Below are positions 1-64,000 of a stretch of 64,000 nt of DNA, one piece after another; the first letter of the stretch is position 1; each line of letters opens with the position of its first letter. The notes below the pieces were generated by a model that was not told where the DNA came from, ran no database searches, and saw nothing but the letters and a program-made list of their open reading frames with translations. The translations under genes and the position numbers were made by a program. Source of the stretch: Candidatus Hermodarchaeota archaeon (GTDB lineage Archaea; Asgardarchaeota; Hermodarchaeia; Hermodarchaeales; Hermodarchaeaceae); assembly GCA_016839805.1 (NCBI GenBank), contig JAEOTO010000032.1, forward strand, positions 192,001 through 256,000, given 5' to 3'.

Positions 1-110
1 GTATAGATATCATTGATGATTGTATCAATGAAAAGAAACTCGCCAACTAACGGATATAGAAGAAAAAGAAGAGCAGCTCGCATACCCGAAACTGGTTTTG
101 ATCTAACCAT
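1..110 (-). CDS. N-terminus of a hypothetical (probably membrane) protein running off the window edge
   Basis: ATG at 110 preceded by GGTGA/GGGAG; frame MVRSKPVSGMRAALLFLLYPLVGEFLFIDTIINDIY is open to position 1. Confidence 0.5.
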   Translation of the reverse strand, partial: MVRSKPVSGMRAALLFLLYPLVGEFLFIDTIINDIY

Positions 111-216
111 ATACTTCTCCCTTATTCACCGATTTACTTAGTATAGGGAATACTAGAGTAAAGAATATATAGCGTTCGTATGGTCTAAATCACGCTTATT
201 GTAACATGATGGTGAG

Positions 217-651
217 ATGATGTCAGAACTCTGGTGGCCTAAATTCATTCGAAGACCCCGCCTACGAATACGTAGACCTCAATTTCGTGACGTCCAGATG
301 CCTTCCAAGTGGATCATCTTCGCTACGGCTCTTGGAATTTATTATTTCATAGTAAGTGGGGGTATGTTTACTTTATCATATCAACCTGAACCCTTCTTTC
401 AAACTTCTGAAGGGCCTCTTTTGCTCTATCCTAGCATTCATCGTCAGTTTCTGATTGAAGGTATTGTTGGAGGAGCCATCTATTTCATGGGTTTTCTTGG
501 ATTTTATCTTATGTACCAAAGCACCAGGAATATTTATCGACCTCGCTACTCACAGATGATGTTAGCGTCAGGATTAGTTCTAATCCTTATATCTTTCTTT
601 GGCTGTCAATGGCTAGTTAACATGAAAATATTTTTTGCCGGCGCGATGTAG
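217..651 (+). CDS. Oligosaccharyltransferase OST3/OST6 (OSTC/DC2-like) membrane subunit
   Basis: Three TM helices with YFIVSGG and QFLIEG motifs typical of the OST3/OST6/OSTC C-terminal membrane domain. Confidence 0.75.
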   Translation: MMSELWWPKFIRRPRLRIRRPQFRDVQMPSKWIIFATALGIYYFIVSGGMFTLSYQPEPFFQTSEGPLLLYPSIHRQFLIEGIVGGAIYFMGFLGFYLMYQSTRNIYRPRYSQMMLASGLVLILISFFGCQWLVNMKIFFAGAM

Positions 652-662
652 AATAATTGAGT

Positions 663-1229
663 TTACCAAGGAACATCTTTCACTCTCAATAGATATCCTA
701 CCACATTCGCTAATAGATGGATCAATGGGGTCACGATAAGTAAGAATAGGGCTATAATAAACGGGAGGGGTGTAATGAGAATTCCAAAAATCATTGCAGC
801 CACTAGGAAATCTAATTGATCAATTACTGGTGCCGGTCGTCCTCTGGCGATATTCAAGCGCCGTTTAATGAATGAACCGATTAAATCTCCAACTAATGCA
901 CCCAATGCTACTAGAAATACAAGTGGAACCGACAATAATACAATGGGGTACAACTCCGGTGGTAAAACAAGATATTGTTCAATCAAAGCTAGTAAAAATG
1001 GTGCGGCTAATACTTGAAGAATTCCGAATAAGAACCCAGAGGTTAATCCACAGAAAAAACCTTCCCAAGTCTTTCCAGGACCTAGAATTCTCCGTTCGTC
1101 AATGAACAGACGCCCACCATCAATAGAGTGTTTTGATTTAATCAGCCTTCCAAATACAGCAAATCCATTGGCAATGTACGCAGGAAAAATATACCAAAAA
1201 CCAAGTAATAGAAAAATTGGATGAAGCAT
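663..1229 (-). CDS. carS: CDP-archaeol synthase
   Basis: PAYIAN, GPGKTWEG, GDLIGSFIKRR, DQLDF and KDVPW motifs. Confidence 0.95.
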   Translation of the reverse strand: MLHPIFLLLGFWYIFPAYIANGFAVFGRLIKSKHSIDGGRLFIDERRILGPGKTWEGFFCGLTSGFLFGILQVLAAPFLLALIEQYLVLPPELYPIVLLSVPLVFLVALGALVGDLIGSFIKRRLNIARGRPAPVIDQLDFLVAAMIFGILITPLPFIIALFLLIVTPLIHLLANVVGYLLRVKDVPW

Positions 1230-1248
1230 TGGTTTTCACTAACCCAGA

Positions 1249-1941
1249 TTATCTAAACCCTGTTGACTGTAATTGTAGTGTGAAGATTTCAGGTTCTCCC
1301 GCTTCTTCATCTTTAATCAACTTAAATTCTCTATGACCCTTCGATTTTGCTCTTGTAATTTGAAGTGAATAGGTACTCCAATAGGAACTGATAGAATAAG
1401 CCACCGGTTGAAATTCATTCTCCCCACCAATATCACCCCGAACCTGATTGACCACAATAACTGAAAACGATCGTGATCGCGCTAAATTTGTGATCATACC
1501 GAATTGTTGATTCAACCTACGGTTAAGAACCAGATTATCAGACGCTTGTCGATACTCTTTACGATATAATGAGACAATTGTATCAAAAACAAGTAGCTGA
1601 ACATCAGGTGTAAGCAAGGATTCTAATCTAGACACCAAAAGTGCTTGTTCAGTAAAACTAGTTGGGGACACAACGGTAATCAGGGGCGCAATATTTTCAA
1701 ACTCTTCTGGAACCAATTGTTTCAATCTTATAATGGGAAATTTACCTTCAGGATAGACGTAAAAAACACGAAAATTTTTGCGAGCCGCATTAATCGAAAA
1801 TTGGAGCGCAAGTGTTGTTTTGCCCACACCCCCAGGACCATAGACGTGTAATATTTCAGTGCTTCTTAACCCCCCTCCTAATAACTCATCTAATACGGTG
1901 GCCCCAGAGAATATCAGTTGATTTGAAGGCATTGCACACAC
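1249..1941 (-). CDS. radB: RadB-like RecA-family ATPase
   Basis: LDELLGGG, Walker A GPGGVGKT, Walker B LLVFD, VVNQV; no N-terminal RadA domain; ATG at 1932 is an alternative start. Confidence 0.75.
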   Translation of the reverse strand: MCAMPSNQLIFSGATVLDELLGGGLRSTEILHVYGPGGVGKTTLALQFSINAARKNFRVFYVYPEGKFPIIRLKQLVPEEFENIAPLITVVSPTSFTEQALLVSRLESLLTPDVQLLVFDTIVSLYRKEYRQASDNLVLNRRLNQQFGMITNLARSRSFSVIVVNQVRGDIGGENEFQPVAYSISSYWSTYSLQITRAKSKGHREFKLIKDEEAGEPEIFTLQLQSTGFR

Positions 1942-1947
1942 CTAAAG

Positions 1948-1983
1948 TTCAATGAAATCAATGAAATTATTATTATTAATGAT
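1948..1983. repeat. Phased 9-bp TTCAWTGAA array A
   Basis: TTCAATGAA ATCAATGAA ATTATTATT ATTAATGAT. Confidence 0.6.
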
Positions 1984-1997
1984 ACAATAGGAGAGGG

Positions 1998-3905
1998 TTA
2001 TTGGTTATAAAATGATTTCAATAATTTAAAGAGATGACCATCCTCGTCTTTTGAACGCTTTAAATTTTGGAGAATCCAACTAGGTAATAAACTATGACAA
2101 TAAGGCGTTGAATATCTATCATCTAAAAAGACAATAGCACCGAAATCTTCCAGCCTTCGAACCGAACGACCAGCAGCCTGCGAAGCAGCCCGCATAGCAG
2201 GCAACTGGTACCCATATAACCGTCCCTTCTTGGGAAATTGACGTTCGAAATAATCAACCCGAGTAATCTCACGTGGGCTAGGTCTGGCGTAAGGTACTCC
2301 AACAACGACAACCGTCTCCATCTCCCATCCCGGATAATCCTCACCCTCACTGTTTCGACCCCCAAGCACACCCAATAGTACAGCTCCATCACTAGCCTTT
2401 CTTTTAAATTCCTGAACTAACCGATCATTCTCACTGGATGAAAGACCAGGTTGTTCTACAAAGAGATCGCGATTAACGCCCGAATCCAATCCAGCAATAA
2501 GCAAGGATTGTAGAACTGCGTATGAGGGCACAAAAATCCCAACGTTATGAGGTGTTGCATGACATACTTCAATAAGCCTTTGAGTTATTTTCTCATACAT
2601 TGATGGAGTCCTATACTTCATTGCAGTTGTTACTCCCAAGCTAATTACAGGAAAGATTTGAACGTCATTAAAGGGTGAAGGCAGAGTAAGCATCCGTGTC
2701 TTTTCAGGTAACCCGACTAAGTCGATATGAGCACCAATTGGTTGTAATGTTCCAGATAAATGAACAGAGGCATGACATGAATTTAATATCGAAGCCGTTA
2801 CCGATCTAGGATCCAATGCAATTAACTCAAATCGATTTGCTGAACGAGTAGAGCTATTCTTTATCAAAAAAAATGCTGCATCTGATCTGCTTGAGAAATA
2901 ACACCACCTAACGAAAAACTTACCCAAGGAATGAATATAGCTAATAGGGGGCCTACCTTCAACTAGAAATTTATTCACTAGCTTTTCTCCGGTTTTCAAC
3001 AGCTTCGATGAAAAGGATTCTATATTCGCAATATTCATTGAACGTTGAATTTGTAAATTAAATTTCTCAGGATCTAGTTTAATTTCCCCTTTACCATTTT
3101 CTTCATCAAACAATTTTTCTAGGACTACACCAAAATTGCTTACGGTGGATAAGCGATAGCGTTTTGCTTCATTTACTGCCTGGCGAATAGAATTAATCGA
3201 TAGCTTTGCTGAAGCGATTTCTACTGCAATACGAGGTAAATTATGAGCTTCGTCGATGAGAAGTATTGTGTTTGAGAAAGGTCGTGCAAACGCCTCAAAA
3301 AATGAATTATTTATCTGTGGGTCGAAAACCTGATAATAACTCGTAGCAACAATTGTTACAAATGGTAATAATCGTTTAGACAGTTCATATGGACAAATTT
3401 GTTCATTATGGCATTTTTTACGTAGTTCCAACCCGGTTAACGGAGAAGTACAAAAACTGTTGAAGAAATGACGATTGCGTTTAATCTTTTTCGAGAGGTT
3501 ATTATACAGAGCACACCTTCCTGAGCGCTTTAATTGGCTGCATATGAACATAGCAAGCTGAGCATTAAATGCATATTTCTGTACCAGGGGATTCAAACAC
3601 GATGATGTTCTACCACGTAACACTACACCACTAAATCCATTCGACTTCGATAAGGGTAGTAACTCTTGCATTACCCGATCCAGTTGTTTGTGAGTCCTAG
3701 CAACATATATTATTCCAAAATTCCTTTTTTCTAACAGTGGTAGAACGCCTGATAACGCCGCTATTGTTTTTCCAAATCCGTTTGCCGCTTCAACACATAG
3801 ATGGTTCCCAGCTGCAACATCTTCTCGAATTGCTTCTATGAGGGTAAGTTGACCGGGTCGAGGAGACGTATAAGGGAAATATGGATTAGTATGATAGGAA
3901 GACAT
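1998..3905 (-). CDS. xpd: XPD/Rad3-family Fe-S DNA helicase
   Basis: Q motif RPGQ, NGFGKT, Fe-S cysteines, DEAH, SEGxD, QAAGRSVR. Confidence 0.9.
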   Translation of the reverse strand: MSSYHTNPYFPYTSPRPGQLTLIEAIREDVAAGNHLCVEAANGFGKTIAALSGVLPLLEKRNFGIIYVARTHKQLDRVMQELLPLSKSNGFSGVVLRGRTSSCLNPLVQKYAFNAQLAMFICSQLKRSGRCALYNNLSKKIKRNRHFFNSFCTSPLTGLELRKKCHNEQICPYELSKRLLPFVTIVATSYYQVFDPQINNSFFEAFARPFSNTILLIDEAHNLPRIAVEIASAKLSINSIRQAVNEAKRYRLSTVSNFGVVLEKLFDEENGKGEIKLDPEKFNLQIQRSMNIANIESFSSKLLKTGEKLVNKFLVEGRPPISYIHSLGKFFVRWCYFSSRSDAAFFLIKNSSTRSANRFELIALDPRSVTASILNSCHASVHLSGTLQPIGAHIDLVGLPEKTRMLTLPSPFNDVQIFPVISLGVTTAMKYRTPSMYEKITQRLIEVCHATPHNVGIFVPSYAVLQSLLIAGLDSGVNRDLFVEQPGLSSSENDRLVQEFKRKASDGAVLLGVLGGRNSEGEDYPGWEMETVVVVGVPYARPSPREITRVDYFERQFPKKGRLYGYQLPAMRAASQAAGRSVRRLEDFGAIVFLDDRYSTPYCHSLLPSWILQNLKRSKDEDGHLFKLLKSFYNQ

Positions 3906-3976
3906 TGGTTAATTCTCATCATTTGATATACCCAAAGGATAAAAACCTCATACAACACCCAATGAACGCAAAGCAC

Positions 3977-4012
3977 TTCATTGAGTTCAATATATTTAAT
4001 GAAATTAATGAG
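3977..4012. repeat. Phased 9-bp TTCAWTGAA array B
   Basis: TTCATTGAG TTCAATATA TTTAATGAA ATTAATGAG. Confidence 0.6.
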
Positions 4013-4104
4013 ATATAGATTTGGACCCTGCAAATTATTTACCGACGGATTTTTTAGTATAATGAATGAACCGTATACAAAACTGTATCCGTGGAGATAA
4101 TGAG

Positions 4105-4617
4105 TTGACTGAAAAAAACGAAACAACAGAAACGCGTTCTTGGACCCGCAGAATGCTAGGAGACCCGATTACTAAGCTTCTTGCAGACCACAGTAACCTT
4201 ACTCCAGTACAACTTGAAACCCTTGTTATCGACTATCTAATGGACGGGTTTAGTGGAAAACAGCTTGATTATGAAACAAAAGCCACTTTACGAGAAGTCA
4301 AGCCTGCTTATCAAAGACAGAAAGGCGTTAGTAGAGGTGCATTCAATCGGTCTCTTGCCCAAGCTCGAAAGAACGTGACAAAATCGATCTTTACATTAGT
4401 ACTTCTAGGCTATTTAGGACTCTTCGACACTCCATCACTCAAACGTTATCAAGACCTTTCTGATAATATTCGAAGCTTTGCGCGGGAATATGACAAAGTT
4501 GCGACAACGAAAGAAAAACCAACTGACACTCATATTAATACTCTCAAACAGGCACAAGAAAGAATTCTTAAACTCATTGAGACCCTAGCTCAACCTGTCG
4601 CCCTAAAGCCTGAATAA
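4105..4617 (+). CDS. Conserved archaeal hypothetical protein with HTH-like segment
   Basis: SNLTPVQLETL and GVSRGAFNRSLAQARKN (recognition-helix-like); TTG start after GGAGA, with an alternative ATG at 4066. Confidence 0.7.
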   Translation: MTEKNETTETRSWTRRMLGDPITKLLADHSNLTPVQLETLVIDYLMDGFSGKQLDYETKATLREVKPAYQRQKGVSRGAFNRSLAQARKNVTKSIFTLVLLGYLGLFDTPSLKRYQDLSDNIRSFAREYDKVATTKEKPTDTHINTLKQAQERILKLIETLAQPVALKPE

Positions 4618-4622
4618 GGAAA

Positions 4623-4640
4623 CTCAATGAATTCAATGAT
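4623..4640. repeat. Phased 9-bp TTCAWTGAA array C
   Basis: CTCAATGAA TTCAATGAT in a convergent intergenic gap. Confidence 0.55.
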
Positions 4641-4665
4641 TTTTATAAAATGAATCTAGTGATCT

Positions 4666-5244
4666 TTACTTAGTCATAGTGTAAACAAGGTTTTCCCCAC
4701 TGGGAGTACATTCAATACGTTCGGGAGTTTTCATTAAATACCCCATTTTTGTTAGATAATCTAACGCATCGTTGATAAAACCGGCGTCAAACCCATGATT
4801 AAAAAGAGAGTCTTCTTGAGAAACTCCACCTAATCGTTCTAATAGAACTAACACAGATAGGTAGCCAAATTGATTGATTAGTTGACTTGCAGCTATAGCT
4901 TCGTTGTCCTGAGATCCTGGCCAGAAAGAGATCGGTATCCAACCAATGAAATGATAGAATAACACTTCACCAAAAGCCCTTAACAATTTAAGGATAGGTT
5001 CTTCCGTTCCAGGTTGCACAGCTAATACACTTTTACCTAATTTCGCATGCGGGACCTGATCTAACACCCCCTCATAATAATAAGTACGAGTAACAACTTG
5101 ACCGGATTTCAACTGCTGTTTGATTTGCTGTCTATAACCATATAATTCCCGAAAAAACCGAGTCTTCCGAGACTGATTAGCACCCTTAGGCTGTTTGAAA
5201 TCAAAGGAGATTACACACAATCTTCTCTTAGGTATAGTTTGCAT
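4666..5244 (-). CDS. Hypothetical protein, Cas2/VapD-like ferredoxin fold plus C-terminal wHTH
   Basis: VISFDF...RFFRELYGY...LGKSVLAV pattern; C-terminal DALDYLTKMGYL...TPSG; ATG at 5244 after GAGG. Confidence 0.55.
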   Translation of the reverse strand: MQTIPKRRLCVISFDFKQPKGANQSRKTRFFRELYGYRQQIKQQLKSGQVVTRTYYYEGVLDQVPHAKLGKSVLAVQPGTEEPILKLLRAFGEVLFYHFIGWIPISFWPGSQDNEAIAASQLINQFGYLSVLVLLERLGGVSQEDSLFNHGFDAGFINDALDYLTKMGYLMKTPERIECTPSGENLVYTMTK

Positions 5245-5318
5245 AGCTAATCCCTCAAGTATCACAAGCTAATATCAACACTTAACAGTACTTACCCTAA
5301 AAAATCAAGTCATGGAAA

Positions 5319-5364
5319 ATTAGTGAACTCATTATATTTCAATAATTTCATTAATTTTAATGAA
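5319..5364. repeat. Phased 9-bp TTCAWTGAA array D
   Basis: ATTAGTGAA CTCATTATA t TTCAATAAT TTCATTAAT TTTAATGAA. Confidence 0.55.
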
Positions 5365-5406
5365 ATTACCATTTTTAAGGAAACATATACGTTAGACGAA
5401 CACAAT

Positions 5407-5787
5407 TCAAGATTTGTCCTTAAGCTTTTCATAGATTTCAGGAAATGCTGATCTTATTTTCTCCTCAACCGCCTTTGCGATGAATCGTGATTTCCCACCA
5501 AACCCACTATAAGGACCTTCACCTTTTTTCGTAGCTTCAAGAGCAATAAAATCCAAAGCCACCTTTATCCAACCTGGTACACTTGCACTAATTGTTTCCC
5601 GGCGATTATATTCTTCTTTGAGCCCAAGTCTCTTTAGACCCGATTCTCCGACACGAGATGGGAGATCATCTAGTTTAATAGGACCAGTATCCAACTCCGC
5701 AAAACGTCTTTTTGATTTGGGTTCTTTGCCCTTGTCTTTTTCTTTCTCTTTTTTCATTCGTTCTCTAACTAAATCCGTAGCTGACAT
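5407..5787 (-). CDS. Ribbon-helix-helix DNA-binding protein with long charged N-terminal tail
   Basis: Strand ETISASVP, helix GWIKVALDFIA, G-K-S turn, helix RFIAKAVEEKI; Lys/Glu-rich N-terminus. Confidence 0.65.
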   Translation of the reverse strand: MSATDLVRERMKKEKEKDKGKEPKSKRRFAELDTGPIKLDDLPSRVGESGLKRLGLKEEYNRRETISASVPGWIKVALDFIALEATKKGEGPYSGFGGKSRFIAKAVEEKIRSAFPEIYEKLKDKS

Positions 5788-5800
5788 TCTTTATCTTACC

Positions 5801-7120
5801 TCACACAAATGTGGACCCTTTAGTCCAAAGCTCAGTGGCCTGTATTCGACCTGCCTCAGGACTATAGATTAGGCCTTGTTTTTCGAATAAATCGAAATCT
5901 TCCAACACGCTCTCCCATGAACGATTTTTACTTTCCAGCCATGTTTCAATTTCATCAAGTGACCGCGCTGTTGATAGAAACGCTAACAAATCGGTTTGAA
6001 ACTTATTGAATTCAGCTCGTGCTCGTTTAACTTCCTTTTGTACAAAATGTTGTACGTATTTAGCATCTATTTCATAGGCGGATAATACCTGATCCAAGCT
6101 ATAACCATCTTTAACCAGTACTTCCGCACCACGAATAGCGTCTTGAAGAGTCCTTAGTAATAATTCAAGCATTATACCGGGATTCCCACCAGAGTAATCG
6201 AAAATTCCTTCTAGTGCTCCAGCTGTAAATGGATGGAGAATTTCCTTTACAATTTCGGAATTCAAATTGATCCTCTTAGCCGTGTCATGTGGGAATCGAT
6301 CAAAGGAATCTTTCAGATAAGCAAGTCTCCATGCCATGACCTTGATTGCACTTGTTCTATTCATCCTACGCATATCATAAATTTCAACAAACCTTCTTCG
6401 GATAGCAGATTTTGATCCATGGCCAAGACTTTCACCAACCGAAGATAAGATTTCAAGCGTTTTCACCGCACTTTCACCTACACGAGTAATGACAGCTAAA
6501 GCAAGAACTAGATATCGCCGCCCATCTCGTGTCTTATCGTTGACCATTCGCAACAGGATATCAACAATTCTTACACGATTATCAGGCCTTTGCCTTTCTA
6601 ACTGCCTAAATTCATCAATTAGTAGGACATATGCAGTTCCGTTTTCTTCTGCGTCTGTTCTTAAAGCTAACAATAAGCGGGACAACCGTTTCGCTACTGA
6701 ACCACTACGAACTACTCTTACTCCCACGCGGTCAATCAAAAAATCACGAACCGTTTGCTCACCAATATTTGCATGAACAAGATCGTCAATAAGAGCATCA
6801 GCAGAACTTATTCCCTCGAGGCGAACAGCCCTAATGTTTGGTAAGCGATTCAATGATTGCTGAATCATTTCAAGAAAAGTAGTTTTCCCGGCACCCAAGG
6901 GACCTGATACGACTACACTCGCTGTTTGGTTACGAAGATAGTTAATCGCGCGTTTAATTGCCAAAGCCTCTTCTTCTGGTACAACATACAGGTCAGAAGA
7001 ATCAATACCGAACAACTCGATCCTTTCGTTCTTAAATCCCCATAAAGAAAGCATTTTTTGATCGAATTTTTGTGTCTGTTCTACTAGCCGATCCAGTTCA
7101 CTCAGACCTAACACACCCAA
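5801..7120 (-). CDS. AAA+ ATPase (ExeA/initiator-like clade) with C-terminal wHTH
   Basis: Walker A GPLGAGKTT, Walker B LLIDE, Arg-finger region IRRRF, lid PFTAGALEGIFDYSGGNP; TTG start. Confidence 0.8.
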   Translation of the reverse strand: MGVLGLSELDRLVEQTQKFDQKMLSLWGFKNERIELFGIDSSDLYVVPEEEALAIKRAINYLRNQTASVVVSGPLGAGKTTFLEMIQQSLNRLPNIRAVRLEGISSADALIDDLVHANIGEQTVRDFLIDRVGVRVVRSGSVAKRLSRLLLALRTDAEENGTAYVLLIDEFRQLERQRPDNRVRIVDILLRMVNDKTRDGRRYLVLALAVITRVGESAVKTLEILSSVGESLGHGSKSAIRRRFVEIYDMRRMNRTSAIKVMAWRLAYLKDSFDRFPHDTAKRINLNSEIVKEILHPFTAGALEGIFDYSGGNPGIMLELLLRTLQDAIRGAEVLVKDGYSLDQVLSAYEIDAKYVQHFVQKEVKRARAEFNKFQTDLLAFLSTARSLDEIETWLESKNRSWESVLEDFDLFEKQGLIYSPEAGRIQATELWTKGSTFV

Positions 7121-7156
7121 TTACATAGAAGAAAAGATGTGAGTACATACTATAAA

Positions 7157-7210
7157 TTTATTGATAGCATTGGAAATCAATAAGTAATTAAATTCAATGA
7201 ATTCATTGAA
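7157..7210. repeat. Phased 9-bp array E, ending in a perfect 18-bp palindrome upstream of the AAA+/RHH operon
   Basis: TTCAATGAATTCATTGAA at 7193-7210, preceded by degenerate units TTTATTGAT AGCATTGGA ATCAATAAG. Confidence 0.65.
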
Positions 7211-7233
7211 AATTATAATAAACCACTTATTCG

Positions 7234-7824
7234 CTACCTTGTAAAGGCGATGATATCAATTTTTGTGATTATTCCGGCAGGTCTGTCTTCATCCATTACT
7301 AACAATGCCTCAACGCCTGAGGCTATTTTCGAAAAAGCAGTTTCGGCACTTTCATTGATATCAATTTTGGGAAAAGGGTCATCCATTATTTCATGAACTG
7401 ACAATGCAAAAACCTTCTGTGACTCCATTGTTGTTAGTCTGCGAAGAATGGTACCTTCGCTAATACTTCCAACAGTTATATTGCCTTTCATTACGGGAAG
7501 CTGGGAAATCCCTAATCGCCTCATAATAATAACCGCGCGCCGAACTTTTTCGTTTGGGCCTATGAAGACCAAAGGATGAAGTTTTGAAGTTTGCCCCTTC
7601 CACCTTAAAAGATCCCGAATGCTAGAGTGGGATTTTTTTTGGCTCTCTATTTCGACAAGAATGCGTTTCAATGTAGATACGCTCGGATTCACCTGCCCCT
7701 TTTCAATACGTGCTACTAAGGATTGGCTTATTCCAACACGTGCAGCAAGCTCCGCTTGTGTTAGACCCACCTTCTTTCGAAGTTCTTGTAATTCTTTAGG
7801 TGAGGGAACTCGATATTCAGCCAT
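7234..7824 (-). CDS. XRE-HTH plus CBS-pair transcriptional regulator
   Basis: GLTQAELAARVGISQSLVARIEKG, ISQLPV, GIITKIDI; ATG at 7824 (the upstream extension overlaps hypF). Confidence 0.9.
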   Translation of the reverse strand: MAEYRVPSPKELQELRKKVGLTQAELAARVGISQSLVARIEKGQVNPSVSTLKRILVEIESQKKSHSSIRDLLRWKGQTSKLHPLVFIGPNEKVRRAVIIMRRLGISQLPVMKGNITVGSISEGTILRRLTTMESQKVFALSVHEIMDDPFPKIDINESAETAFSKIASGVEALLVMDEDRPAGIITKIDIIAFTR

Positions 7825-7915
7825 CTTAAAGCACGCACCACTAACATATACTACTGATAACAACTCCAAAAGAATTAATACCCTGCTTTTGCGGGTGAAT
7901 GGGGAGATGACACCG

Positions 7916-10240
7916 ATGACTAAAACCCAGCAAGCAGAAATTCGAGTTGTTGGTGTCGTACAAGGTATTGGCTTCCGACCATTCATCTACTCGCAGGCTA
8001 TAAAACATCAGCTGCTAGGATATGTTTTGAATACAGGTAATTCCGCTGTTAAAATTATTGTAGAAGGAGAAAAAAACAATATCATTGATTTCATTGATTC
8101 CATTGAACGAGATAAGCCTTTCCTCGCAGTAATTGATAGTATACAAACCATTTGGCGATCCTCAACTAATGGGTTTACCGATTTTCAAATTCACATCTCA
8201 AAGAATGAAGAAAAAGCCGGCGGATCAATAATCCCAGCAGATATTGCAGTCTGCGAAGATTGCATCAAAGATATGTCTAACCCTCACTCAAGACACTATC
8301 AATACCCCATGACTTGTTGTGCGATTTGTGGTCCACGTTATACCACCATCACAGACACGCCTTACGACCGCGAACGAACCACAATGGTTGACTTCCCGCT
8401 TTGTGAAGACTGTTCTGCCGAATTCAATAATCCCCTTAACCGACGATACAACGCACAAACAATTTGTTGCCCAAAATGCGGCCCAGAATTTCGACTAATC
8501 AATTCAGAGGGTTTGGTTGTTGACGCTACTGATGTATTTCAGGAAACCGTCAAGCTGTTAAACAAGGGTAAAATCGTCGCAATAAAGGGATTAGGCGGCA
8601 TTCACCTTGCAGTAAGAGCCGAACTTGAAGAAGAAGTACAACGTTTACGCAAGTTAAGAAACAAACCCCATAAACCATTAGCGATTATGTCACCTAACCT
8701 TGATGCAATTAAGCAATATGCTAGAGTCAACGACACGGCAAAGCAATTATTATTATCGTGGCGACGGCCTATTGTAGTTTTAGAAAAAATTAAAAAATTC
8801 CAGTTAGCCCCTTCCTTAGCTCCTGGACTTGACACGATTGGGGTAATGCTTCCCTACTCAGGAATCTACCTACGTTTATTCGATGGCCTCCAAGATGTCG
8901 CACTAGTGATGACTAGTGCTAATCCAGTAGGTTTACCAACCATCATTCACGCCAATACCTTCCAAGAACGCTTCATGAAAATGGCTGATTTCTTTCTCAC
9001 TCATAACCGTACAATTTACCAACGATGTGATGACTCAGTAGTTATCCCCACAAATGATCAAACCCTTATCATCCGCCGATCAAGAGGTTATACCCCTGAA
9101 CCCATTAATACAGCGAATATGGGACCTCCCATTCTAGCATTAGGAGCATTAGAAAAAAACACTGGCGCCATTTACCACAAAAAACGCATTTTCCTCACAC
9201 AGCACATAGGTGATGTTGACACCATAGAAACGTTACAATATCTCCAAGAAAGTCTATCACAGCTCCAAAAGCTACTACGTATCAGCAGCTTTGATGCAAT
9301 TGCCTGTGATCTTCACCCTGATTTCCTTACCACCCAATATGCCGAAAAGTTAGCCAAAGAACAAAAAATACCCCTAGTCCAGGTTCAACACCATCACTCC
9401 CACCTTGCTGCATTACTAGCTGACCATCAATTACCAATGGATGAAGAAATAATTGCCATCTGCTGTGATGGCGCAGGATACGGACCCGATAATACTATCT
9501 GGGGTGGAGAAATACTAGCGGGGAATGCACGTGAATACCAACGCGTAGGATATCTCGAACCGCACCCAATGCCCGGAGGAGATCTTGCGGCACAATACCC
9601 GTTCAGAATGCTCATGGGAATTCTATCTAAGAAATATTCGCAAACCAAATTAGAGCGCGTGTTTCAAAAAGAAGCAAAAAAAGCCTTACCTCAAGGCCAA
9701 ATGGAGTTACAAAACGTCATCACTCAAACATACCAAAAAATCAACACCCCCTTAACATCGAGCACCGGCAGAATTCTTGATGCTTTAGCAGCTCTCCTTC
9801 AAGTTTCTTACAAAAGGACATACGAAGGCGAACCAGCAATCCGTTTCGAAGCCTATGCAAACTCAGGTAAAAATAACCCCAAAGTTCATTTGGAAATCCC
9901 TGTAACCCGACAGGAATCCTCGTACCTTCTTGATACAGGAACCCTGGTCGACCAAGTTTTTCAACAACGATCAGACATACAGGGACCTGACCTAGCGTTG
10001 GCCGCACATCTAACTCTTGGTCAAGCCCTAGCAAATATCGCTGTACAATCAGCTAATGCGCGCGGATTAAATCGAATCGGTTTTTCAGGTGGCGTAGCAT
10101 ACAATAAGATCTTAACTAAGACCATTCGAGATGCAGTCGAATTAGAAGGGCTGACTTTTTTACTCCATCGAAATGTACCCCCAGGTGACGCAGGAACATC
10201 GGTAGGACAATCCCTTGTGGCACGCTCTCAAATTATTTGA
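7916..10240 (+). CDS. hypF: Hydrogenase maturation carbamoyltransferase HypF
   Basis: GVVQGIGFRPF, two CxxC zinc fingers, KGLGG, DLHP, QHHHSH, PPGD; start at 7907 or 7916. Confidence 0.96.
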   Translation: MTKTQQAEIRVVGVVQGIGFRPFIYSQAIKHQLLGYVLNTGNSAVKIIVEGEKNNIIDFIDSIERDKPFLAVIDSIQTIWRSSTNGFTDFQIHISKNEEKAGGSIIPADIAVCEDCIKDMSNPHSRHYQYPMTCCAICGPRYTTITDTPYDRERTTMVDFPLCEDCSAEFNNPLNRRYNAQTICCPKCGPEFRLINSEGLVVDATDVFQETVKLLNKGKIVAIKGLGGIHLAVRAELEEEVQRLRKLRNKPHKPLAIMSPNLDAIKQYARVNDTAKQLLLSWRRPIVVLEKIKKFQLAPSLAPGLDTIGVMLPYSGIYLRLFDGLQDVALVMTSANPVGLPTIIHANTFQERFMKMADFFLTHNRTIYQRCDDSVVIPTNDQTLIIRRSRGYTPEPINTANMGPPILALGALEKNTGAIYHKKRIFLTQHIGDVDTIETLQYLQESLSQLQKLLRISSFDAIACDLHPDFLTTQYAEKLAKEQKIPLVQVQHHHSHLAALLADHQLPMDEEIIAICCDGAGYGPDNTIWGGEILAGNAREYQRVGYLEPHPMPGGDLAAQYPFRMLMGILSKKYSQTKLERVFQKEAKKALPQGQMELQNVITQTYQKINTPLTSSTGRILDALAALLQVSYKRTYEGEPAIRFEAYANSGKNNPKVHLEIPVTRQESSYLLDTGTLVDQVFQQRSDIQGPDLALAAHLTLGQALANIAVQSANARGLNRIGFSGGVAYNKILTKTIRDAVELEGLTFLLHRNVPPGDAGTSVGQSLVARSQII

Positions 10241-10283
10241 ACCCGTTGTTATTGAATCAACGTATTTGTTGAACAAAGACTAA

Positions 10284-10310
10284 TTCATTTATTTCAATGA
10301 ATTCATTAAG
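10284..10310. repeat. Phased 9-bp array F, abutting ORB1
   Basis: TTCATTTAT TTCAATGAA TTCATTAAG directly followed by TTCCAGTGGAA. Confidence 0.6.
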
Positions 10311-10323
10311 TTCCAGTGGAAAT
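10310..10323 (+). promoter_or_regulatory. ORB1 (core only, no G-string)
   Basis: GTTCCAGTGGAAAT. Confidence 0.75.
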
Positions 10324-10378
10324 CATCCACAACTAATATAAATACCGGTTTATTATCTAGACGCAGAGTTGTGGTTAA

Positions 10379-10672
10379 ATGGCAGCTACTCGAACAACAC
10401 AGCAAACCCGACATGGTGCTCAAAAAGGTAAAAACCGTCAAAGCACATCAACTGTACAGGCCGCAGCACCAACAAACCCCAAGGTAAATATCATCGATTT
10501 ACTTCGAGATAAAGGTGCTTTAACTAGGGGTGATATCACAACAGAAACGGGGATCCCACGTACAACTGTATATGATACCTTGATGAATCTCCTCATTTCT
10601 GGGGTTATTGAAAAGTATGTTGAAAAAAATGGTCGTCGTGGTCGGCCATCTGTTTATTATCAACTTGTATAA
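10379..10672 (+). CDS. Small TrmB-like wHTH protein
   Basis: TGIPRTTVYDTLMNL...GRRGRPSVYY. Confidence 0.85.
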   Translation: MAATRTTQQTRHGAQKGKNRQSTSTVQAAAPTNPKVNIIDLLRDKGALTRGDITTETGIPRTTVYDTLMNLLISGVIEKYVEKNGRRGRPSVYYQLV

Positions 10673-10687
10673 TCCCTAGCAACTAAG

Positions 10688-10708
10688 CCCCTTTGTTTCC
10701 ACTGGAAC
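10688..10708 (-). promoter_or_regulatory. ORB2 with G-string
   Basis: Reverse complement GTTCCAGTGGAAACAAAGGGG. Confidence 0.9.
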
Positions 10709-10890
10709 CTCATTTATTAGGTTTTTCTGTGATAATCTAGACACATTAGAAAATGCGCAAAACCATTCTATGAAACATTAAGAAAAGGCTTCTAGAAACG
10801 GGAAACTATTAATACATCCTAAACTAAAAACAAACGGGTATTATTCTTCGAATAACATATTTCCATGCACAAACTCTTTATTTTCTTCGA

Positions 10891-10911
10891 GTTCCAGTGG
10901 AAACGAAGGGG
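10891..10911 (+). promoter_or_regulatory. ORB3 with G-string
   Basis: GTTCCAGTGGAAACGAAGGGG. Confidence 0.9.
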
Positions 10912-11079
10912 AGTAATATTATTATTTCATCATCTTGTTCTTAGTAGATCGTAGAACGTCTTCATTGATGTAATATATGAAAGTTTATAACTATAGTTCA
11001 TAACTTTTTATAATAAAACAATACACACAATCAAAAATCCCTAAGAATTGATATCATAGAGTCTGAAGATTTTCGGTGG

Positions 11080-11535
11080 TTATACTTTTGTAGCCAGAAT
11101 TGTGGCAATTTCTTCTTCTAATACCTCGATATTAACCCGGTATTCACGTTGTGCAGGTGATCCACGCCGGGTAAGGTTGCCTTCGTCATGCAGTCTTCGG
11201 AGGTATTGAGATGCAGTAGCTAATCGGAGGGGTGTATGGAAGGTCCGATTATAGAGTTCTTGGATGTCACTAGAGGTAAACCAGCCGTGCCGGCAGTGAC
11301 GGAGTACAATATAGCGGACTTTACGGAACAGGCTCCAAGATTCGATATCCGCTAGAGTGGTTAATTCCTTTGCGGGTGTTGTTGGTGTTTCTTCAGTGCC
11401 AGATTGATTGAGTGCTTTGGATATTGATTGTGTAATGGATTCAGGCAAACCATCATCGAAGGTAATGGTCAGGTTGCAGGTTTTTCCCTCGATTGTGAGG
11501 CCTTCGATGGTAATCTTTTGCTTCTTTTTCTTCAT
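11080..11535 (-). CDS. wHTH protein
   Basis: WFTSSDIQELY...LATASQYLRRLHDEGNLTRRG...REY; SD AGGTGA. Confidence 0.8.
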   Translation of the reverse strand: MKKKKQKITIEGLTIEGKTCNLTITFDDGLPESITQSISKALNQSGTEETPTTPAKELTTLADIESWSLFRKVRYIVLRHCRHGWFTSSDIQELYNRTFHTPLRLATASQYLRRLHDEGNLTRRGSPAQREYRVNIEVLEEEIATILATKV

Positions 11536-11840
11536 TGTTCCGTCACCTGGTATCTTCTACCCTGCTCTCCGCGTCCCATTATATTCTGGCTTGTTCACAA
11601 TAATAAAAGTGTGACGGTGTGAAGTACTAAGTTAGGGTTTATACACGAAATGTGAGTTGATGTCTTTCTTGTAATTATGGGGGTTTCAAGCTTTATTCAG
11701 AATTCTTTGGTTTTTGGTGGTAAATACGGGTTCTCTGGGTTTATTTTTGGATTTCAGGTACTTTCTCCATTTCTTCTCATTGTTCACAAGTTATCGTTTG
11801 TTTATTAGTTGTTTGTATTAATCTAAGGTCTTAGAGGGTA

Positions 11841-11861
11841 GTTCCAGTGGAAACAAAGGGG
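11841..11861 (+). promoter_or_regulatory. ORB4 with G-string
   Basis: GTTCCAGTGGAAACAAAGGGG. Confidence 0.9.
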
Positions 11862-12108
11862 TGACTATCTGTTCACTAATGTTTTTATTCGAAATAATGG
11901 CGCGTTTAGAGAAAGATATCATAAAATAGGTTATTTTTGATGTTATGTTGACATTTAACGCGCCAAATGTGAACAAATCAACAGTGATTATTTCAAAGAA
12001 TCGTTTGATAACTCACCTTAATTACGAAATGCTAATATGGAATGGGTGCACACTTCCAAAAGAAACGCTGGGATTTCCTATGGGAGCCTGGTGGAGGATC
12101 GATGATTT

Positions 12109-13344
12109 ATGGATGACCCACGCCCACTTGATCGCATCTTCGAACGTTTTAGTACCGGGCCCTCCCTCATTCGTGATAGGAAAGTTCTCTGGCATTCATA
12201 TGTTCCGGATGAATTACCTCATCGTGAAGAACAAATCACCCAGATTGGAAGCATTTTGGCAACTGGGTTGAAAGGAAGTCGCCCGTCTAATGTTTTTGTG
12301 TATGGGAAACCTGGAACGGGGAAAACGGCAGTAACTCGGTATGTCCTTCGAGAGTTGACAACTAAATTTGGAGAGCTTCAGTTACCTTTCAAATCGGTGT
12401 ATTTGAATTGTCGTAACGTTGATACTGATTATCGGGTTCTGGCCCGAATTTGTGCAGAGTTGGGTCAAAAGGTTCCTTTTACTGGGTTGCCAACTGACGA
12501 AGTTCATTCGCGTCTTATTGAGTTGTTGGAAAGCCAGGATTTACTCACTATTATTGTTCTTGATGAAGTTGACCGTTTGGTTTTGAAGAGTGGAGATGAC
12601 ACCCTGTATAAATTAACGCGAATTAATTATGAGCTATCAAATTCACGGGTTAGTTTAATTGGGATCTCTAACGATCTTCGATTTCCTGAATACTTGGACC
12701 CGCGGGTGTTGAGTAGTTTAAGTGAGGAAAAGGTCATTTTTCATCCGTATACGGCATTACAGCTGCAGGATATCTTACGACGCCGTAGTTCTCATGGCCT
12801 AAAAGATGGAATTCTTGAAGAACCTGGTGTAATTAATTTGTGTGCGGCGCTGGCTGCACGAGAAGAGGGTGATGCAAGACGCGCTTTAGATCTATTTCGA
12901 GTTTCGGTAGAGGTCGCTGAACGCGAAGGAAGTAAAGATGTTTCAGTTGACCACGTTGAAAAGGCACGTTTAAGCATTGAGCGAGATACCGTGCTCGAAG
13001 TGCTCCGTACACTTCCTTTACAACAGAAATTGGTTCTTTATGCTGTTTACATACTGGGTCGTTACAAACATCCACATCCTGTAACGGGGGAAGTTCAAGA
13101 TGTGTATGGCGATTTATGCAATGAATTAGGGATTGACTCTCTAACGCAACGTCGTGTTAGTGATCTTATCAATGATTTAGATGCCATTGGGCTAGTAAAT
13201 GCTAAGGTAGTCAGTAAGGGGAGGTATGGCCGGACAAAGATAATTCGGTTGAGCGTTTCAAACAAAATGGTAGCTGAAGTTTTAGAACGTGATAGCCGAA
13301 TTAAAACGCTCTCAAGTTATATACCGAAAAATCTTGGAAAATAA
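12109..13344 (+). CDS. cdc6: Orc1/Cdc6 replication initiator
   Basis: LPHRE, GKPGTGKT, LDEVD, GDARRALD, SKGRYGRT. Confidence 0.97.
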   Translation: MDDPRPLDRIFERFSTGPSLIRDRKVLWHSYVPDELPHREEQITQIGSILATGLKGSRPSNVFVYGKPGTGKTAVTRYVLRELTTKFGELQLPFKSVYLNCRNVDTDYRVLARICAELGQKVPFTGLPTDEVHSRLIELLESQDLLTIIVLDEVDRLVLKSGDDTLYKLTRINYELSNSRVSLIGISNDLRFPEYLDPRVLSSLSEEKVIFHPYTALQLQDILRRRSSHGLKDGILEEPGVINLCAALAAREEGDARRALDLFRVSVEVAEREGSKDVSVDHVEKARLSIERDTVLEVLRTLPLQQKLVLYAVYILGRYKHPHPVTGEVQDVYGDLCNELGIDSLTQRRVSDLINDLDAIGLVNAKVVSKGRYGRTKIIRLSVSNKMVAEVLERDSRIKTLSSYIPKNLGK

Positions 13345-13368
13345 TTGTCCGGTAATGAGGGTTCTTCT

Positions 13369-13947
13369 ATGTTTGGTGTTCCACGTGGTTCAATTCGTTT
13401 GGTGGGTTATGCGTTTCGGGCCTTAGGAAAAAAAACTATACCTTTGCAGCAATTAATTTTTTTTCTCTCTTTTGATTTAAGACAAATGACTCCTTCCAAA
13501 GCAAAGAAATTTATTCACGATTTACATGCTGACGGAAGAATTGTATTTAAAGACGATTTGGTCTCATTACCTCCTGACCTTGTGATTGAATCGGAACAGC
13601 CTACATCTAGTTCTACTGAAAACTTAGGGGCCTTACTCCAGCACTTCGTTAGCAATTCACGCCTTTCTCGGGCAGTAGGGATGAGTAATCAAGCCCTAGA
13701 AATTAAAATAGCTTCACAAAACCCATTAAGACTAGAAGCTAAAGTACATGGGTCCCAGGATTATATTCTTGTTCTTGATGAGGCCCTAAGACAAATTCAG
13801 CATAATTGTCCTGATTGGAAACGAGTAAGTGTGCTTCACCGGTTTTGTAAGCATGTGGCGAAACTCTTTTTGTTATTAGAAAAAGATGAGTCGATTAGGG
13901 TTTTACAGTCTTTGCAAGAGGAATCGTGGGATTTTGTTCAGCTTTGA
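13369..13947 (+). CDS. DUF2240-like N-terminus fused to a SWIM zinc finger
   Basis: FFLSFDLRQMTPSKAK; HNCPDW...FCKH; alternative TTG start at 13345. Confidence 0.7.
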   Translation: MFGVPRGSIRLVGYAFRALGKKTIPLQQLIFFLSFDLRQMTPSKAKKFIHDLHADGRIVFKDDLVSLPPDLVIESEQPTSSSTENLGALLQHFVSNSRLSRAVGMSNQALEIKIASQNPLRLEAKVHGSQDYILVLDEALRQIQHNCPDWKRVSVLHRFCKHVAKLFLLLEKDESIRVLQSLQEESWDFVQL

Positions 13948-15509
13948 GTGAAATTCAGAGTTTTCACATTAAGGGTTTGAAGATTGACAAGTGGAATGAT
14001 TCCGGGTGTTGGTTCGATTCCGATAAGCTTTTGATAATTAGTCTGACTCTGAAAGGTACCGGAATTAATGAGAAGGGTTTTCCGGTAACTTCCTACGCTG
14101 GTAACATGAACATGTCCGCAATGGAGTATATCAGGTACCTCATCGATAACTAGCCAATCACGGGGCTCGGGTGCTAATGTAGTCCCAATTCGGTCGTCTT
14201 TCTTTTTTCCGTAAATTGGGGCAAGGTGTCGACCACGAAGCATCTCTCGCATTGCAACGAACCTTGCCTCCATTTCGGGTTTAGAAAGAGCGGCCATGAT
14301 ATCTACTAAACTGTCACCATGATAGATGAGGACATTGACTCCATGAAGACTCACTTGCGAAGGGCATCCTAGCGAAGTTACTTCAGTTCCTGAATCGTTG
14401 AGTACACTTAGAAACTTCTCATCGATTGCAGGTCGAGGTAAAGCTAACCGAACTCCATCATGGTTACCAGGCGCTATTAAGACTTGAATGTGATTAGGGA
14501 TTTCTTGAAGAAGACGATTCAGTCCCTTGAATTGACTATCAAGGTCATGAATGGTAATTTCAGCAAGTTGGTTCGGGTAAATTCCAATTCCATCAACAAG
14601 GTCGCCATTTATTATGATATATTTCACGTTACCCGCTAGCTCAATATGTTCCTTACTACCTTCCTTTCCCTGCAGCCAATCAAGAACTCTTTGGAATATT
14701 TTATCCAGAAAATGCTGGCTTCCAAAATGTATATCGGAAATCAGTAACGCGCTAATGTCCTCTTTAGCACGATTATTACGGCGATTAGATGGGATGTCGG
14801 GTAGAAACAAATCCTTTGCAATGAGCATTTCAGAGCTGATGATCGCACCTTCTATGCAAAGCACTTGGTCGAGTAAAACTAATTGTACTTTGGAAAAGAG
14901 ATTCGGGTCCCGATTCTGCACTATGACAGTGACTCGTCCTGTTAGGTCGTCCAATTCTATAGCAATATTCCCACTCTTTGTCATAGTCTTTTTCGTGACT
15001 TGACCAACAATTTTGATTGTTCTATCTTTATCATTCGTTGTGTTCTTCTTTGATTTCATTGCATCTTGGATGTCAATTATTCCCTTTCCATCTACTCGTT
15101 GGCTTAAGATGTCACGTAATCGGTAATATCGATCCTGAAAATTTGAAAGAAAGTCATCAATAGTGCCCTTGCCACGTAATTCGGGTGTAGGATCTTTGAG
15201 AATCTTGATTTCCGATTTTATGCCTTCTGCCGGCTGTCTTTTTTTTGTTGGCTGTGTTATTGGTTTCGTTGGTTTAGCGTCTTTTTCTTTGGTTATCTCA
15301 GGCGGTTCAATCCGAGGTAATTGAAAATGTGTGGGTTTGAGAACAGGAGTTTCTAAAGGGTGAATTTTGTTTGTTGATAGAAAGGTATCCACAATCTGGT
15401 TTGGATTTGGTTCTTTTTGCAACATATCTAAGGTTTCTGGGCTAATTTGGAATCCGGCTTTGATTAATTTCGCAACAGCTGTTTGTACGTTGGTTTCTTC
15501 TGTTGACAC
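13938..15509 (-). CDS. polB: DNA polymerase D small subunit DP1
   Basis: OB fold; calcineurin-like motifs SDIH, GDLVDG, PGNHD, YHG, GHVH, NSGTFQ. Confidence 0.95.
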   Translation of the reverse strand: MSTEETNVQTAVAKLIKAGFQISPETLDMLQKEPNPNQIVDTFLSTNKIHPLETPVLKPTHFQLPRIEPPEITKEKDAKPTKPITQPTKKRQPAEGIKSEIKILKDPTPELRGKGTIDDFLSNFQDRYYRLRDILSQRVDGKGIIDIQDAMKSKKNTTNDKDRTIKIVGQVTKKTMTKSGNIAIELDDLTGRVTVIVQNRDPNLFSKVQLVLLDQVLCIEGAIISSEMLIAKDLFLPDIPSNRRNNRAKEDISALLISDIHFGSQHFLDKIFQRVLDWLQGKEGSKEHIELAGNVKYIIINGDLVDGIGIYPNQLAEITIHDLDSQFKGLNRLLQEIPNHIQVLIAPGNHDGVRLALPRPAIDEKFLSVLNDSGTEVTSLGCPSQVSLHGVNVLIYHGDSLVDIMAALSKPEMEARFVAMREMLRGRHLAPIYGKKKDDRIGTTLAPEPRDWLVIDEVPDILHCGHVHVTSVGSYRKTLLINSGTFQSQTNYQKLIGIEPTPGIIPLVNLQTLNVKTLNFTQS

Positions 15510-15610
15510 GCCTTATCGCCAATACATCAATGGGCAGTTATCTTTTTTGTAGAGTTCGGTTAGGATGATATCATAAGGAACCTTAACGAATATTATCAAG
15601 AACTCGATTT

Positions 15611-16579
15611 ATGGTGGTATCCATGGAGGCAAGGAAGTTACAGCAAGTTGGGGCGACTTTTCTTCTCTCAGTTCCCAAACACTGGGTCGAAGAACAAGGC
15701 CTGAAAAAAGGTTCGATGATTATTGTACATGAACGCGTGGATGGAATGCTGATAATTGATCCTGGTCTAGTTGAAGAACCATTGAAATTACGAAGTGTAA
15801 TCACTAATCCGTCGAATTTGGGGCGTAATATTTTAGCAGGGTATCTTGCGGGGAATGATGTTATTGAGGTTAATCTTGGGAATGAGATGACTCCGGTACT
15901 AAAACGTGAAATCAAGCGTATGTCTCAGTTTTTGGTTGGAGTTGAGATTATGGAAGAGGATGCGTCTACAATGACACTCCAATGTCTAATTCCACGAAGT
16001 ATTGACTCTCGAACTTATTTGCGACGTACTTATGGTATCGCTGCAAAGATGCATGAAGACGCAATACGTGCTTTTATTCGGAATGACCAAGAATTGGCAC
16101 AAGATGTGATTAACCGAGATCGCGAAGTGGATCGATTATATTTCCTTGTTGTTCGTCAGCTCCGGAAAGCTATTGCATCACCCACTGGTGACCTTATGCT
16201 TTCCCCACTTAATCTCCTCGATTATCGGCTTGTTGCCAAGGAAGTAGAAGCTATTGCAGATGGTTGTGCAAGTATCGCCGAACAAGTGATTACAGAAGGT
16301 TATGTGGTTCCTCCTCGTCCATTTGCACGTGTTCTAACGGAAATCAGTCAACAAGTCCTCCTCGCACATCGAGAGGCTATTACAGCGGTTATTAAACAAG
16401 ATAATAACCGGGCACGGCGTGTTATTGCCCTTCAAGAAAAAATTTCAAGGCTTGTTGTTGAAATAACTGAGGTATTAGCAAAACAGGACACATCGGTATT
16501 ACCCGTCTTTGATCGGGTAATCCATAATCTTGAAAGAATCTTTGAATCTAGCATTGATATTGCGGACCTTGTAATATGA
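15611..16579 (+). CDS. phoU: AbrB-PhoU phosphate uptake regulator
   Basis: RKLQQVG...SVPKHW; DREVDRLYFLVVRQL. Confidence 0.9.
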   Translation: MVVSMEARKLQQVGATFLLSVPKHWVEEQGLKKGSMIIVHERVDGMLIIDPGLVEEPLKLRSVITNPSNLGRNILAGYLAGNDVIEVNLGNEMTPVLKREIKRMSQFLVGVEIMEEDASTMTLQCLIPRSIDSRTYLRRTYGIAAKMHEDAIRAFIRNDQELAQDVINRDREVDRLYFLVVRQLRKAIASPTGDLMLSPLNLLDYRLVAKEVEAIADGCASIAEQVITEGYVVPPRPFARVLTEISQQVLLAHREAITAVIKQDNNRARRVIALQEKISRLVVEITEVLAKQDTSVLPVFDRVIHNLERIFESSIDIADLVI

Positions 16580-16591
16580 ATAAATATGGAG

Positions 16592-16688
16592 TGGCGCGGA
16601 GTAGGGGATTTGAACCCCTGCGACCAGATGGTCACTGGATAACCCGATTTATCTCGAGTCCAGCGCGTTACCGCTCCGCCAACTCCGC
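16592..16688 (-). tRNA. tRNA-Ser(CGA) with 12-nt intron at 37/38 (16641-16652)
   Basis: Cloverleaf with long variable arm, CTGGA-CT-CGA-G/A-TCCAG, encoded CCA. Confidence 0.92.
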
Positions 16689-16804
16689 TAGAATTTTGAA
16701 TATGACGGTACTCGCCAATAAACGTTTTTTCTCCTCTTTATCTTGTTTCACCCAAACACTTTATTTCCTGGGACGAGTCCCACAACTCAAATAGGTGAAT
16801 CTCT

Positions 16805-17653
16805 TTGGTCCAATCAAAAGACGTAACAGCTATACAAAGGAAGTATAAAATCATTGGGCGCCAAGACATAATAACTCAATGTCTTGCTTCGGATCAGGCA
16901 GATAAACATCTTCTTATCGAAGGACCAGTTGGTGTTGGCAAAACCACGATTGCTTCAGCTATAGCTGATTTCTTAGGGCGCTCTTTTTTCCGTGTTGATG
17001 GGGATGAACGTTATACTTCAGCAAAGCTGGTTGGTTGGTTTGATCCCCCCGTTGTGTTGCAACAAGGCTATACACGCGACACTTTCGTTCCGGGTCCATT
17101 AATTGAAACTATGGAAACTGGTGGGGTACTTTTTATTAATGAAATCAATCGGATGCCTGAAGCAACGCAAAATACATTACTCCCTGTCATGGATGAAGGG
17201 CGCTTACATGTACCCAAATTAGGAACAATCCTTGCAAAAAATGGTTTCCGCATTATTGCTACACAAAATCCTGAAGCCAGTGTGGGTGTTACACCTCTTG
17301 GTGAGGCGCTTCGTGATCGCTATGTCTGGTTGTACTTGGACTATCATTCTGAATCAGAAGAGCAAGAAATTGTGAAAATAAATACTGGCGTTAAAGATGA
17401 AGAAATTCTCAATATTGCTGTAGCTATTACACGTGCGACACGTGATTATGTCGACATTTTACGAGGGGCCAGCGTTCGGGGTGCAATAGATACCGCTAGT
17501 TTATACAAACAACTTCCTGGGGATGGTCATAAAATTTGGGAACAAGCAGCGGTGATGTCGCTGGTGCCAAAAATCGAATTGAATGATAATGCCCAAAAAT
17601 CACCAGTTGAAGTGATATTAACCTTAGTAAAATCAATTTTAGCAAATTTTTGA
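16805..17653 (+). CDS. MoxR-family AAA+ ATPase
   Basis: GPVGVGKT, INEINR, IATQNP, ALRDR. Confidence 0.92.
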   Translation: MVQSKDVTAIQRKYKIIGRQDIITQCLASDQADKHLLIEGPVGVGKTTIASAIADFLGRSFFRVDGDERYTSAKLVGWFDPPVVLQQGYTRDTFVPGPLIETMETGGVLFINEINRMPEATQNTLLPVMDEGRLHVPKLGTILAKNGFRIIATQNPEASVGVTPLGEALRDRYVWLYLDYHSESEEQEIVKINTGVKDEEILNIAVAITRATRDYVDILRGASVRGAIDTASLYKQLPGDGHKIWEQAAVMSLVPKIELNDNAQKSPVEVILTLVKSILANF

Positions 17654-18723
17654 TCACGGAGGAGGCTGTGCCCTCCGATGACGTGCCTATTGTACTGTCG
17701 GGGACCATTTCAGATGAGAAACTATTTGAATCGGAAATCCGTGCTAGTGGGCGTGATTTTCAGTACTATCTTCGGCTGGGACGGACATTTGACTATCCTG
17801 CTGCTAAACAAATGGCTGAACTAGCCATCGAATTCGGTAACGTATCCGCGTTGCAAGCCTTGGCTCAACTCCAACCTATTGCCACTAGTGAAGCGATTTC
17901 CAGTCAAAATGGCGTTCACTTGATTGCGCGTTCAGCCCGAGAAGGTAATGTCGCTGCGCCCTTACTTTTTTTCCAACTCCGACATCAAATTCGAGGTAAA
18001 TATCGAGAAACTTTCCGAAAACTTGCCCGTGCTACCATTATCCATTCAGCGCTCCGGATTAGCGGTCGTGGTTTACGACCTGAAACAATTCAAAATGTTC
18101 CTTTCCATCCAGGTCTCAATGAATTCGATCTGGATGCTACACTAGAAGAAACCCTTCTAAAACCTGAATACGTTAGTTATACCGACATTGTCGGCATCGA
18201 GCGTGTAGCTCGAAGAAAAATCGGTACCATCATTCTCGATACTTCAGGATCCATGGCAGGTCTCAAATTGCTTACTGCCGCAACAGCAGCTGCGGTTGCT
18301 GCTTACCATCTTCGGCACGATAAATACGCGCTCATCGCTTTCAATACTGTCGCAAATACTGTCAAATCAATGGATCAACATACCACCATTGATTCTATCG
18401 TTGACACAATCCTCGATACCGAACCCGCTGGTTATACAAATATTGCTGACGCTCTCAAAACGGCTTATACCCAATATGAGCGCTCTCACCGGTATGAATC
18501 CTGGGCTATTCTCATTACTGACGGTATCGCCAACCGTGGTGGGTCACCAGAACCCTTTGCTCGTAAATATCAAAACCTCCATGTTCTTCAGACACCTGGG
18601 ACTCATCCCCAAGGTGAAGAAACCTGTCAACGCATCGCACTACTCGGTCGTGGACGTCACATTAAGGTAAACTCCTACACCGAAGTGCCACGTGCCCTAA
18701 TACGACTCTTACGACATACATAA
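17650..18723 (+). CDS. vWA-domain protein (MoxR partner)
   Basis: MIDAS DTSGSM, GYTNI, ITDG; 4-nt overlap with the moxR stop. Confidence 0.9.
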   Translation: MITEEAVPSDDVPIVLSGTISDEKLFESEIRASGRDFQYYLRLGRTFDYPAAKQMAELAIEFGNVSALQALAQLQPIATSEAISSQNGVHLIARSAREGNVAAPLLFFQLRHQIRGKYRETFRKLARATIIHSALRISGRGLRPETIQNVPFHPGLNEFDLDATLEETLLKPEYVSYTDIVGIERVARRKIGTIILDTSGSMAGLKLLTAATAAAVAAYHLRHDKYALIAFNTVANTVKSMDQHTTIDSIVDTILDTEPAGYTNIADALKTAYTQYERSHRYESWAILITDGIANRGGSPEPFARKYQNLHVLQTPGTHPQGEETCQRIALLGRGRHIKVNSYTEVPRALIRLLRHT

Positions 18724-18737
18724 CAAGAGAAAGTTGG

Positions 18738-18797
18738 TTAATAGGGGAAAGGACAAACGCCTAATGGACCAATTTCTTCTCCAGGAAGAGGATACAC
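18738..18797 (-). CDS. Micro-peptide MYPLPGEEIGPLGVCPFPY (19 aa)
   Basis: GTG start 5 nt after GGTGA, TTTAAG TATA-like box near 18831-18836; shares MYP...PFPY with the neighbouring micro-ORF. Confidence 0.6.
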   Translation of the reverse strand: MYPLPGEEIGPLGVCPFPY

Positions 18798-19054
18798 ATA
18801 ATTCACCAAAAGTTGGTGTGTAATTTCATACTTAAACACCAAAACATTTCGTACTATAGTATCGAAACAAAACCAAACTCATTTACTCAATTTTACAAAC
18901 GAATCTAAACAAACTTCGTAAGGCCAAATTACTTGCAAAAACTCTCTCAAAATCTCGTAAAAATAGTCCAACTCTTTTCGTGTAATTTTCTTTGTTTATA
19001 TAGAATTTTAGAACGGCTCCTATAGTAATAACAACTATGGAGGCATCTAACAAA

Positions 19055-19087
19055 ATGTACCCCCCGCAACATCCCTTCCCTTATTAA
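19055..19087 (+). CDS. Micro-peptide MYPPQHPFPY (10 aa; 16 aa if the in-frame ATG at 19037 is used)
   Basis: GGAGG at 19039-19043, TTTATATA near 18995; stop overlaps the stop of the 585-aa regulator. Confidence 0.6.
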   Translation: MYPPQHPFPY

Positions 19088-20841
19088 AAACTATTTTTCC
19101 TCCTTTTTTTTGACTTAATTTTTGGTAGTGTATTCTCTGTCCATACCCATTTTTTTGCATCAAAATCATAGTACTTTGGTTGAATTGGTGATTCAAAACC
19201 TGTCATTGCCTGCCAAGTAGGTTTCACTTGAAATGCTACATTGATTTCCTGGTTTGAAAAGATTTTTTGTAATGTTGATAGAACATCAACAGCATTATGA
19301 TTCGGGACATAAAGGAAAACATAACCATTACCATTTTCAAGAATTACTCCACTAATATTAGGAAGTATATGAAGCGATTGAAGTACTTGTATAGTTATTT
19401 CTCGTGGTTCGAAAATGTAAATTTGGATTACTGTGTCCAAGCCCACGTGGTAAAGAATCAATCCTTGTAGTTTGCTTACGTTGTTTTTTTCTAATTTCTT
19501 TATTTGTCTCCTAAATTTCATATGAGCTGAATCTGCAAGACCTGCGTAACGGGCTTCAAGTGATGGTTGTGCTGCTACTCGATCTGTGCTGAGAATAATT
19601 CTGTGATCTCGTCTAAAATATATGAAATCCTCAGGATTCAATTGAACAGGGAATTTCTGAGTGCTCTGTAATAAGTTGTAGGAAAATTCCAGTGAATACG
19701 TTTTTGGTATTTCTTCAACTGGTATCTCTTCTGATAAAATTGTACGAGATTTTTCGAGAATAACCGAAAAGTCTTGGGGCCATCCAATTTCGGGTATATA
19801 TGAACTAAGATTCCAGTTGTTAATAATCTCAGAGCTTCGTACGTTCATTAATATTGAGATCTTCTCTTGAACCACGAGGTCTTCTAACCAATCGTTAAAG
19901 GTCATTCTTTGGTTGTTTGGGATAAGTACTCTACAATGAAGTAGGTTATCCTGAATGAGGTTAATTAACCAGGTGTAACAAATTTCAGAAAAGAAAGATG
20001 AAATCTGCTGGCATTTCTTTTGGCTTGGTATCTGTAGAATTACCTCATGGGGAGTTAATCCGATTAATGGTAAGTTGATAAAGTGATATAAGCGAAGTAG
20101 ATGTCTTTGAGCAAGTTTATTCAACGCTTGACTAAGAGCAGAAGGGGTCATTTGAAGTTGTTTAGCAAGTTTGCTTTGATGGAGGGTAGTTATGTGTTTC
20201 AGCGTCAAAAGGATACGTAGCTCACTACTCGTAAGAGGGGTATGGGTCTCAAGCATCCACCGTTCAAGGGCGGCAGTATAGGTTGATGTGGCGAGGGGAG
20301 TGCCGGTGCTTGTGGGACGAATAGTGTTAAGCCAGTGGAGGGCGCGGTGGAGAAAGCTGCCGGCAACAACTTGATCGAAGAGGGGGAAGCCTAAGGGCGC
20401 GTCGTATATGTAGTGCTGGTAGTGTTGGGGTGGGGACACCTGCTTCCAGATCTTGGTAAACGCCTTATATTCAGATTCGGTATAGTTGCCGTAACGGAGA
20501 CCAGCGTAGAGGCCAAGGTCAGCCGCTTCGGGGATGTGACGTAGGTGAGGTAGAAGAAGGCTTAGGAGGGCTTCCCGCCAAAGCACCCAATCTAAGACAT
20601 GGGAGTCAGCATCTTTGAGGTCCCGGGCGAGGGCAACGTACCAACCGCCGCGTAGTTGGTTCGCAAGTTGTGTTTCAAGAGCGCCAAAGCGTGGGCGATC
20701 ATAGATTAACGGGTTGTCACCCCATACGAGGTAAAGAATACGGTCTTGCTTCCGGAATAAGGAATCCATAATGAGCTCGGTGGCTAATTGATCCTGTTTA
20801 CGATGGAACCTTTGCATCAGCTCACGCGACCTCGATGACAA
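19084..20841 (-). CDS. Large multi-domain wHTH (MarR/Lrp-like) regulator, paralog 1
   Basis: QSKLAKQLQMTPSALSQALNKL...INLPLIGL; N-terminal RFGA/LWREA/EAADL domain; second degenerate HTH/RAM module. Confidence 0.85.
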   Translation of the reverse strand: MSSRSRELMQRFHRKQDQLATELIMDSLFRKQDRILYLVWGDNPLIYDRPRFGALETQLANQLRGGWYVALARDLKDADSHVLDWVLWREALLSLLLPHLRHIPEAADLGLYAGLRYGNYTESEYKAFTKIWKQVSPPQHYQHYIYDAPLGFPLFDQVVAGSFLHRALHWLNTIRPTSTGTPLATSTYTAALERWMLETHTPLTSSELRILLTLKHITTLHQSKLAKQLQMTPSALSQALNKLAQRHLLRLYHFINLPLIGLTPHEVILQIPSQKKCQQISSFFSEICYTWLINLIQDNLLHCRVLIPNNQRMTFNDWLEDLVVQEKISILMNVRSSEIINNWNLSSYIPEIGWPQDFSVILEKSRTILSEEIPVEEIPKTYSLEFSYNLLQSTQKFPVQLNPEDFIYFRRDHRIILSTDRVAAQPSLEARYAGLADSAHMKFRRQIKKLEKNNVSKLQGLILYHVGLDTVIQIYIFEPREITIQVLQSLHILPNISGVILENGNGYVFLYVPNHNAVDVLSTLQKIFSNQEINVAFQVKPTWQAMTGFESPIQPKYYDFDAKKWVWTENTLPKIKSKKRRKNSF

Positions 20842-20935
20842 TATTTAGCCATCCAACCACACGATGACTATACAAGGGATTCAGGTTAATTTTACCTTCC
20901 GATTATCCTTGAAGTATCAATAAATAAAAGAAAGG

Positions 20936-20958
20936 AAGGAAACCATCGAGGTTTCCTT
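20936..20958 (-). terminator. Hairpin followed by a T-rich tract, downstream of micro-peptide 3
   Basis: AAGGAAACC-atcga-GGTTTCCTT perfect 9-bp stem with T-rich flanks. Confidence 0.5.
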
Positions 20959-21003
20959 TTAGTAAGTACTAAGTAGGAATCGATGTATGTCCCTTTTTAT
21001 TTC

Positions 21004-21042
21004 CTAAATATCATGAGGGTCAGGACGACGAGGGGGCCACAT
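21004..21042 (-). CDS. Micro-peptide MWPPRRPDPHDI (12 aa)
   Basis: Leader GGAGGCATCAAAACA-ATG closely matches GGAGGCATCTAACAAA-ATG of micro-peptide 2; TTTAAA box near 21094-21099. Confidence 0.6.
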   Translation of the reverse strand: MWPPRRPDPHDI

Positions 21043-21197
21043 TGTTTTGATGCCTCCGAGGGTTATCTACTCTTCATTTCATGTAAGTTTCCCTTTAAAG
21101 ACCGAAAATTATTTGCAAAAAGTAGGATGGATTTTTTTTCTAAATGGACTTTTTGTGTAATAATCTGGTTATTGGTTGTTACATTCATGAATAATTA

Positions 21198-22928
21198 TCA
21201 GGTGCGAGGTAGTGGCAAGGTATCTTTTGTCCATATCCACATGTTTTTTCCAAAGTCGTAGTTAACAGAATCTATAGTATATGGTCCCGTCCATCCATAA
21301 GCTTCCCACGCAGGTCTAATTGCTGTAACGGCCGGAATTTCAAGGGCAGTGAGTAATTCGTTTAAGGAGATTTGTAGATATACAGCGGACTCAGAAGGTA
21401 CAAGAAGTGTAGCAACACCAGCTCCATCATCGAATATTCTTCCTGCAACGTGTGGAAACAGTTGACACGCAGTGAAGATTAGGCGAGTTTCCTCTATTGA
21501 TGATTCAAGGTATAGATAGAGAGCAGTATTTAAGCCAATATTTAACAACCCAAGTCCGAGTGGTGGGCTAATTACTTCATTTTTTTCAAGATATTTGACA
21601 CGTCGACGATAAGCCATGTGTTCAGATTCTTTATATCCAGCCTGCCTCAACTCATGGGACTCAAAAAACTTCATGTGCTCAGTAGCGAGATAAGCATCAG
21701 ATGCTCTTTGCATGAAAAAGAAATCTTGTTGTTTAATCTCGATGCTTTTTTTCGAATGAGAGGAAGCCAGCTTGTAAAAGTTAATGGGTGGTAAATGTGG
21801 AATCCATTCTTCTGATATTAATCTCGAAAAATTGTCAAATATTGATTCGATTTCAAGGGACCAGCCATCCTTTTGGGGGTCGTACAGATTAAAGTTTCGA
21901 GCGTGCATTCTTTCTGAAATCATTCGTAGTTCCGGTGAGCTAAGACCATAACTTGAAGACACTTGTTTAAGCCATTGGCGGAATCGTGTCATTCGTTCTG
22001 TTGGAATTAAGAATGAAGCTAAAAGCTGATTATTGAATTCTTGAATTGCAAGTGCATAACGAATTCTAGAGATTATTTGCGTCAGGGAATTTTTAATTCT
22101 CATATTCGAAGTAGAAAATTTGACTGTGATTGGTTGAAGACCAAGTATCGGATAATTTTCGAAGATAACAAACCGTAAAAGGTGTTTTTCTGCAAGTCTT
22201 TTAATTACTTGACTTATTGTTGGCTGGCGGATGTTGAGTTTATCAGCTAATTCGATCTGTGAACAGGTAAGACAATTGTTAATGCCCTTTAGGATTTTAA
22301 GTTCTATTGGTCGTAAAATTCTGTGATAGTTGAACATCCAGCGTTCGAGATTCTCAGCATAAGTCTGTGTGGTCATCTTCGTTGATAGTTGAAAGAATGG
22401 TTTGAACCATAGTTTGGTCTTCTGGAGAAAGGTACCATCTACAAGTTTATCGAAAAACGGAAACCCTGCTGTGGGAAAATAGCGGTAAAAGGTATATTCT
22501 ATAGGTGGTGATGTAATTTCCCAGATTTGGAGAAACCAGTGTCGCTGCTTCTTGGTTCTGAGTGCATAGCGGGAGTAGCAATATAGACCGAGATCAGAGG
22601 CTTCTTTTACAGAGCGTACTATTTTGGGTATGTGGAGTAGATAGGCTTCACGCCATAATACCGCATTAAGAAGATTCCTACGTTCAGTAAGCAATTCTTC
22701 CGATAATTCCAAAGTTAATTGATTGTTGGTGCTTGTTTCGTTAGCACCGAAGCGTGGTCCGGTGAGTTCGATTGGGTTTTGGATCCAGCGAATAGTAGTA
22801 TACGTGTCGAGGGATTCGGTACCAATAATCTGTTGTAATTGTCGTGCGATTTCATTAAAACGATGCAAAGCTTCTGTCTTTCGTTGCTTAAGGATTTCAT
22901 CTGAAATTTTAGAAGGATTTGTATTCAT
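21198..22928 (-). CDS. Large multi-domain wHTH (MarR/Lrp-like) regulator, paralog 2
   Basis: Collinear with 19084..20841 (RFGA, LWREA, EASDLGLY, LERWM, W.WTKDTLP); SQIELADKLNIRQPTISQVIKRL. Confidence 0.85.
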   Translation of the reverse strand: MNTNPSKISDEILKQRKTEALHRFNEIARQLQQIIGTESLDTYTTIRWIQNPIELTGPRFGANETSTNNQLTLELSEELLTERRNLLNAVLWREAYLLHIPKIVRSVKEASDLGLYCYSRYALRTKKQRHWFLQIWEITSPPIEYTFYRYFPTAGFPFFDKLVDGTFLQKTKLWFKPFFQLSTKMTTQTYAENLERWMFNYHRILRPIELKILKGINNCLTCSQIELADKLNIRQPTISQVIKRLAEKHLLRFVIFENYPILGLQPITVKFSTSNMRIKNSLTQIISRIRYALAIQEFNNQLLASFLIPTERMTRFRQWLKQVSSSYGLSSPELRMISERMHARNFNLYDPQKDGWSLEIESIFDNFSRLISEEWIPHLPPINFYKLASSHSKKSIEIKQQDFFFMQRASDAYLATEHMKFFESHELRQAGYKESEHMAYRRRVKYLEKNEVISPPLGLGLLNIGLNTALYLYLESSIEETRLIFTACQLFPHVAGRIFDDGAGVATLLVPSESAVYLQISLNELLTALEIPAVTAIRPAWEAYGWTGPYTIDSVNYDFGKNMWIWTKDTLPLPRT

Positions 22929-23050
22929 TGTGAGAGTTCCCGTGGTTTTCCCTAGACTAGTCTATTCATGAATATGACATCTTAATAGTCTTAGGAAGAA
23001 TAAGTGATTGAAGGTGTGGAGTTTTTCTATTCTATAGTCTTGAGATGAAT

Positions 23051-23224
23051 GGCGCGACTGCTTGGTCGTAGTCCGGGTGGCTGAGCGGTGTACAATCTGT
23101 GGGGTGGTTGGATGCCTCGCAACAATAATCGATTGCACATCTCCCCTCGTTGGATCCGACTGCCGATTGAGGGTCCGGAATCGTGCCGGGGGTACAATAC
23201 GGTAGTCGGAGCACGGCCACTACG
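23051..23224 (+). ncRNA. Candidate structured ncRNA of unknown family
   Basis: GC-rich intergenic island folding into a three-way junction with many G-U pairs on the + strand. Confidence 0.45.
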
Positions 23225-23273
23225 TTAGCCAATTTTTATCAGAAATTGCTAACAGTTCAAATAGCAGAAGAAG

Positions 23274-23393
23274 TGGTAGCGGGGGGTTGATTTGAACAAC
23301 CGATCTCGGGGTTTCCCAAGGGGATTTATGAGCCCCGCGGGATATCAGGTCTCGGTGAGGAACACCAAGATATCCTGGCTACCCCACCCCGCT
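23274..23393 (-). tRNA. Initiator tRNA-Met(CAT) with two introns (D-loop 23344-23371; anticodon loop 23313-23326)
   Basis: A1-U72, consecutive G-C pairs in the anticodon stem, perfect BHB CAGG-ATA/CCTG-ATA; 78-nt mature form. Confidence 0.92.
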
Positions 23394-23501
23394 TCCGAAG
23401 ATAATGGGAATCGTTAGAGAAGAGCCGGCGTTATTGATTTAAGCTTTGTGCCTTGAAGAAGATAAGCAACCGGTTCGCTTTGAGTGATGGAGAAGAAGTA
23501 G

Positions 23502-23578
23502 TGGTGGGTCGGACGGGCTTCGAACCCGCGACCTCTCGGTTATCAGCCGAGTGCCCTACCAAGCTAGGCCACCGACCC
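23502..23578 (-). tRNA. tRNA-Ile(GAT)
   Basis: Intronless cloverleaf, CTCGG-CT-GAT-AA-CCGAG, encoded CCA. Confidence 0.96.
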
Positions 23579-23649
23579 ACTCGTTGTTCGGGATTGCGCG
23601 TAGGGTTTTTCGTTTATATGGGTTTTGCCGATGCAGTGATGGGGTGAGT

Positions 23650-23724
23650 TGGTGGAGTGGCCGGGATTTGAACCCGGGGCCTCGTGTGTGCGAGACACGC
23701 GATCTACCGCTGATCTACCACCCC
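23650..23724 (-). tRNA. tRNA-Ala(CGC)
   Basis: Cloverleaf, G3:U70, CGTGT-CT-CGC-AC-ACACG, encoded CCA. Confidence 0.95.
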
Positions 23725-23737
23725 ACTGGGTTCGGGG

Positions 23738-26152
23738 TTATTTTGGTGGAAGTATTTGTGTGTTACCCTTTGTGGTGAATTCTAGGATCTCGATGTTGTG
23801 CATCTGTTTCAAGTCATTAGCATAGGGTTGTAGGTCTTTGGTCGTGGTGACTCGGGGTATTACCTCACGAAAGCTCATTTTGTGGTCTTTTTTATATTTC
23901 CATACATCTGCGTTGAACTGAGTTAATGTGTCAGTGGGATGGTCTTGGTCGATGATAGCAATAGGTTCGGGAAATAATTGTTTATGAATCGAACTGTCAG
24001 GGCTGTAGAGTGTGCGATGGATTTTATCGGTGATGTATGGGCAGATGGGAGCAAGGAGTTTGAGAATACTATGGAGCACGGAATGGAGAGTATGCCAAGC
24101 AGCGTTACGCTCAGCGGTATCTTCTTCACTGTAGGCACGACCCTTAACTAGTTCAAGGTAGTGACTAGCAAAAATGTCCCAAGTGAAGGTTCGGAGTTCA
24201 CGGGCGGGGATATGGAAATCGAGTTTGTCATAACCCTTGCGACTTTTTTTTATGAGGTTGTTGAGTTCAGTTAGAATCCAGTTATCGGTAGGTTGAAGGT
24301 CATCCTTGTCTGCGTTGATATAGGGGAAACCGGAGATAAAACGGGAAATGTTCCAGAGTTTAGTGAGGAATCGGTGAGCGCCAGCTAATCGACCTTCACT
24401 ATATCGGAAGTCAGAGCCAAGAGAGGCTTCGAGCGCGCCCCATAGTCGTAAGGCATCAGCTCCAAACTGGTTAATGATAGGGTTAGGATCGATGGTGTTA
24501 CCACGAGATTTACTCATGGCTTCACCCTTTTCATCGAGTCCGTGACCACTAATCCAGATGTATTTGAAAGCGGGAGCTTTGAAAAGTTGATAGATTCGGA
24601 GAATGGAATAGTAGAGCCAAGTTCGAACTATATCCTTGCCTTGTGGGCGAATGCTCGCTGGGAAGGCATGTTCGAAAAATTCATTATCTTTGGAATAAAA
24701 GATTGTAATAAGGGCGCTTATGGATGAATCCATCCAAGTGTCCATGGTGCGGGTTTCGCCTTCGAATCCTTCGGTAGCTCCACATTTGGGACATTTTTTG
24801 GTTGGTGGTGGTGTTTTCCATGGTTGATAATAAACACCTGGTGGTGGAACGATGGTTTCATTGCATTGAGTGCAATACCAGAGCGGAATTTCCGTTCCAT
24901 AAAAACGGCGTCGACTAATGGGCCAGTCATGGGTGACACTATTAATCCAATCAATGAGTATTTGTTTGTGTTTTGGTGGGAAGAATTCCATCTGGTCAGT
25001 AACAGTTAGGAGATCATCAATGTATGGAATTTGCTTCAAATAATATTCAGGCATAGCCACAAATTCAATGGGATTTCTGCTTCGCCAACACGTAGGGGTT
25101 CGATGGATGGTGGTATCTTGTTTGATAACAAGATCCTTTTTACTTAGGTCTTTGAGGATTGCGCTTCTTGCCTTGTTGACGGTCATTCCCTTATATGGGC
25201 CCGTTACTTCCGTCAGTTTTCCGTCGGGACCAAGTGCGTTAATAGGTTTAAGTTGCAGGTCTCGAAAGAGGCGCACGTCAGTATAATCACCATAACTGCA
25301 CACCATGACGACTCCGCTACCAAATTCGATGCGCGCCTCATGGTGAGGGATAATTGGTACATTCTTTTCGTATAGCGGTGTAACTGCTGTTTTGTTGTGG
25401 AGGTGTTTGTACCGTTCATCTTCTGGGTTAACAAGCACAGCTGCACATGCAGACAACAGTTCCGGTCGTGTTGTAGCAATCGGTAATTCTTCATTCGTAT
25501 CCTTTACAGAGAATTTTATTGTCGAGAGGGTTGTTTCGATGTCCTTGTATTCGACCTCGGCATCAGCAATGGTGGTTCCACATTCAGGACACCAATTGTT
25601 TGGTCGGTCATCGATGAAAATTTGGTTTTTGTTGAAGAGTTCTATGAAGGTGCTTTGTGTAACGGCTCGATATTCAGGGCTATCGGTTCGATACATCTCA
25701 TCATGTTTGAAGGAGTTACAACTCAATCCTAGACGCTGTGCCTGAGCCACGACTAATTCTTCATTTTGATCCAAGAATTTTGCACACATTTCTAGAAACT
25801 TTTGTCGCGGTATATCATGCATACTAATATTGTAGGCTATTTCGACTTGAACTTCAATAGGTAATCCGTTTCGGTCTAATCCCATAGGAAAGATGACTTC
25901 ATTTCCTTCCATGCGTTTTGTACGGGCAATCATATCAATTTGAGCATAGTGAATTGCACCTCCAACATGGAAGGGACCACTCAGATAAGGGGGTGGTGTG
26001 TCAACAGAGAAGATGGGGTTTTTAGTATCTCTTTCAAAAGTGTATAGCTGCTCCTTAGTCCATAACTGAAGGATTTCCTCCTCGATTTTTGGCTTCCAAC
26101 GCTTTTCTTTTAGCAGTATCTTTTGCCCCATCATTTCTAGCCTCTGCACCAT
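23738..26152 (-). CDS. valS: Valyl-tRNA synthetase (archaeal type)
   Basis: DTPPPY, HVGG, ATTRPE, WPISR, MDTWMDS, AMSKS. Confidence 0.95.
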   Translation of the reverse strand: MVQRLEMMGQKILLKEKRWKPKIEEEILQLWTKEQLYTFERDTKNPIFSVDTPPPYLSGPFHVGGAIHYAQIDMIARTKRMEGNEVIFPMGLDRNGLPIEVQVEIAYNISMHDIPRQKFLEMCAKFLDQNEELVVAQAQRLGLSCNSFKHDEMYRTDSPEYRAVTQSTFIELFNKNQIFIDDRPNNWCPECGTTIADAEVEYKDIETTLSTIKFSVKDTNEELPIATTRPELLSACAAVLVNPEDERYKHLHNKTAVTPLYEKNVPIIPHHEARIEFGSGVVMVCSYGDYTDVRLFRDLQLKPINALGPDGKLTEVTGPYKGMTVNKARSAILKDLSKKDLVIKQDTTIHRTPTCWRSRNPIEFVAMPEYYLKQIPYIDDLLTVTDQMEFFPPKHKQILIDWINSVTHDWPISRRRFYGTEIPLWYCTQCNETIVPPPGVYYQPWKTPPPTKKCPKCGATEGFEGETRTMDTWMDSSISALITIFYSKDNEFFEHAFPASIRPQGKDIVRTWLYYSILRIYQLFKAPAFKYIWISGHGLDEKGEAMSKSRGNTIDPNPIINQFGADALRLWGALEASLGSDFRYSEGRLAGAHRFLTKLWNISRFISGFPYINADKDDLQPTDNWILTELNNLIKKSRKGYDKLDFHIPARELRTFTWDIFASHYLELVKGRAYSEEDTAERNAAWHTLHSVLHSILKLLAPICPYITDKIHRTLYSPDSSIHKQLFPEPIAIIDQDHPTDTLTQFNADVWKYKKDHKMSFREVIPRVTTTKDLQPYANDLKQMHNIEILEFTTKGNTQILPPK

Positions 26153-26267
26153 TCTTTAACTGAGTTACATGAAAGGAGCCATATTTGGCACTTGTTGTAT
26201 TTTTCTTTTTAACTAGGAGACGGCATTCTTTCGTATATTAAAAAGGCTTTCTCCAAGAATTTCTGAC

Positions 26268-27527
26268 CTAAGCCTGTTCAGCCCATCGTAAAATCGCTGC
26301 AAAACCTCGAAATGCACCTAGTAATTGTTTTCCTTCCTCAGTCTCAGGCGAGATGATTTCCAGCGTGGACCCAGTTTCTTGTGCTAGTTCGTTAAACTCT
26401 TCAATGATGTCTTGGGCTTTTTCAATTCCAAGGGACTGGTTATGACAGTTAGGACATTGTTGTTCTGCTAATTGATCTTCAAATTCGGAAATGGAATCAG
26501 GCTCTAAAGTTTTCTCGGAGCTGTAACCACAAGAACTACAAGTAATGGTAGCACGTTCATAATCAATACCTTCAGAAACTAATATTGTGTCAACAGCTCC
26601 TCGATCAAGAGCTTCTCGGACTTGTTTTTCTCCATATGTAGCACGACCTGTATCACGGGCGAGTTCACTGAGAAACCGTTGGACCAGGCGCTTTTCTTTA
26701 ACAAGTCGTTGGTTTCGTAGAATTTCCTCAGATTTCTCTACCAGAGCCCTAATGCCTTCTTCTCCCGCATATGCTGTATCGAGAACAGCCAAGATTTTGT
26801 CTTTGAGGGGGCTAGTGAGATAACCTTTCTCAGCAAAGACTGCCTTGGTAAATCCCGGTCCTCCGATAATTATTCCACTCAAATCGGAAATTTCCTCGAA
26901 CAGTTCTCGAGTCAATTCGCTTGATTTAGTGAGAAATTCGTGAGCTGCTTGTTCGATTAGCCGTTCAAATCGTCTCTGACTCTGACCTCCTGCTCGGTGT
27001 TTACCCATAATTCCCGATTTAAGCGTTTTAACAATCTTTAAATTAGTTCCTCTGAGGAGAGCCCATGCTGATTGACTACGATCGATTGAAATTAGCCCAT
27101 AACTGCTTTTAGGGCTTAACATATCACGGAGGGGATCAAGCCAGAACTCAGAGGCACATTGGTAGATATACACATTGACCGGTTCTGGTGGTTCAATGAG
27201 GTAAATTTCCATTTTTTCGCTACCTGGTGCCCCTTTCGGGATTGCGCCAGCAAATACTGCAAGTCCATTTGGAGGTGGTTTAGGAATGATTTTTAATCGC
27301 TGGATGACGGTTTGGATGGCGTCCATTACATTTTTTCGTGTCGATTTCGACTTGATGTTTGTTGCGGTCCCGTATTCAGTGCGTAGTGTTCCAATGACGT
27401 CACTTATTTGCCGGTCTGAAGGAATATAGAGAGTGATTAATTCCGTGTGTAGTCCTTTTTTTCGTGCTAAAGTGTCCACTACCTTCTTGAGTTTGAACCG
27501 CTGATACGATTCACTAGTAGTAGACAT
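26268..27527 (-). CDS. prf1: Peptide chain release factor aRF1
   Basis: NIKS, YxC, GGQS and a CxxC zinc-ribbon minidomain. Confidence 0.97.
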   Translation of the reverse strand: MSTTSESYQRFKLKKVVDTLARKKGLHTELITLYIPSDRQISDVIGTLRTEYGTATNIKSKSTRKNVMDAIQTVIQRLKIIPKPPPNGLAVFAGAIPKGAPGSEKMEIYLIEPPEPVNVYIYQCASEFWLDPLRDMLSPKSSYGLISIDRSQSAWALLRGTNLKIVKTLKSGIMGKHRAGGQSQRRFERLIEQAAHEFLTKSSELTRELFEEISDLSGIIIGGPGFTKAVFAEKGYLTSPLKDKILAVLDTAYAGEEGIRALVEKSEEILRNQRLVKEKRLVQRFLSELARDTGRATYGEKQVREALDRGAVDTILVSEGIDYERATITCSSCGYSSEKTLEPDSISEFEDQLAEQQCPNCHNQSLGIEKAQDIIEEFNELAQETGSTLEIISPETEEGKQLLGAFRGFAAILRWAEQA

Positions 27528-27634
27528 AGTGTACAACCCTTTTTATCGCGTAAAACGATATGAATACGCCATTGACTGCGAGCAGCAACACATTAAAGGT
27601 AATCATAAACTTTTCGAACTAAAGAGGCATCTCT

Positions 27635-28324
27635 ATGAAGCTTGTTCTCAAAATTGGTGGGTCACTCCTTTTTGGCAAAAACCAAGAATTCAATATAGAT
27701 CGATTTAAAAAATTTGCAGAAGTTATTCGGAAATTGAAAAATCAAAATCACGATCTAGTCTTGGTGGTTGGCGGAGGGATATTGGCAAAATCTTTGGTTG
27801 AACTGGGAAAAGTGTTAGAAGCCGAACATGATGACCTGGATCGCCTGGGAATTGCAGCCACATGGGTTTGTGCACAACTTATGATTGCTGCTTTAAGTGA
27901 CATAGCTTATCCTATCCCGATTATGACAGAGCAGCAGCTGACACGTCTCAAGGGAACTGAAAAAATCCTTGTTTTAGGAGGGTTGCTTCCTGGGCAATCA
28001 ACCAATGCTGTTGCCGCTTGTGCGGCAGAACTAACTAATTCAAGAATTCTGATCAATGCCACAGACGTAGAAGGTGTCTATAATGGTGACCCCAAGAGGT
28101 CCACGAAAGTAAAACTTCTTCCGGAATTGACAATCGAGCAATTACGCGTAATCGTTAGCTCGTTAGAAAGTGAACCAGGAACATATCCGCTTTTTGATAA
28201 ACGTGCTTTGGATGTCGCTAAACGGGCTCATATTGAGGTTTGGTTTGTTAATGGATCAAATCCTGAGAACATACTCTTAGCAATAGAAAAGAGAAAAATC
28301 GGTACACGGGTTGTGCCGTCGTGA
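27635..28324 (+). CDS. pyrH: UMP kinase (archaeal type)
   Basis: LKIGGS, VVGGG, DRLGI, PGQSTNAVA, ATDVEGVY. Confidence 0.93.
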   Translation: MKLVLKIGGSLLFGKNQEFNIDRFKKFAEVIRKLKNQNHDLVLVVGGGILAKSLVELGKVLEAEHDDLDRLGIAATWVCAQLMIAALSDIAYPIPIMTEQQLTRLKGTEKILVLGGLLPGQSTNAVAACAAELTNSRILINATDVEGVYNGDPKRSTKVKLLPELTIEQLRVIVSSLESEPGTYPLFDKRALDVAKRAHIEVWFVNGSNPENILLAIEKRKIGTRVVPS

Positions 28325-28423
28325 ATTTCATCAAGGGAGATATCTTTCGAGGAACACTTTTTTCCTCACAGCTCCTTGTATTGGTAATAGCTTTCTTTCT
28401 AGCGGTGAGGTTGGCTTCATCCA

Positions 28424-28711
28424 ATGGGTCGATTAAAAGAGCTCTTCGGTGATACTCCACAGATAAGACTATTAGAAGTGCTAATTGAACAAAAGGATAC
28501 GACAATGCATCTTTCAATGTTAGCCCGGCGGGCTCAAGTATCTGTCTCCTCAGTGGAGCGGTGTCTTCTGCCTTTGATTAAAGTAGGTATCGTTTCTGAT
28601 ATTCGGTTCTTTCGACGACGAAGAATTTTGCATTTAAACCCGAAACATCCCATCGCGAAATTACTCGTGTCCTTTAAAGAAGAACTTGATAATGACTGGG
28701 GTTCTAGGTAA
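28424..28711 (+). CDS. Small wHTH protein
   Basis: LFGDTPQIRLLEVL...LARRAQVS...LIKVGIV. Confidence 0.75.
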   Translation: MGRLKELFGDTPQIRLLEVLIEQKDTTMHLSMLARRAQVSVSSVERCLLPLIKVGIVSDIRFFRRRRILHLNPKHPIAKLLVSFKEELDNDWGSR

Positions 28712-28720
28712 CACGCCTTT

Positions 28721-29866
28721 CTAATTCTTTGAACTGGCTAGCGCTTTTAATCGGGAAAGCATCCTTTTCGGGTGAATAACTTCTGCCCAGCGCTTTCTCT
28801 TTCCAATCTCAACATGTACTAAAGTGTCTGATTTCCTAAAGGCACGTTGGACATAACCCAAACCAACGCCTTTTTTAATTAATGGTGAGATTGAGCCACT
28901 TGTGACCTCCCCGATCATTTCGCCTTTTGAAGAAATTGGGTTTCCTGTTCGGGGGATACCTTTTCCTAGCATAATGAGCCCAATGCGTAATTGTTGAGGC
29001 TTTTCTTGTTTTTCGGTTACTAGTGCTTCTCTTCCAAGAAACGTTTTTTTCTTTAAATGGACGATAAAACCAATACGGGCTTGGTATGGTGAAGTCTGTT
29101 CATTAATGTCGTTACCATAAAGAACCATCCCCGCTTCTAAGCGTAATGTGTCACGGGCTGCTAATCCAACAGGGACAAGTCCCTCTTCTTGTCCTTTATC
29201 CAGAATTCTGTTCCATAGATTAACCGCCTTTTCCTTTTCATCGAGACTCACATTTAGTTGGGCAATTTCAAACCCATCTTCACCGGTATATCCACTACGT
29301 GTAGCAATGACTTCATGCCCGTCTAGCTTTATCTGAATAGAACTAAAACGTGGCACAGATGACAAGTCAGTCGTAGTCAGTTTTTGCAGGATCATAACTG
29401 CGGCTGGCCCCTGGAGAGCAAACATCGGAGTAATGTCAGAGATATTAGCGACTTTTACTTTAAACCCGTCTGCATGTTTATTCATCCATGCAAAGTCTTT
29501 CTTGCGATTAGCACCATTTACTACAACATAATATTCATTTTCGGCGAGACGAAATAGGAAAAGGTCATCTACGATTCCTCCCTTCATTGTACAAAAAGTG
29601 CTATACGTTCCTTCCCCTGTTTCTAGTCGCTGAATTCGAGTAGGCAAGAGATACTCTAGATATTGAGTTGCTTCGGGACCTGTAATCATAGCTCTACCCA
29701 TATGGGTAACATCGAAAATTCCCGCGGCTGTCCGTGTAGCAAGATGTTCGGGAACGGCTGCCTTGTACCACAAAGGCATATGAAAACCAGCGAACTCAAC
29801 CATTTTTGCGCCATGTGCTACATGCCAATCGTGCAAATGGGTTGTTAATAACTGTGAGCTCGTCAT
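28721..29866 (-). CDS. gcvT: Glycine cleavage system aminomethyltransferase T
   Basis: FDVTHMG, RSGYTGEDGFE, GLAARDTLRLEAG. Confidence 0.96.
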   Translation of the reverse strand: MTSSQLLTTHLHDWHVAHGAKMVEFAGFHMPLWYKAAVPEHLATRTAAGIFDVTHMGRAMITGPEATQYLEYLLPTRIQRLETGEGTYSTFCTMKGGIVDDLFLFRLAENEYYVVVNGANRKKDFAWMNKHADGFKVKVANISDITPMFALQGPAAVMILQKLTTTDLSSVPRFSSIQIKLDGHEVIATRSGYTGEDGFEIAQLNVSLDEKEKAVNLWNRILDKGQEEGLVPVGLAARDTLRLEAGMVLYGNDINEQTSPYQARIGFIVHLKKKTFLGREALVTEKQEKPQQLRIGLIMLGKGIPRTGNPISSKGEMIGEVTSGSISPLIKKGVGLGYVQRAFRKSDTLVHVEIGKRKRWAEVIHPKRMLSRLKALASSKN

Positions 29867-29935
29867 AATGCTGACCTCTTTGAAACGGTCGAGTTCTTAT
29901 TTAAGCAAGTGGCATTAAGTTTTCGGTGACTACAA

Positions 29936-30772
29936 ATGGGTCCCTTCCAAGCACAACTTGGTCCTGTAACAGTTGGTGATCATGAAGACGTTGCAGTCAT
30001 GGGTATTATAAATCTGGATCCTTACTCCTTTTATCAACCATCTTATTTTGCCTCTTCGAAAGAGGCTCTTTCCGCAGCTAAAATGATGATCGAGGAAGGC
30101 GCTGATATCATTGACGTTGGAGGTGTATCCACAGCACCTGGGTCTCCAGAAGTATCCGTTGACACCGAAAAGCGTCGTGTTGCCACGATTATCCAACAGA
30201 TAGCACAAAATTGGGATATCCCAATTTCTATTGACACCCAACGGACTCAAGTCGTTCAAACTGCAATAAGGTATGGAGCCACTATTGTTAACGATGTATC
30301 TGGCTTGAAATATGACCCTGATATGGCAAAGACGATTCAGGATAGTGGTGTAAGCTGTGTGTTAATGGCGGCAGGAAATCGACCTGGAGATCGGGCCACA
30401 CTTCCTGAGATCATCTCGGCATTAGAGGATAGTCTTCAAATAGCTTTGTCTGCAGGAATTCCTTCTAACCACATCGTCGTGGATCCAGGGATTGGATTTG
30501 GCAAACCTTTCAAATGCGATCTTGAAATACTCCGAAATCTTCGGCGGTTTCGTGTTCTCGAACAACCAATTCTGCTTGGCGTATCAAGAAAGCATTTCAT
30601 CGGTGAAGTGCTTGGTTACTCTTCGCCGCATGATCGGCTCTATGGGACTCTTGCTGCTTTGACAATAGCGCTCCAGGAAGGAGTGCACGTTATTCGGACC
30701 CATGATATCCTTGCAGCACAAGACTGTGTAAAGATGGTTAATGCCCTTCTGTCAAACAAAGAGGGTGAATGA
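29936..30772 (+). CDS. folP: Dihydropteroate synthase
   Basis: MGIINL, GADIIDVGG, NDVSG, DPGIGFGK, SRK, RTHD. Confidence 0.95.
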   Translation: MGPFQAQLGPVTVGDHEDVAVMGIINLDPYSFYQPSYFASSKEALSAAKMMIEEGADIIDVGGVSTAPGSPEVSVDTEKRRVATIIQQIAQNWDIPISIDTQRTQVVQTAIRYGATIVNDVSGLKYDPDMAKTIQDSGVSCVLMAAGNRPGDRATLPEIISALEDSLQIALSAGIPSNHIVVDPGIGFGKPFKCDLEILRNLRRFRVLEQPILLGVSRKHFIGEVLGYSSPHDRLYGTLAALTIALQEGVHVIRTHDILAAQDCVKMVNALLSNKEGE

Positions 30773-30775
30773 AAT

Positions 30776-31555
30776 ATGGAGCTCTATGGACTTTCAACAC
30801 CAATTATACAACCAGGTGATAATTTAGTTCGGATTGTCTTAACGGCTATGGACCAACAGGGATTAGTACCGAACACACATGATATCTTCGTAATAGCCGA
30901 AACGGTAGTTGCCACAAGCCAAAATCGAATTCGCGAATTAACAAAAGTAACAGTTACCCCACATGCTCTGGAACTTTCAGAGCAATATGGGCTAGATGCA
31001 TCCCTTGCCCAACTAATTCTAGACGAGGCTGATGAAATACTTGGTGGAGTCCCCCATGTGCTATTAACAATTAAAGATAACACCTTAATGGCAAATGCTG
31101 GAATCGATCGCTCAAATGCACCACCAGGTCATGTCGTCCTTCTACCCATTCAACCTACTGATGAAGCCTGGCGAATAAAAACCGAATTAGAAAACCAAAC
31201 CGGTCACGAGCTAGGAATAATTATTGCTGACAGCCGAACTCAACCACTCAGACTAGGAACGGTTGGGCTAGCTGTGGCAATCGCTGGGATTGAACCAGTC
31301 AAAGATTTTCGAGGGCATCCCGATTTGTATGGCACACCACTACGAATAACTCGCTCAGCAATAGCTGACAATCTTGCCTCGGCGGCTCAACTATTATTCG
31401 GTGAAGCCAATGAACAAGTACCCCTTGTGTTAATTCGAGGAGCACCCGTAACTTTTACAAAAAAACGGATACAACCAGAATCAATGACCATCGATCGACA
31501 AGATTGCTTGTACATGACGATATTCAAAGATTATAGTGATTCAATTAGAATCTGA
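30776..31555 (+). CDS. cofE: F420-0:gamma-glutamyl ligase family protein
   Basis: ANAGIDRSN, IIADS, DLYG, ADNLASAA, GEANE. Confidence 0.9.
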   Translation: MELYGLSTPIIQPGDNLVRIVLTAMDQQGLVPNTHDIFVIAETVVATSQNRIRELTKVTVTPHALELSEQYGLDASLAQLILDEADEILGGVPHVLLTIKDNTLMANAGIDRSNAPPGHVVLLPIQPTDEAWRIKTELENQTGHELGIIIADSRTQPLRLGTVGLAVAIAGIEPVKDFRGHPDLYGTPLRITRSAIADNLASAAQLLFGEANEQVPLVLIRGAPVTFTKKRIQPESMTIDRQDCLYMTIFKDYSDSIRI

Positions 31556-31576
31556 GCATTTGAAAAGGCGGAGAAC

Positions 31577-31647
31577 GGCTCAGTACTCAAGATCCTTATC
31601 ATCCCTAATAGCACGCTACAGGTCGTAAGGGTCAGGTCTTCACAGCC
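31577..31647 (-). ncRNA. Small structured element: C/D-box-like RNA or diverged copy of the tnpB 3'-end (omegaRNA) hairpin
   Basis: GGC-TGTGAAGA...CTGA-GCC K-turn pattern; TAAGGATCTTGAGTAC matches TAAGGATCTGAGTAC at 33712-33726. Confidence 0.45.
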
Positions 31648-31702
31648 AATCTCCAATAAGAATCATATTTTCCTTCCTTTTATGCATTCGCAAAAGAAAA
31701 TA

Positions 31703-31807
31703 TGGTGCGGCTTCCGGGATTTTCGGTGACTTTACAAAGCAGTCAAGCATTCGAACCCGGGTCTCAGGCGTGGGAGGCCTGGGTCATAACCACTAGACAA
31801 AAGCCGC
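31703..31807 (-). tRNA. tRNA-Gly(CCC) with 30-nt T-loop intron (31720-31749)
   Basis: CAGGC-CT-CCC-AC-GCCTG; GGTTCGAA[intron]TCCC; encoded CCA. Confidence 0.9.
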
Positions 31808-31941
31808 ATGGTTCTAATGTGAAGAAGTACCAAGTAAACCTAAAATCATTTTGGTAGATTAATCCTTAGATAACCTATTTTACACCTAAAATGGAAAAAA
31901 ATCTATGAATAGTGTCACGTCCTCACAAGAAGGAATCTATC

Positions 31942-32154
31942 ATGTCTTCCAAAGTTGAAGAGATTGCTATCATCGCCATCATCATTGGTATTGTTTTGAT
32001 TATCGCAGTTACTCTAGCTTGGGTCTTTTTACCTCCACCTACCAATTACACCATAGGAGGAGGGATTTTTGTGGCAGGTGTAATAGTGTTAATTGGTGGG
32101 GTTGTAATAGTTACAACGGCCAGGACCTGTAGAACGAAAGACCTTATAGAATAA
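31942..32154 (+). CDS. Small two-TM membrane protein
   Basis: Two hydrophobic helices separated by PPPTNY; ATG after AAGGA. Confidence 0.65.
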   Translation: MSSKVEEIAIIAIIIGIVLIIAVTLAWVFLPPPTNYTIGGGIFVAGVIVLIGGVVIVTTARTCRTKDLIE

Positions 32155-32355
32155 TGTGGAACGAAGCTTGGACAAGTGGCACAAGTTCTTAACAAATTCG
32201 TTCCTGAAGTCACGCTTCTCAAATCCGTCAAGAGCCACCTCTATGCAAATGCAATTATTGTTGTTCATAGATGGAAAATTTTCCGTGGTGTTTTTTGTAC
32301 TGATTGAAGAGATAATTGACGTAGGTCATCTGTTATTTTGGAGTATAGTTAAAGA

Positions 32356-33714
32356 ATGCAGATTACGGTGTGCGGTAGAATATTTCCTTCAAAAGAAGAA
32401 GCTGGAAAACTGGATCTCCTAATGAAACACCAATCAACTTGTATGCGATCAGCTTACAAACGTATTTGTGAAGGAAAAACCAAATCTGAAATAGACCGAT
32501 TTCTGAAAAATTTGTATCCTGAATTGAACTCCCGTTATCGTAGAGATGGCTATTTCAGAGCGCTGGTCAACTATGAAGTAGCAGTGAAATTAGAAAAAAT
32601 CGGTCTACTTAATTCTATTGAGAAGGTAATATTCGGTGGTCGAAAAAACTTCCAGCGAAGAGAGCAAGGAAAACTTACATCTGAGGAATGGAAACGGCTA
32701 AGGAATAATCAACTTTTTTCAAGGGGCGACAAATCCAAAAAAGGGAATCTTAACCTGCGATTTTTAGAATTAAATGGGCAATTGTTTCTTCGTGTGAATA
32801 CAGGTAATCGTACCTGGGTTAACATACCCGCTTACCTCCCCAAACATGTAGAAGAAATCGTCAACAGTGTAGTACCTTACGGAGTAAGGATCATAAGGAA
32901 AAATGCTTCGTATGAATTACGCGTTAACCGAAGACAAGATTTCGATAATAAATTTAATTTTGAATTAGGGGCGGTGGGTGTTGATTTCAATCATAATACG
33001 GTTGATTTAGCAGTTACCAATAAACAAGGACAACTGAAGAAGCAACGAACAATAAATTGCCAATCATTAACTTGTGCTCGTAAAGGAAAACGGGATTGGC
33101 TAATTGGGAACCTGGTCAAACATATTGTCTATTATGCCAAGTATTGGAAACGGGGACTAGTTATTGAGAATCTGCATAAAGTGACTCAAGGTCAATCAAA
33201 TCACCATGTGTTCACCTATCGAAAATTCTCTGAAGCTATTAAACGACGTGCCAAAAAAGAAGGTGTACAGATTCGAATAATAAATCCTGCATATACCTCT
33301 ATTATAGGACGATGGAAATACGCCCCCTATTATCATCTCACGGTCCATCAATCCGCCGCTTTAGTAATTGCGCGGCGGGGACAGGGCTTTTCCGAACATC
33401 TCCGAAAGCTCAAGTCTTTAGTCCTCGAACCAATGGAAGGAGGAGAGGCTAGAGAGCATTCACCCCGTCGTCGGGTACATGCATGGCGTTTTTGGAAAAA
33501 GTTGGGAAGCCTACCCTCCCATAACGGGATGAACACCCGGCACTCCAACCAACCCTGTAAGATCAATAGGATGGAAAGTTGGAGAACAAGGAGTTCACAC
33601 GAAAATAATCTGGATACAGACGACATATCCAGAGGGAAGATCGTCATCCCTGGTAGCGGTCCATCACAAAGTGATGTGAATAGGATCCTACATTCCTCAG
33701 AAATAGAATCGTAA
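32356..33714 (+). CDS. tnpB: TnpB-related RuvC nuclease (IS200/IS605/IS607 accessory type)
   Basis: KVIFGGRKNF, SRGDKSKKGNLNLR, RuvC-I GVDFN, RuvC-II VIENL, NPAYTS, HQSAALVIARR. Confidence 0.88.
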   Translation: MQITVCGRIFPSKEEAGKLDLLMKHQSTCMRSAYKRICEGKTKSEIDRFLKNLYPELNSRYRRDGYFRALVNYEVAVKLEKIGLLNSIEKVIFGGRKNFQRREQGKLTSEEWKRLRNNQLFSRGDKSKKGNLNLRFLELNGQLFLRVNTGNRTWVNIPAYLPKHVEEIVNSVVPYGVRIIRKNASYELRVNRRQDFDNKFNFELGAVGVDFNHNTVDLAVTNKQGQLKKQRTINCQSLTCARKGKRDWLIGNLVKHIVYYAKYWKRGLVIENLHKVTQGQSNHHVFTYRKFSEAIKRRAKKEGVQIRIINPAYTSIIGRWKYAPYYHLTVHQSAALVIARRGQGFSEHLRKLKSLVLEPMEGGEAREHSPRRRVHAWRFWKKLGSLPSHNGMNTRHSNQPCKINRMESWRTRSSHENNLDTDDISRGKIVIPGSGPSQSDVNRILHSSEIES

Positions 33715-33726
33715 GGATCTGAGTAC
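32356..33726 (+). mobile_element. Non-autonomous tnpB element; right end probably at 33726, left end not resolved
   Basis: Solo tnpB, 3' hairpin GGATCCTAC...GTAAGGATCT, abrupt junction with a tRNA fragment; no transposase nearby. Confidence 0.55.
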
Positions 33727-33760
33727 CAGGCCTAAATCCTGACCACTAGACCACGGTCGC
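33727..33760 (-). pseudogene. Orphan 5' half (positions 1-34) of a tRNA-Gly, probably GCC; disrupted or split tRNA
   Basis: GCGACCG-TG-GTCT-AGTGGTCA-GGAT-T-TAGGC-CT-G parallels tRNA-Gly(CCC); no matching 3' half seen nearby. Confidence 0.7.
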
Positions 33761-33830
33761 GATAAATTGTGTGAAACTGGAAGAAAGACCCTATAATAAT
33801 TTCCGATACTAAGTTCTCTATGGTAAGAAG

Positions 33831-35264
33831 TCAGTTGTCTTCTGTTGCAGGTGGAGAATACCGGTATTGCTGTTGGGTTTTTGCCTTTTCAATAGTTTCA
33901 GGGTCAATCCGTTTGAGTTCACGTTCAGGAAATGTTGAAAGCATTTCCCAACCCAAATCAAGGGTTTGTTCAATAGTGCGTTCTTCGAATTCACCCTGAT
34001 TTAGGAATTGTGTTTCAAACATTTCTATGAAGTTCAAATACACCCGATCCCGGTCTGAGAGGGCCCCTTCACCTACAACTGCCACAAGGTCTCGGAGGTC
34101 TGAACCTTCGCTAGCAGCATAGTATAATTGAGCTTGAACCTCATTATGATCTGCACGAGTATGCCCTTCCCCAATTCCTTCCTTCATTAATCGACTAAGA
34201 CTCGGTGCAGGGTCAATTGGAGGGTAGATTCCTTTATTGTGAAGGGAACGACTTGTAATAAGCTGTCCTTCAGTGATATAACCGGTGAGATCAGCTACTG
34301 GATGCGTAATATCGTCACCGGGCATTGTTAGAATGGGCATTTGTGTGATAGTACCTTTTCGTCCAATGATACGGCCTGCTCGTTCGTAGATAGATGAAAG
34401 GTCTGTATAGAGATATCCTGGATACCCTCTACGACCAGGTACCTCCTCTCGGGCCGCTGATATCTCACGTAGGGCGTTTGCATAGTTGAGCATGTCTGTT
34501 AGTATAACGAGAACATGCATACCCTGTTCAAAGGCTAGATACTCAGCAATTGTGAGGGCAGTTCGTGGTGTAATAATTCGTTCAATCGGAGGATCATCTG
34601 CAAGATTTAACACAAGCACACTTGTGGCTAACGCGCCCGTCTCTTCTAAAGTCTTCATGTAAAATTGCGCAGTTTCAGCTGTAATTCCGATTGCGCAAAG
34701 TATTACGGCAAACTGTTCCTCTTTACCCGGAATTTTTGCCTGGCGTGTGATTTGGGCTGCAACCCGATCATGTGGCAAACCGGAACCACTGAAAATTGGG
34801 AGTTTCTGACCACGAACGAGCGTGTTAAGTCCATCAATGACGCTGAGGCCTGTTTGAATAAATTCTCGTGGATATTGTCTTGCATCGGGGTTCATTGGTG
34901 CTCCATTGAGATCCAATTCGTCATCAGGGACAATCGGTGGTCCCTTGTCAATAGGGATTCCAGAGCCTGTGAGAACTCGTCCGAGTAGATCAATGGTAAC
35001 CGAAGTTCTCATCGTTTCACCAGTAAGACGTACTCGAGTTGCCTTCGTGTCAAGTCCACGAGTTCCTTCAAAAACTTGAACTATTGCACGCCCTCTCATA
35101 GCCTCTAATACAGTACCTCGACGCAGAGTTCCATCTGGTGCAGTTACTTCGACAAGCTCATTGTACGCAACATCTCCTACCTTATCCAGAATTAGCAGGG
35201 GACCTGAGACAGTGGTCACAGTCTGATACGTCGGCTTCAAGGCAGAGGTTTGTTTGTCAGTCAT
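33831..35264 (-). CDS. atpB: A/V-type ATP synthase subunit B
   Basis: [40 protein letters not shown]. Confidence 0.97.
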
Positions 35265-35408
35265 TATTAGCAGCCTCAAATTTTGAGTTTATGTGTTCGA
35301 AAATATGACGGGCTTCGGTCACTAGGCTTGTGCAACTTTTAAGCCTTACTTTAAGACGAGAAAAAACTTTGGAATTTGGTCACTCCTGAAATAAACTAAA
35401 TTTAAAGA

Positions 35409-36401
35409 TCACGTTTTCAGAAGTAATGCAGTTTTAGCAATTCCACTATTATAGGCCAACATTTCTTCCATTCGATCAAGAATTATCTGTGTAATGACTG
35501 AATCTTCCATAACATCAACGATGGTTTCGGTTTGTCGCTTCCATTGTCGTAGGAGGGGAATTTCATCAAGTACTTGGCGAACAGTTTCTTGGTTGCGTTG
35601 AAGAAAGGCGGAAATTGCCTTTTTAAAATTATCACAAACCTTTGCTAAAGCTGCAACAGCAATTTTGGCTTGATCGTCCGGTGGTTGGCGACGGGTTAAC
35701 GCCTCAGCAATATGCTGAGTATTCTCGTGAATGTTACTTAATTGAAGTACAAAATATGCAGTATCAAAAACATCCGCGGTTTCTAATTTCAAGCCTGGCG
35801 GGCGAATGCTCATAGCTTTTCTTAATGCACGTTGAGCTCGAAGATAATTCCCGCGTTGGCGCCAACTGTCCTCGATTAATTCATTTGCCATCTGTTCCGT
35901 TAAATCGGGACCGGCTCGTAACCCAGAGATGAGTTTTTCAATTAATTCAATTGTGGTTCGGCTACTCATCTTAACAAATTCCATGATGTCGTGTCCGCGA
36001 ATGGCACTTACTCCTTTGATAACGATTCTCCTGTCGGTGGTTTCTAATATTTCGTATCCAGGAAGCTGATTTACAATCTTATTCAAAATCTTTCGAACGG
36101 GTTCGTTCAATCGGCGGCTACTCTCGATAGTTAGTTGATCATAGCCTACGATGTAATATGTTTCTAGAATTGTTGTAAGCGTGGTTTCGTCCTGTTCTAG
36201 GAGACGGATTGTGGCCATTTTTTCAGAAGGTGTTTCAGAAATTTGTAAGGGAGTGATTCGTAGAGATCCTTCAGTTGCTTCTTGAATGCGAAGTTGTGAG
36301 TCAGGTTCAATGGCATATTTCTTAATCCAGCGACGAGGTAAGCTCACTACCAGGGTTTTACTTCTCCCCCATTGGATAGCTTTTCGGGTTTCATCGATCA
36401 T
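35409..36401 (-). CDS. Divergent AbrB-PhoU regulator
   Basis: TRKAIQWGRSKTLVVSLPRRW (AbrB), YIVGYD, PhoU-like helical repeats. Confidence 0.8.
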   Translation of the reverse strand: MIDETRKAIQWGRSKTLVVSLPRRWIKKYAIEPDSQLRIQEATEGSLRITPLQISETPSEKMATIRLLEQDETTLTTILETYYIVGYDQLTIESSRRLNEPVRKILNKIVNQLPGYEILETTDRRIVIKGVSAIRGHDIMEFVKMSSRTTIELIEKLISGLRAGPDLTEQMANELIEDSWRQRGNYLRAQRALRKAMSIRPPGLKLETADVFDTAYFVLQLSNIHENTQHIAEALTRRQPPDDQAKIAVAALAKVCDNFKKAISAFLQRNQETVRQVLDEIPLLRQWKRQTETIVDVMEDSVITQIILDRMEEMLAYNSGIAKTALLLKT

Positions 36402-36469
36402 TGGAATACGCCTTTTCCCTGACGGGGAGGCTAGTTATCAAGTATATTGACCTGATATTGATTATGTAA

Positions 36470-39400
36470 CTAATTCGCTTCAATGGAAATAAATTCGTTG
36501 TTAATCTCACTTTCGAGGTCTTGGAAGTATTTCAGCATTACATCAAGATTCTCATGAGGTTGAACTTTCATACGTGCAATTTTTCCTACTACGGGGAGTG
36601 CTATAATCCGACGGAGTGCAGTTCCCTCATCAATTGCTTGCCGCATACGGTTCCAGAATTCCATGATAATCTTTAGCATCCAATAGCTTTTGGTCTCAGG
36701 GCAATAGGTATCAATGGGATGGAGTGCTGATTGCATTAGGTAGTCTTCCTTAACCATACGTGCTGCCTCTAAAATCGCACGTTCACGTTCAGGTAAAGCA
36801 TCTGGACCGACTAGTTGGACGATTTCACGGAGTTCTTTGTCATGTTGAAGAATTGATAGCGCTTCTTCAGTAATTTCGGGCCAATCATTTCCCATCTTGC
36901 CTTGGTACCATGTTGCTAATTCGTCTTTGTATAATGAATAGCTTTGTAGATAGTTAATAGCTGGGAAGAATCGCCTTGAAGCCATATCCTTATCAAGTGC
37001 CCAAAAGACCTTCGTTATCCTTAATGTTGACTGAGTAACTGGTTCAGAAAAGTCGCCACCTGCTGGTGAGACGGCTCCTGTGACTGTTACACTCCCTATT
37101 CGCGTTTCTGAGCCAAGTGTTTCCACACGGCCTGCGCGTTCATAGAATTCAGCTAATCGGCTTCCAAGATACGCTGGGTATCCCTCTTCACCTGGCATTT
37201 CCTCTAATCGACCAGAGATTTCACGTAGTGCTTCAGCCCAGCGGGACGTGCTATCCGCCATCAGAGCAACGTCATATCCTTGGTCTCTGAAATACTCTGC
37301 TATGGTAATTCCAGTGTATATTGAAGCTTCTCTAGCCGCAACTGGCATATTACTTGTATTAGCAACAAGAATTGTTCTTTCCATTAGCGATTTTCCACTT
37401 TTGGGGTCCTTAAGCTTAGGAAAGTCCTCAAGGACTTCTGTCATTTCATTTCCTCTCTCTCCACAGCCAACATAGACAATGATATCAGCATCAGCCCATT
37501 TCGCTAATTGATGAAGAGTTACAGTATTATGAAGTGTAACGGGTAGAACACCACCAACGAAATTATGAGTTTTTTCCACCGTGATGTCATAAACTGGAAC
37601 GTTTGTTTCAGTAATTTCTATTTTCTTAATTCGGTCAAAGTAGACTTGCTCGAGGATGTTCAAAATACTTTGTAGTTGTTCTCTTGTTTCTTGAGAGACT
37701 TGGGTATTGTTCGCATCTATTATCTCAAAGATAAGTCGTAATGTGTCGTTAGATGGTGTTTCGTCTAATCTTGTATAATTATCTAAGCGTAAACCACTCA
37801 TTTTTCTGAAAACATCGTGACCTTGAGGAGTTTTTCCTTCTGTTTTGAGAGAAAGTAATAGTTGTTGGTTAACAGGAACGACATCTAAGCCAACGAAGTG
37901 TGTAATTTCTTGTGATGCATATTCATATAACCGTTGAATTTTGATGTAGGGATATACTCCATTATCCTGCATGCATTTTGAAATACGTTCGGCAAATTTC
38001 CCATCAATTTCAATTACATACGAGTCATTCTTCTGTCTAGCCCGGTAAATCAGTCCAAGTCGTGTTAAGAGGTACCCTAAATCGCTATGAAGTTGATGGC
38101 TTGCCGTACTTAGTTGAAGGGAATATTTCGAGAAATGTCCATCACCAGCAATATATCCAGTAAGAAAGTGAATGAAGTAATCTTCTGGTGCAATTCGAAT
38201 ACATGAAGGAACACGAACGGTGTGGGATTTATCATCTCTTGGAAGATCAAGGGAGATTAGGAATTTCTTGAGGCTGGTATTTCGAAGATAGGCATATGGA
38301 GTTCTATCAGATGAATCTTGATCGATTTTTGGTTCTAGACCAAACACAATTAAGGATAATTCTTTGAAACGATACAAAATTTTTGGAGAAGAATTGTATA
38401 AGTAAATCCCTTGATATTTTCCTTTGAAATGTCCATCAGCCACAAATAATCCAAGCCATTCTGAAAGTTCCTTAGTAAGCTTGGTTGGAATGCGAAAGGG
38501 TTCTGACCCTCTTTCTGCTTTAACGAGAGCAACAGGTATTCGAGGTTTACCTACGAATTTCACTAATTTATCAAGAAATCTGAGCGTGGGTTTATTTTTT
38601 CCACTCTTATAACCAATGAGGACATCATAAGAAACTTCTAATTTCTTTGACAGAACTTTTAGTGTCATCTGTTTTTGGAGACTCTGAATCAACTCTTGCA
38701 TCATTTGAATAGCTTGTGGGTCGACTACACGCAAAGAGAGATCTATTTCATAAGAGTCAAATTGGGGGATTTGACCGGGTATGTTTAGTTTTCTTGGTAC
38801 GACGAGGTGATCACCTACATTTAATTGCTGAGCTTCAACTTCTTCGATTATTTCACCATTAAATCGGAAGAGCTTGTGAACTGGTGTAACCTCTACAGTT
38901 CGTCCAGAACGAGTAGTAATCTTCACAATCGCAGGAGTTGTTCCTCTGTATATGTGAGTTGCTTTAGCGGGAATGTATCTTGCTCCATCAAATGATAGGA
39001 TTCGAAGAGGAGTTTTCAGACTAATAAGTGTCTCATCTTCTGAATCTTGTTCAATAAATTCCCCTTGTTGTAAGAATTTCTTGTATAAGACTTGAATTGG
39101 TGTGGTGTCGCCATTCGAAAGTAAAACAGGAGTATCACCTGTCACACATTTTCCGGTGCCAAACCCTCCAGGAATGGCTCCAGTTCCACCTTTTGCAACT
39201 GGGAAGAAGGTATCAATGACACGTTGGCCTGTGTATAAGGGTACTTCGGTGCTAATTTTTGTTTTATAGGGTCGACCAATACGTACGGGCCATCGTTGGG
39301 TTAGTTTAATGTCACTTTTACCCGAAGGGGTTTGAATCTGTGCGATGACGTCCTTGATAGTGTAATCACCGCCATTGACTATCTGCGTTACTTTGCCCTC

Positions 39401-39868
39401 AATCCCAGGCGGTACAAGGATGCGGTGAAGAAATACGCTCGTTTCTTGTACCGTTCCTATTACATCACCAGCCGCGACTGTTGCACCCTTTGTGACAATG
39501 GGCTTAAATGTCCATGGTTTATCCTCTGGGAGCGGTGGTGCAGTAACTCCTCGTGTAATGAAGTCTCCGATCTGGTTTTTGATACTGGGGAGTGGTCGTT
39601 GAATTCCATCAAAAATAGAGCCAACTAAGCCTGGACCAAGTTCAACGTCAAGAGAAGTTCCAGTAGCAACAACCGGTTCTCCCGGTTTTAATCCAGATGT
39701 TTCTTCATAAACTTGAATATAGGCTCGATCACCTACAACTCGATTGACTTCACCAATTAATTCCTCTGTCCCAACTTTACAGACCTCAAACATAGTAACT
39801 CCAAAAAGTCCATCAGCTTCGATGAGTGGACCCGCAATTCGTTGTATATTTCCTGTTCGTGTAGACAT
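36470..39868 (-). CDS. atpA: A/V-type ATP synthase subunit A with intein
   Basis: [15 protein letters not shown]|[22 protein letters not shown]. Confidence 0.97.
37526..39148 (-). mobile_element. LAGLIDADG intein (541 aa) in the AtpA P-loop
   Basis: GK|CVTGDT...TPVHK...LGLFVADG...GYIAGDG...VYDITV...LHN|T. Confidence 0.95.
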
Positions 39869-39955
39869 AATCAACCGCCTTTTTTGAAACTCTGCTAACA
39901 AGTGTCACTATCAGCTATACTCAATTGACAAAAAGTTTATGGTAATTATCCAGTT

Positions 39956-40279
39956 TCAAAATCCTTCTAGTTCTACTCCAATTGCACGTTTGACTAGGCG
40001 TCGAAGTGGGCTTTCTTTCTTTGCAAGGCGACCACTTTTTTCAGGAATTTCCACAATTACTGGATATGGACGCTGAGAAATCTCCTCAATATTCTCTCGG
40101 ATATCTTCTGCCAACGGTTCAGTGATGATTATTATCGAAACATCAGAATCACGCGAAAAATCGAGTAAAGCTCTCCGAGTTGATGCAGGATCAGTTGGAA
40201 TATCTGATTTGAGAATACCTGCTAACCTAAATCCCACAACAGTATCGATGTCACCAATTATGGCAATTTTATCAGTCAT
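39956..40279 (-). CDS. atpF: A/V-type ATP synthase subunit F
   Basis: IAIIGDIDTVVGFRLAG...VEIP...RAIG; ATG at 40279. Confidence 0.95.
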   Translation of the reverse strand: MTDKIAIIGDIDTVVGFRLAGILKSDIPTDPASTRRALLDFSRDSDVSIIIITEPLAEDIRENIEEISQRPYPVIVEIPEKSGRLAKKESPLRRLVKRAIGVELEGF

Positions 40280-41069
40280 TTTGATTCGTCTCTTTTTTTT
40301 CGTTGAGAGGAGATTTTTGCAGAGTGTGCAATCGACGTAACATCGCTTCAATTGATTCCATTCGAGATATCGCCAAGGGAACCCGTTCTCTGTTTGCGAG
40401 CTCGATTGCAAGATAATCGATTTGTTCTACACCATGTAATACAAAAAGACTTGGTTTTATTTCCCCCTTCACTGCAACTAGGGGCGATCTACCTGTTGAT
40501 ACATGGACAAGAATAAGAGCTCGGTCAGTCGTTGCTTCAAAAAGTTTGAGAAATCCAACGCTAGACAATACGTCAAGTGCTTTTGTAGTGTTTACCACCA
40601 AGTATCCGAGAATTTCTCGGTCGAGAAGCTCTTCACCAGCCACAACCTGACCCCGGATACATTCAATGAAATCTTGTACTTTTACACTTTGGCTGAACTC
40701 TCTAATATCAATAATAATGTTCGTGGGTATCTCAACTCCCATTAAACGTTGAAAGGCATTGACTATTTGCCCTCCATTTTGTTCATCTAACATAATGATG
40801 GCTTCTACAAAGCGTTTAATGGTTTTAGCACCCGGCGATTGGCGACGCCCGCTCTCATAATCACTGATAACCGAAGGAGACACACTTCGTTCTCGCCCCT
40901 CCGAATCTGTATAGACTAGTGACTCAGCCAATTGAATTTGTGGAATGTGAAACATTTCACGCCATTTACGCATAACACGACCTGGGTTTTCCGATAATGA
41001 AATCTCGCCTGCAATACGTCGAGCAAGACGCTGTCTAATTTGTGCCGCCACAGGCATAGCTACACGCAC
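40272..41069 (-). CDS. Conserved archaeal XRE-HTH regulator (COG1709-like)
   Basis: IAGEISLSENPG...RKWRE...SPSVISDYESGRRQSPG...STGRSP. Confidence 0.88.
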   Translation of the reverse strand: MRVAMPVAAQIRQRLARRIAGEISLSENPGRVMRKWREMFHIPQIQLAESLVYTDSEGRERSVSPSVISDYESGRRQSPGAKTIKRFVEAIIMLDEQNGGQIVNAFQRLMGVEIPTNIIIDIREFSQSVKVQDFIECIRGQVVAGEELLDREILGYLVVNTTKALDVLSSVGFLKLFEATTDRALILVHVSTGRSPLVAVKGEIKPSLFVLHGVEQIDYLAIELANRERVPLAISRMESIEAMLRRLHTLQKSPLNEKKETNQND

Positions 41070-41175
41070 TCAACCATACTTTAAGTGCTTTACGCAATTT
41101 AACGAAATATACTAGATTTCTAACAAAATTGACGAATTTTTATGAGAAAAAAAACGCTTTCAGGTAGAGGAAAAA

Positions 41176-41376
41176 TGGTGGGCCGACGGGGATTTTCCCA
41201 AGATGGCAATTACCATCTAGCTTTGAACCCCGGATCTCACGGATTGTCGCTATGGGTTTGGACTGACCGCATAGTCCCGAACCGCGAATCTTCGGCGGTT
41301 AGAAGGAACTGGTCCTTTCACTTATACCATGCTAGTCCGAAAAAGTGAATTTTTCGGTTATCTAGACCATCGACCC
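41176..41376 (-). tRNA. tRNA-Pro(CGG) with four introns
   Basis: Removing 41330-41359, 41291-41323, 41244-41275 and 41193-41221 gives a 77-nt canonical cloverleaf with CGG, G37 and CCA. Confidence 0.85.
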
Positions 41377-41404
41377 ATTGCTGCAGTCTACCGTCAAATA
41401 CTGA

Positions 41405-42244
41405 TTAAAATTTTTCTTCCTTGGTTTTTCTCCTCGATTGAAGGTCTTCGAGTCTTCCCAATGGCGTGTGATCAAGCAGAAAGATTTCCGAATTATTCAT
41501 TGAAAGGTGTCGAAACAAGGGGATTCCCAGATGATTTTCTGTTACCTCACTATTAAGGACGTGACCTCTAAGCAGATCAAGGAAAGCTGGTAAAATTAGT
41601 ACCCTCATATTAAGCAACTGATCAACGTTTGCCCTCCTTGAGTCAATAGTTGCTTTTCCCAACCATTTTTTCATTGCATCAATTATAGTTGGTTTCCATT
41701 TTGCCTTAACCCAAACCCGGTGAGTAGTAATCCGGTTTTTTAGAGATGAAATGGCAATAACTGGATGAATATGGGCCATTAGAAGACTACTACAATCGAG
41801 GATGTCTTGTGTGGGTTGGGCATGACCGTGAATAAGAAATACTTGCTGGGAATCAAAGCTGAGTTTGAAACCGGAGGCTGGGATAATCTGGGTGTCATCG
41901 GGAACGACCAATTCTATGTCGGCATCATGATTTCCCCGCACAATGGTTAATGATGCCTTTTGTTTAATTTGGTTTAACAATACAGCAACCTTATGGAACT
42001 CTTGCGGTGAAAAATCACGAATTGAGTGTTTTAAATCGCCTAAAATAATCACTTCACTAGGCTTGACATTGGCAACCAATTGTTCAAAACGTTGAATAAT
42101 CCGTTCTGCAAGGTTTATTGAATATTGATCTTTCTTAAAGAGAGTGCGCTCGTAACCGATGTGTAAATCTGCGACGACAAGGATACGACGCGATTTTTCT
42201 TGAAGTAATAGTGCGGGTTCGTTTTTTATTAGTTTCAAATGCAT
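41405..42244 (-). CDS. Metallophosphoesterase (COG1407-like, Lhr-associated)
   Basis: ADLHIG, LGDLKH, RGNHD, HGH, AHIHP, LPAF. Confidence 0.9.
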   Translation of the reverse strand: MHLKLIKNEPALLLQEKSRRILVVADLHIGYERTLFKKDQYSINLAERIIQRFEQLVANVKPSEVIILGDLKHSIRDFSPQEFHKVAVLLNQIKQKASLTIVRGNHDADIELVVPDDTQIIPASGFKLSFDSQQVFLIHGHAQPTQDILDCSSLLMAHIHPVIAISSLKNRITTHRVWVKAKWKPTIIDAMKKWLGKATIDSRRANVDQLLNMRVLILPAFLDLLRGHVLNSEVTENHLGIPLFRHLSMNNSEIFLLDHTPLGRLEDLQSRRKTKEEKF

Positions 42245-42307
42245 AATATCTCTAAAGTATTCACTTGATAGGTATTTTTTTCTTTGTGATATGAAACAGG
42301 TGTAGCA

Positions 42308-42742
42308 ATGAAAGACGAAATCAACGTTGTGATTCAAACAATTCGAAAAAAACAAGGCATTTCAGGCTCAGAACTTGTTGTACTTGCACAGTTTTTTGGA
42401 GATCGGTTTTGGAAGGCTCTTCAGGCCGTAGTTAATGATTTAGTGAAAAAATACACCTTTGAACCAAGCGGAAGAGATGCATGGATTGTCGTTGGTAAGG
42501 CACGGGACTACCGCGTTTTATCTGAGGTTTATTGTGATTGCGACGATTTTTACATCAACGTAATTGTGAAACGCAGCGCTGATCTTTGTTACCATATTCT
42601 AGCAAAAATCCTCGCCGAGGCCCTTGGGGTGTTTTCTGAAATTTGTGTGGATGATATGATGTATGATACGCTCCGCGATGAATGGGAGGCAATTCCTGAA
42701 CCTCAATCAACTAGAAAAGGCAAGAAGCGGAGCATTGAGTAA
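42308..42742 (+). CDS. SWIM zinc-finger protein (Sws1/ZSWIM7-like)
   Basis: WIVVG...YCDCDDFY...CYHILA. Confidence 0.8.
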   Translation: MKDEINVVIQTIRKKQGISGSELVVLAQFFGDRFWKALQAVVNDLVKKYTFEPSGRDAWIVVGKARDYRVLSEVYCDCDDFYINVIVKRSADLCYHILAKILAEALGVFSEICVDDMMYDTLRDEWEAIPEPQSTRKGKKRSIE

Positions 42743-42785
42743 AAGTTTTAAACCTGCTAAGGGATTTGGCAGAACGGTTCTCCCC

Positions 42786-42893
42786 ATGAATCTAATATAC
42801 CAGATTTACTATCTTGTGGCTCTCGGATTAGCAATTATTAGTGGATTTCTTATCTTAGCGTATCATCTCCTTAGTGGTCGCGAGGAACGATAA
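42786..42893 (+). CDS. 35-aa single-TM mini-protein, OST4-like
   Basis: MNLIYQIYYLVALGLAIISGFLILAYHLLSGREER; LIxxYH at the TM end; TTTTAAA box about 35 nt upstream. Confidence 0.6.
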   Translation: MNLIYQIYYLVALGLAIISGFLILAYHLLSGREER

Positions 42894-42911
42894 TTCAGTG
42901 ATATCATTCTT

Positions 42912-45728
42912 CTATTGGGATTTTGGTTCAGCCCACCATTCGCGGGTTCGGATAAACTGCTTTTCATTTTCTAATATGAGACGGAAAAACTCACTCTCTG
43001 AACGATCATGACTCCCAGCCAAAACTCGTTTAACAACCGTCGGTCCAATACCTCGACCTGCCATCGCAATTAACGCAGGTTTCCCATAAGCCAACACTAC
43101 GTTAGCATTCTCGCGACCTTTGCGGAGTGTTTTTCGTTCTTCTGGCGATAATTTTTCACCTGCCCTGTGACGACGAATTGCACGTTCTAAAAGATCATCA
43201 GTTGGAAACACTCCTGCAACTAACCTTGACTCACATTTCCTACATTGGGGATGTTCTCCTAGGTGTTTTATAGTACGTACACTTGCCCATTGACCACAAT
43301 GTAAACAGACCAGTTTGACTTTTCGATTAATCAAACGCTTTTTAGTTTGCTCAAGGATATAGGCCTCAGGAACTTCGGGCTCGAGAAACTCCCCAAAACG
43401 TGCAAGAATCTGACGAGCAAAGGGAGATGGTCGTTTCCGGAATAATCGTTGCAAAACAACTTCGCCGTTCTGGATTGCCTTCAGGAGATCCTGGGTTTCT
43501 TTCAGAGACAGCTTATCTATGTAAAATTCACGAAGCGCCTCTTCAATGATTGGAGTTCCAGTAAAATATTGTATCATTCTCAGTAATTGAGTACTTCGAA
43601 GATTAGCCTCTCGGGAAATGACTCCAAATCTTAATGCGATGTGTACAAACCGTCTAGCAAAGTATGGAGACCGTAATAAAATGAGCTCCAACAAATCATC
43701 CATATGGGTAGGTTCAAGCGATTGGAGGCCCTCACAAATAGCTTCACCAACTTCATATCCTCCTCCACGTTCAAACCGGAAAAGAATACGGTACTGGTCA
43801 GCATGAAAAACGACTTCGACGCCTAATTGTGAAGTTAGGAGACCGGCAAGGACTCGTCCAAGAGTTTGATTAATGCGTGTACCGTAGCAAGAATGAATTA
43901 CTACAAGTTCATGCCCAATCTCGATGTAGATTCTTTGGTTATCTGGGATAAAATCCTCTTCAAGTTGTTTTGTGATAGTTTTTATTAAAACTTCACGTGC
44001 TTGAACATCATAATCGATCTTAAAATCGATGGATTTCGGGTGATCTAGATTGTCAGCGATGGTATTCCAAAGATCTGCAACTCCTTTGGCCACGTTTTTC
44101 GATACTGGAATTAGTTCTCCACTCCATCGCGGAATTCGACCTTTTGTATGATTGATAGCTGTAACATAGACTTTCTCGTCATCTTGTTTGACAACCTCCC
44201 ATGGACGCCCGCGTAGAACCAGAATATTTCCTCTTTGTCCATATTCTTCGGCAAAACCGGAATCGAGTCGACCAATAGGTCTGCTAGTAGCCATGTTAAC
44301 AACACGATGAAACGGGATGTCTGGAATGACTGAGAGATTTTCGAAATAATATGCATAAGACTTACGTCTCGGTCTGAGTATGAACTCATCTCTTGCTAAT
44401 AACCCCTCTTTTTGAAGGAAATATATGACCTCTGTTATTGTATCTTGTTCAAGTTCGTTATAGGGCGTTGCTTGTTTTATAATCTCAATTGCGCGTTGGT
44501 ATGGGAGGGTTTTGTATTCAATAGCCAAACCAACCAGTTGGTGAGCAAGAATATCAAGGGCAAGATTATGGATAGGAGGTGTTTCAAGCCGACCTTTCAG
44601 GGCTTGTTGTGCAACCACTAGACTCTCACAAATATCATCAAACCGCGTAGTTAACATAACCCCCTTCGACTCTCGGTCTAACTGATGCCCAGACCGTCCA
44701 ACGCGTTGAAGTAATCTAATAACTTGACGGGGGGATCCAAATTGAATTACCAAATCAACAGTGCCAATATCGAGACCTAATTCCAAGGATGAAGTACAGA
44801 CTAAGTAGGGAATGATGCCCTCTTTAAAGTGGGTTTCGGCTTCAATACGGGCTTCGCGAGAGAGAGAACCGTGGTGAACTCCAAATTCATTCCCATGAAG
44901 TTTTGCCAATCTAAGGGCTAATGCTTCAGCTGTTTGTCTTTCATTACAAAATATAAGCGTGGACCTGTGTTCAGTAACAAGCTCCCATATCCGTTTCGCA
45001 GGTCCATCGAGTGGAGATTCATCCGAATCCCCATATGAAAAGGGAACATATTCAATGTGAAAACGAAAATCTTTGGGTGCAGGGGATTTAATAATTCTGA
45101 CCTGTTCTCCCCCACTCATAAAAGCTCTAATTTCGTCGGGGTTTCCGATAGTTGCAGACAGACCAACTCGTTGAAACGCTTTACCTGTTAATGCTCGGAG
45201 CCTTTCTAATGCTACCATTAGCTGAACTCCGCGTTTGCTGGTAGCTAGTTCGTGAATTTCGTCGATGATAACACACTGAATATGTTTCAAGTGCTCTCGA
45301 ATACGTTTTCCTGCTAAAAGGGCTTGAATTGTCTCAGGAGTTGTGATGAATAGTTGAGGAGGTTTAAGTGTTTGTCGTCGTCGTACTGAAGGTGAAGTGT
45401 CACCGTGACGGACTTCGACGCTAATCTGAAGTTGCTTTGCAATCAGAACTAATCTTCTCAAAATATCCCGATTTAAAGCACGTAATGGTGTAATCCAAAG
45501 AATTTGTACGCCTTTCTTGTTGTTAGGTTTTGTGAGAAGACGGTGGATTAGGGGGAGAAAAGCCGATTCGGTTTTTCCATGACCAGTCGGAGCAATGAGT
45601 AGGACGGATTCCCCGCGAAGTATGTGGGGAATACTACGTACCTGTATAGGTGTAGGGTTCTGAAATCCCAGTCTTATGATTTCCTTGTAAAGCTGAGGAT
45701 TCAACTTTTTAAATACGTCCTCGACCAC
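42912..45728 (-). CDS. lhr: Lhr-family SF2 helicase
   Basis: APTGHGKT, RHGDT, DEIH, GLSAT, TSSLELG, QRVGRSGH, C-terminal zinc finger. Confidence 0.93.
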   Translation of the reverse strand: MVEDVFKKLNPQLYKEIIRLGFQNPTPIQVRSIPHILRGESVLLIAPTGHGKTESAFLPLIHRLLTKPNNKKGVQILWITPLRALNRDILRRLVLIAKQLQISVEVRHGDTSPSVRRRQTLKPPQLFITTPETIQALLAGKRIREHLKHIQCVIIDEIHELATSKRGVQLMVALERLRALTGKAFQRVGLSATIGNPDEIRAFMSGGEQVRIIKSPAPKDFRFHIEYVPFSYGDSDESPLDGPAKRIWELVTEHRSTLIFCNERQTAEALALRLAKLHGNEFGVHHGSLSREARIEAETHFKEGIIPYLVCTSSLELGLDIGTVDLVIQFGSPRQVIRLLQRVGRSGHQLDRESKGVMLTTRFDDICESLVVAQQALKGRLETPPIHNLALDILAHQLVGLAIEYKTLPYQRAIEIIKQATPYNELEQDTITEVIYFLQKEGLLARDEFILRPRRKSYAYYFENLSVIPDIPFHRVVNMATSRPIGRLDSGFAEEYGQRGNILVLRGRPWEVVKQDDEKVYVTAINHTKGRIPRWSGELIPVSKNVAKGVADLWNTIADNLDHPKSIDFKIDYDVQAREVLIKTITKQLEEDFIPDNQRIYIEIGHELVVIHSCYGTRINQTLGRVLAGLLTSQLGVEVVFHADQYRILFRFERGGGYEVGEAICEGLQSLEPTHMDDLLELILLRSPYFARRFVHIALRFGVISREANLRSTQLLRMIQYFTGTPIIEEALREFYIDKLSLKETQDLLKAIQNGEVVLQRLFRKRPSPFARQILARFGEFLEPEVPEAYILEQTKKRLINRKVKLVCLHCGQWASVRTIKHLGEHPQCRKCESRLVAGVFPTDDLLERAIRRHRAGEKLSPEERKTLRKGRENANVVLAYGKPALIAMAGRGIGPTVVKRVLAGSHDRSESEFFRLILENEKQFIRTREWWAEPKSQ

Positions 45729-45830
45729 ATTTCGCGCCTCTGAGATAGCGAGTTCAAAGAGAGGTTTTTAAACATTGGTAGTAAAAACCAGTGGTATCGA
45801 ACAATCTATTATCGGAGGTTGTTTTCCCAC

Positions 45831-47573
45831 ATGTCACTTAAGCTTGCCGAAATTGTGGATTTAATTGTGAGCAAATCCGGAAAATCCAAGGATGAGGTCC
45901 TTAAGCTCATTGAAGCTAAAAAGAAAGAACTGAACGGTTACGTCACTGACGAAGGAGCCGCATCACTTGTAGCTCGAGAGTTAGACCTCGATCTCTTTGA
46001 AAGACAACAAACACCAGAGCTCAAATTAACCGTCCGTGACCTTGTTGCGGGAATGACAGGTGTTTCATTAAATCTGAAAGTACTTCGAATTTATCCTGTT
46101 AGAACGTTTCAACGTAAACAAGGAGGCGAAGGAAAAGTTGCTAGCATACTAGGCAGTGACTCAACAGGATCCATTAGAGTGACATTCTGGAATAAACACA
46201 CCCAACCTATTGAGGATCAAGAATTTGACGAAGAGGATATTCTTCGAGTTATCAATGGAAGGGTGAGAACCGGGCTGCGTAATCAATTAGAAATCCATCT
46301 AGGAGGAGGAAGTCGAATAATGATCAATCCTCCTGACGTTGATTCAAAAGATTTTCCTAACGCTGTCATCACCTTTTCTAAAATAAATACACTTGCTGAG
46401 GGAATGAATGATGTTCACGCTGAAGTAAAAGTGGTTGCCAAATATCGTGTTACCACTTTCAGCCGTGGTGATTCAGATGGAACAGTAGCGAGCTTAGCTA
46501 TCCGCGATGACACTGGTCAAACTAGATTAGTATTATGGGATGAACAAAGTGAATGGTTCAATAAACTTTCATTAAACGATAGCATTCGAATCGAAAGTGG
46601 CTATGTTCGATTGGACCGAAATAATGAACCTGAACTGCATTTAGGTCGTCGTGGCCGAATTCAGATGATTAGTTCCGCATCTGATCTATCTTCCTCGGTG
46701 AAGCCATCGCAGTTGCAGACTCTTAAGGATCTTAATCCTGGTGATTTCGCGAGTGCTATTGGTGTAGCTGTATTAGAGAACCAAGGTCTAAGCACATTTA
46801 CTCGGCGTGATGGCAAAGAAGGAAAACGGCTGGTTTTCACATTTGCCGATAAAACTGGAAAAGTGCGGGCTGTTGCCTGGGGGCAAGCTGCTGAACGCCT
46901 TGCTGATGTCGAGGTAGGATCAACACTTCTACTAGAAGGTGCTAGTTGCCGTTCTGGGCTTCGGCAAGAATTAGAAATCCACATTAATGAATCAACACAG
47001 GTTATTCGAAATCCACCGAAATTAAAGATTTCAAGTCCTTCGGATACTCTCCTTATGAGCAGCAAATCCGATGCCCCGCATCAAATTATTGCGAATGTGA
47101 TTGAAGGTAATTATGTCACAGTGAAAGGAACTATTGTGCAGGTAATCCACCAAAAATCCGTTTATGATTCTTGTCCCCGTTGCTTCAAAAAGGTATCAAT
47201 TAGTAATTCAACAATATCCTGTCCTAAGTGTGGTGAAATCTCCCAATCGGAACCACGGTTAATCGCAAAAATTGTCATAGATGACGGAACAGAAAACATT
47301 CGTGCAAGTCTCATTGGAACATCAGCAGAGAAACTATTTGGCATAAGTGGGAAAGAAGCAAAAATCCTCATCGAAAAATCTGGTAACGAAGATGAACCGG
47401 TTCGACACGTAGAAGATATCTTGCTTGGAAAAGAAGTCAATTTATCTGGTCGAATTAGTCTAAATAACTTCTCAAACCAGTTAGAACTCTCGGTCAATGA
47501 AGTCTCGGAGGTTAATGCTCTTGAGACAATTAAACAGCTGATGGATATCCACGAACGAAAAGCCCAAAGGTAA
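45831..47573 (+). CDS. rpa: Replication protein A (multi-OB fold with zinc finger)
   Basis: Repeated D.TG.IR..W OB folds; CPRC...CPKC; DDGT. Confidence 0.9.
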   Translation: MSLKLAEIVDLIVSKSGKSKDEVLKLIEAKKKELNGYVTDEGAASLVARELDLDLFERQQTPELKLTVRDLVAGMTGVSLNLKVLRIYPVRTFQRKQGGEGKVASILGSDSTGSIRVTFWNKHTQPIEDQEFDEEDILRVINGRVRTGLRNQLEIHLGGGSRIMINPPDVDSKDFPNAVITFSKINTLAEGMNDVHAEVKVVAKYRVTTFSRGDSDGTVASLAIRDDTGQTRLVLWDEQSEWFNKLSLNDSIRIESGYVRLDRNNEPELHLGRRGRIQMISSASDLSSSVKPSQLQTLKDLNPGDFASAIGVAVLENQGLSTFTRRDGKEGKRLVFTFADKTGKVRAVAWGQAAERLADVEVGSTLLLEGASCRSGLRQELEIHINESTQVIRNPPKLKISSPSDTLLMSSKSDAPHQIIANVIEGNYVTVKGTIVQVIHQKSVYDSCPRCFKKVSISNSTISCPKCGEISQSEPRLIAKIVIDDGTENIRASLIGTSAEKLFGISGKEAKILIEKSGNEDEPVRHVEDILLGKEVNLSGRISLNNFSNQLELSVNEVSEVNALETIKQLMDIHERKAQR

Positions 47574-47636
47574 TGGCGTTTTAATATTTCAAGATGCTAT
47601 ATAGAACATCAAACTTATGCAATGAAGGGTATTCAA

Positions 47637-47915
47637 ATGGGTCGGCGACGTAGAAAAACAACTCCCAAGCGTCCTGTTCGAACAATTCCATCAATTTTCA
47701 ATTGTCCGAGATGTGGACGAAATGCAGTTCGTGTGGAACTAAACCGGAATATTGGGCAGGGAACAGTTCATTGTGGAAACTGTGATGTACAAGCCACAAT
47801 TACTATTACACCTCTAACAGAACCCGTTGATGCATATGGTGAATTTGTAGATATTTGTGCAACCCAACCTGTAACCTCATCAAAGACACCAAATTCACGA
47901 GTTTCTCAGGAATAG
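47637..47915 (+). CDS. elf1: Transcription elongation factor Elf1
   Basis: MGRRRRK...FNCPRC...CGNC...EPVDAYGEFVD. Confidence 0.9.
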   Translation: MGRRRRKTTPKRPVRTIPSIFNCPRCGRNAVRVELNRNIGQGTVHCGNCDVQATITITPLTEPVDAYGEFVDICATQPVTSSKTPNSRVSQE

Positions 47916-47980
47916 TAAGGTTTTTCATTTTTACCCAACTACGTATCCAAATCTGAAATGGCTCTCAATTGCTGGTTTAC

Positions 47981-48670
47981 ATGATAGTCTGTTGCATCAT
48001 TCCTGCTTATCAAGAATCGCGTGCGGTAGATCAGGTAGTAACAATTTCTCAGAAGTATTGTGACCTGGTGGTGGTAGTTGACGATGGCAGTACTGATGGT
48101 ACAGGACAAATTGCCCAAGATGCGGGTGCCACAGTACTCCGGCATCACCAAAATCGAGGGAAAGGTGCAGCTCTAAGGACTGGATTTGCCTTTGCAATAA
48201 AACACCAATATGATGTGATAATCACCTTGGATGGGGATTTGCAGCATAATCCTCATTCCATTCCCCGGTTTCTTACACACCTTAAACAAGGATTCGATAT
48301 CGTTGTGGGCTCGCGATATTCAACTCGATCTGAAAAAATGCCGTTTGTACGGAAATTAAGTAATCTCATCACTACACAAGCTCTTAGGGTGTTCTTCAAA
48401 ATACCCGTGACAGATTCCCAATCAGGCTATCGCGCTTTTAGAAGAACAGTGTTAGAAAGAATCTCTGTACGTGATGATGGATTTGCAGCAGAAACGGAGA
48501 TCCTCATCGACGCTCAACGAGCTGGGTTTGTAATTTCTGAGGTTCCCATTGCAACAAATTATGGGGATGAGGAATCGAAAATAAAGGCTCGCCGTGATAT
48601 TGCACAATGGCTTTTAACGCTTGCACGAAACCTGGTTTACCGTCCACGTTTTTTCAGCCACAGCACATAG
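47981..48670 (+). CDS. GT2 glycosyltransferase (DPM1-like)
   Basis: IIPAYQE, VDDGSTD, GKG, DGDLQH, DSQSGYR. Confidence 0.92.
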   Translation: MIVCCIIPAYQESRAVDQVVTISQKYCDLVVVVDDGSTDGTGQIAQDAGATVLRHHQNRGKGAALRTGFAFAIKHQYDVIITLDGDLQHNPHSIPRFLTHLKQGFDIVVGSRYSTRSEKMPFVRKLSNLITTQALRVFFKIPVTDSQSGYRAFRRTVLERISVRDDGFAAETEILIDAQRAGFVISEVPIATNYGDEESKIKARRDIAQWLLTLARNLVYRPRFFSHST

Positions 48671-49614
48671 ACAAACACTACAATCCCAGCAACTAACACT
48701 AATACTACAAAGAAAATCATAATCGACGTAGGATCTTGGAGTAAGGGAAAGGACATCCATCTAAAAATATTAGACCACAATAAGGAATTATCCATTGATT
48801 GGAACCAACTTTGATTTGTTGCAGCACAAATAGTGTCAGCAAACATTGTAGTTGATGTACATAACACAATTCGTGAATTTCCGTTTTCAAAGGCTGCTAA
48901 CCATCCTGGTTGGTTACTGATGTGTTGTCCATTTATCGCCACGGCTTCTGAGGTCTCAGCTCCTGTGGAGACAAGAAGAGGGGAGATATCGGTGGTAAGA
49001 GAACCTGCCGCAATTATGATGGATTTAAGCCCCGCTGCAAGGAGGTCACGATAGAAAGTCGTATTAAAGTCTGAACCGTTTATCTGGATGTTATAAGGGA
49101 TACCAATAGCGTTCATAGGATCGATTATCCCATCTCCTTGTGTATTATTACCCTCTAAGAATGTGGTAAATTGGATTCTATCTTCAGGCAGCCTTTGTAA
49201 AATCGCGTTCAATGCTATTGGATTTCCTAGCTGCCTTCCATCAACTTGATAGTCACTTAGCAGGAACAAAGAACCGCCCCGAGTTACGTAATTCGAGATG
49301 ACTTCCTGCTCTGATGATGAATAGTTTTTGCCTGGATTAGGAATGACCAAAATATGAGAACGAGATAGATTTTCTGCTGTTAATCTTCCTTCTTCCAAAA
49401 TTCTTACAAAATATTCTGGATACTCTTGGAGTTGATCAATGGCTTGTGAAAAGTTTCGATTTATAGGGCTAAACAATTGGTCGTGGCTAAAATCAATCAC
49501 AATCGTGATTTGCCCTTCTTCTCCTGAAGTCCTTGCACCTACTTGAGGTAGCACAAATATCAGTAGAATAACCACAAGTCCGACAATAATCTGTTGGCGG
49601 GAGGTATGGGCCAT
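48637..49614 (-). CDS. Membrane-anchored GIFT (GldG/IFT52/OST48-like) domain protein
   Basis: Signal peptide, IDFSH, ILVIPNP, YVTRGGSLFLL, C-terminal TM plus KKRGR. Confidence 0.7.
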   Translation of the reverse strand: MAHTSRQQIIVGLVVILLIFVLPQVGARTSGEEGQITIVIDFSHDQLFSPINRNFSQAIDQLQEYPEYFVRILEEGRLTAENLSRSHILVIPNPGKNYSSSEQEVISNYVTRGGSLFLLSDYQVDGRQLGNPIALNAILQRLPEDRIQFTTFLEGNNTQGDGIIDPMNAIGIPYNIQINGSDFNTTFYRDLLAAGLKSIIIAAGSLTTDISPLLVSTGAETSEAVAINGQHISNQPGWLAAFENGNSRIVLCTSTTMFADTICAATNQSWFQSMDNSLLWSNIFRWMSFPLLQDPTSIMIFFVVLVLVAGIVVFVYVLWLKKRGR

Positions 49615-49767
49615 TTAGCAAATTCACCTGCGTCTGATAGGCAGATGTGACAGGTGTTACACTTTAAAGCCTTTTCCTAATCGGAGTTACTAGAAATGAA
49701 TTAAAAAATGAATATTAGGTGCTGTCGTCAAAACGCATAAGAGTCACCATCATCCCCTGGTTAGACA

Positions 49768-50469
49768 ATGGCAACTCCTGTCGTCACTACTGAAGTTCAA
49801 CGGAAGCTCTTTCATTCACTAATGGTTTTAGTTGTTTTAATCAACTGGTTAGGAGTGCAATTTCTTGGACCTTTACGCGGTCCCCTATTATCCATTGGGT
49901 TTACAGGCATCTGCTTAGTATTCTTTCTTGGCTTTGACATTGCACGTATCCGAGTCTATGGCTACTTCCCCTTTCGACATATTACTGACCGTGTCATGCG
50001 ACCCAAAGAACGTACACGTCTTGGTGCAAGTGTATACTTTGCAGTTGGTACTATGTTCGCTTTTCTGTCACTTTATTTCATTAGTAATCTTCTTTTAATG
50101 TGGTTTAACTTGCACCTTAACTGGATGCTTTCAGGATGGCTAGCTGCTGGTGCTGTTCTCGTTGCAGCCATTGGTGATGGAGCTGCCGCAATAATCGGCA
50201 TGAGATTTGGACGCCATCGCATTAAAGGAAACCGCACCGTTGAAGGAACAATTGGTGGGTTTATCTTTGGATTTCTGGGGTTCATTCCCTTATGTTATTT
50301 TATCGGTGTTCCTTTGATTTACGGATTTATTGGTGCAATTGTTTTAGTGATTGTAGATTTTATTGCCTCACCAATCAATGACAATTTATTAAACCCAATC
50401 GTTATTGCGTTTACCCTAGCAATTTTTGAAATTACTATTCTCATTTTCTTTAGTATGGGGGTTGGTTAA
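49768..50469 (+). CDS. Dolichol/polyprenol kinase family (SEC59/DGK1/VTE5-like)
   Basis: RKLFH, GDGAAAIIG.RFG, RTVEG, NDNL. Confidence 0.85.
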   Translation: MATPVVTTEVQRKLFHSLMVLVVLINWLGVQFLGPLRGPLLSIGFTGICLVFFLGFDIARIRVYGYFPFRHITDRVMRPKERTRLGASVYFAVGTMFAFLSLYFISNLLLMWFNLHLNWMLSGWLAAGAVLVAAIGDGAAAIIGMRFGRHRIKGNRTVEGTIGGFIFGFLGFIPLCYFIGVPLIYGFIGAIVLVIVDFIASPINDNLLNPIVIAFTLAIFEITILIFFSMGVG

Positions 50470-53400
50470 TGCGGTATCAAGAATCCTACATCACAGCTAT
50501 CAAAGATGAAGTTCAACGGCTCGATCAGACCGCAAAAAAGGCGCGTGGTAAAGGTCTAGATCCAACTCCGAATGTTGAGATGCATCCAGCTGATGATGTT
50601 GCTGGGCGCGTGGAAGGATTAGTGGGACCTCCTGGTGTTGGGGAACGAATAAGACAATTAAGTGAAACTGAACCTGCTCAAAGCGTGGCATTTGAAATAG
50701 CCCGAGAGATCATACATGGCGCACGTACTGAGGGATTGGACATTGAAGCCGCTGCAGAACAAGCCATTCGTACAGCCTTGGCAATTTTGACCGAAGGAAT
50801 TACTGCGGGACCCATCGAGGGAATTGCTACTGTAAAAGTCAAGACCAATACGGATGGAAGTCGATATTTAGCCGTCTATTTTGCAGGACCTATCCGTGCT
50901 GCAGGTGGGACAGAGGCAGCACAAACTGTAATCGTTGCTGATGCAGTTCGACAAGAACTGGATTTAGATCGGTATAAACCTTCAATTGAGCATGTTGAAA
51001 GATATGTTGAAGAAGTCGATTTGTATAATCGGCAATCTCATCTTCAATACCCCTCAAAGCCGGAAGAGGTAAGGGTGGCAGCACGTAATATTCCCGTTGA
51101 AGTCACAGGTGAACCCACAGCTGAAGTAGAAGTCACCGGCTATCGAGATCTTCCCGGTGTAGAAACCAATCGACTTCGAGGGGGAGCAATCCTTGTTCTA
51201 AATGACAGTATCCTTGGAAAAACTCATAAATTAGCCAACCTCGTCGTGCAGCATTCTTTGTCAGGCTGGGATTGGCTGGAAAACTTAGCGCCTAGCGAAA
51301 CAGACGAGAATTTTATTGAACACCGGATTCAGCCGGAAGAAAAATACCTTGAAGATATGCCTGCTGGACGTCCAGCGTTAGCTTACCCATCACGGAAAGG
51401 TGGGTTCCGGATAAGATATGGTCGATCGCGAAACACTGGACTAGCAGCCCTCGGAGTTCACCCAGCTACAATGGTGCTCCTAGACAATTACATCGCTTGT
51501 GGAACTCAATTGAAAATTGAACGGCCGGGGAAGGGCTGTATTGCAATGCCCGTTGACTCCATTCATGGCCCCATCGTGAAATTACATAATGGCAGTATTA
51601 TTCGAGTAGATAAGGTTGATGAAGCGAACCAAATCCGTGATTATATTGCTAAAATTCTGTTCTTAGGCGACCTCCTAATTGGATTTGGAGAATTTCGTGA
51701 GAATAACCATCTACTCATTCCTGCCGGTTATTGTCCTGAATGGTGGGCTCAAGAAGTTCTAAGTGGTTTTCTCTCAGCATCTTCGGCGCAGCGTGATGAA
51801 CTATTCCAAAGCGTTGATAAACAAACCTTCTCCCTAATACTTAACGAACCTTTTCAAAACTTTCCGGATCCATGGCAAGCTTTAGCGATATCCACCATTA
51901 TTGGTGCTCCTTTACATCCACGATATCTATATTTCTGGGAAGACCTTTCTGCTACACAGCTACAGACATTACAAAAATGGACTCTTCAACTTACTGTGAA
52001 ACATAATAAGTCGCGGGTTATAGAGCTCCATGGTCCATTAGACACAGAGATAGAGCAAATTATCGATACTCTATGCATTCCTTGCGAAATTAAAGAGAAT
52101 AAGATAGCCTTCAAGGAAGCTGCTCCTATTCTTCATGCACTCTTCTTGGGTGAAACTCGATGCAAATTCACATCTTCACTAGATGACACAATTGATATCA
52201 TGAGCTATTTGCAAGCTAACTGGGTAATCCCCATTCATCCTAAAGGTACGTTTTATATTGGCGCTCGAATTGGACGTCCAGAAAAAGCAAAACGCCGAAA
52301 AATGGACCCACCACCTCATGGTATTTTTCCAGTGGGAAATGCCGGAGGAGCTACGAGGGATATACGAAAGGCTGAGAAAAAGAGTTCGATTACAGTTGAA
52401 ACCAATATCCGCCTCTGTCCTAGGTGCAGAGAAAATACCTTTCTTCGAATATGCCCCGAGTGTGAAATCGAAACCGAATCCATTCGTTGGTGCCCTACTT
52501 GTAAGCGACAAACTAAAGCCCAAACTTGTGGAGAATGCGGAAATTCAACCAATACGTATGGTCAAATCGAACTACACCTAAAGAAGTATATGGATCGAGC
52601 GCGGAAATGCTTTGGTGAAAGACTTCCTGGACGAGTAAAAGGCGTGAAGGGGTTAATGAGTAAACACAAGACCCCAGAACCTCTAGAAAAAGCTATACTC
52701 CGAGCACGTCACGATCTTTTCGTCTATAAAGACGGCACAATCCGGTTTGACATGACAGATGCCCCTTTAACCCATTTCAAGCCATGTGAGCTTAACGTCT
52801 CATCGGAAAAACTTCGTGAACTAGGGTATGCATTCGATAGACAAGGAAACACTCTAAACACCAAAGAACAAATCCTCGAACTCAAAACACAGGATATCAT
52901 TATTCCCTATGACTGTGCAAAACACCTCTACCGCGTATCCAAGTTTATCGACGACCTCCTCGTCCAGGTTTATCATCTCGATCCCTACTATGAACTCAAA
53001 GCTCCTGAGGATCTTCTTGGACACTTAGTCGTGGGTCTCGCACCCCACACCTCCGCAGGCGTTATCGGAAGAATCATCGGATTCACCCCACTCCGAGTAT
53101 GCTACGCACACCCCTTCTGGCACGCAGCGAAACGACGCAACTGTATTGACGGAAGTGAAGAGATTCTGATTTGGGATGCAGAAAAAACCAGACTTCTCAG
53201 ACGCCCTCTTGGGAGCACAGTTGAAGAACTCATTAATCAAGAAGTAAAACAAAGAATTGTTGATGATTTCGGAACCATTGCAATTGATAATCCCTATCAT
53301 AATTGGTTTGCTCTGAGCTTTGATCCGGAAAAATTACATCCAATACTACAGCCAATTAAACATTGGATTAAAGGGCAAAGTACGAACTGGGTTGAAATCA

Positions 53401-55535
53401 CAACGCAATCTGGCAGAAGTATCAAACTGACACCAGATCATGGCATCTACAAATGGAATAACACCACGAAAGCCCTTGAAAAAGTCAAAGCACTCAATTT
53501 GAAAAAAGGCGATCATATTCCTGTCATATGTTCAAATCATATACCTTCGGATTATTCCATATCCTCATTTAACGTCCTTCAAGAGCTGGTTATTAACCTC
53601 CCCCATACAAAAAAATTCCAAAAGTTTAAACATGCCACACGACTTCGTGAAGCGTCCAAATGGATGAAGTCTAAACTTAACCAGTTTGGTCTGAGTCTTC
53701 TACAAAATAAGACTAAGGTGAATTTGCAACCGAAACCAGGTCAATGGAAAATTTCTAACACTTTACGAAAATATTTCCAATCCAAACTTCCAAGACGACC
53801 CTACAAACAAATTTTCAACTACAATTGGTTCAACTCTATTCCATTATCCCACTTGGAGATCCTTGAAAAAGAAGGCGTGTTCAAATGGGAAGAAATTCCA
53901 AACACGTCCAAAATTGGAATGGCACGTGATGCAAAGACAATTTCTCCTTATATCCCATTTACAGATGAATTTTGTCGTCTTTTAGGATACTATGTCACTG
54001 AAGGTTACATAAGGGATGAACCTAGCTGCTACCAAACCAACTTTAGTGTTCCCAATCAGGAGATTCGTAATCATCTTAGAACACTAATTAAAAACATTCT
54101 TGGCTCGAAACCTTACTACAAGCAAGATAATCATCAACTAGTTCATTCAAATCGTATTCATGCGTATTTGTTGGCCTACGCATGGGAAATGGGCAAAAAA
54201 GCACTAGATAAACGAATACCAAATTTCATTTTCAATGCCAAGAAACAACACCAACTTCATTTTATATCAGCCCTCATCGATGCGGACGGATCAATAATTC
54301 CCCAAGCATGCCGAACTACCCTCTATACGGGTAATAAAAAACTAGCAGAAGATTATTGTCTCCTTTTCTCGTCCTTAGGAATTTTTGCCCGAATTAGTCC
54401 TGTAAAAGGTGGACGCTTTGGTCAAAAAGTGTTAGAAAGATACGATGAACTTGGGATCCCACCGAAGGAAACAACGGGTCTTTACCACGTCAATATTCCC
54501 GGATGGGAGAACATACCACTATTACCAAATCTATTATTGGTTCATAGGAAAAAATCTGAAAGTGTCCAGAAAATAATCAGAGAGGGGTACCCCAAGTCGC
54601 AAAGGATTTCAAGAATTAGTGACTCGATGATAGCTGATCAAATTAAAAATATTGAATATTCCCATGAAACTAATCCTTCATACTGTCTTGAAGTTCAAAC
54701 GGTGAACGAAGAAGTTCCTGCTTATCATAACATCGCTCAAAACACAATGTTATGCGTTGCTCAATGTGATGGTGATGAGGATAGTGTGTTGTTGGCTCTT
54801 GATCCGATGATTAATTTTTCGCGGGAGTATCTTCCAACGTCGCGGGGTGGGACGATGGATACTCCGTTGGTGCTCAGTGTGTCGATCACTCCGAAGGAAA
54901 TTGATGCTGAAGCACATAACATTGATGGAAATGGGATTTATCCGCTTGAGTTTTATGAGCGGACGATGCAATTCGCAGATCCCAAGGATGTCGAAGATAT
55001 CTTTGATTTAGTAGCTCATCGGGTGGTTGATCATCGAATTAGTCCTACAGCAGAGTCCTATGGCCTGCAGTTTTCACATCCTACAGGTGATGTAAATTAT
55101 GGTCCACGGATTACTACCTATACGAAATTGAATACAATGCAAGAAAAGGTTGAGCGCCAATTCGCTATTGGAAGGCGAATTGCAGCAGTGGACGTCCAAG
55201 ACATGGCTAGGAGACTTTTGGACTCCCATTTCCTTCCTGATATTTTTGGAAACATTCGGGCTTTCTCCACTCAGCAATTTCGGTGTACAAGTTGTAATGA
55301 AAAATATCGGCGTATACCATTATCTGGTAAATGTTCAGTGTGTTCAGGAAAATTGGTATTAACTGTCACTAAAGCTGGAATTATCAAATATTTGGATTTA
55401 GCAACCAAAATCGCTCAAGAATATAATCTACCTCAATATTACCAACAACGATTAGAGATGGCAGCCAGAATCGTCGATTCGCTCTTTCCTCCTGAAGAAG
55501 ATAAACAACAAACCACTCTAAAGCGGTTTTCATGA
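50469..55535 (+). CDS. polC: DNA polymerase D large subunit DP2 with intein
   Basis: AGPIRAAGGT, RYGRSRN, YKDGTIRFD, AAKRRN|CDGDED, C-terminal zinc finger. Confidence 0.97.
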   Translation: MRYQESYITAIKDEVQRLDQTAKKARGKGLDPTPNVEMHPADDVAGRVEGLVGPPGVGERIRQLSETEPAQSVAFEIAREIIHGARTEGLDIEAAAEQAIRTALAILTEGITAGPIEGIATVKVKTNTDGSRYLAVYFAGPIRAAGGTEAAQTVIVADAVRQELDLDRYKPSIEHVERYVEEVDLYNRQSHLQYPSKPEEVRVAARNIPVEVTGEPTAEVEVTGYRDLPGVETNRLRGGAILVLNDSILGKTHKLANLVVQHSLSGWDWLENLAPSETDENFIEHRIQPEEKYLEDMPAGRPALAYPSRKGGFRIRYGRSRNTGLAALGVHPATMVLLDNYIACGTQLKIERPGKGCIAMPVDSIHGPIVKLHNGSIIRVDKVDEANQIRDYIAKILFLGDLLIGFGEFRENNHLLIPAGYCPEWWAQEVLSGFLSASSAQRDELFQSVDKQTFSLILNEPFQNFPDPWQALAISTIIGAPLHPRYLYFWEDLSATQLQTLQKWTLQLTVKHNKSRVIELHGPLDTEIEQIIDTLCIPCEIKENKIAFKEAAPILHALFLGETRCKFTSSLDDTIDIMSYLQANWVIPIHPKGTFYIGARIGRPEKAKRRKMDPPPHGIFPVGNAGGATRDIRKAEKKSSITVETNIRLCPRCRENTFLRICPECEIETESIRWCPTCKRQTKAQTCGECGNSTNTYGQIELHLKKYMDRARKCFGERLPGRVKGVKGLMSKHKTPEPLEKAILRARHDLFVYKDGTIRFDMTDAPLTHFKPCELNVSSEKLRELGYAFDRQGNTLNTKEQILELKTQDIIIPYDCAKHLYRVSKFIDDLLVQVYHLDPYYELKAPEDLLGHLVVGLAPHTSAGVIGRIIGFTPLRVCYAHPFWHAAKRRNCIDGSEEILIWDAEKTRLLRRPLGSTVEELINQEVKQRIVDDFGTIAIDNPYHNWFALSFDPEKLHPILQPIKHWIKGQSTNWVEITTQSGRSIKLTPDHGIYKWNNTTKALEKVKALNLKKGDHIPVICSNHIPSDYSISSFNVLQELVINLPHTKKFQKFKHATRLREASKWMKSKLNQFGLSLLQNKTKVNLQPKPGQWKISNTLRKYFQSKLPRRPYKQIFNYNWFNSIPLSHLEILEKEGVFKWEEIPNTSKIGMARDAKTISPYIPFTDEFCRLLGYYVTEGYIRDEPSCYQTNFSVPNQEIRNHLRTLIKNILGSKPYYKQDNHQLVHSNRIHAYLLAYAWEMGKKALDKRIPNFIFNAKKQHQLHFISALIDADGSIIPQACRTTLYTGNKKLAEDYCLLFSSLGIFARISPVKGGRFGQKVLERYDELGIPPKETTGLYHVNIPGWENIPLLPNLLLVHRKKSESVQKIIREGYPKSQRISRISDSMIADQIKNIEYSHETNPSYCLEVQTVNEEVPAYHNIAQNTMLCVAQCDGDEDSVLLALDPMINFSREYLPTSRGGTMDTPLVLSVSITPKEIDAEAHNIDGNGIYPLEFYERTMQFADPKDVEDIFDLVAHRVVDHRISPTAESYGLQFSHPTGDVNYGPRITTYTKLNTMQEKVERQFAIGRRIAAVDVQDMARRLLDSHFLPDIFGNIRAFSTQQFRCTSCNEKYRRIPLSGKCSVCSGKLVLTVTKAGIIKYLDLATKIAQEYNLPQYYQQRLEMAARIVDSLFPPEEDKQQTTLKRFS
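53142..54764 (+). mobile_element. LAGLIDADG intein (541 aa) in DP2, ending in Gln
   Basis: RRN|CIDG...TPDH...LGYYVTEG...ALIDADG...VAQ|CDGDED. Confidence 0.93.
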
Positions 55536-55553
55536 AGTTACTCAGATTACATG

Positions 55554-56399
55554 CTATGGTGGTTTTTGTAAAAGAATTTTCATTAAATTCTTGTCACGAA
55601 TGATACCAACTAGTTCACCTTGTGCAGTGGTGACTGGGAGTTGATCAATATCGTGTCGGCGCATGATTTTGGTGACCTCACCAATAGTGGCCTGCTCGTA
55701 TGTGGTGATGATTCCGCTTATCATCACTTCTGTTACAGGTTTATCTGGAAGTTGTAATTCATTTGTTGTAATATAGAGCACAGTTGTGGCGTCCCAAGAC
55801 CAATCCGTTCCTTCGCTTGCTGCGGACGATGTCGATCTGCGTTCACGTACAATTTCACTTAGGTTTATTATATCGCTTACAGAGATGATTCCCACAAGGT
55901 CACCTTTCTCTGAGATAACAGGCAAAACATCAGTAGCAGCTAACCGCATTATCGTGTACGCGGCTTTCAGAGGTGTATTTTCCCAAACAGCTGTTACTTG
56001 TCGCTCAACAAAAGGTGTGATTGGCTCATCGACATATTGCACGCTTATGACCTTTCGGATTATCTGATGGACCGTAATCATACCTTTCAGGCGACGTTTT
56101 GAATCAACTACCGCTAGCCGTCGAATTCCTTGGTCCAGAAGAATTCGAACTGCTTCTTCAACGTCGTTTGTCTGAGAGATTACAGGTGGGTTTCTATCCA
56201 TTAAGAGTGCTAATTGATCCTCATCGGCTTTTCGCATCAAGTCAAGACGTGATACCATTCCTGCCAGCTCCTGGGTATCCTTTTTCACTAAAGGAATAGC
56301 CGTTTTTCCATGATCTGACATAATCTGGAGTACAGTGTCACGAGTACCAGGAACTGACGCCTGAGCAAATTCCGTCTTCATCACTTCTTTAACTTTCAT
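55554..56399 (-). CDS. Four-CBS-domain protein
   Basis: Repeated CBS motifs (IRRLAVVD, IDQLPV); conserved archaeal DWSWD loop. Confidence 0.9.
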   Translation of the reverse strand: MKVKEVMKTEFAQASVPGTRDTVLQIMSDHGKTAIPLVKKDTQELAGMVSRLDLMRKADEDQLALLMDRNPPVISQTNDVEEAVRILLDQGIRRLAVVDSKRRLKGMITVHQIIRKVISVQYVDEPITPFVERQVTAVWENTPLKAAYTIMRLAATDVLPVISEKGDLVGIISVSDIINLSEIVRERRSTSSAASEGTDWSWDATTVLYITTNELQLPDKPVTEVMISGIITTYEQATIGEVTKIMRRHDIDQLPVTTAQGELVGIIRDKNLMKILLQKPP

Positions 56400-56501
56400 A
56401 ATAACGCATCCCGAGGAGCAATATCACTGACAAAACAGCATGATATTGAAAACCTTAAGTTATTGGACACAGACCGTTAAAAAGGGTTGCTAATCGGATT
56501 T

Positions 56502-57833
56502 TCATCGCATTTTGATATAATCATAGGCATCGCGTGCTGTATCAAATGCGTAAAAGACCTTTTGAAACTCTTTACGAAACTGAGCAACATCTTTAGCAAC
56601 CTTGTTTGTAGCTTCTTGGTTAAAGACAATTCTACGCATGAATTCTGCTATTTGTGTCATCTCCGGTTCTTTCATACCAAGGCGAGTAATTTCGCTAGTA
56701 CCCAATCGTATTCCGCCTGGGCGGATATAATCTCGACCAAACCGTTTGTCCCATGGAAGTAGATTTCGGTTTATGATAATATTTGCGTCTTCTAATTTTT
56801 CTTCTACAGCACGCCCGTTTCGAAGGGGCGTATCTGCCACTTCAATTAATAGAACGTGTGATTTGGTAAATCCCTTATGTTCTGCAAGAACCTTGAATCC
56901 TTCTTCGGTTAAGGCTTGTCCAAGGGCTTGAGCGTTCTTAATGATTTGTTGACTATACTCTTTTCCAAATGCCAGCATTTCAGCCATCACAACAGCTTTC
57001 GCGGCAACGTGGTGTAGATGATGGTTACTGTGAAGTGCTGGAAAGACGCCTCGTTTAATACGATCAGCAAATTGTTCATGCGCAACAATACATCCTCCTT
57101 GGGGACCTGGAAGGGTTTTATGCGTGCTGAATGTGAGACTATCTGCCCCTTCACGAAGAGGATCTTGGAAATTATCAGAAGCAACTAATCCTGCGACGTG
57201 CGCTGCATCATAGTTTACATAAGAACCATTTTCCTTGGCAACCTGTGAAATCTCATCTATTGGTTGAGGAAACGGAAACACTGAGGCTCCAAACATAAAG
57301 AGGTCAATATGCTTGCCCTTTTGCTTTAACCGTTCGATTTTTCTTATCGTCGCATCAACATCAATGTTCAACTCGTATTCATCATACTTGAAATACTGAA
57401 CTTTAAGGCCTCGTACACGGCCTGCTGTGCCCCATAAACGATGACGAGCTGATGAAATGTGACCACCAGTTGGAATCGATAAACACATCATTCGATCGCC
57501 TGGTTCAGTAAACGCTGTGAGGATACTCAGATTTGCTAGTACTCCACTAATTGGGCGAACATCAGCAAATTCCGCTCGGAAGAGCTCTTTCGTAAGTTCG
57601 TTGCCTAAAATCTCAACCTCATCAATGTATTTCGTCCCAGCGTATACGCGTTCGCCAGGCCAGCCCTCCGCATAGCGGTCGCTGAAATCTACTTGCATTG
57701 CTTCCCGAACTGCAGGAGAGTGAACATTCTCAGAGGCAATTAAATTGATAGTTTCTCGCATCCAGGAATGGTGCTTTTCTAGGAGTGAGAATATCTTATC
57801 ATAAGCTGAACGGGGGTCATCTGGAGTCATCAT
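56502..57833 (-). CDS. glyA: Serine hydroxymethyltransferase
   Basis: NLIASEN, YAEG, GGH, DAAH, STHKTLPGPQGG, GIRLGT. Confidence 0.97.
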   Translation of the reverse strand: MMTPDDPRSAYDKIFSLLEKHHSWMRETINLIASENVHSPAVREAMQVDFSDRYAEGWPGERVYAGTKYIDEVEILGNELTKELFRAEFADVRPISGVLANLSILTAFTEPGDRMMCLSIPTGGHISSARHRLWGTAGRVRGLKVQYFKYDEYELNIDVDATIRKIERLKQKGKHIDLFMFGASVFPFPQPIDEISQVAKENGSYVNYDAAHVAGLVASDNFQDPLREGADSLTFSTHKTLPGPQGGCIVAHEQFADRIKRGVFPALHSNHHLHHVAAKAVVMAEMLAFGKEYSQQIIKNAQALGQALTEEGFKVLAEHKGFTKSHVLLIEVADTPLRNGRAVEEKLEDANIIINRNLLPWDKRFGRDYIRPGGIRLGTSEITRLGMKEPEMTQIAEFMRRIVFNQEATNKVAKDVAQFRKEFQKVFYAFDTARDAYDYIKMR

Positions 57834-57939
57834 AATCTACTCTTGCATTTTTCAACTAGCCAGAGATAATTGTTAATTCAAGAAACCTTAAAAACGGATA
57901 GGATTTAAGAATCTCACACAATTACTATGCCGGGATTGC

Positions 57940-58137
57940 ATGCCAAAATCAAAAAAGAAACGACAATCTGAAGGTCCAATGCCTGCTGCCGGAGCAGGAC
58001 TTATCCGGTTCTTTGCTGATTCTAGTGAAGGCATAAAAGTGGGTCCAATTACGGTTCTCATACTTTCAATTTCGCTAATGGTTATTGTACTATTAGCCCA
58101 ACTTGGAGTATTAGCTTTCTTCTTCCCAACTTTCTAG
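57940..58137 (+). CDS. Preprotein translocase Sec61beta
   Basis: AGAGLIRFF...IKVGP followed by a single TM. Confidence 0.92.
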   Translation: MPKSKKKRQSEGPMPAAGAGLIRFFADSSEGIKVGPITVLILSISLMVIVLLAQLGVLAFFFPTF

Positions 58138-58232
58138 CCTTATGATACAGTGTTTCTAGCAGGCTTAATTAGGGAAAATGCTTATTCCTGCTGATAGTAG
58201 ATTCTCCTTAAAATGTAGCATGGGACCTAAGA

Positions 58233-59276
58233 ATGTGGCAGTCCTCCTCTGATTTCAAGCTGGTTAGTTCACGAAACCTAGTTATTAGCGCAGGTAAGCA
58301 ACGATTTCTATTTGATCCAACTGTAGTTAAGAGTCATTGGCGATCACAAAATACGATTGCATGCATTTCCCATGCCCATACAGATCATATCGCTGCATTT
58401 GAAAGCTCGCTTCAGAAAATCGTGACTCCTCCAACTTTGGATATATACAGAGCTCTTGGAGGTAAGCCCAGCAAATTTCACCCTATTGTACCAGGTGAAG
58501 AATTTTCATTAACAGATGGGGGATCAATACAGGTTCACCCAGCTGGTCATATGCTCGGTGCAGCACAATTTGTTCTCGAAAAAAATGGGGCAAGACTTGT
58601 TTACACTGGTGATTTTAATCTCACTTCCTCCCTAACTGTTAATGGTGCGAATCCTATACGATGTGATGTTCTATTAATGGAAGCAACTTATGGACGACCT
58701 GATGCTGTATTCCCACCCCGCGAACGTGTATACGCTGAAATCGCCGAGTGGACCAGTCATGAATTAACCAAGGGAAAAATTCCAGCATTTCAGGTCTATG
58801 CTCGGGGAAAAGCTCAGGAGATTATTCAGATAGTAAATACGTATCTTACAACACCAGTAGTTGTAGATTCGACAATTGCTAAGGTCAGTGAGATATATCG
58901 AAAATATGATATTCCCCTCGAATTCATCAATGAACGCTCTGAGGAAGGACGAGAAGTAATGCGTCAGGGCGGATATGTATACATTTCATCAAAGAGTTTA
59001 CGTTCACCAAAATCGATTTTCAGGCACCAGTATGTTCGAGCCGCAGCAACAGGATGGGCGCAACTATACCAATTGAAAAAAGTAGACAGGGCATTTCCCC
59101 TATCAGCACACGCAGATTTTCAACAACTAGTTCAATATGTACAAGCTGCTAAACCACGTGCAGTGTATCTTACTTGTGGGGACACCGTTACTTTTGGCGC
59201 AGTGCTTGAGAAATTAAATGTGAAGCAAATTGTACCTCAACGCCGTCGACAATTAGAGCTTTTGGATTTTGTTTAA
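58233..59276 (+). CDS. MBL/beta-CASP nuclease
   Basis: SHAHTDH, AGHMLG, YTGD, EATYG, SAHAD. Confidence 0.9.
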   Translation: MWQSSSDFKLVSSRNLVISAGKQRFLFDPTVVKSHWRSQNTIACISHAHTDHIAAFESSLQKIVTPPTLDIYRALGGKPSKFHPIVPGEEFSLTDGGSIQVHPAGHMLGAAQFVLEKNGARLVYTGDFNLTSSLTVNGANPIRCDVLLMEATYGRPDAVFPPRERVYAEIAEWTSHELTKGKIPAFQVYARGKAQEIIQIVNTYLTTPVVVDSTIAKVSEIYRKYDIPLEFINERSEEGREVMRQGGYVYISSKSLRSPKSIFRHQYVRAAATGWAQLYQLKKVDRAFPLSAHADFQQLVQYVQAAKPRAVYLTCGDTVTFGAVLEKLNVKQIVPQRRRQLELLDFV

Positions 59277-59348
59277 GATTTAGAGAAGCTATCGAATTCG
59301 CGCACAGTGATGAATCAAATTTTTTTAATGGATTTAACAGAGTGATGA

Positions 59349-60611
59349 TTACATTGATATTCCAGAAACATAGGGGGCACCCCCTAGGACGGCTTGAGCG
59401 GCTTTCCCTACGCGTTGGCGAAAAGGCGCAGTCGTATAAACACGAATAATATCGAGATAGCCCTTTAATGAGGAAATCACTCGAGATAACTCCACTATAT
59501 CGACTGCCACTTTCTTTTTCCCGATATATGCAAAACCAGGGATTTTCATTGGATCTAATTGAGTGGAATGACGATAAGGTACCGAAGGAAGAATCGGTGA
59601 ATCCAGATGCACCTTATCAACATTAACCTTCGCCTTAGCTGCAATCTCTTCTTCTATCTGTCTTCGGACACTTTCCTTATCTAACAAATCGATGGTTGGA
59701 TGATCCTGGACAAGAGATTCAACAGTATACGCGCATTTGAGTAATTCTCGTCGCTCAAGGCGCTCGATAATTGGTCGTGAAGCCTTACATTGTTTTAATC
59801 CGGTCCAAGTTGTATAGTCATCCATATTTAGATAATCATCCGGGTTCTTAAACGCTGATAAGCCCAACTCTTCATCTGCAATCTTCAGAGCGTCAGCTAA
59901 CATGCGTTGTACTCCGCGGCATACCCGATGATAATAGATGCTACGAAAACTCAAAACTCTTGCAATTAAAAACGCCTCAAGGGTTGTAATTGCCGTGATA
60001 TTTACAGCTAAATTCCCCTGAAATGGCTCAATAGTATAAATTAACCGAAAAATGTCAACACTGCCGTATTCAGCTCCAGTATGGAAGGAGTCACGTACAA
60101 TATAATCTAACTTATCAGCATCCACCGAACTGCGAATAACTTGGTTGAGAAACGTTCTAGTTTTCTTTTGCAATTTTCCAACAACAAGTTGGCTCAAATC
60201 ACCAGTATTGAATCCCGCGTCTTTCAAAATATCAGCTAGCTCTGTAGATTGGACTAGCCAAGTGGTTATATCCTCATGGTTCCGTCCCTGCTTTACTAAA
60301 ATTTCTTCGAAAATGTGACTAAAGGGACCATGACCAATATCATGCAACAATCCAGCTAATCGTAATGATTGTATTTCATTTTCATCATTAGTGATATTCT
60401 CCGCCATCAATCCTGCTAGATGCATTGCTCCTACGCTGTGTTCAAATCGTGTATGATTAGCACCAGGGTAGACAAATTCCGCTCCAGCTAATTGCCGTAA
60501 ACGACGTAACCGTTGTACAACTTTGGTATCGATAATACGCTTTTCCAGTGGAGTGATTGCTACATAACCATACAAGGGGTCTTTGATGAACCCCCACCTT
60601 TCACGAACCAA
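59349..60611 (-). CDS. HD-domain phosphohydrolase (SAMHD1/dGTPase-like)
   Basis: QRLRRLRQL, HTRFEHS, LHDIGHGPFSH, DADKLDY. Confidence 0.93.
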   Translation of the reverse strand: MVRERWGFIKDPLYGYVAITPLEKRIIDTKVVQRLRRLRQLAGAEFVYPGANHTRFEHSVGAMHLAGLMAENITNDENEIQSLRLAGLLHDIGHGPFSHIFEEILVKQGRNHEDITTWLVQSTELADILKDAGFNTGDLSQLVVGKLQKKTRTFLNQVIRSSVDADKLDYIVRDSFHTGAEYGSVDIFRLIYTIEPFQGNLAVNITAITTLEAFLIARVLSFRSIYYHRVCRGVQRMLADALKIADEELGLSAFKNPDDYLNMDDYTTWTGLKQCKASRPIIERLERRELLKCAYTVESLVQDHPTIDLLDKESVRRQIEEEIAAKAKVNVDKVHLDSPILPSVPYRHSTQLDPMKIPGFAYIGKKKVAVDIVELSRVISSLKGYLDIIRVYTTAPFRQRVGKAAQAVLGGAPYVSGISM

Positions 60612-60685
60612 ATAATAAACCTCCTTAACTATTGAACACTGTTCTACAATTACAGATAACTTTACTGCTCAAATTACATTTGAAA

Positions 60686-61060
60686 TCACTCTAAATTCAT
60701 CGCAAGAGTCTCTTCGCTATCTAATTTCAACACAACTTGTCGTACAACCGATAACACAGACGACACTTTACTCGCATTTTTTTGTGATAAAAAGAAATTC
60801 ACAACAACAATTCCCCCCAACTTTTGAGCCGCAACATCTGCAATCGCCCGCACCTCGGCTTGATATCGCGTTCCTACCATACACGAGGTCGCCGTTGGCG
60901 ACAACTCTCCGAACGGTGTCGGAACCCCAATCGCAATAGTTCCAAACCGGTGTTCTCCATCAGTTATCAACATCAACGTCCCATTTGCCAAACGACTCAC
61001 AGCAATACTAATTCGAAGATCATCAACCTCTACAGACTCTTCTACAAACTCCGGAGTCAT
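60686..61060 (-). CDS. Proteasome assembly chaperone PAC4-like protein
   Basis: Size and FGTIAIGVP...TATSCMVG...AAQKLG..VVV pattern resemble the PAC4/PSMG4 family. Confidence 0.55.
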   Translation of the reverse strand: MTPEFVEESVEVDDLRISIAVSRLANGTLMLITDGEHRFGTIAIGVPTPFGELSPTATSCMVGTRYQAEVRAIADVAAQKLGGIVVVNFFLSQKNASKVSSVLSVVRQVVLKLDSEETLAMNLE

Positions 61061-61138
61061 TCTACCACCAACCTTTCATACCCTTATTTCCAACGGCTTC
61101 AAAAAGGATGCTATATCAAGGAAACCAAGAACGGTAAT

Positions 61139-62047
61139 TTAACAACCAACTCGCTTTTTCAGAATCTCCCATTCACGGTTAATACCACGCTCAAACTCCT
61201 TCACACGTTCAGGATCTTTAATGAGCGTCCGAAATCGACCCTGCGGCTTCAAATAATCCATCAACGGCTTCCGCTTTATTTTACCCTCTGCAATTCGCTT
61301 ACTAAGACCCAAAAACCGCCACTCATCTCCCTCCTTCTCCCACATGATCCATACACCAGTTTCAACCGCTAGTTTACCAAATTTAACACTGTCCCAGGTC
61401 GCACACCGCCAACCTGTCGGGCACATCGCATGTACTTCAATGAAACGTGTTCCAACAACATCCTTGGCTTTGGAATAGGTTTCAAAAACCAATCGAGGAT
61501 ATGCAGCCGAAATTGACGCCGTATACGGAATCCCGTGTTCCGCCATAATTCTAGCCATTGGTTTACGGTGCTCTTGTTTTCCGATAATTGGTGTAGTTGT
61601 GCTAAACGCACCATAGGGAGTAGCGCCAGAACGTTGTTGACCAGTATTGCCATAGCTCTCATTGTTGTAACAAGTGTAGATGAAGTTAGTCTGTCGTTCG
61701 GCAGCACCGCTGAGGGCTTGGATACCGATATCATAGGTTCCCCCGTCACCAGCCCAAGCCATAACGTTGATATCTTTGTCTTTGCCCATAAACTTGAGAC
61801 CAGCAGCAATACCTGAGGCAGCTGCTCCGGCTGTTTCAAAGGCGGTGTTTAGAACGGGTAAATGGAGAGCATTTTTGGGGAATAGTCCTTGGATGACGGA
61901 CATGCAACAAGCGGGAACTGTAAGAATAGTGTTACCGCCGAGTGCTTTTAGAGCATGGCGAATTGCAATGGTTGCACCACAGCCTGCACAGGCAGCATGA
62001 CCAAGTTCAATGTATTCATCCCGTGGTAATTCTTTGATGGTTACCAT
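61139..62047 (-). CDS. porB: 2-oxoacid (pyruvate):ferredoxin oxidoreductase beta subunit
   Basis: GHAACAGCG, GDGGTYDIG, NNESYGNTG. Confidence 0.93.
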   Translation of the reverse strand: MVTIKELPRDEYIELGHAACAGCGATIAIRHALKALGGNTILTVPACCMSVIQGLFPKNALHLPVLNTAFETAGAAASGIAAGLKFMGKDKDINVMAWAGDGGTYDIGIQALSGAAERQTNFIYTCYNNESYGNTGQQRSGATPYGAFSTTTPIIGKQEHRKPMARIMAEHGIPYTASISAAYPRLVFETYSKAKDVVGTRFIEVHAMCPTGWRCATWDSVKFGKLAVETGVWIMWEKEGDEWRFLGLSKRIAEGKIKRKPLMDYLKPQGRFRTLIKDPERVKEFERGINREWEILKKRVGC

Positions 62048-62053
62048 TGTTGT

Positions 62054-63232
62054 TCACCTTTTTAGTCCATAGAAAATATCGGGTTTTACTTCACCTTTAT
62101 CGGCGGCGTCAAAACCGAGGTGTATCAATTTCTTAATGTCAGTGTAGCGAACGTCTCGACCACCAAGTCCAGCAATGACGCCTTGAACAGGGATAGTTTG
62201 ACCGCCTCGGTAGAGGGCAGAACGGATTTCTGTGACCGCACCACCCAGGTGTCCATAAGAAAGACTTCGGTCAACAACAACAAAGGCTTTAGCTTTGTTT
62301 GCAAGGGCTTGAATTTGTTCCGCAGGAAATGGGCGGAACACACGGAGTCGAGCGGATCCTGCTCGAATTCCTTCATTTCGAAGTTCTTCGACAGCAAGTT
62401 GGGCTTCTTCACCCATGGTTCCCATAGCAATGAAAATGACTTCAGCATCGTCACATTGGTACGTGTCGATGAAACCGCCATGAAATCGACCAAAGTGTTT
62501 CTTGAAGTCGGCTTCAACTTTGGGGATCATTTTTCGTGCGGCTTCAAAGCCTTCATGAACAGCGTAGCTTAGTTCATAGTAATATTCAGGTCCAGCAATA
62601 TTTCCCGTTGCCATAGGGTCTTTTGGATCGAGCTTCCAATGCTCTGCTTGATAGGATGGGAGAAAATCGGTAATTTCTTCATGATCGTAGACTTCAATGG
62701 AAGTGAAAGTGTGACTAAGGATATACGCATCCAAAGCCACCATTCCTGGAAGCAAAACTTTGGGGGCTTCGCATAAACGAAATAGCATGAGAACAGTGTC
62801 GTAGACTTCTTGGTTATTAGAAGCGTAGAATTGAATCCATCCTGTATCACGTTGGGCCATAGAATCTGAATGGTCAACCCAGATATTCCAGGGTGGTCCT
62901 AAGGATCGATTAACTACTGGCATTACTACAGGCAATCGTGCACGACCTGCCCAGTGAAGCATTTCATGCATTAAAGCCAAGCCATGGGACGAGGTTGCTG
63001 TGAAGGTACGGAGCCCTAAAGCTGAAGCTCCAATACATGCAGCCATGGCGCTATGTTCGGATTCAACACGCACATATTCAGATTTTAAGTCACCATTTTC
63101 CACAAATTCAGCGATTTTCTCTACGATAGTAGTTTGCGGTGTAATCGGATAAGCCGCGATTACCGCTGGAATCGCTGTTCGTGCTGCCCAAGAGGCGGAA
63201 TGGTTGCCTGTTACTGATACGATTTTAGACAT
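62054..63232 (-). CDS. porA: 2-oxoacid (pyruvate):ferredoxin oxidoreductase alpha subunit
   Basis: AYPITPQT, ESEHSA, TATSSHGL, GLGGRD. Confidence 0.94.
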   Translation of the reverse strand: MSKIVSVTGNHSASWAARTAIPAVIAAYPITPQTTIVEKIAEFVENGDLKSEYVRVESEHSAMAACIGASALGLRTFTATSSHGLALMHEMLHWAGRARLPVVMPVVNRSLGPPWNIWVDHSDSMAQRDTGWIQFYASNNQEVYDTVLMLFRLCEAPKVLLPGMVALDAYILSHTFTSIEVYDHEEITDFLPSYQAEHWKLDPKDPMATGNIAGPEYYYELSYAVHEGFEAARKMIPKVEADFKKHFGRFHGGFIDTYQCDDAEVIFIAMGTMGEEAQLAVEELRNEGIRAGSARLRVFRPFPAEQIQALANKAKAFVVVDRSLSYGHLGGAVTEIRSALYRGGQTIPVQGVIAGLGGRDVRYTDIKKLIHLGFDAADKGEVKPDIFYGLKR

Positions 63233-63246
63233 TTTTCTTACCCGGT

Positions 63247-63552
63247 TTATTTCTCCACGGCTGCTTCTGCTTCAGTTTCACGCACACGACTGATTGCCTT
63301 GACTGGGCAGTTTGTTTCACAAATCATACAACCTTTGCAGTATTCGAGATTGAAGACTGGCTTATTGTTTTCGTCCATAGTAATCGCAGTATCAGGACAA
63401 TACATCCAACAGATTTGGCAACCAGTACATTTTTCCTTGTCCACAACTGGGCGAAATATGCGCCAATCACCTGTCAGGCCCATCGCGCCTGCTTCAGGAT
63501 AGGTAATACAGGTAAACCGTCGGTTTGGTGGATTTCGTTTAAGTGGCGTCAT
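63247..63552 (-). CDS. porD: 2-oxoacid:ferredoxin oxidoreductase delta subunit
   Basis: TGDWR..RP plus two CxxCxxCxxxCP motifs. Confidence 0.92.
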   Translation of the reverse strand: MTPLKRNPPNRRFTCITYPEAGAMGLTGDWRIFRPVVDKEKCTGCQICWMYCPDTAITMDENNKPVFNLEYCKGCMICETNCPVKAISRVRETEAEAAVEK

Positions 63553-63554
63553 AA

Positions 63555-64000
63555 TTAATACCCTATTTGAAGTTCATTGTATGCGCGTTGAGCGGCTTCA
63601 ACATTAGTTTCAATAACTTTCTCTGGAAGTTCTGCTAGACCTTTACGAATGGCCTTCTTCACACTTTCAATTGTAACAATGCTTGTGGCTCGAGCCACAG
63701 CCCCCAACATAATTGTGTTAACAACAGCAATACCCGCAACTAAAATCCCCACATCGAGTGCAATTGTTGTTGCATCAACTGTAGAAATTTTTGGCTTTAC
63801 TTTAAGCTTAATTTCTTGTGGGGCTTGAGGGGTGTTAATAACGACAAAGGTATCTTCGTTCATCCCTTCTTGAACACTAGGAATGTCGAGGAGTGTTTCA
63901 TCCAGAATAACTATAGTTTCTGGGTCGTAGATGTAACTATGGATGCGGATGGTTTCGTCAGCAACGCGTGTGAAGGCCATCACTGGGGCACCACGTCTTT
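63555..64000 (-). CDS. porC: 2-oxoacid:ferredoxin oxidoreductase gamma subunit (5' end outside window)
   Basis: RGAPV.AFTR, VDATTIA, NTIMLGA. Confidence 0.9.
   Translation of the reverse strand, partial: RRGAPVMAFTRVADETIRIHSYIYDPETIVILDETLLDIPSVQEGMNEDTFVVINTPQAPQEIKLKVKPKISTVDATTIALDVGILVAGIAVVNTIMLGAVARATSIVTIESVKKAIRKGLAELPEKVIETNVEAAQRAYNELQIGY

Follow-up and report, generated by a model that had tools for sequence, protein, structure and literature searches.

The 35-codon open reading frame at positions 42786-42893 of the window (the whole stretch of DNA analysed here, 64,000 nucleotides long) is a real gene under purifying selection, and we lean, with moderate confidence, towards its product being an Ost4-like small subunit of the Asgard oligosaccharyltransferase (OST). 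Should the predicted binding of this peptide to STT3 be real, common descent with eukaryotic Ost4 would be likely.

The encoded peptide begins with M-N-L-I-Y-Q and has a single hydrophobic stretch (residues 7-26), its hydrophobic core VALGLAIISGFLILAYH ending in A-Y-H and being followed by the tail LLSGREER. The gene and its immediate upstream region are organised as follows:

42786..42893, plus strand: encodes the 35-aa single-pass membrane micro-protein, stop included (ATG at 42786, TAA at 42891-42893)
42663..42785, plus strand: spurious 5' extension giving a 76-aa frame and overlapping the 3' end of the SWIM-like gene
42746..42752, plus strand: TATA-like TTTTAAA, 34-40 nt before the ATG and right behind the stop codon of the SWIM-like gene
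42769..42781, plus strand: conserved GCAGAACGGTTCT, which follows the box and precedes the ATG; it probably contains the transcription start and a short leader
42308..42742, plus strand: SWIM-like gene, 144 aa, directly upstream (weak SWIM match, 13.5 bits)

A six-frame search of 41 related genomes retrieved a stop-free orthologue, with 35-94% identity, in all 19 genomes of the taxonomic family to which the window's genome belongs (the window's and 18 others; this family is called f1 below, and f27, f6 and the like are other families of the same phylum), and no convincing counterpart in the 22 genomes from other families. The start is fixed at the methionine (the sister genus, with four genomes, uses GTG for it in three). 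Ahead of the ATG there is no conservation at the protein level, the stops of relatives being found at differing places, and at one locus (L014) the frame starts at the M itself. The 35-aa reading is therefore correct and the 76-aa frame around it spurious, as the sequence-only reading of this DNA had supposed when it described a single-TM mini-protein here.

When the f1 orthologues are compared pairwise, mean pS is 0.74 vs a pN of 0.22, and the median dN/dS is 0.16. Non-consensus bases amount to 0.22, 0.10 and 0.43 at codon positions 1, 2 and 3, the third position varying four times as much as the second, and such a coding-type pattern is absent from the two shifted frames. That there is no gene at all, only a frame that is open by chance or a conserved element without coding function, would be in agreement with the very short length of the ORF and with the absence of the window's exact 35-aa product from the protein collection. 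Against it, every orthologous locus is open, the substitutions follow the coding pattern just described, and a family profile recovers the micro-protein, with start signals in place, from 130 of 400 genomes of the phylum. As the open frames and the substitution pattern refute it for practical purposes, we regard this reading as hardly credible. Gene callers annotate the ORF sporadically, as nameless products of 35, 45, 52, 58 or 69 aa, with one named protein record, 'hypothetical protein [Candidatus Odinarchaeota archaeon]'; two proteins among 5.8 billion share words with the micro-protein (queried in a 40-aa version), and the DNA datasets containing the locus are marine and other sediment metagenomes, no RNA dataset being listed with them.

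The TATA-like box attributed to this gene is also found, and its position is kept: TTAAAAA (in most relatives) or TTTTAAA lies at -40 to -34 at 15/15 loci of the genus, and the micro-gene of the sister genus has AGTTAAAAG as its TATA-like box. The GCAGAACGGTTCT stretch is nearly identical across the genus, though it is non-coding there. The TTTTAAA box may have promoter activity and, from the usual archaeal spacing, the micro-gene transcript would carry a leader of about 10 nt.

The gene belongs to a family that extends beyond f1. The profile built from the 18 f1 orthologues (A1), in which M1, Q6, L22, I23, H27 and G31 are invariant, was searched against 301 genomes of the phylum and led to a second taxonomic family, f27, with ORFs of 34-36 aa that end in G-Y-H-L-[VL]-[SA]-G-E-E-E-E. 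Both f1 and f27 have an invariant H27, preceded by Y or F at residue 26. Because the micro-gene adjoins an Lhr-type helicase gene both in f27 and in the window, the flanks of Lhr loci were inspected in 60 further genomes. In the window, the helicase gene and the phosphoesterase gene on the other side are:

42912..45728, minus strand: Lhr-type helicase, convergent with the micro-gene, 18 nt between the stops (Pfam DEAD, DEAD_assoc, WH_Lhr)
41405..42355, minus strand: calcineurin-like phosphoesterase near the micro-gene

In f6, f8, f14 and f15, a hydrophobic ORF of 31-38 aa is found upstream of Lhr on the same strand, its peptide ending in ...L-I-L-[AG]-Y-x-[IV]-x-[GSA]-E-E and each copy being equipped with its own start signals, either a TATA-like box (GATTATAAG in f6) or a GGAGG site (f14, f15). 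A syntenic alignment of 26 members (A5) needs gaps only near the N-terminus; the five-residue gap that MAFFT places between the f1 and f27 peptides (alignment A2) is probably wrong. The A5 profile detects the family in 130/400 genomes of the phylum (E<=0.001): 19/19 in f1, 85/89 in three pooled families (nearly all of the matches listed being from f6), 8/12 in f27, 4/5 in f15, 3/4 in f14, 2/135 in f9, 1/31 in f4, 1/22 in f21 and 0/14 in f23. Its peptides, of 31-38 aa, share the tail ...LILAY.[IV].[GSA]EE. As the micro-gene is missed or mis-started by gene callers, A5 could serve to annotate the family.

This extension changes the weight of the YH motif on which the proposed homology with Ost4 had relied. 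As [YF]-H, the motif is conserved throughout f1 and f27; in f6, f8, f14 and f15 the Y is kept and the H is lost, with T, M, S, I or Q in its place. Judged from the aligned peptides, what the wider family conserves at its core is Y26 together with the acidic tail, and not YH. Since only the Y persists across the syntenic family, a YH match is a poor marker of homology, and it is the Y and the acidic tail that matter for any claim of orthology with Ost4.

Two possible partners of the peptide are encoded in the same genome:

contig 46, L043:5524-8589, minus strand: STT3, 1022 aa, the sole STT3 gene of the genome
217..651 of the window, plus strand: OSTC/DC2 homologue, 144 aa (PF04756 at 34.4 bits for a cut-off of 27, C-terminal half of the model only)

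STT3 has the catalytic residues D62, D180-x-E182 and WWDYG (559-563). Its best solved relatives are human STT3A (6s7o_A, E 1.5e-85) and yeast Stt3 (6c26_A, E 1e-73); at E<1e-5, its PDB matches include no archaeal AglB chain of full length, and by these similarities it is classed as a eukaryote-type STT3, closest to STT3A. Within the phylum, the STT3 of f1 is as distant from that of family f2 as from those of other families. Its cytoplasmic TM12-TM13 loop (residues 461-486) contains TRRRRRITPP, conserved in f1, and is [RK]-rich in 26/26 aligned Asgard STT3 rows. The OSTC-like protein that had been noticed in the window proves to be a homologue of human OSTC (6s7o_H, E 8.6e-9, residues 11-138 vs 12-143). 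In eukaryotes, OST subcomplex II has OSTC as a second small partner of STT3A. DC2/OSTC (6S7O chain H), a member of that subcomplex with a homologue in the same window as the micro-gene, has three TM helices and is detectable by sequence, and the micro-protein is unrelated to it. As PF04756 (Ost3/OSTC) is present in 364/400 genomes of the phylum, the presence of such a partner does not discriminate.

Some observations on gene order accompany these partners. The OSTC homologue and the micro-gene are on the same contig, 42 kb apart; in many f6 genomes the two are about 16 kb apart on one contig, a loose but recurrent arrangement (for instance G100 C8, 20989 and 37190; G095 C11, 9663 and 25976). 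In f3 (G031:C119, G020:C69), an OSTC-like gene is located directly beside STT3 and divergent from it, as in G020 C69, with the OSTC-like gene at 7517-7858 (minus strand) and STT3 at 8341-10053 (plus strand); this adjacency provides gene-order support for an STT3-OSTC pair in Asgard archaea. On contig 26 of the window's genome, a frame of 71 aa (G000:C26:27105-27272, plus strand, L047) matches Pfam Ost5/TMEM258 at 18.3 bits (cut-off 27.4, E 0.006) and may be an Ost5-like subunit.

The relationship between the peptide and STT3 was addressed by co-folding STT3 residues 1-620 (alignment A4, 26 Asgard rows) with the peptide (A1). The pair reaches an ipSAE of 0.75, the best of three controls 0.00; the three runs share at least 90% of their contacts, and the pLDDT of the peptide is at least 80. 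The mark used is reached by 58/80 solved complexes and 2/110 mismatched pairs, figures that hold only roughly because they were obtained with the analysis's own alignments. The two peptides substituted as controls were unrelated 35-residue proteins that are poorly folded (pLDDT 38-42) and probably not membrane helices; when STT3 is replaced, the score is again 0.00.

The predicted site is that of Ost4, as the sequence-only reading had required of a homolog. The modelled contacts involve STT3 residues 27-53 (TM1), 154-166 (TM3), 457-468, 493-508 (TM13) and 524-530; on the standard 13-helix topology, we take residues 27-50 to be TM1, before the D62 loop, and 487-508 to be TM13, the last helix before the WWDYG domain. 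The peptide is modelled antiparallel to TM1 (STT3 32/35 with its residue 26, 41/42 with 15/16) as well as to TM13 (497 with 17/20, 504 with 13/16), and these contact pairs place it N-out/C-in, an orientation for which the peptide sequence alone gives no indicative charge bias. According to a review of cryo-EM structures, 'Ost4 is nestled between TMH1 and TMH13 of Stt3', and its topology is N-out/C-in (PMC7226087). The best-defined contacts of the model involve peptide residues 13-26; the yeast Stt3-Ost4-Ost3 subcomplex is disrupted when charges are introduced at Ost4 residues 18-24 (PMC7226087). The acidic tail, as modelled, would fit electrostatically beside the basic TM12-TM13 loop of STT3. 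Because the STT3-Ost4 complex has already been solved, passing the co-fold indicates likeness and is not proof that this copy binds; the predictor, having seen Ost4 in that place, might put any short TM helix there. The model supports binding of the peptide to STT3 but does not show it.

Comparison of the sequences gives a fainter signal. Yeast Ost4 has 36 aa and human OST4 37 aa; the yeast sequence given in the sequence-only reading is correct, being identical to PDB 1rkl_A, and the human sequence was likewise confirmed against the PDB. The Ost4 profile does not recognise the window peptide: Pfam searches of the 35-aa and 76-aa products return no family at E<=10, and PF10215 finds nothing at the micro-gene locus of the window's own genome (one chance match lies elsewhere) and nothing above the curated cut-off of 25 bits in 301 genomes of the phylum. 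Profile searches of the PDB with A1 and A5 retrieve no Ost4 chain at E<=10, and a profile search against 1.84 billion representatives gives three matches only, all of them proteins of the own family. Two candidates were set aside: the best PDB match of A1, a TM helix of an RND pump (MexB 923-947, E 0.029), was taken as a matter of composition and chance, and an ESM Atlas feature search returned nameless clusters, YldA and MgtS-like proteins at 0.78-0.83, below a meaningful level.

The gapless alignment with yeast Ost4, put forward as a sign of homology, carries little information, as the 5.3 bits of yeast Ost4 on the family HMM are reached by 13/2000 shuffles. Among the 26 A5 members, five match Pfam Ost4 at 11.7-16.6 bits (cut-off 25), which makes Ost4 the Pfam family matched by most members, every other family being matched by three at most; SecD_SecF_C and Sec61_beta are found among these other weak matches. 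Four identified Ost4-matching members, one in f15 (16.6 bits, E 0.0073), one in f8 (12.2 bits) and those of the two genera of f1 (11.9 and 11.7 bits), belong to separate lineages and all set Y25/26 on model position 25. The same register of Y26 is obtained when A5 is aligned by hhalign to yeast and human Ost4 (probability 11%, P 0.0028); with yeast Ost4 alone, the probability is 6%. Sequence tests have little power on peptides so short, and even the Ost4 chains of yeast and human retrieve one another from the PDB at a mere E of 0.07-0.08. The likeness of the peptide to Ost4 in sequence is weak: no test is significant, and the weak signal is consistent.

Short frames close to the PF10215 threshold in other genomes were mostly noise among those inspected. 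Two kinds of frame, both at 15-18 bits, resemble eukaryotic Ost4 more than the window peptide does: a 43-aa frame ending ..LIYHLISIPKR.. (L039, G093:C15:5427-5480), and a 38-aa frame of f9 with ..LGMSLFLLIVLHYF.. (L027/L038, in G158 and G119).

For Ost4 itself, we take Pfam PF10215 and PDB 1RKL, 2LAT, 6EZN, 6C26 and 6S7O as references. The window peptide (35 aa) resembles eukaryotic Ost4 (34-37 aa) in being a single TM helix with a Y at residue 25/26, at the cytoplasmic helix end, followed by H in f1, in co-occurring with a eukaryote-type STT3 and an Ost3/OSTC-type partner, and in its predicted N-out/C-in place between TM1 and TM13 of STT3. It differs by its acidic tail (G-R-E-E; EEEE in relatives), which is neutral or basic in eukaryotes, and by the missing N-terminal MI[ST]D.QL motif, the invariant Q6 of f1 being one position off the register of that motif once Y26 is set on Y25. 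The G-to-Y spacing is 12 residues (G14-Y26) in the window peptide vs 10 in yeast and human, and the wider Asgard family has no conserved H where eukaryotes have YH.

The micro-gene had also been presented as a possible overlooked eukaryotic signature protein. It is not an overlooked kind, because Ost4 and Ost5 homologues have been reported in most Asgard classes, Ost3 and ribophorin I being placed with these small Asgard OST subunits (Eme et al., 2023, Nature 618:992, PMC10307638). In the accessible part of the supplementary discussion of that study, only OST5 and WBP1 are named as new, not Ost4, and no Ost4 sequence or accession was found in the accessible part of its supplementary text. The claim made for those homologues is the same by kind. 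What our analysis adds is that the peptide of the window's lineage is tied to a syntenic family found across the phylum, that YH is not the feature conserved in that family, that STT3 carries a basic patch and that adjacency to Lhr is conserved.

Taken as an Ost4-like subunit, the 35-residue single-pass protein would be a small accessory subunit of a eukaryote-type OST. Its helix would pack into the groove that TM1 and TM13 of STT3 leave between them, also touching TM3 and the cytoplasmic end of TM12, with the N-terminus outside and with Y26 and the acidic G-R-E-E tail at the cytoplasmic face, near the basic TM12-TM13 loop. It would bind STT3 in the cell and, by analogy with eukaryotic Ost4, would stabilise it and help to hold the OSTC/DC2-like subunit. 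The proposal of an archaeal OST4 homolog in the sequence-only reading is upheld in part: the co-fold site, the OSTC partner and [YF]-H in two families speak for it, and the profile search and the loss of H elsewhere speak against it. If the binding to STT3 is true, this lineage has the whole eukaryotic OST subcomplex II (STT3, Ost4-like helix and OSTC/DC2), and would be a further lineage for the published view that a multi-subunit OST predates eukaryotes.

Alternatively, the peptide could be a true small membrane protein that has nothing to do with glycosylation and serves, for instance, some other membrane complex as an accessory or regulatory helix, an explanation that we hold possible, if rather unlikely. 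The co-fold with STT3 would then be a false positive arising from a learnt short helix in the groove, which the choice of controls would permit, as their pLDDT does not mark them as membrane helices. The missing significant sequence link to Ost4, the weak matches to other TM families (SecD_SecF_C, Sec61_beta) and the Atlas features, which give nameless or unrelated small-protein clusters only, are all in agreement with such a protein. It would nevertheless have to account for a score of 0.75 with three concordant seeds that falls to 0.00 when STT3 is replaced, and for a modelled site, an orientation and contact residues that all match those published for Ost4, as well as for Ost4 being the most frequent weak Pfam match, in four lineages and in one register.

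The gene neighbourhood, on its side, does not point to glycosylation, and this argues against the Ost4-like subunit: the conserved neighbour is the Lhr helicase gene and not a glycosylation gene. In the window, the immediate neighbours are the SWIM-like gene, the calcineurin-type phosphoesterase gene, Lhr and RPA, and the sole sugar-related gene nearby, for a GT2 glycosyltransferase, is 5 kb off. The SWIM-like gene is a conserved neighbour only within f1, as an orthologue (60% identical) is located upstream of the micro-gene of the sister genus and none is found in f27. The adjacency to Lhr extends over six taxonomic families (window 42912..45728; L118-L139), whose STT3 proteins are 37-43% identical between them; in f6, f8, f14, f15 and f27 (16 genomes), the micro-gene precedes Lhr in the same orientation at a distance of 260-440 nt, with a spacer of about 250-300 nt between the two genes. 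Such a conserved adjacency between unrelated genes is unusual. The peptide could work with, or control, an Lhr helicase/MPE phosphoesterase repair module, as a membrane tether or as a regulator in a second role. The depth of the divergence over which the adjacency is kept, and its occurrence upstream of Lhr in five families and at the Lhr 3' end in the window's genus, favour such a link. Orientation and distance nevertheless vary, the genes being convergent in the window and the micro-gene of the sister genus being flanked by RPA without an adjacent Lhr; no copy lacks a TATA-like box or GGAGG site of its own; and a hydrophobic helix has no obvious role beside a soluble helicase, in which Pfam predicts no membrane part. 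We therefore consider this function improbable. That the peptide is Ost4-like and has, in addition, a second tie to genome maintenance, being linked to or co-regulated with the Lhr/MPE module, appears more improbable still; if the tie to Lhr were true, the adjacency would be more than a frozen accident of gene order.

Further observations were made on this neighbourhood. The phosphoesterase, SWIM-like and Lhr genes resemble the bacterial Lhr-MPE repair pair. A 325-aa protein encoded at 48637..49614 (minus strand) has weak matches to ABC_transp_aux and to the IFT52 GIFT domain, and in f6 a C-terminal TM anchor that looks related to it (..NWLS..) is found on the far side of Lhr. The catalytic subunit A of an A-type ATPase (1143 aa, 36470..39901, minus strand) contains an intein with a LAGLIDADG homing endonuclease (Intein_splicing, LAGLIDADG_3).
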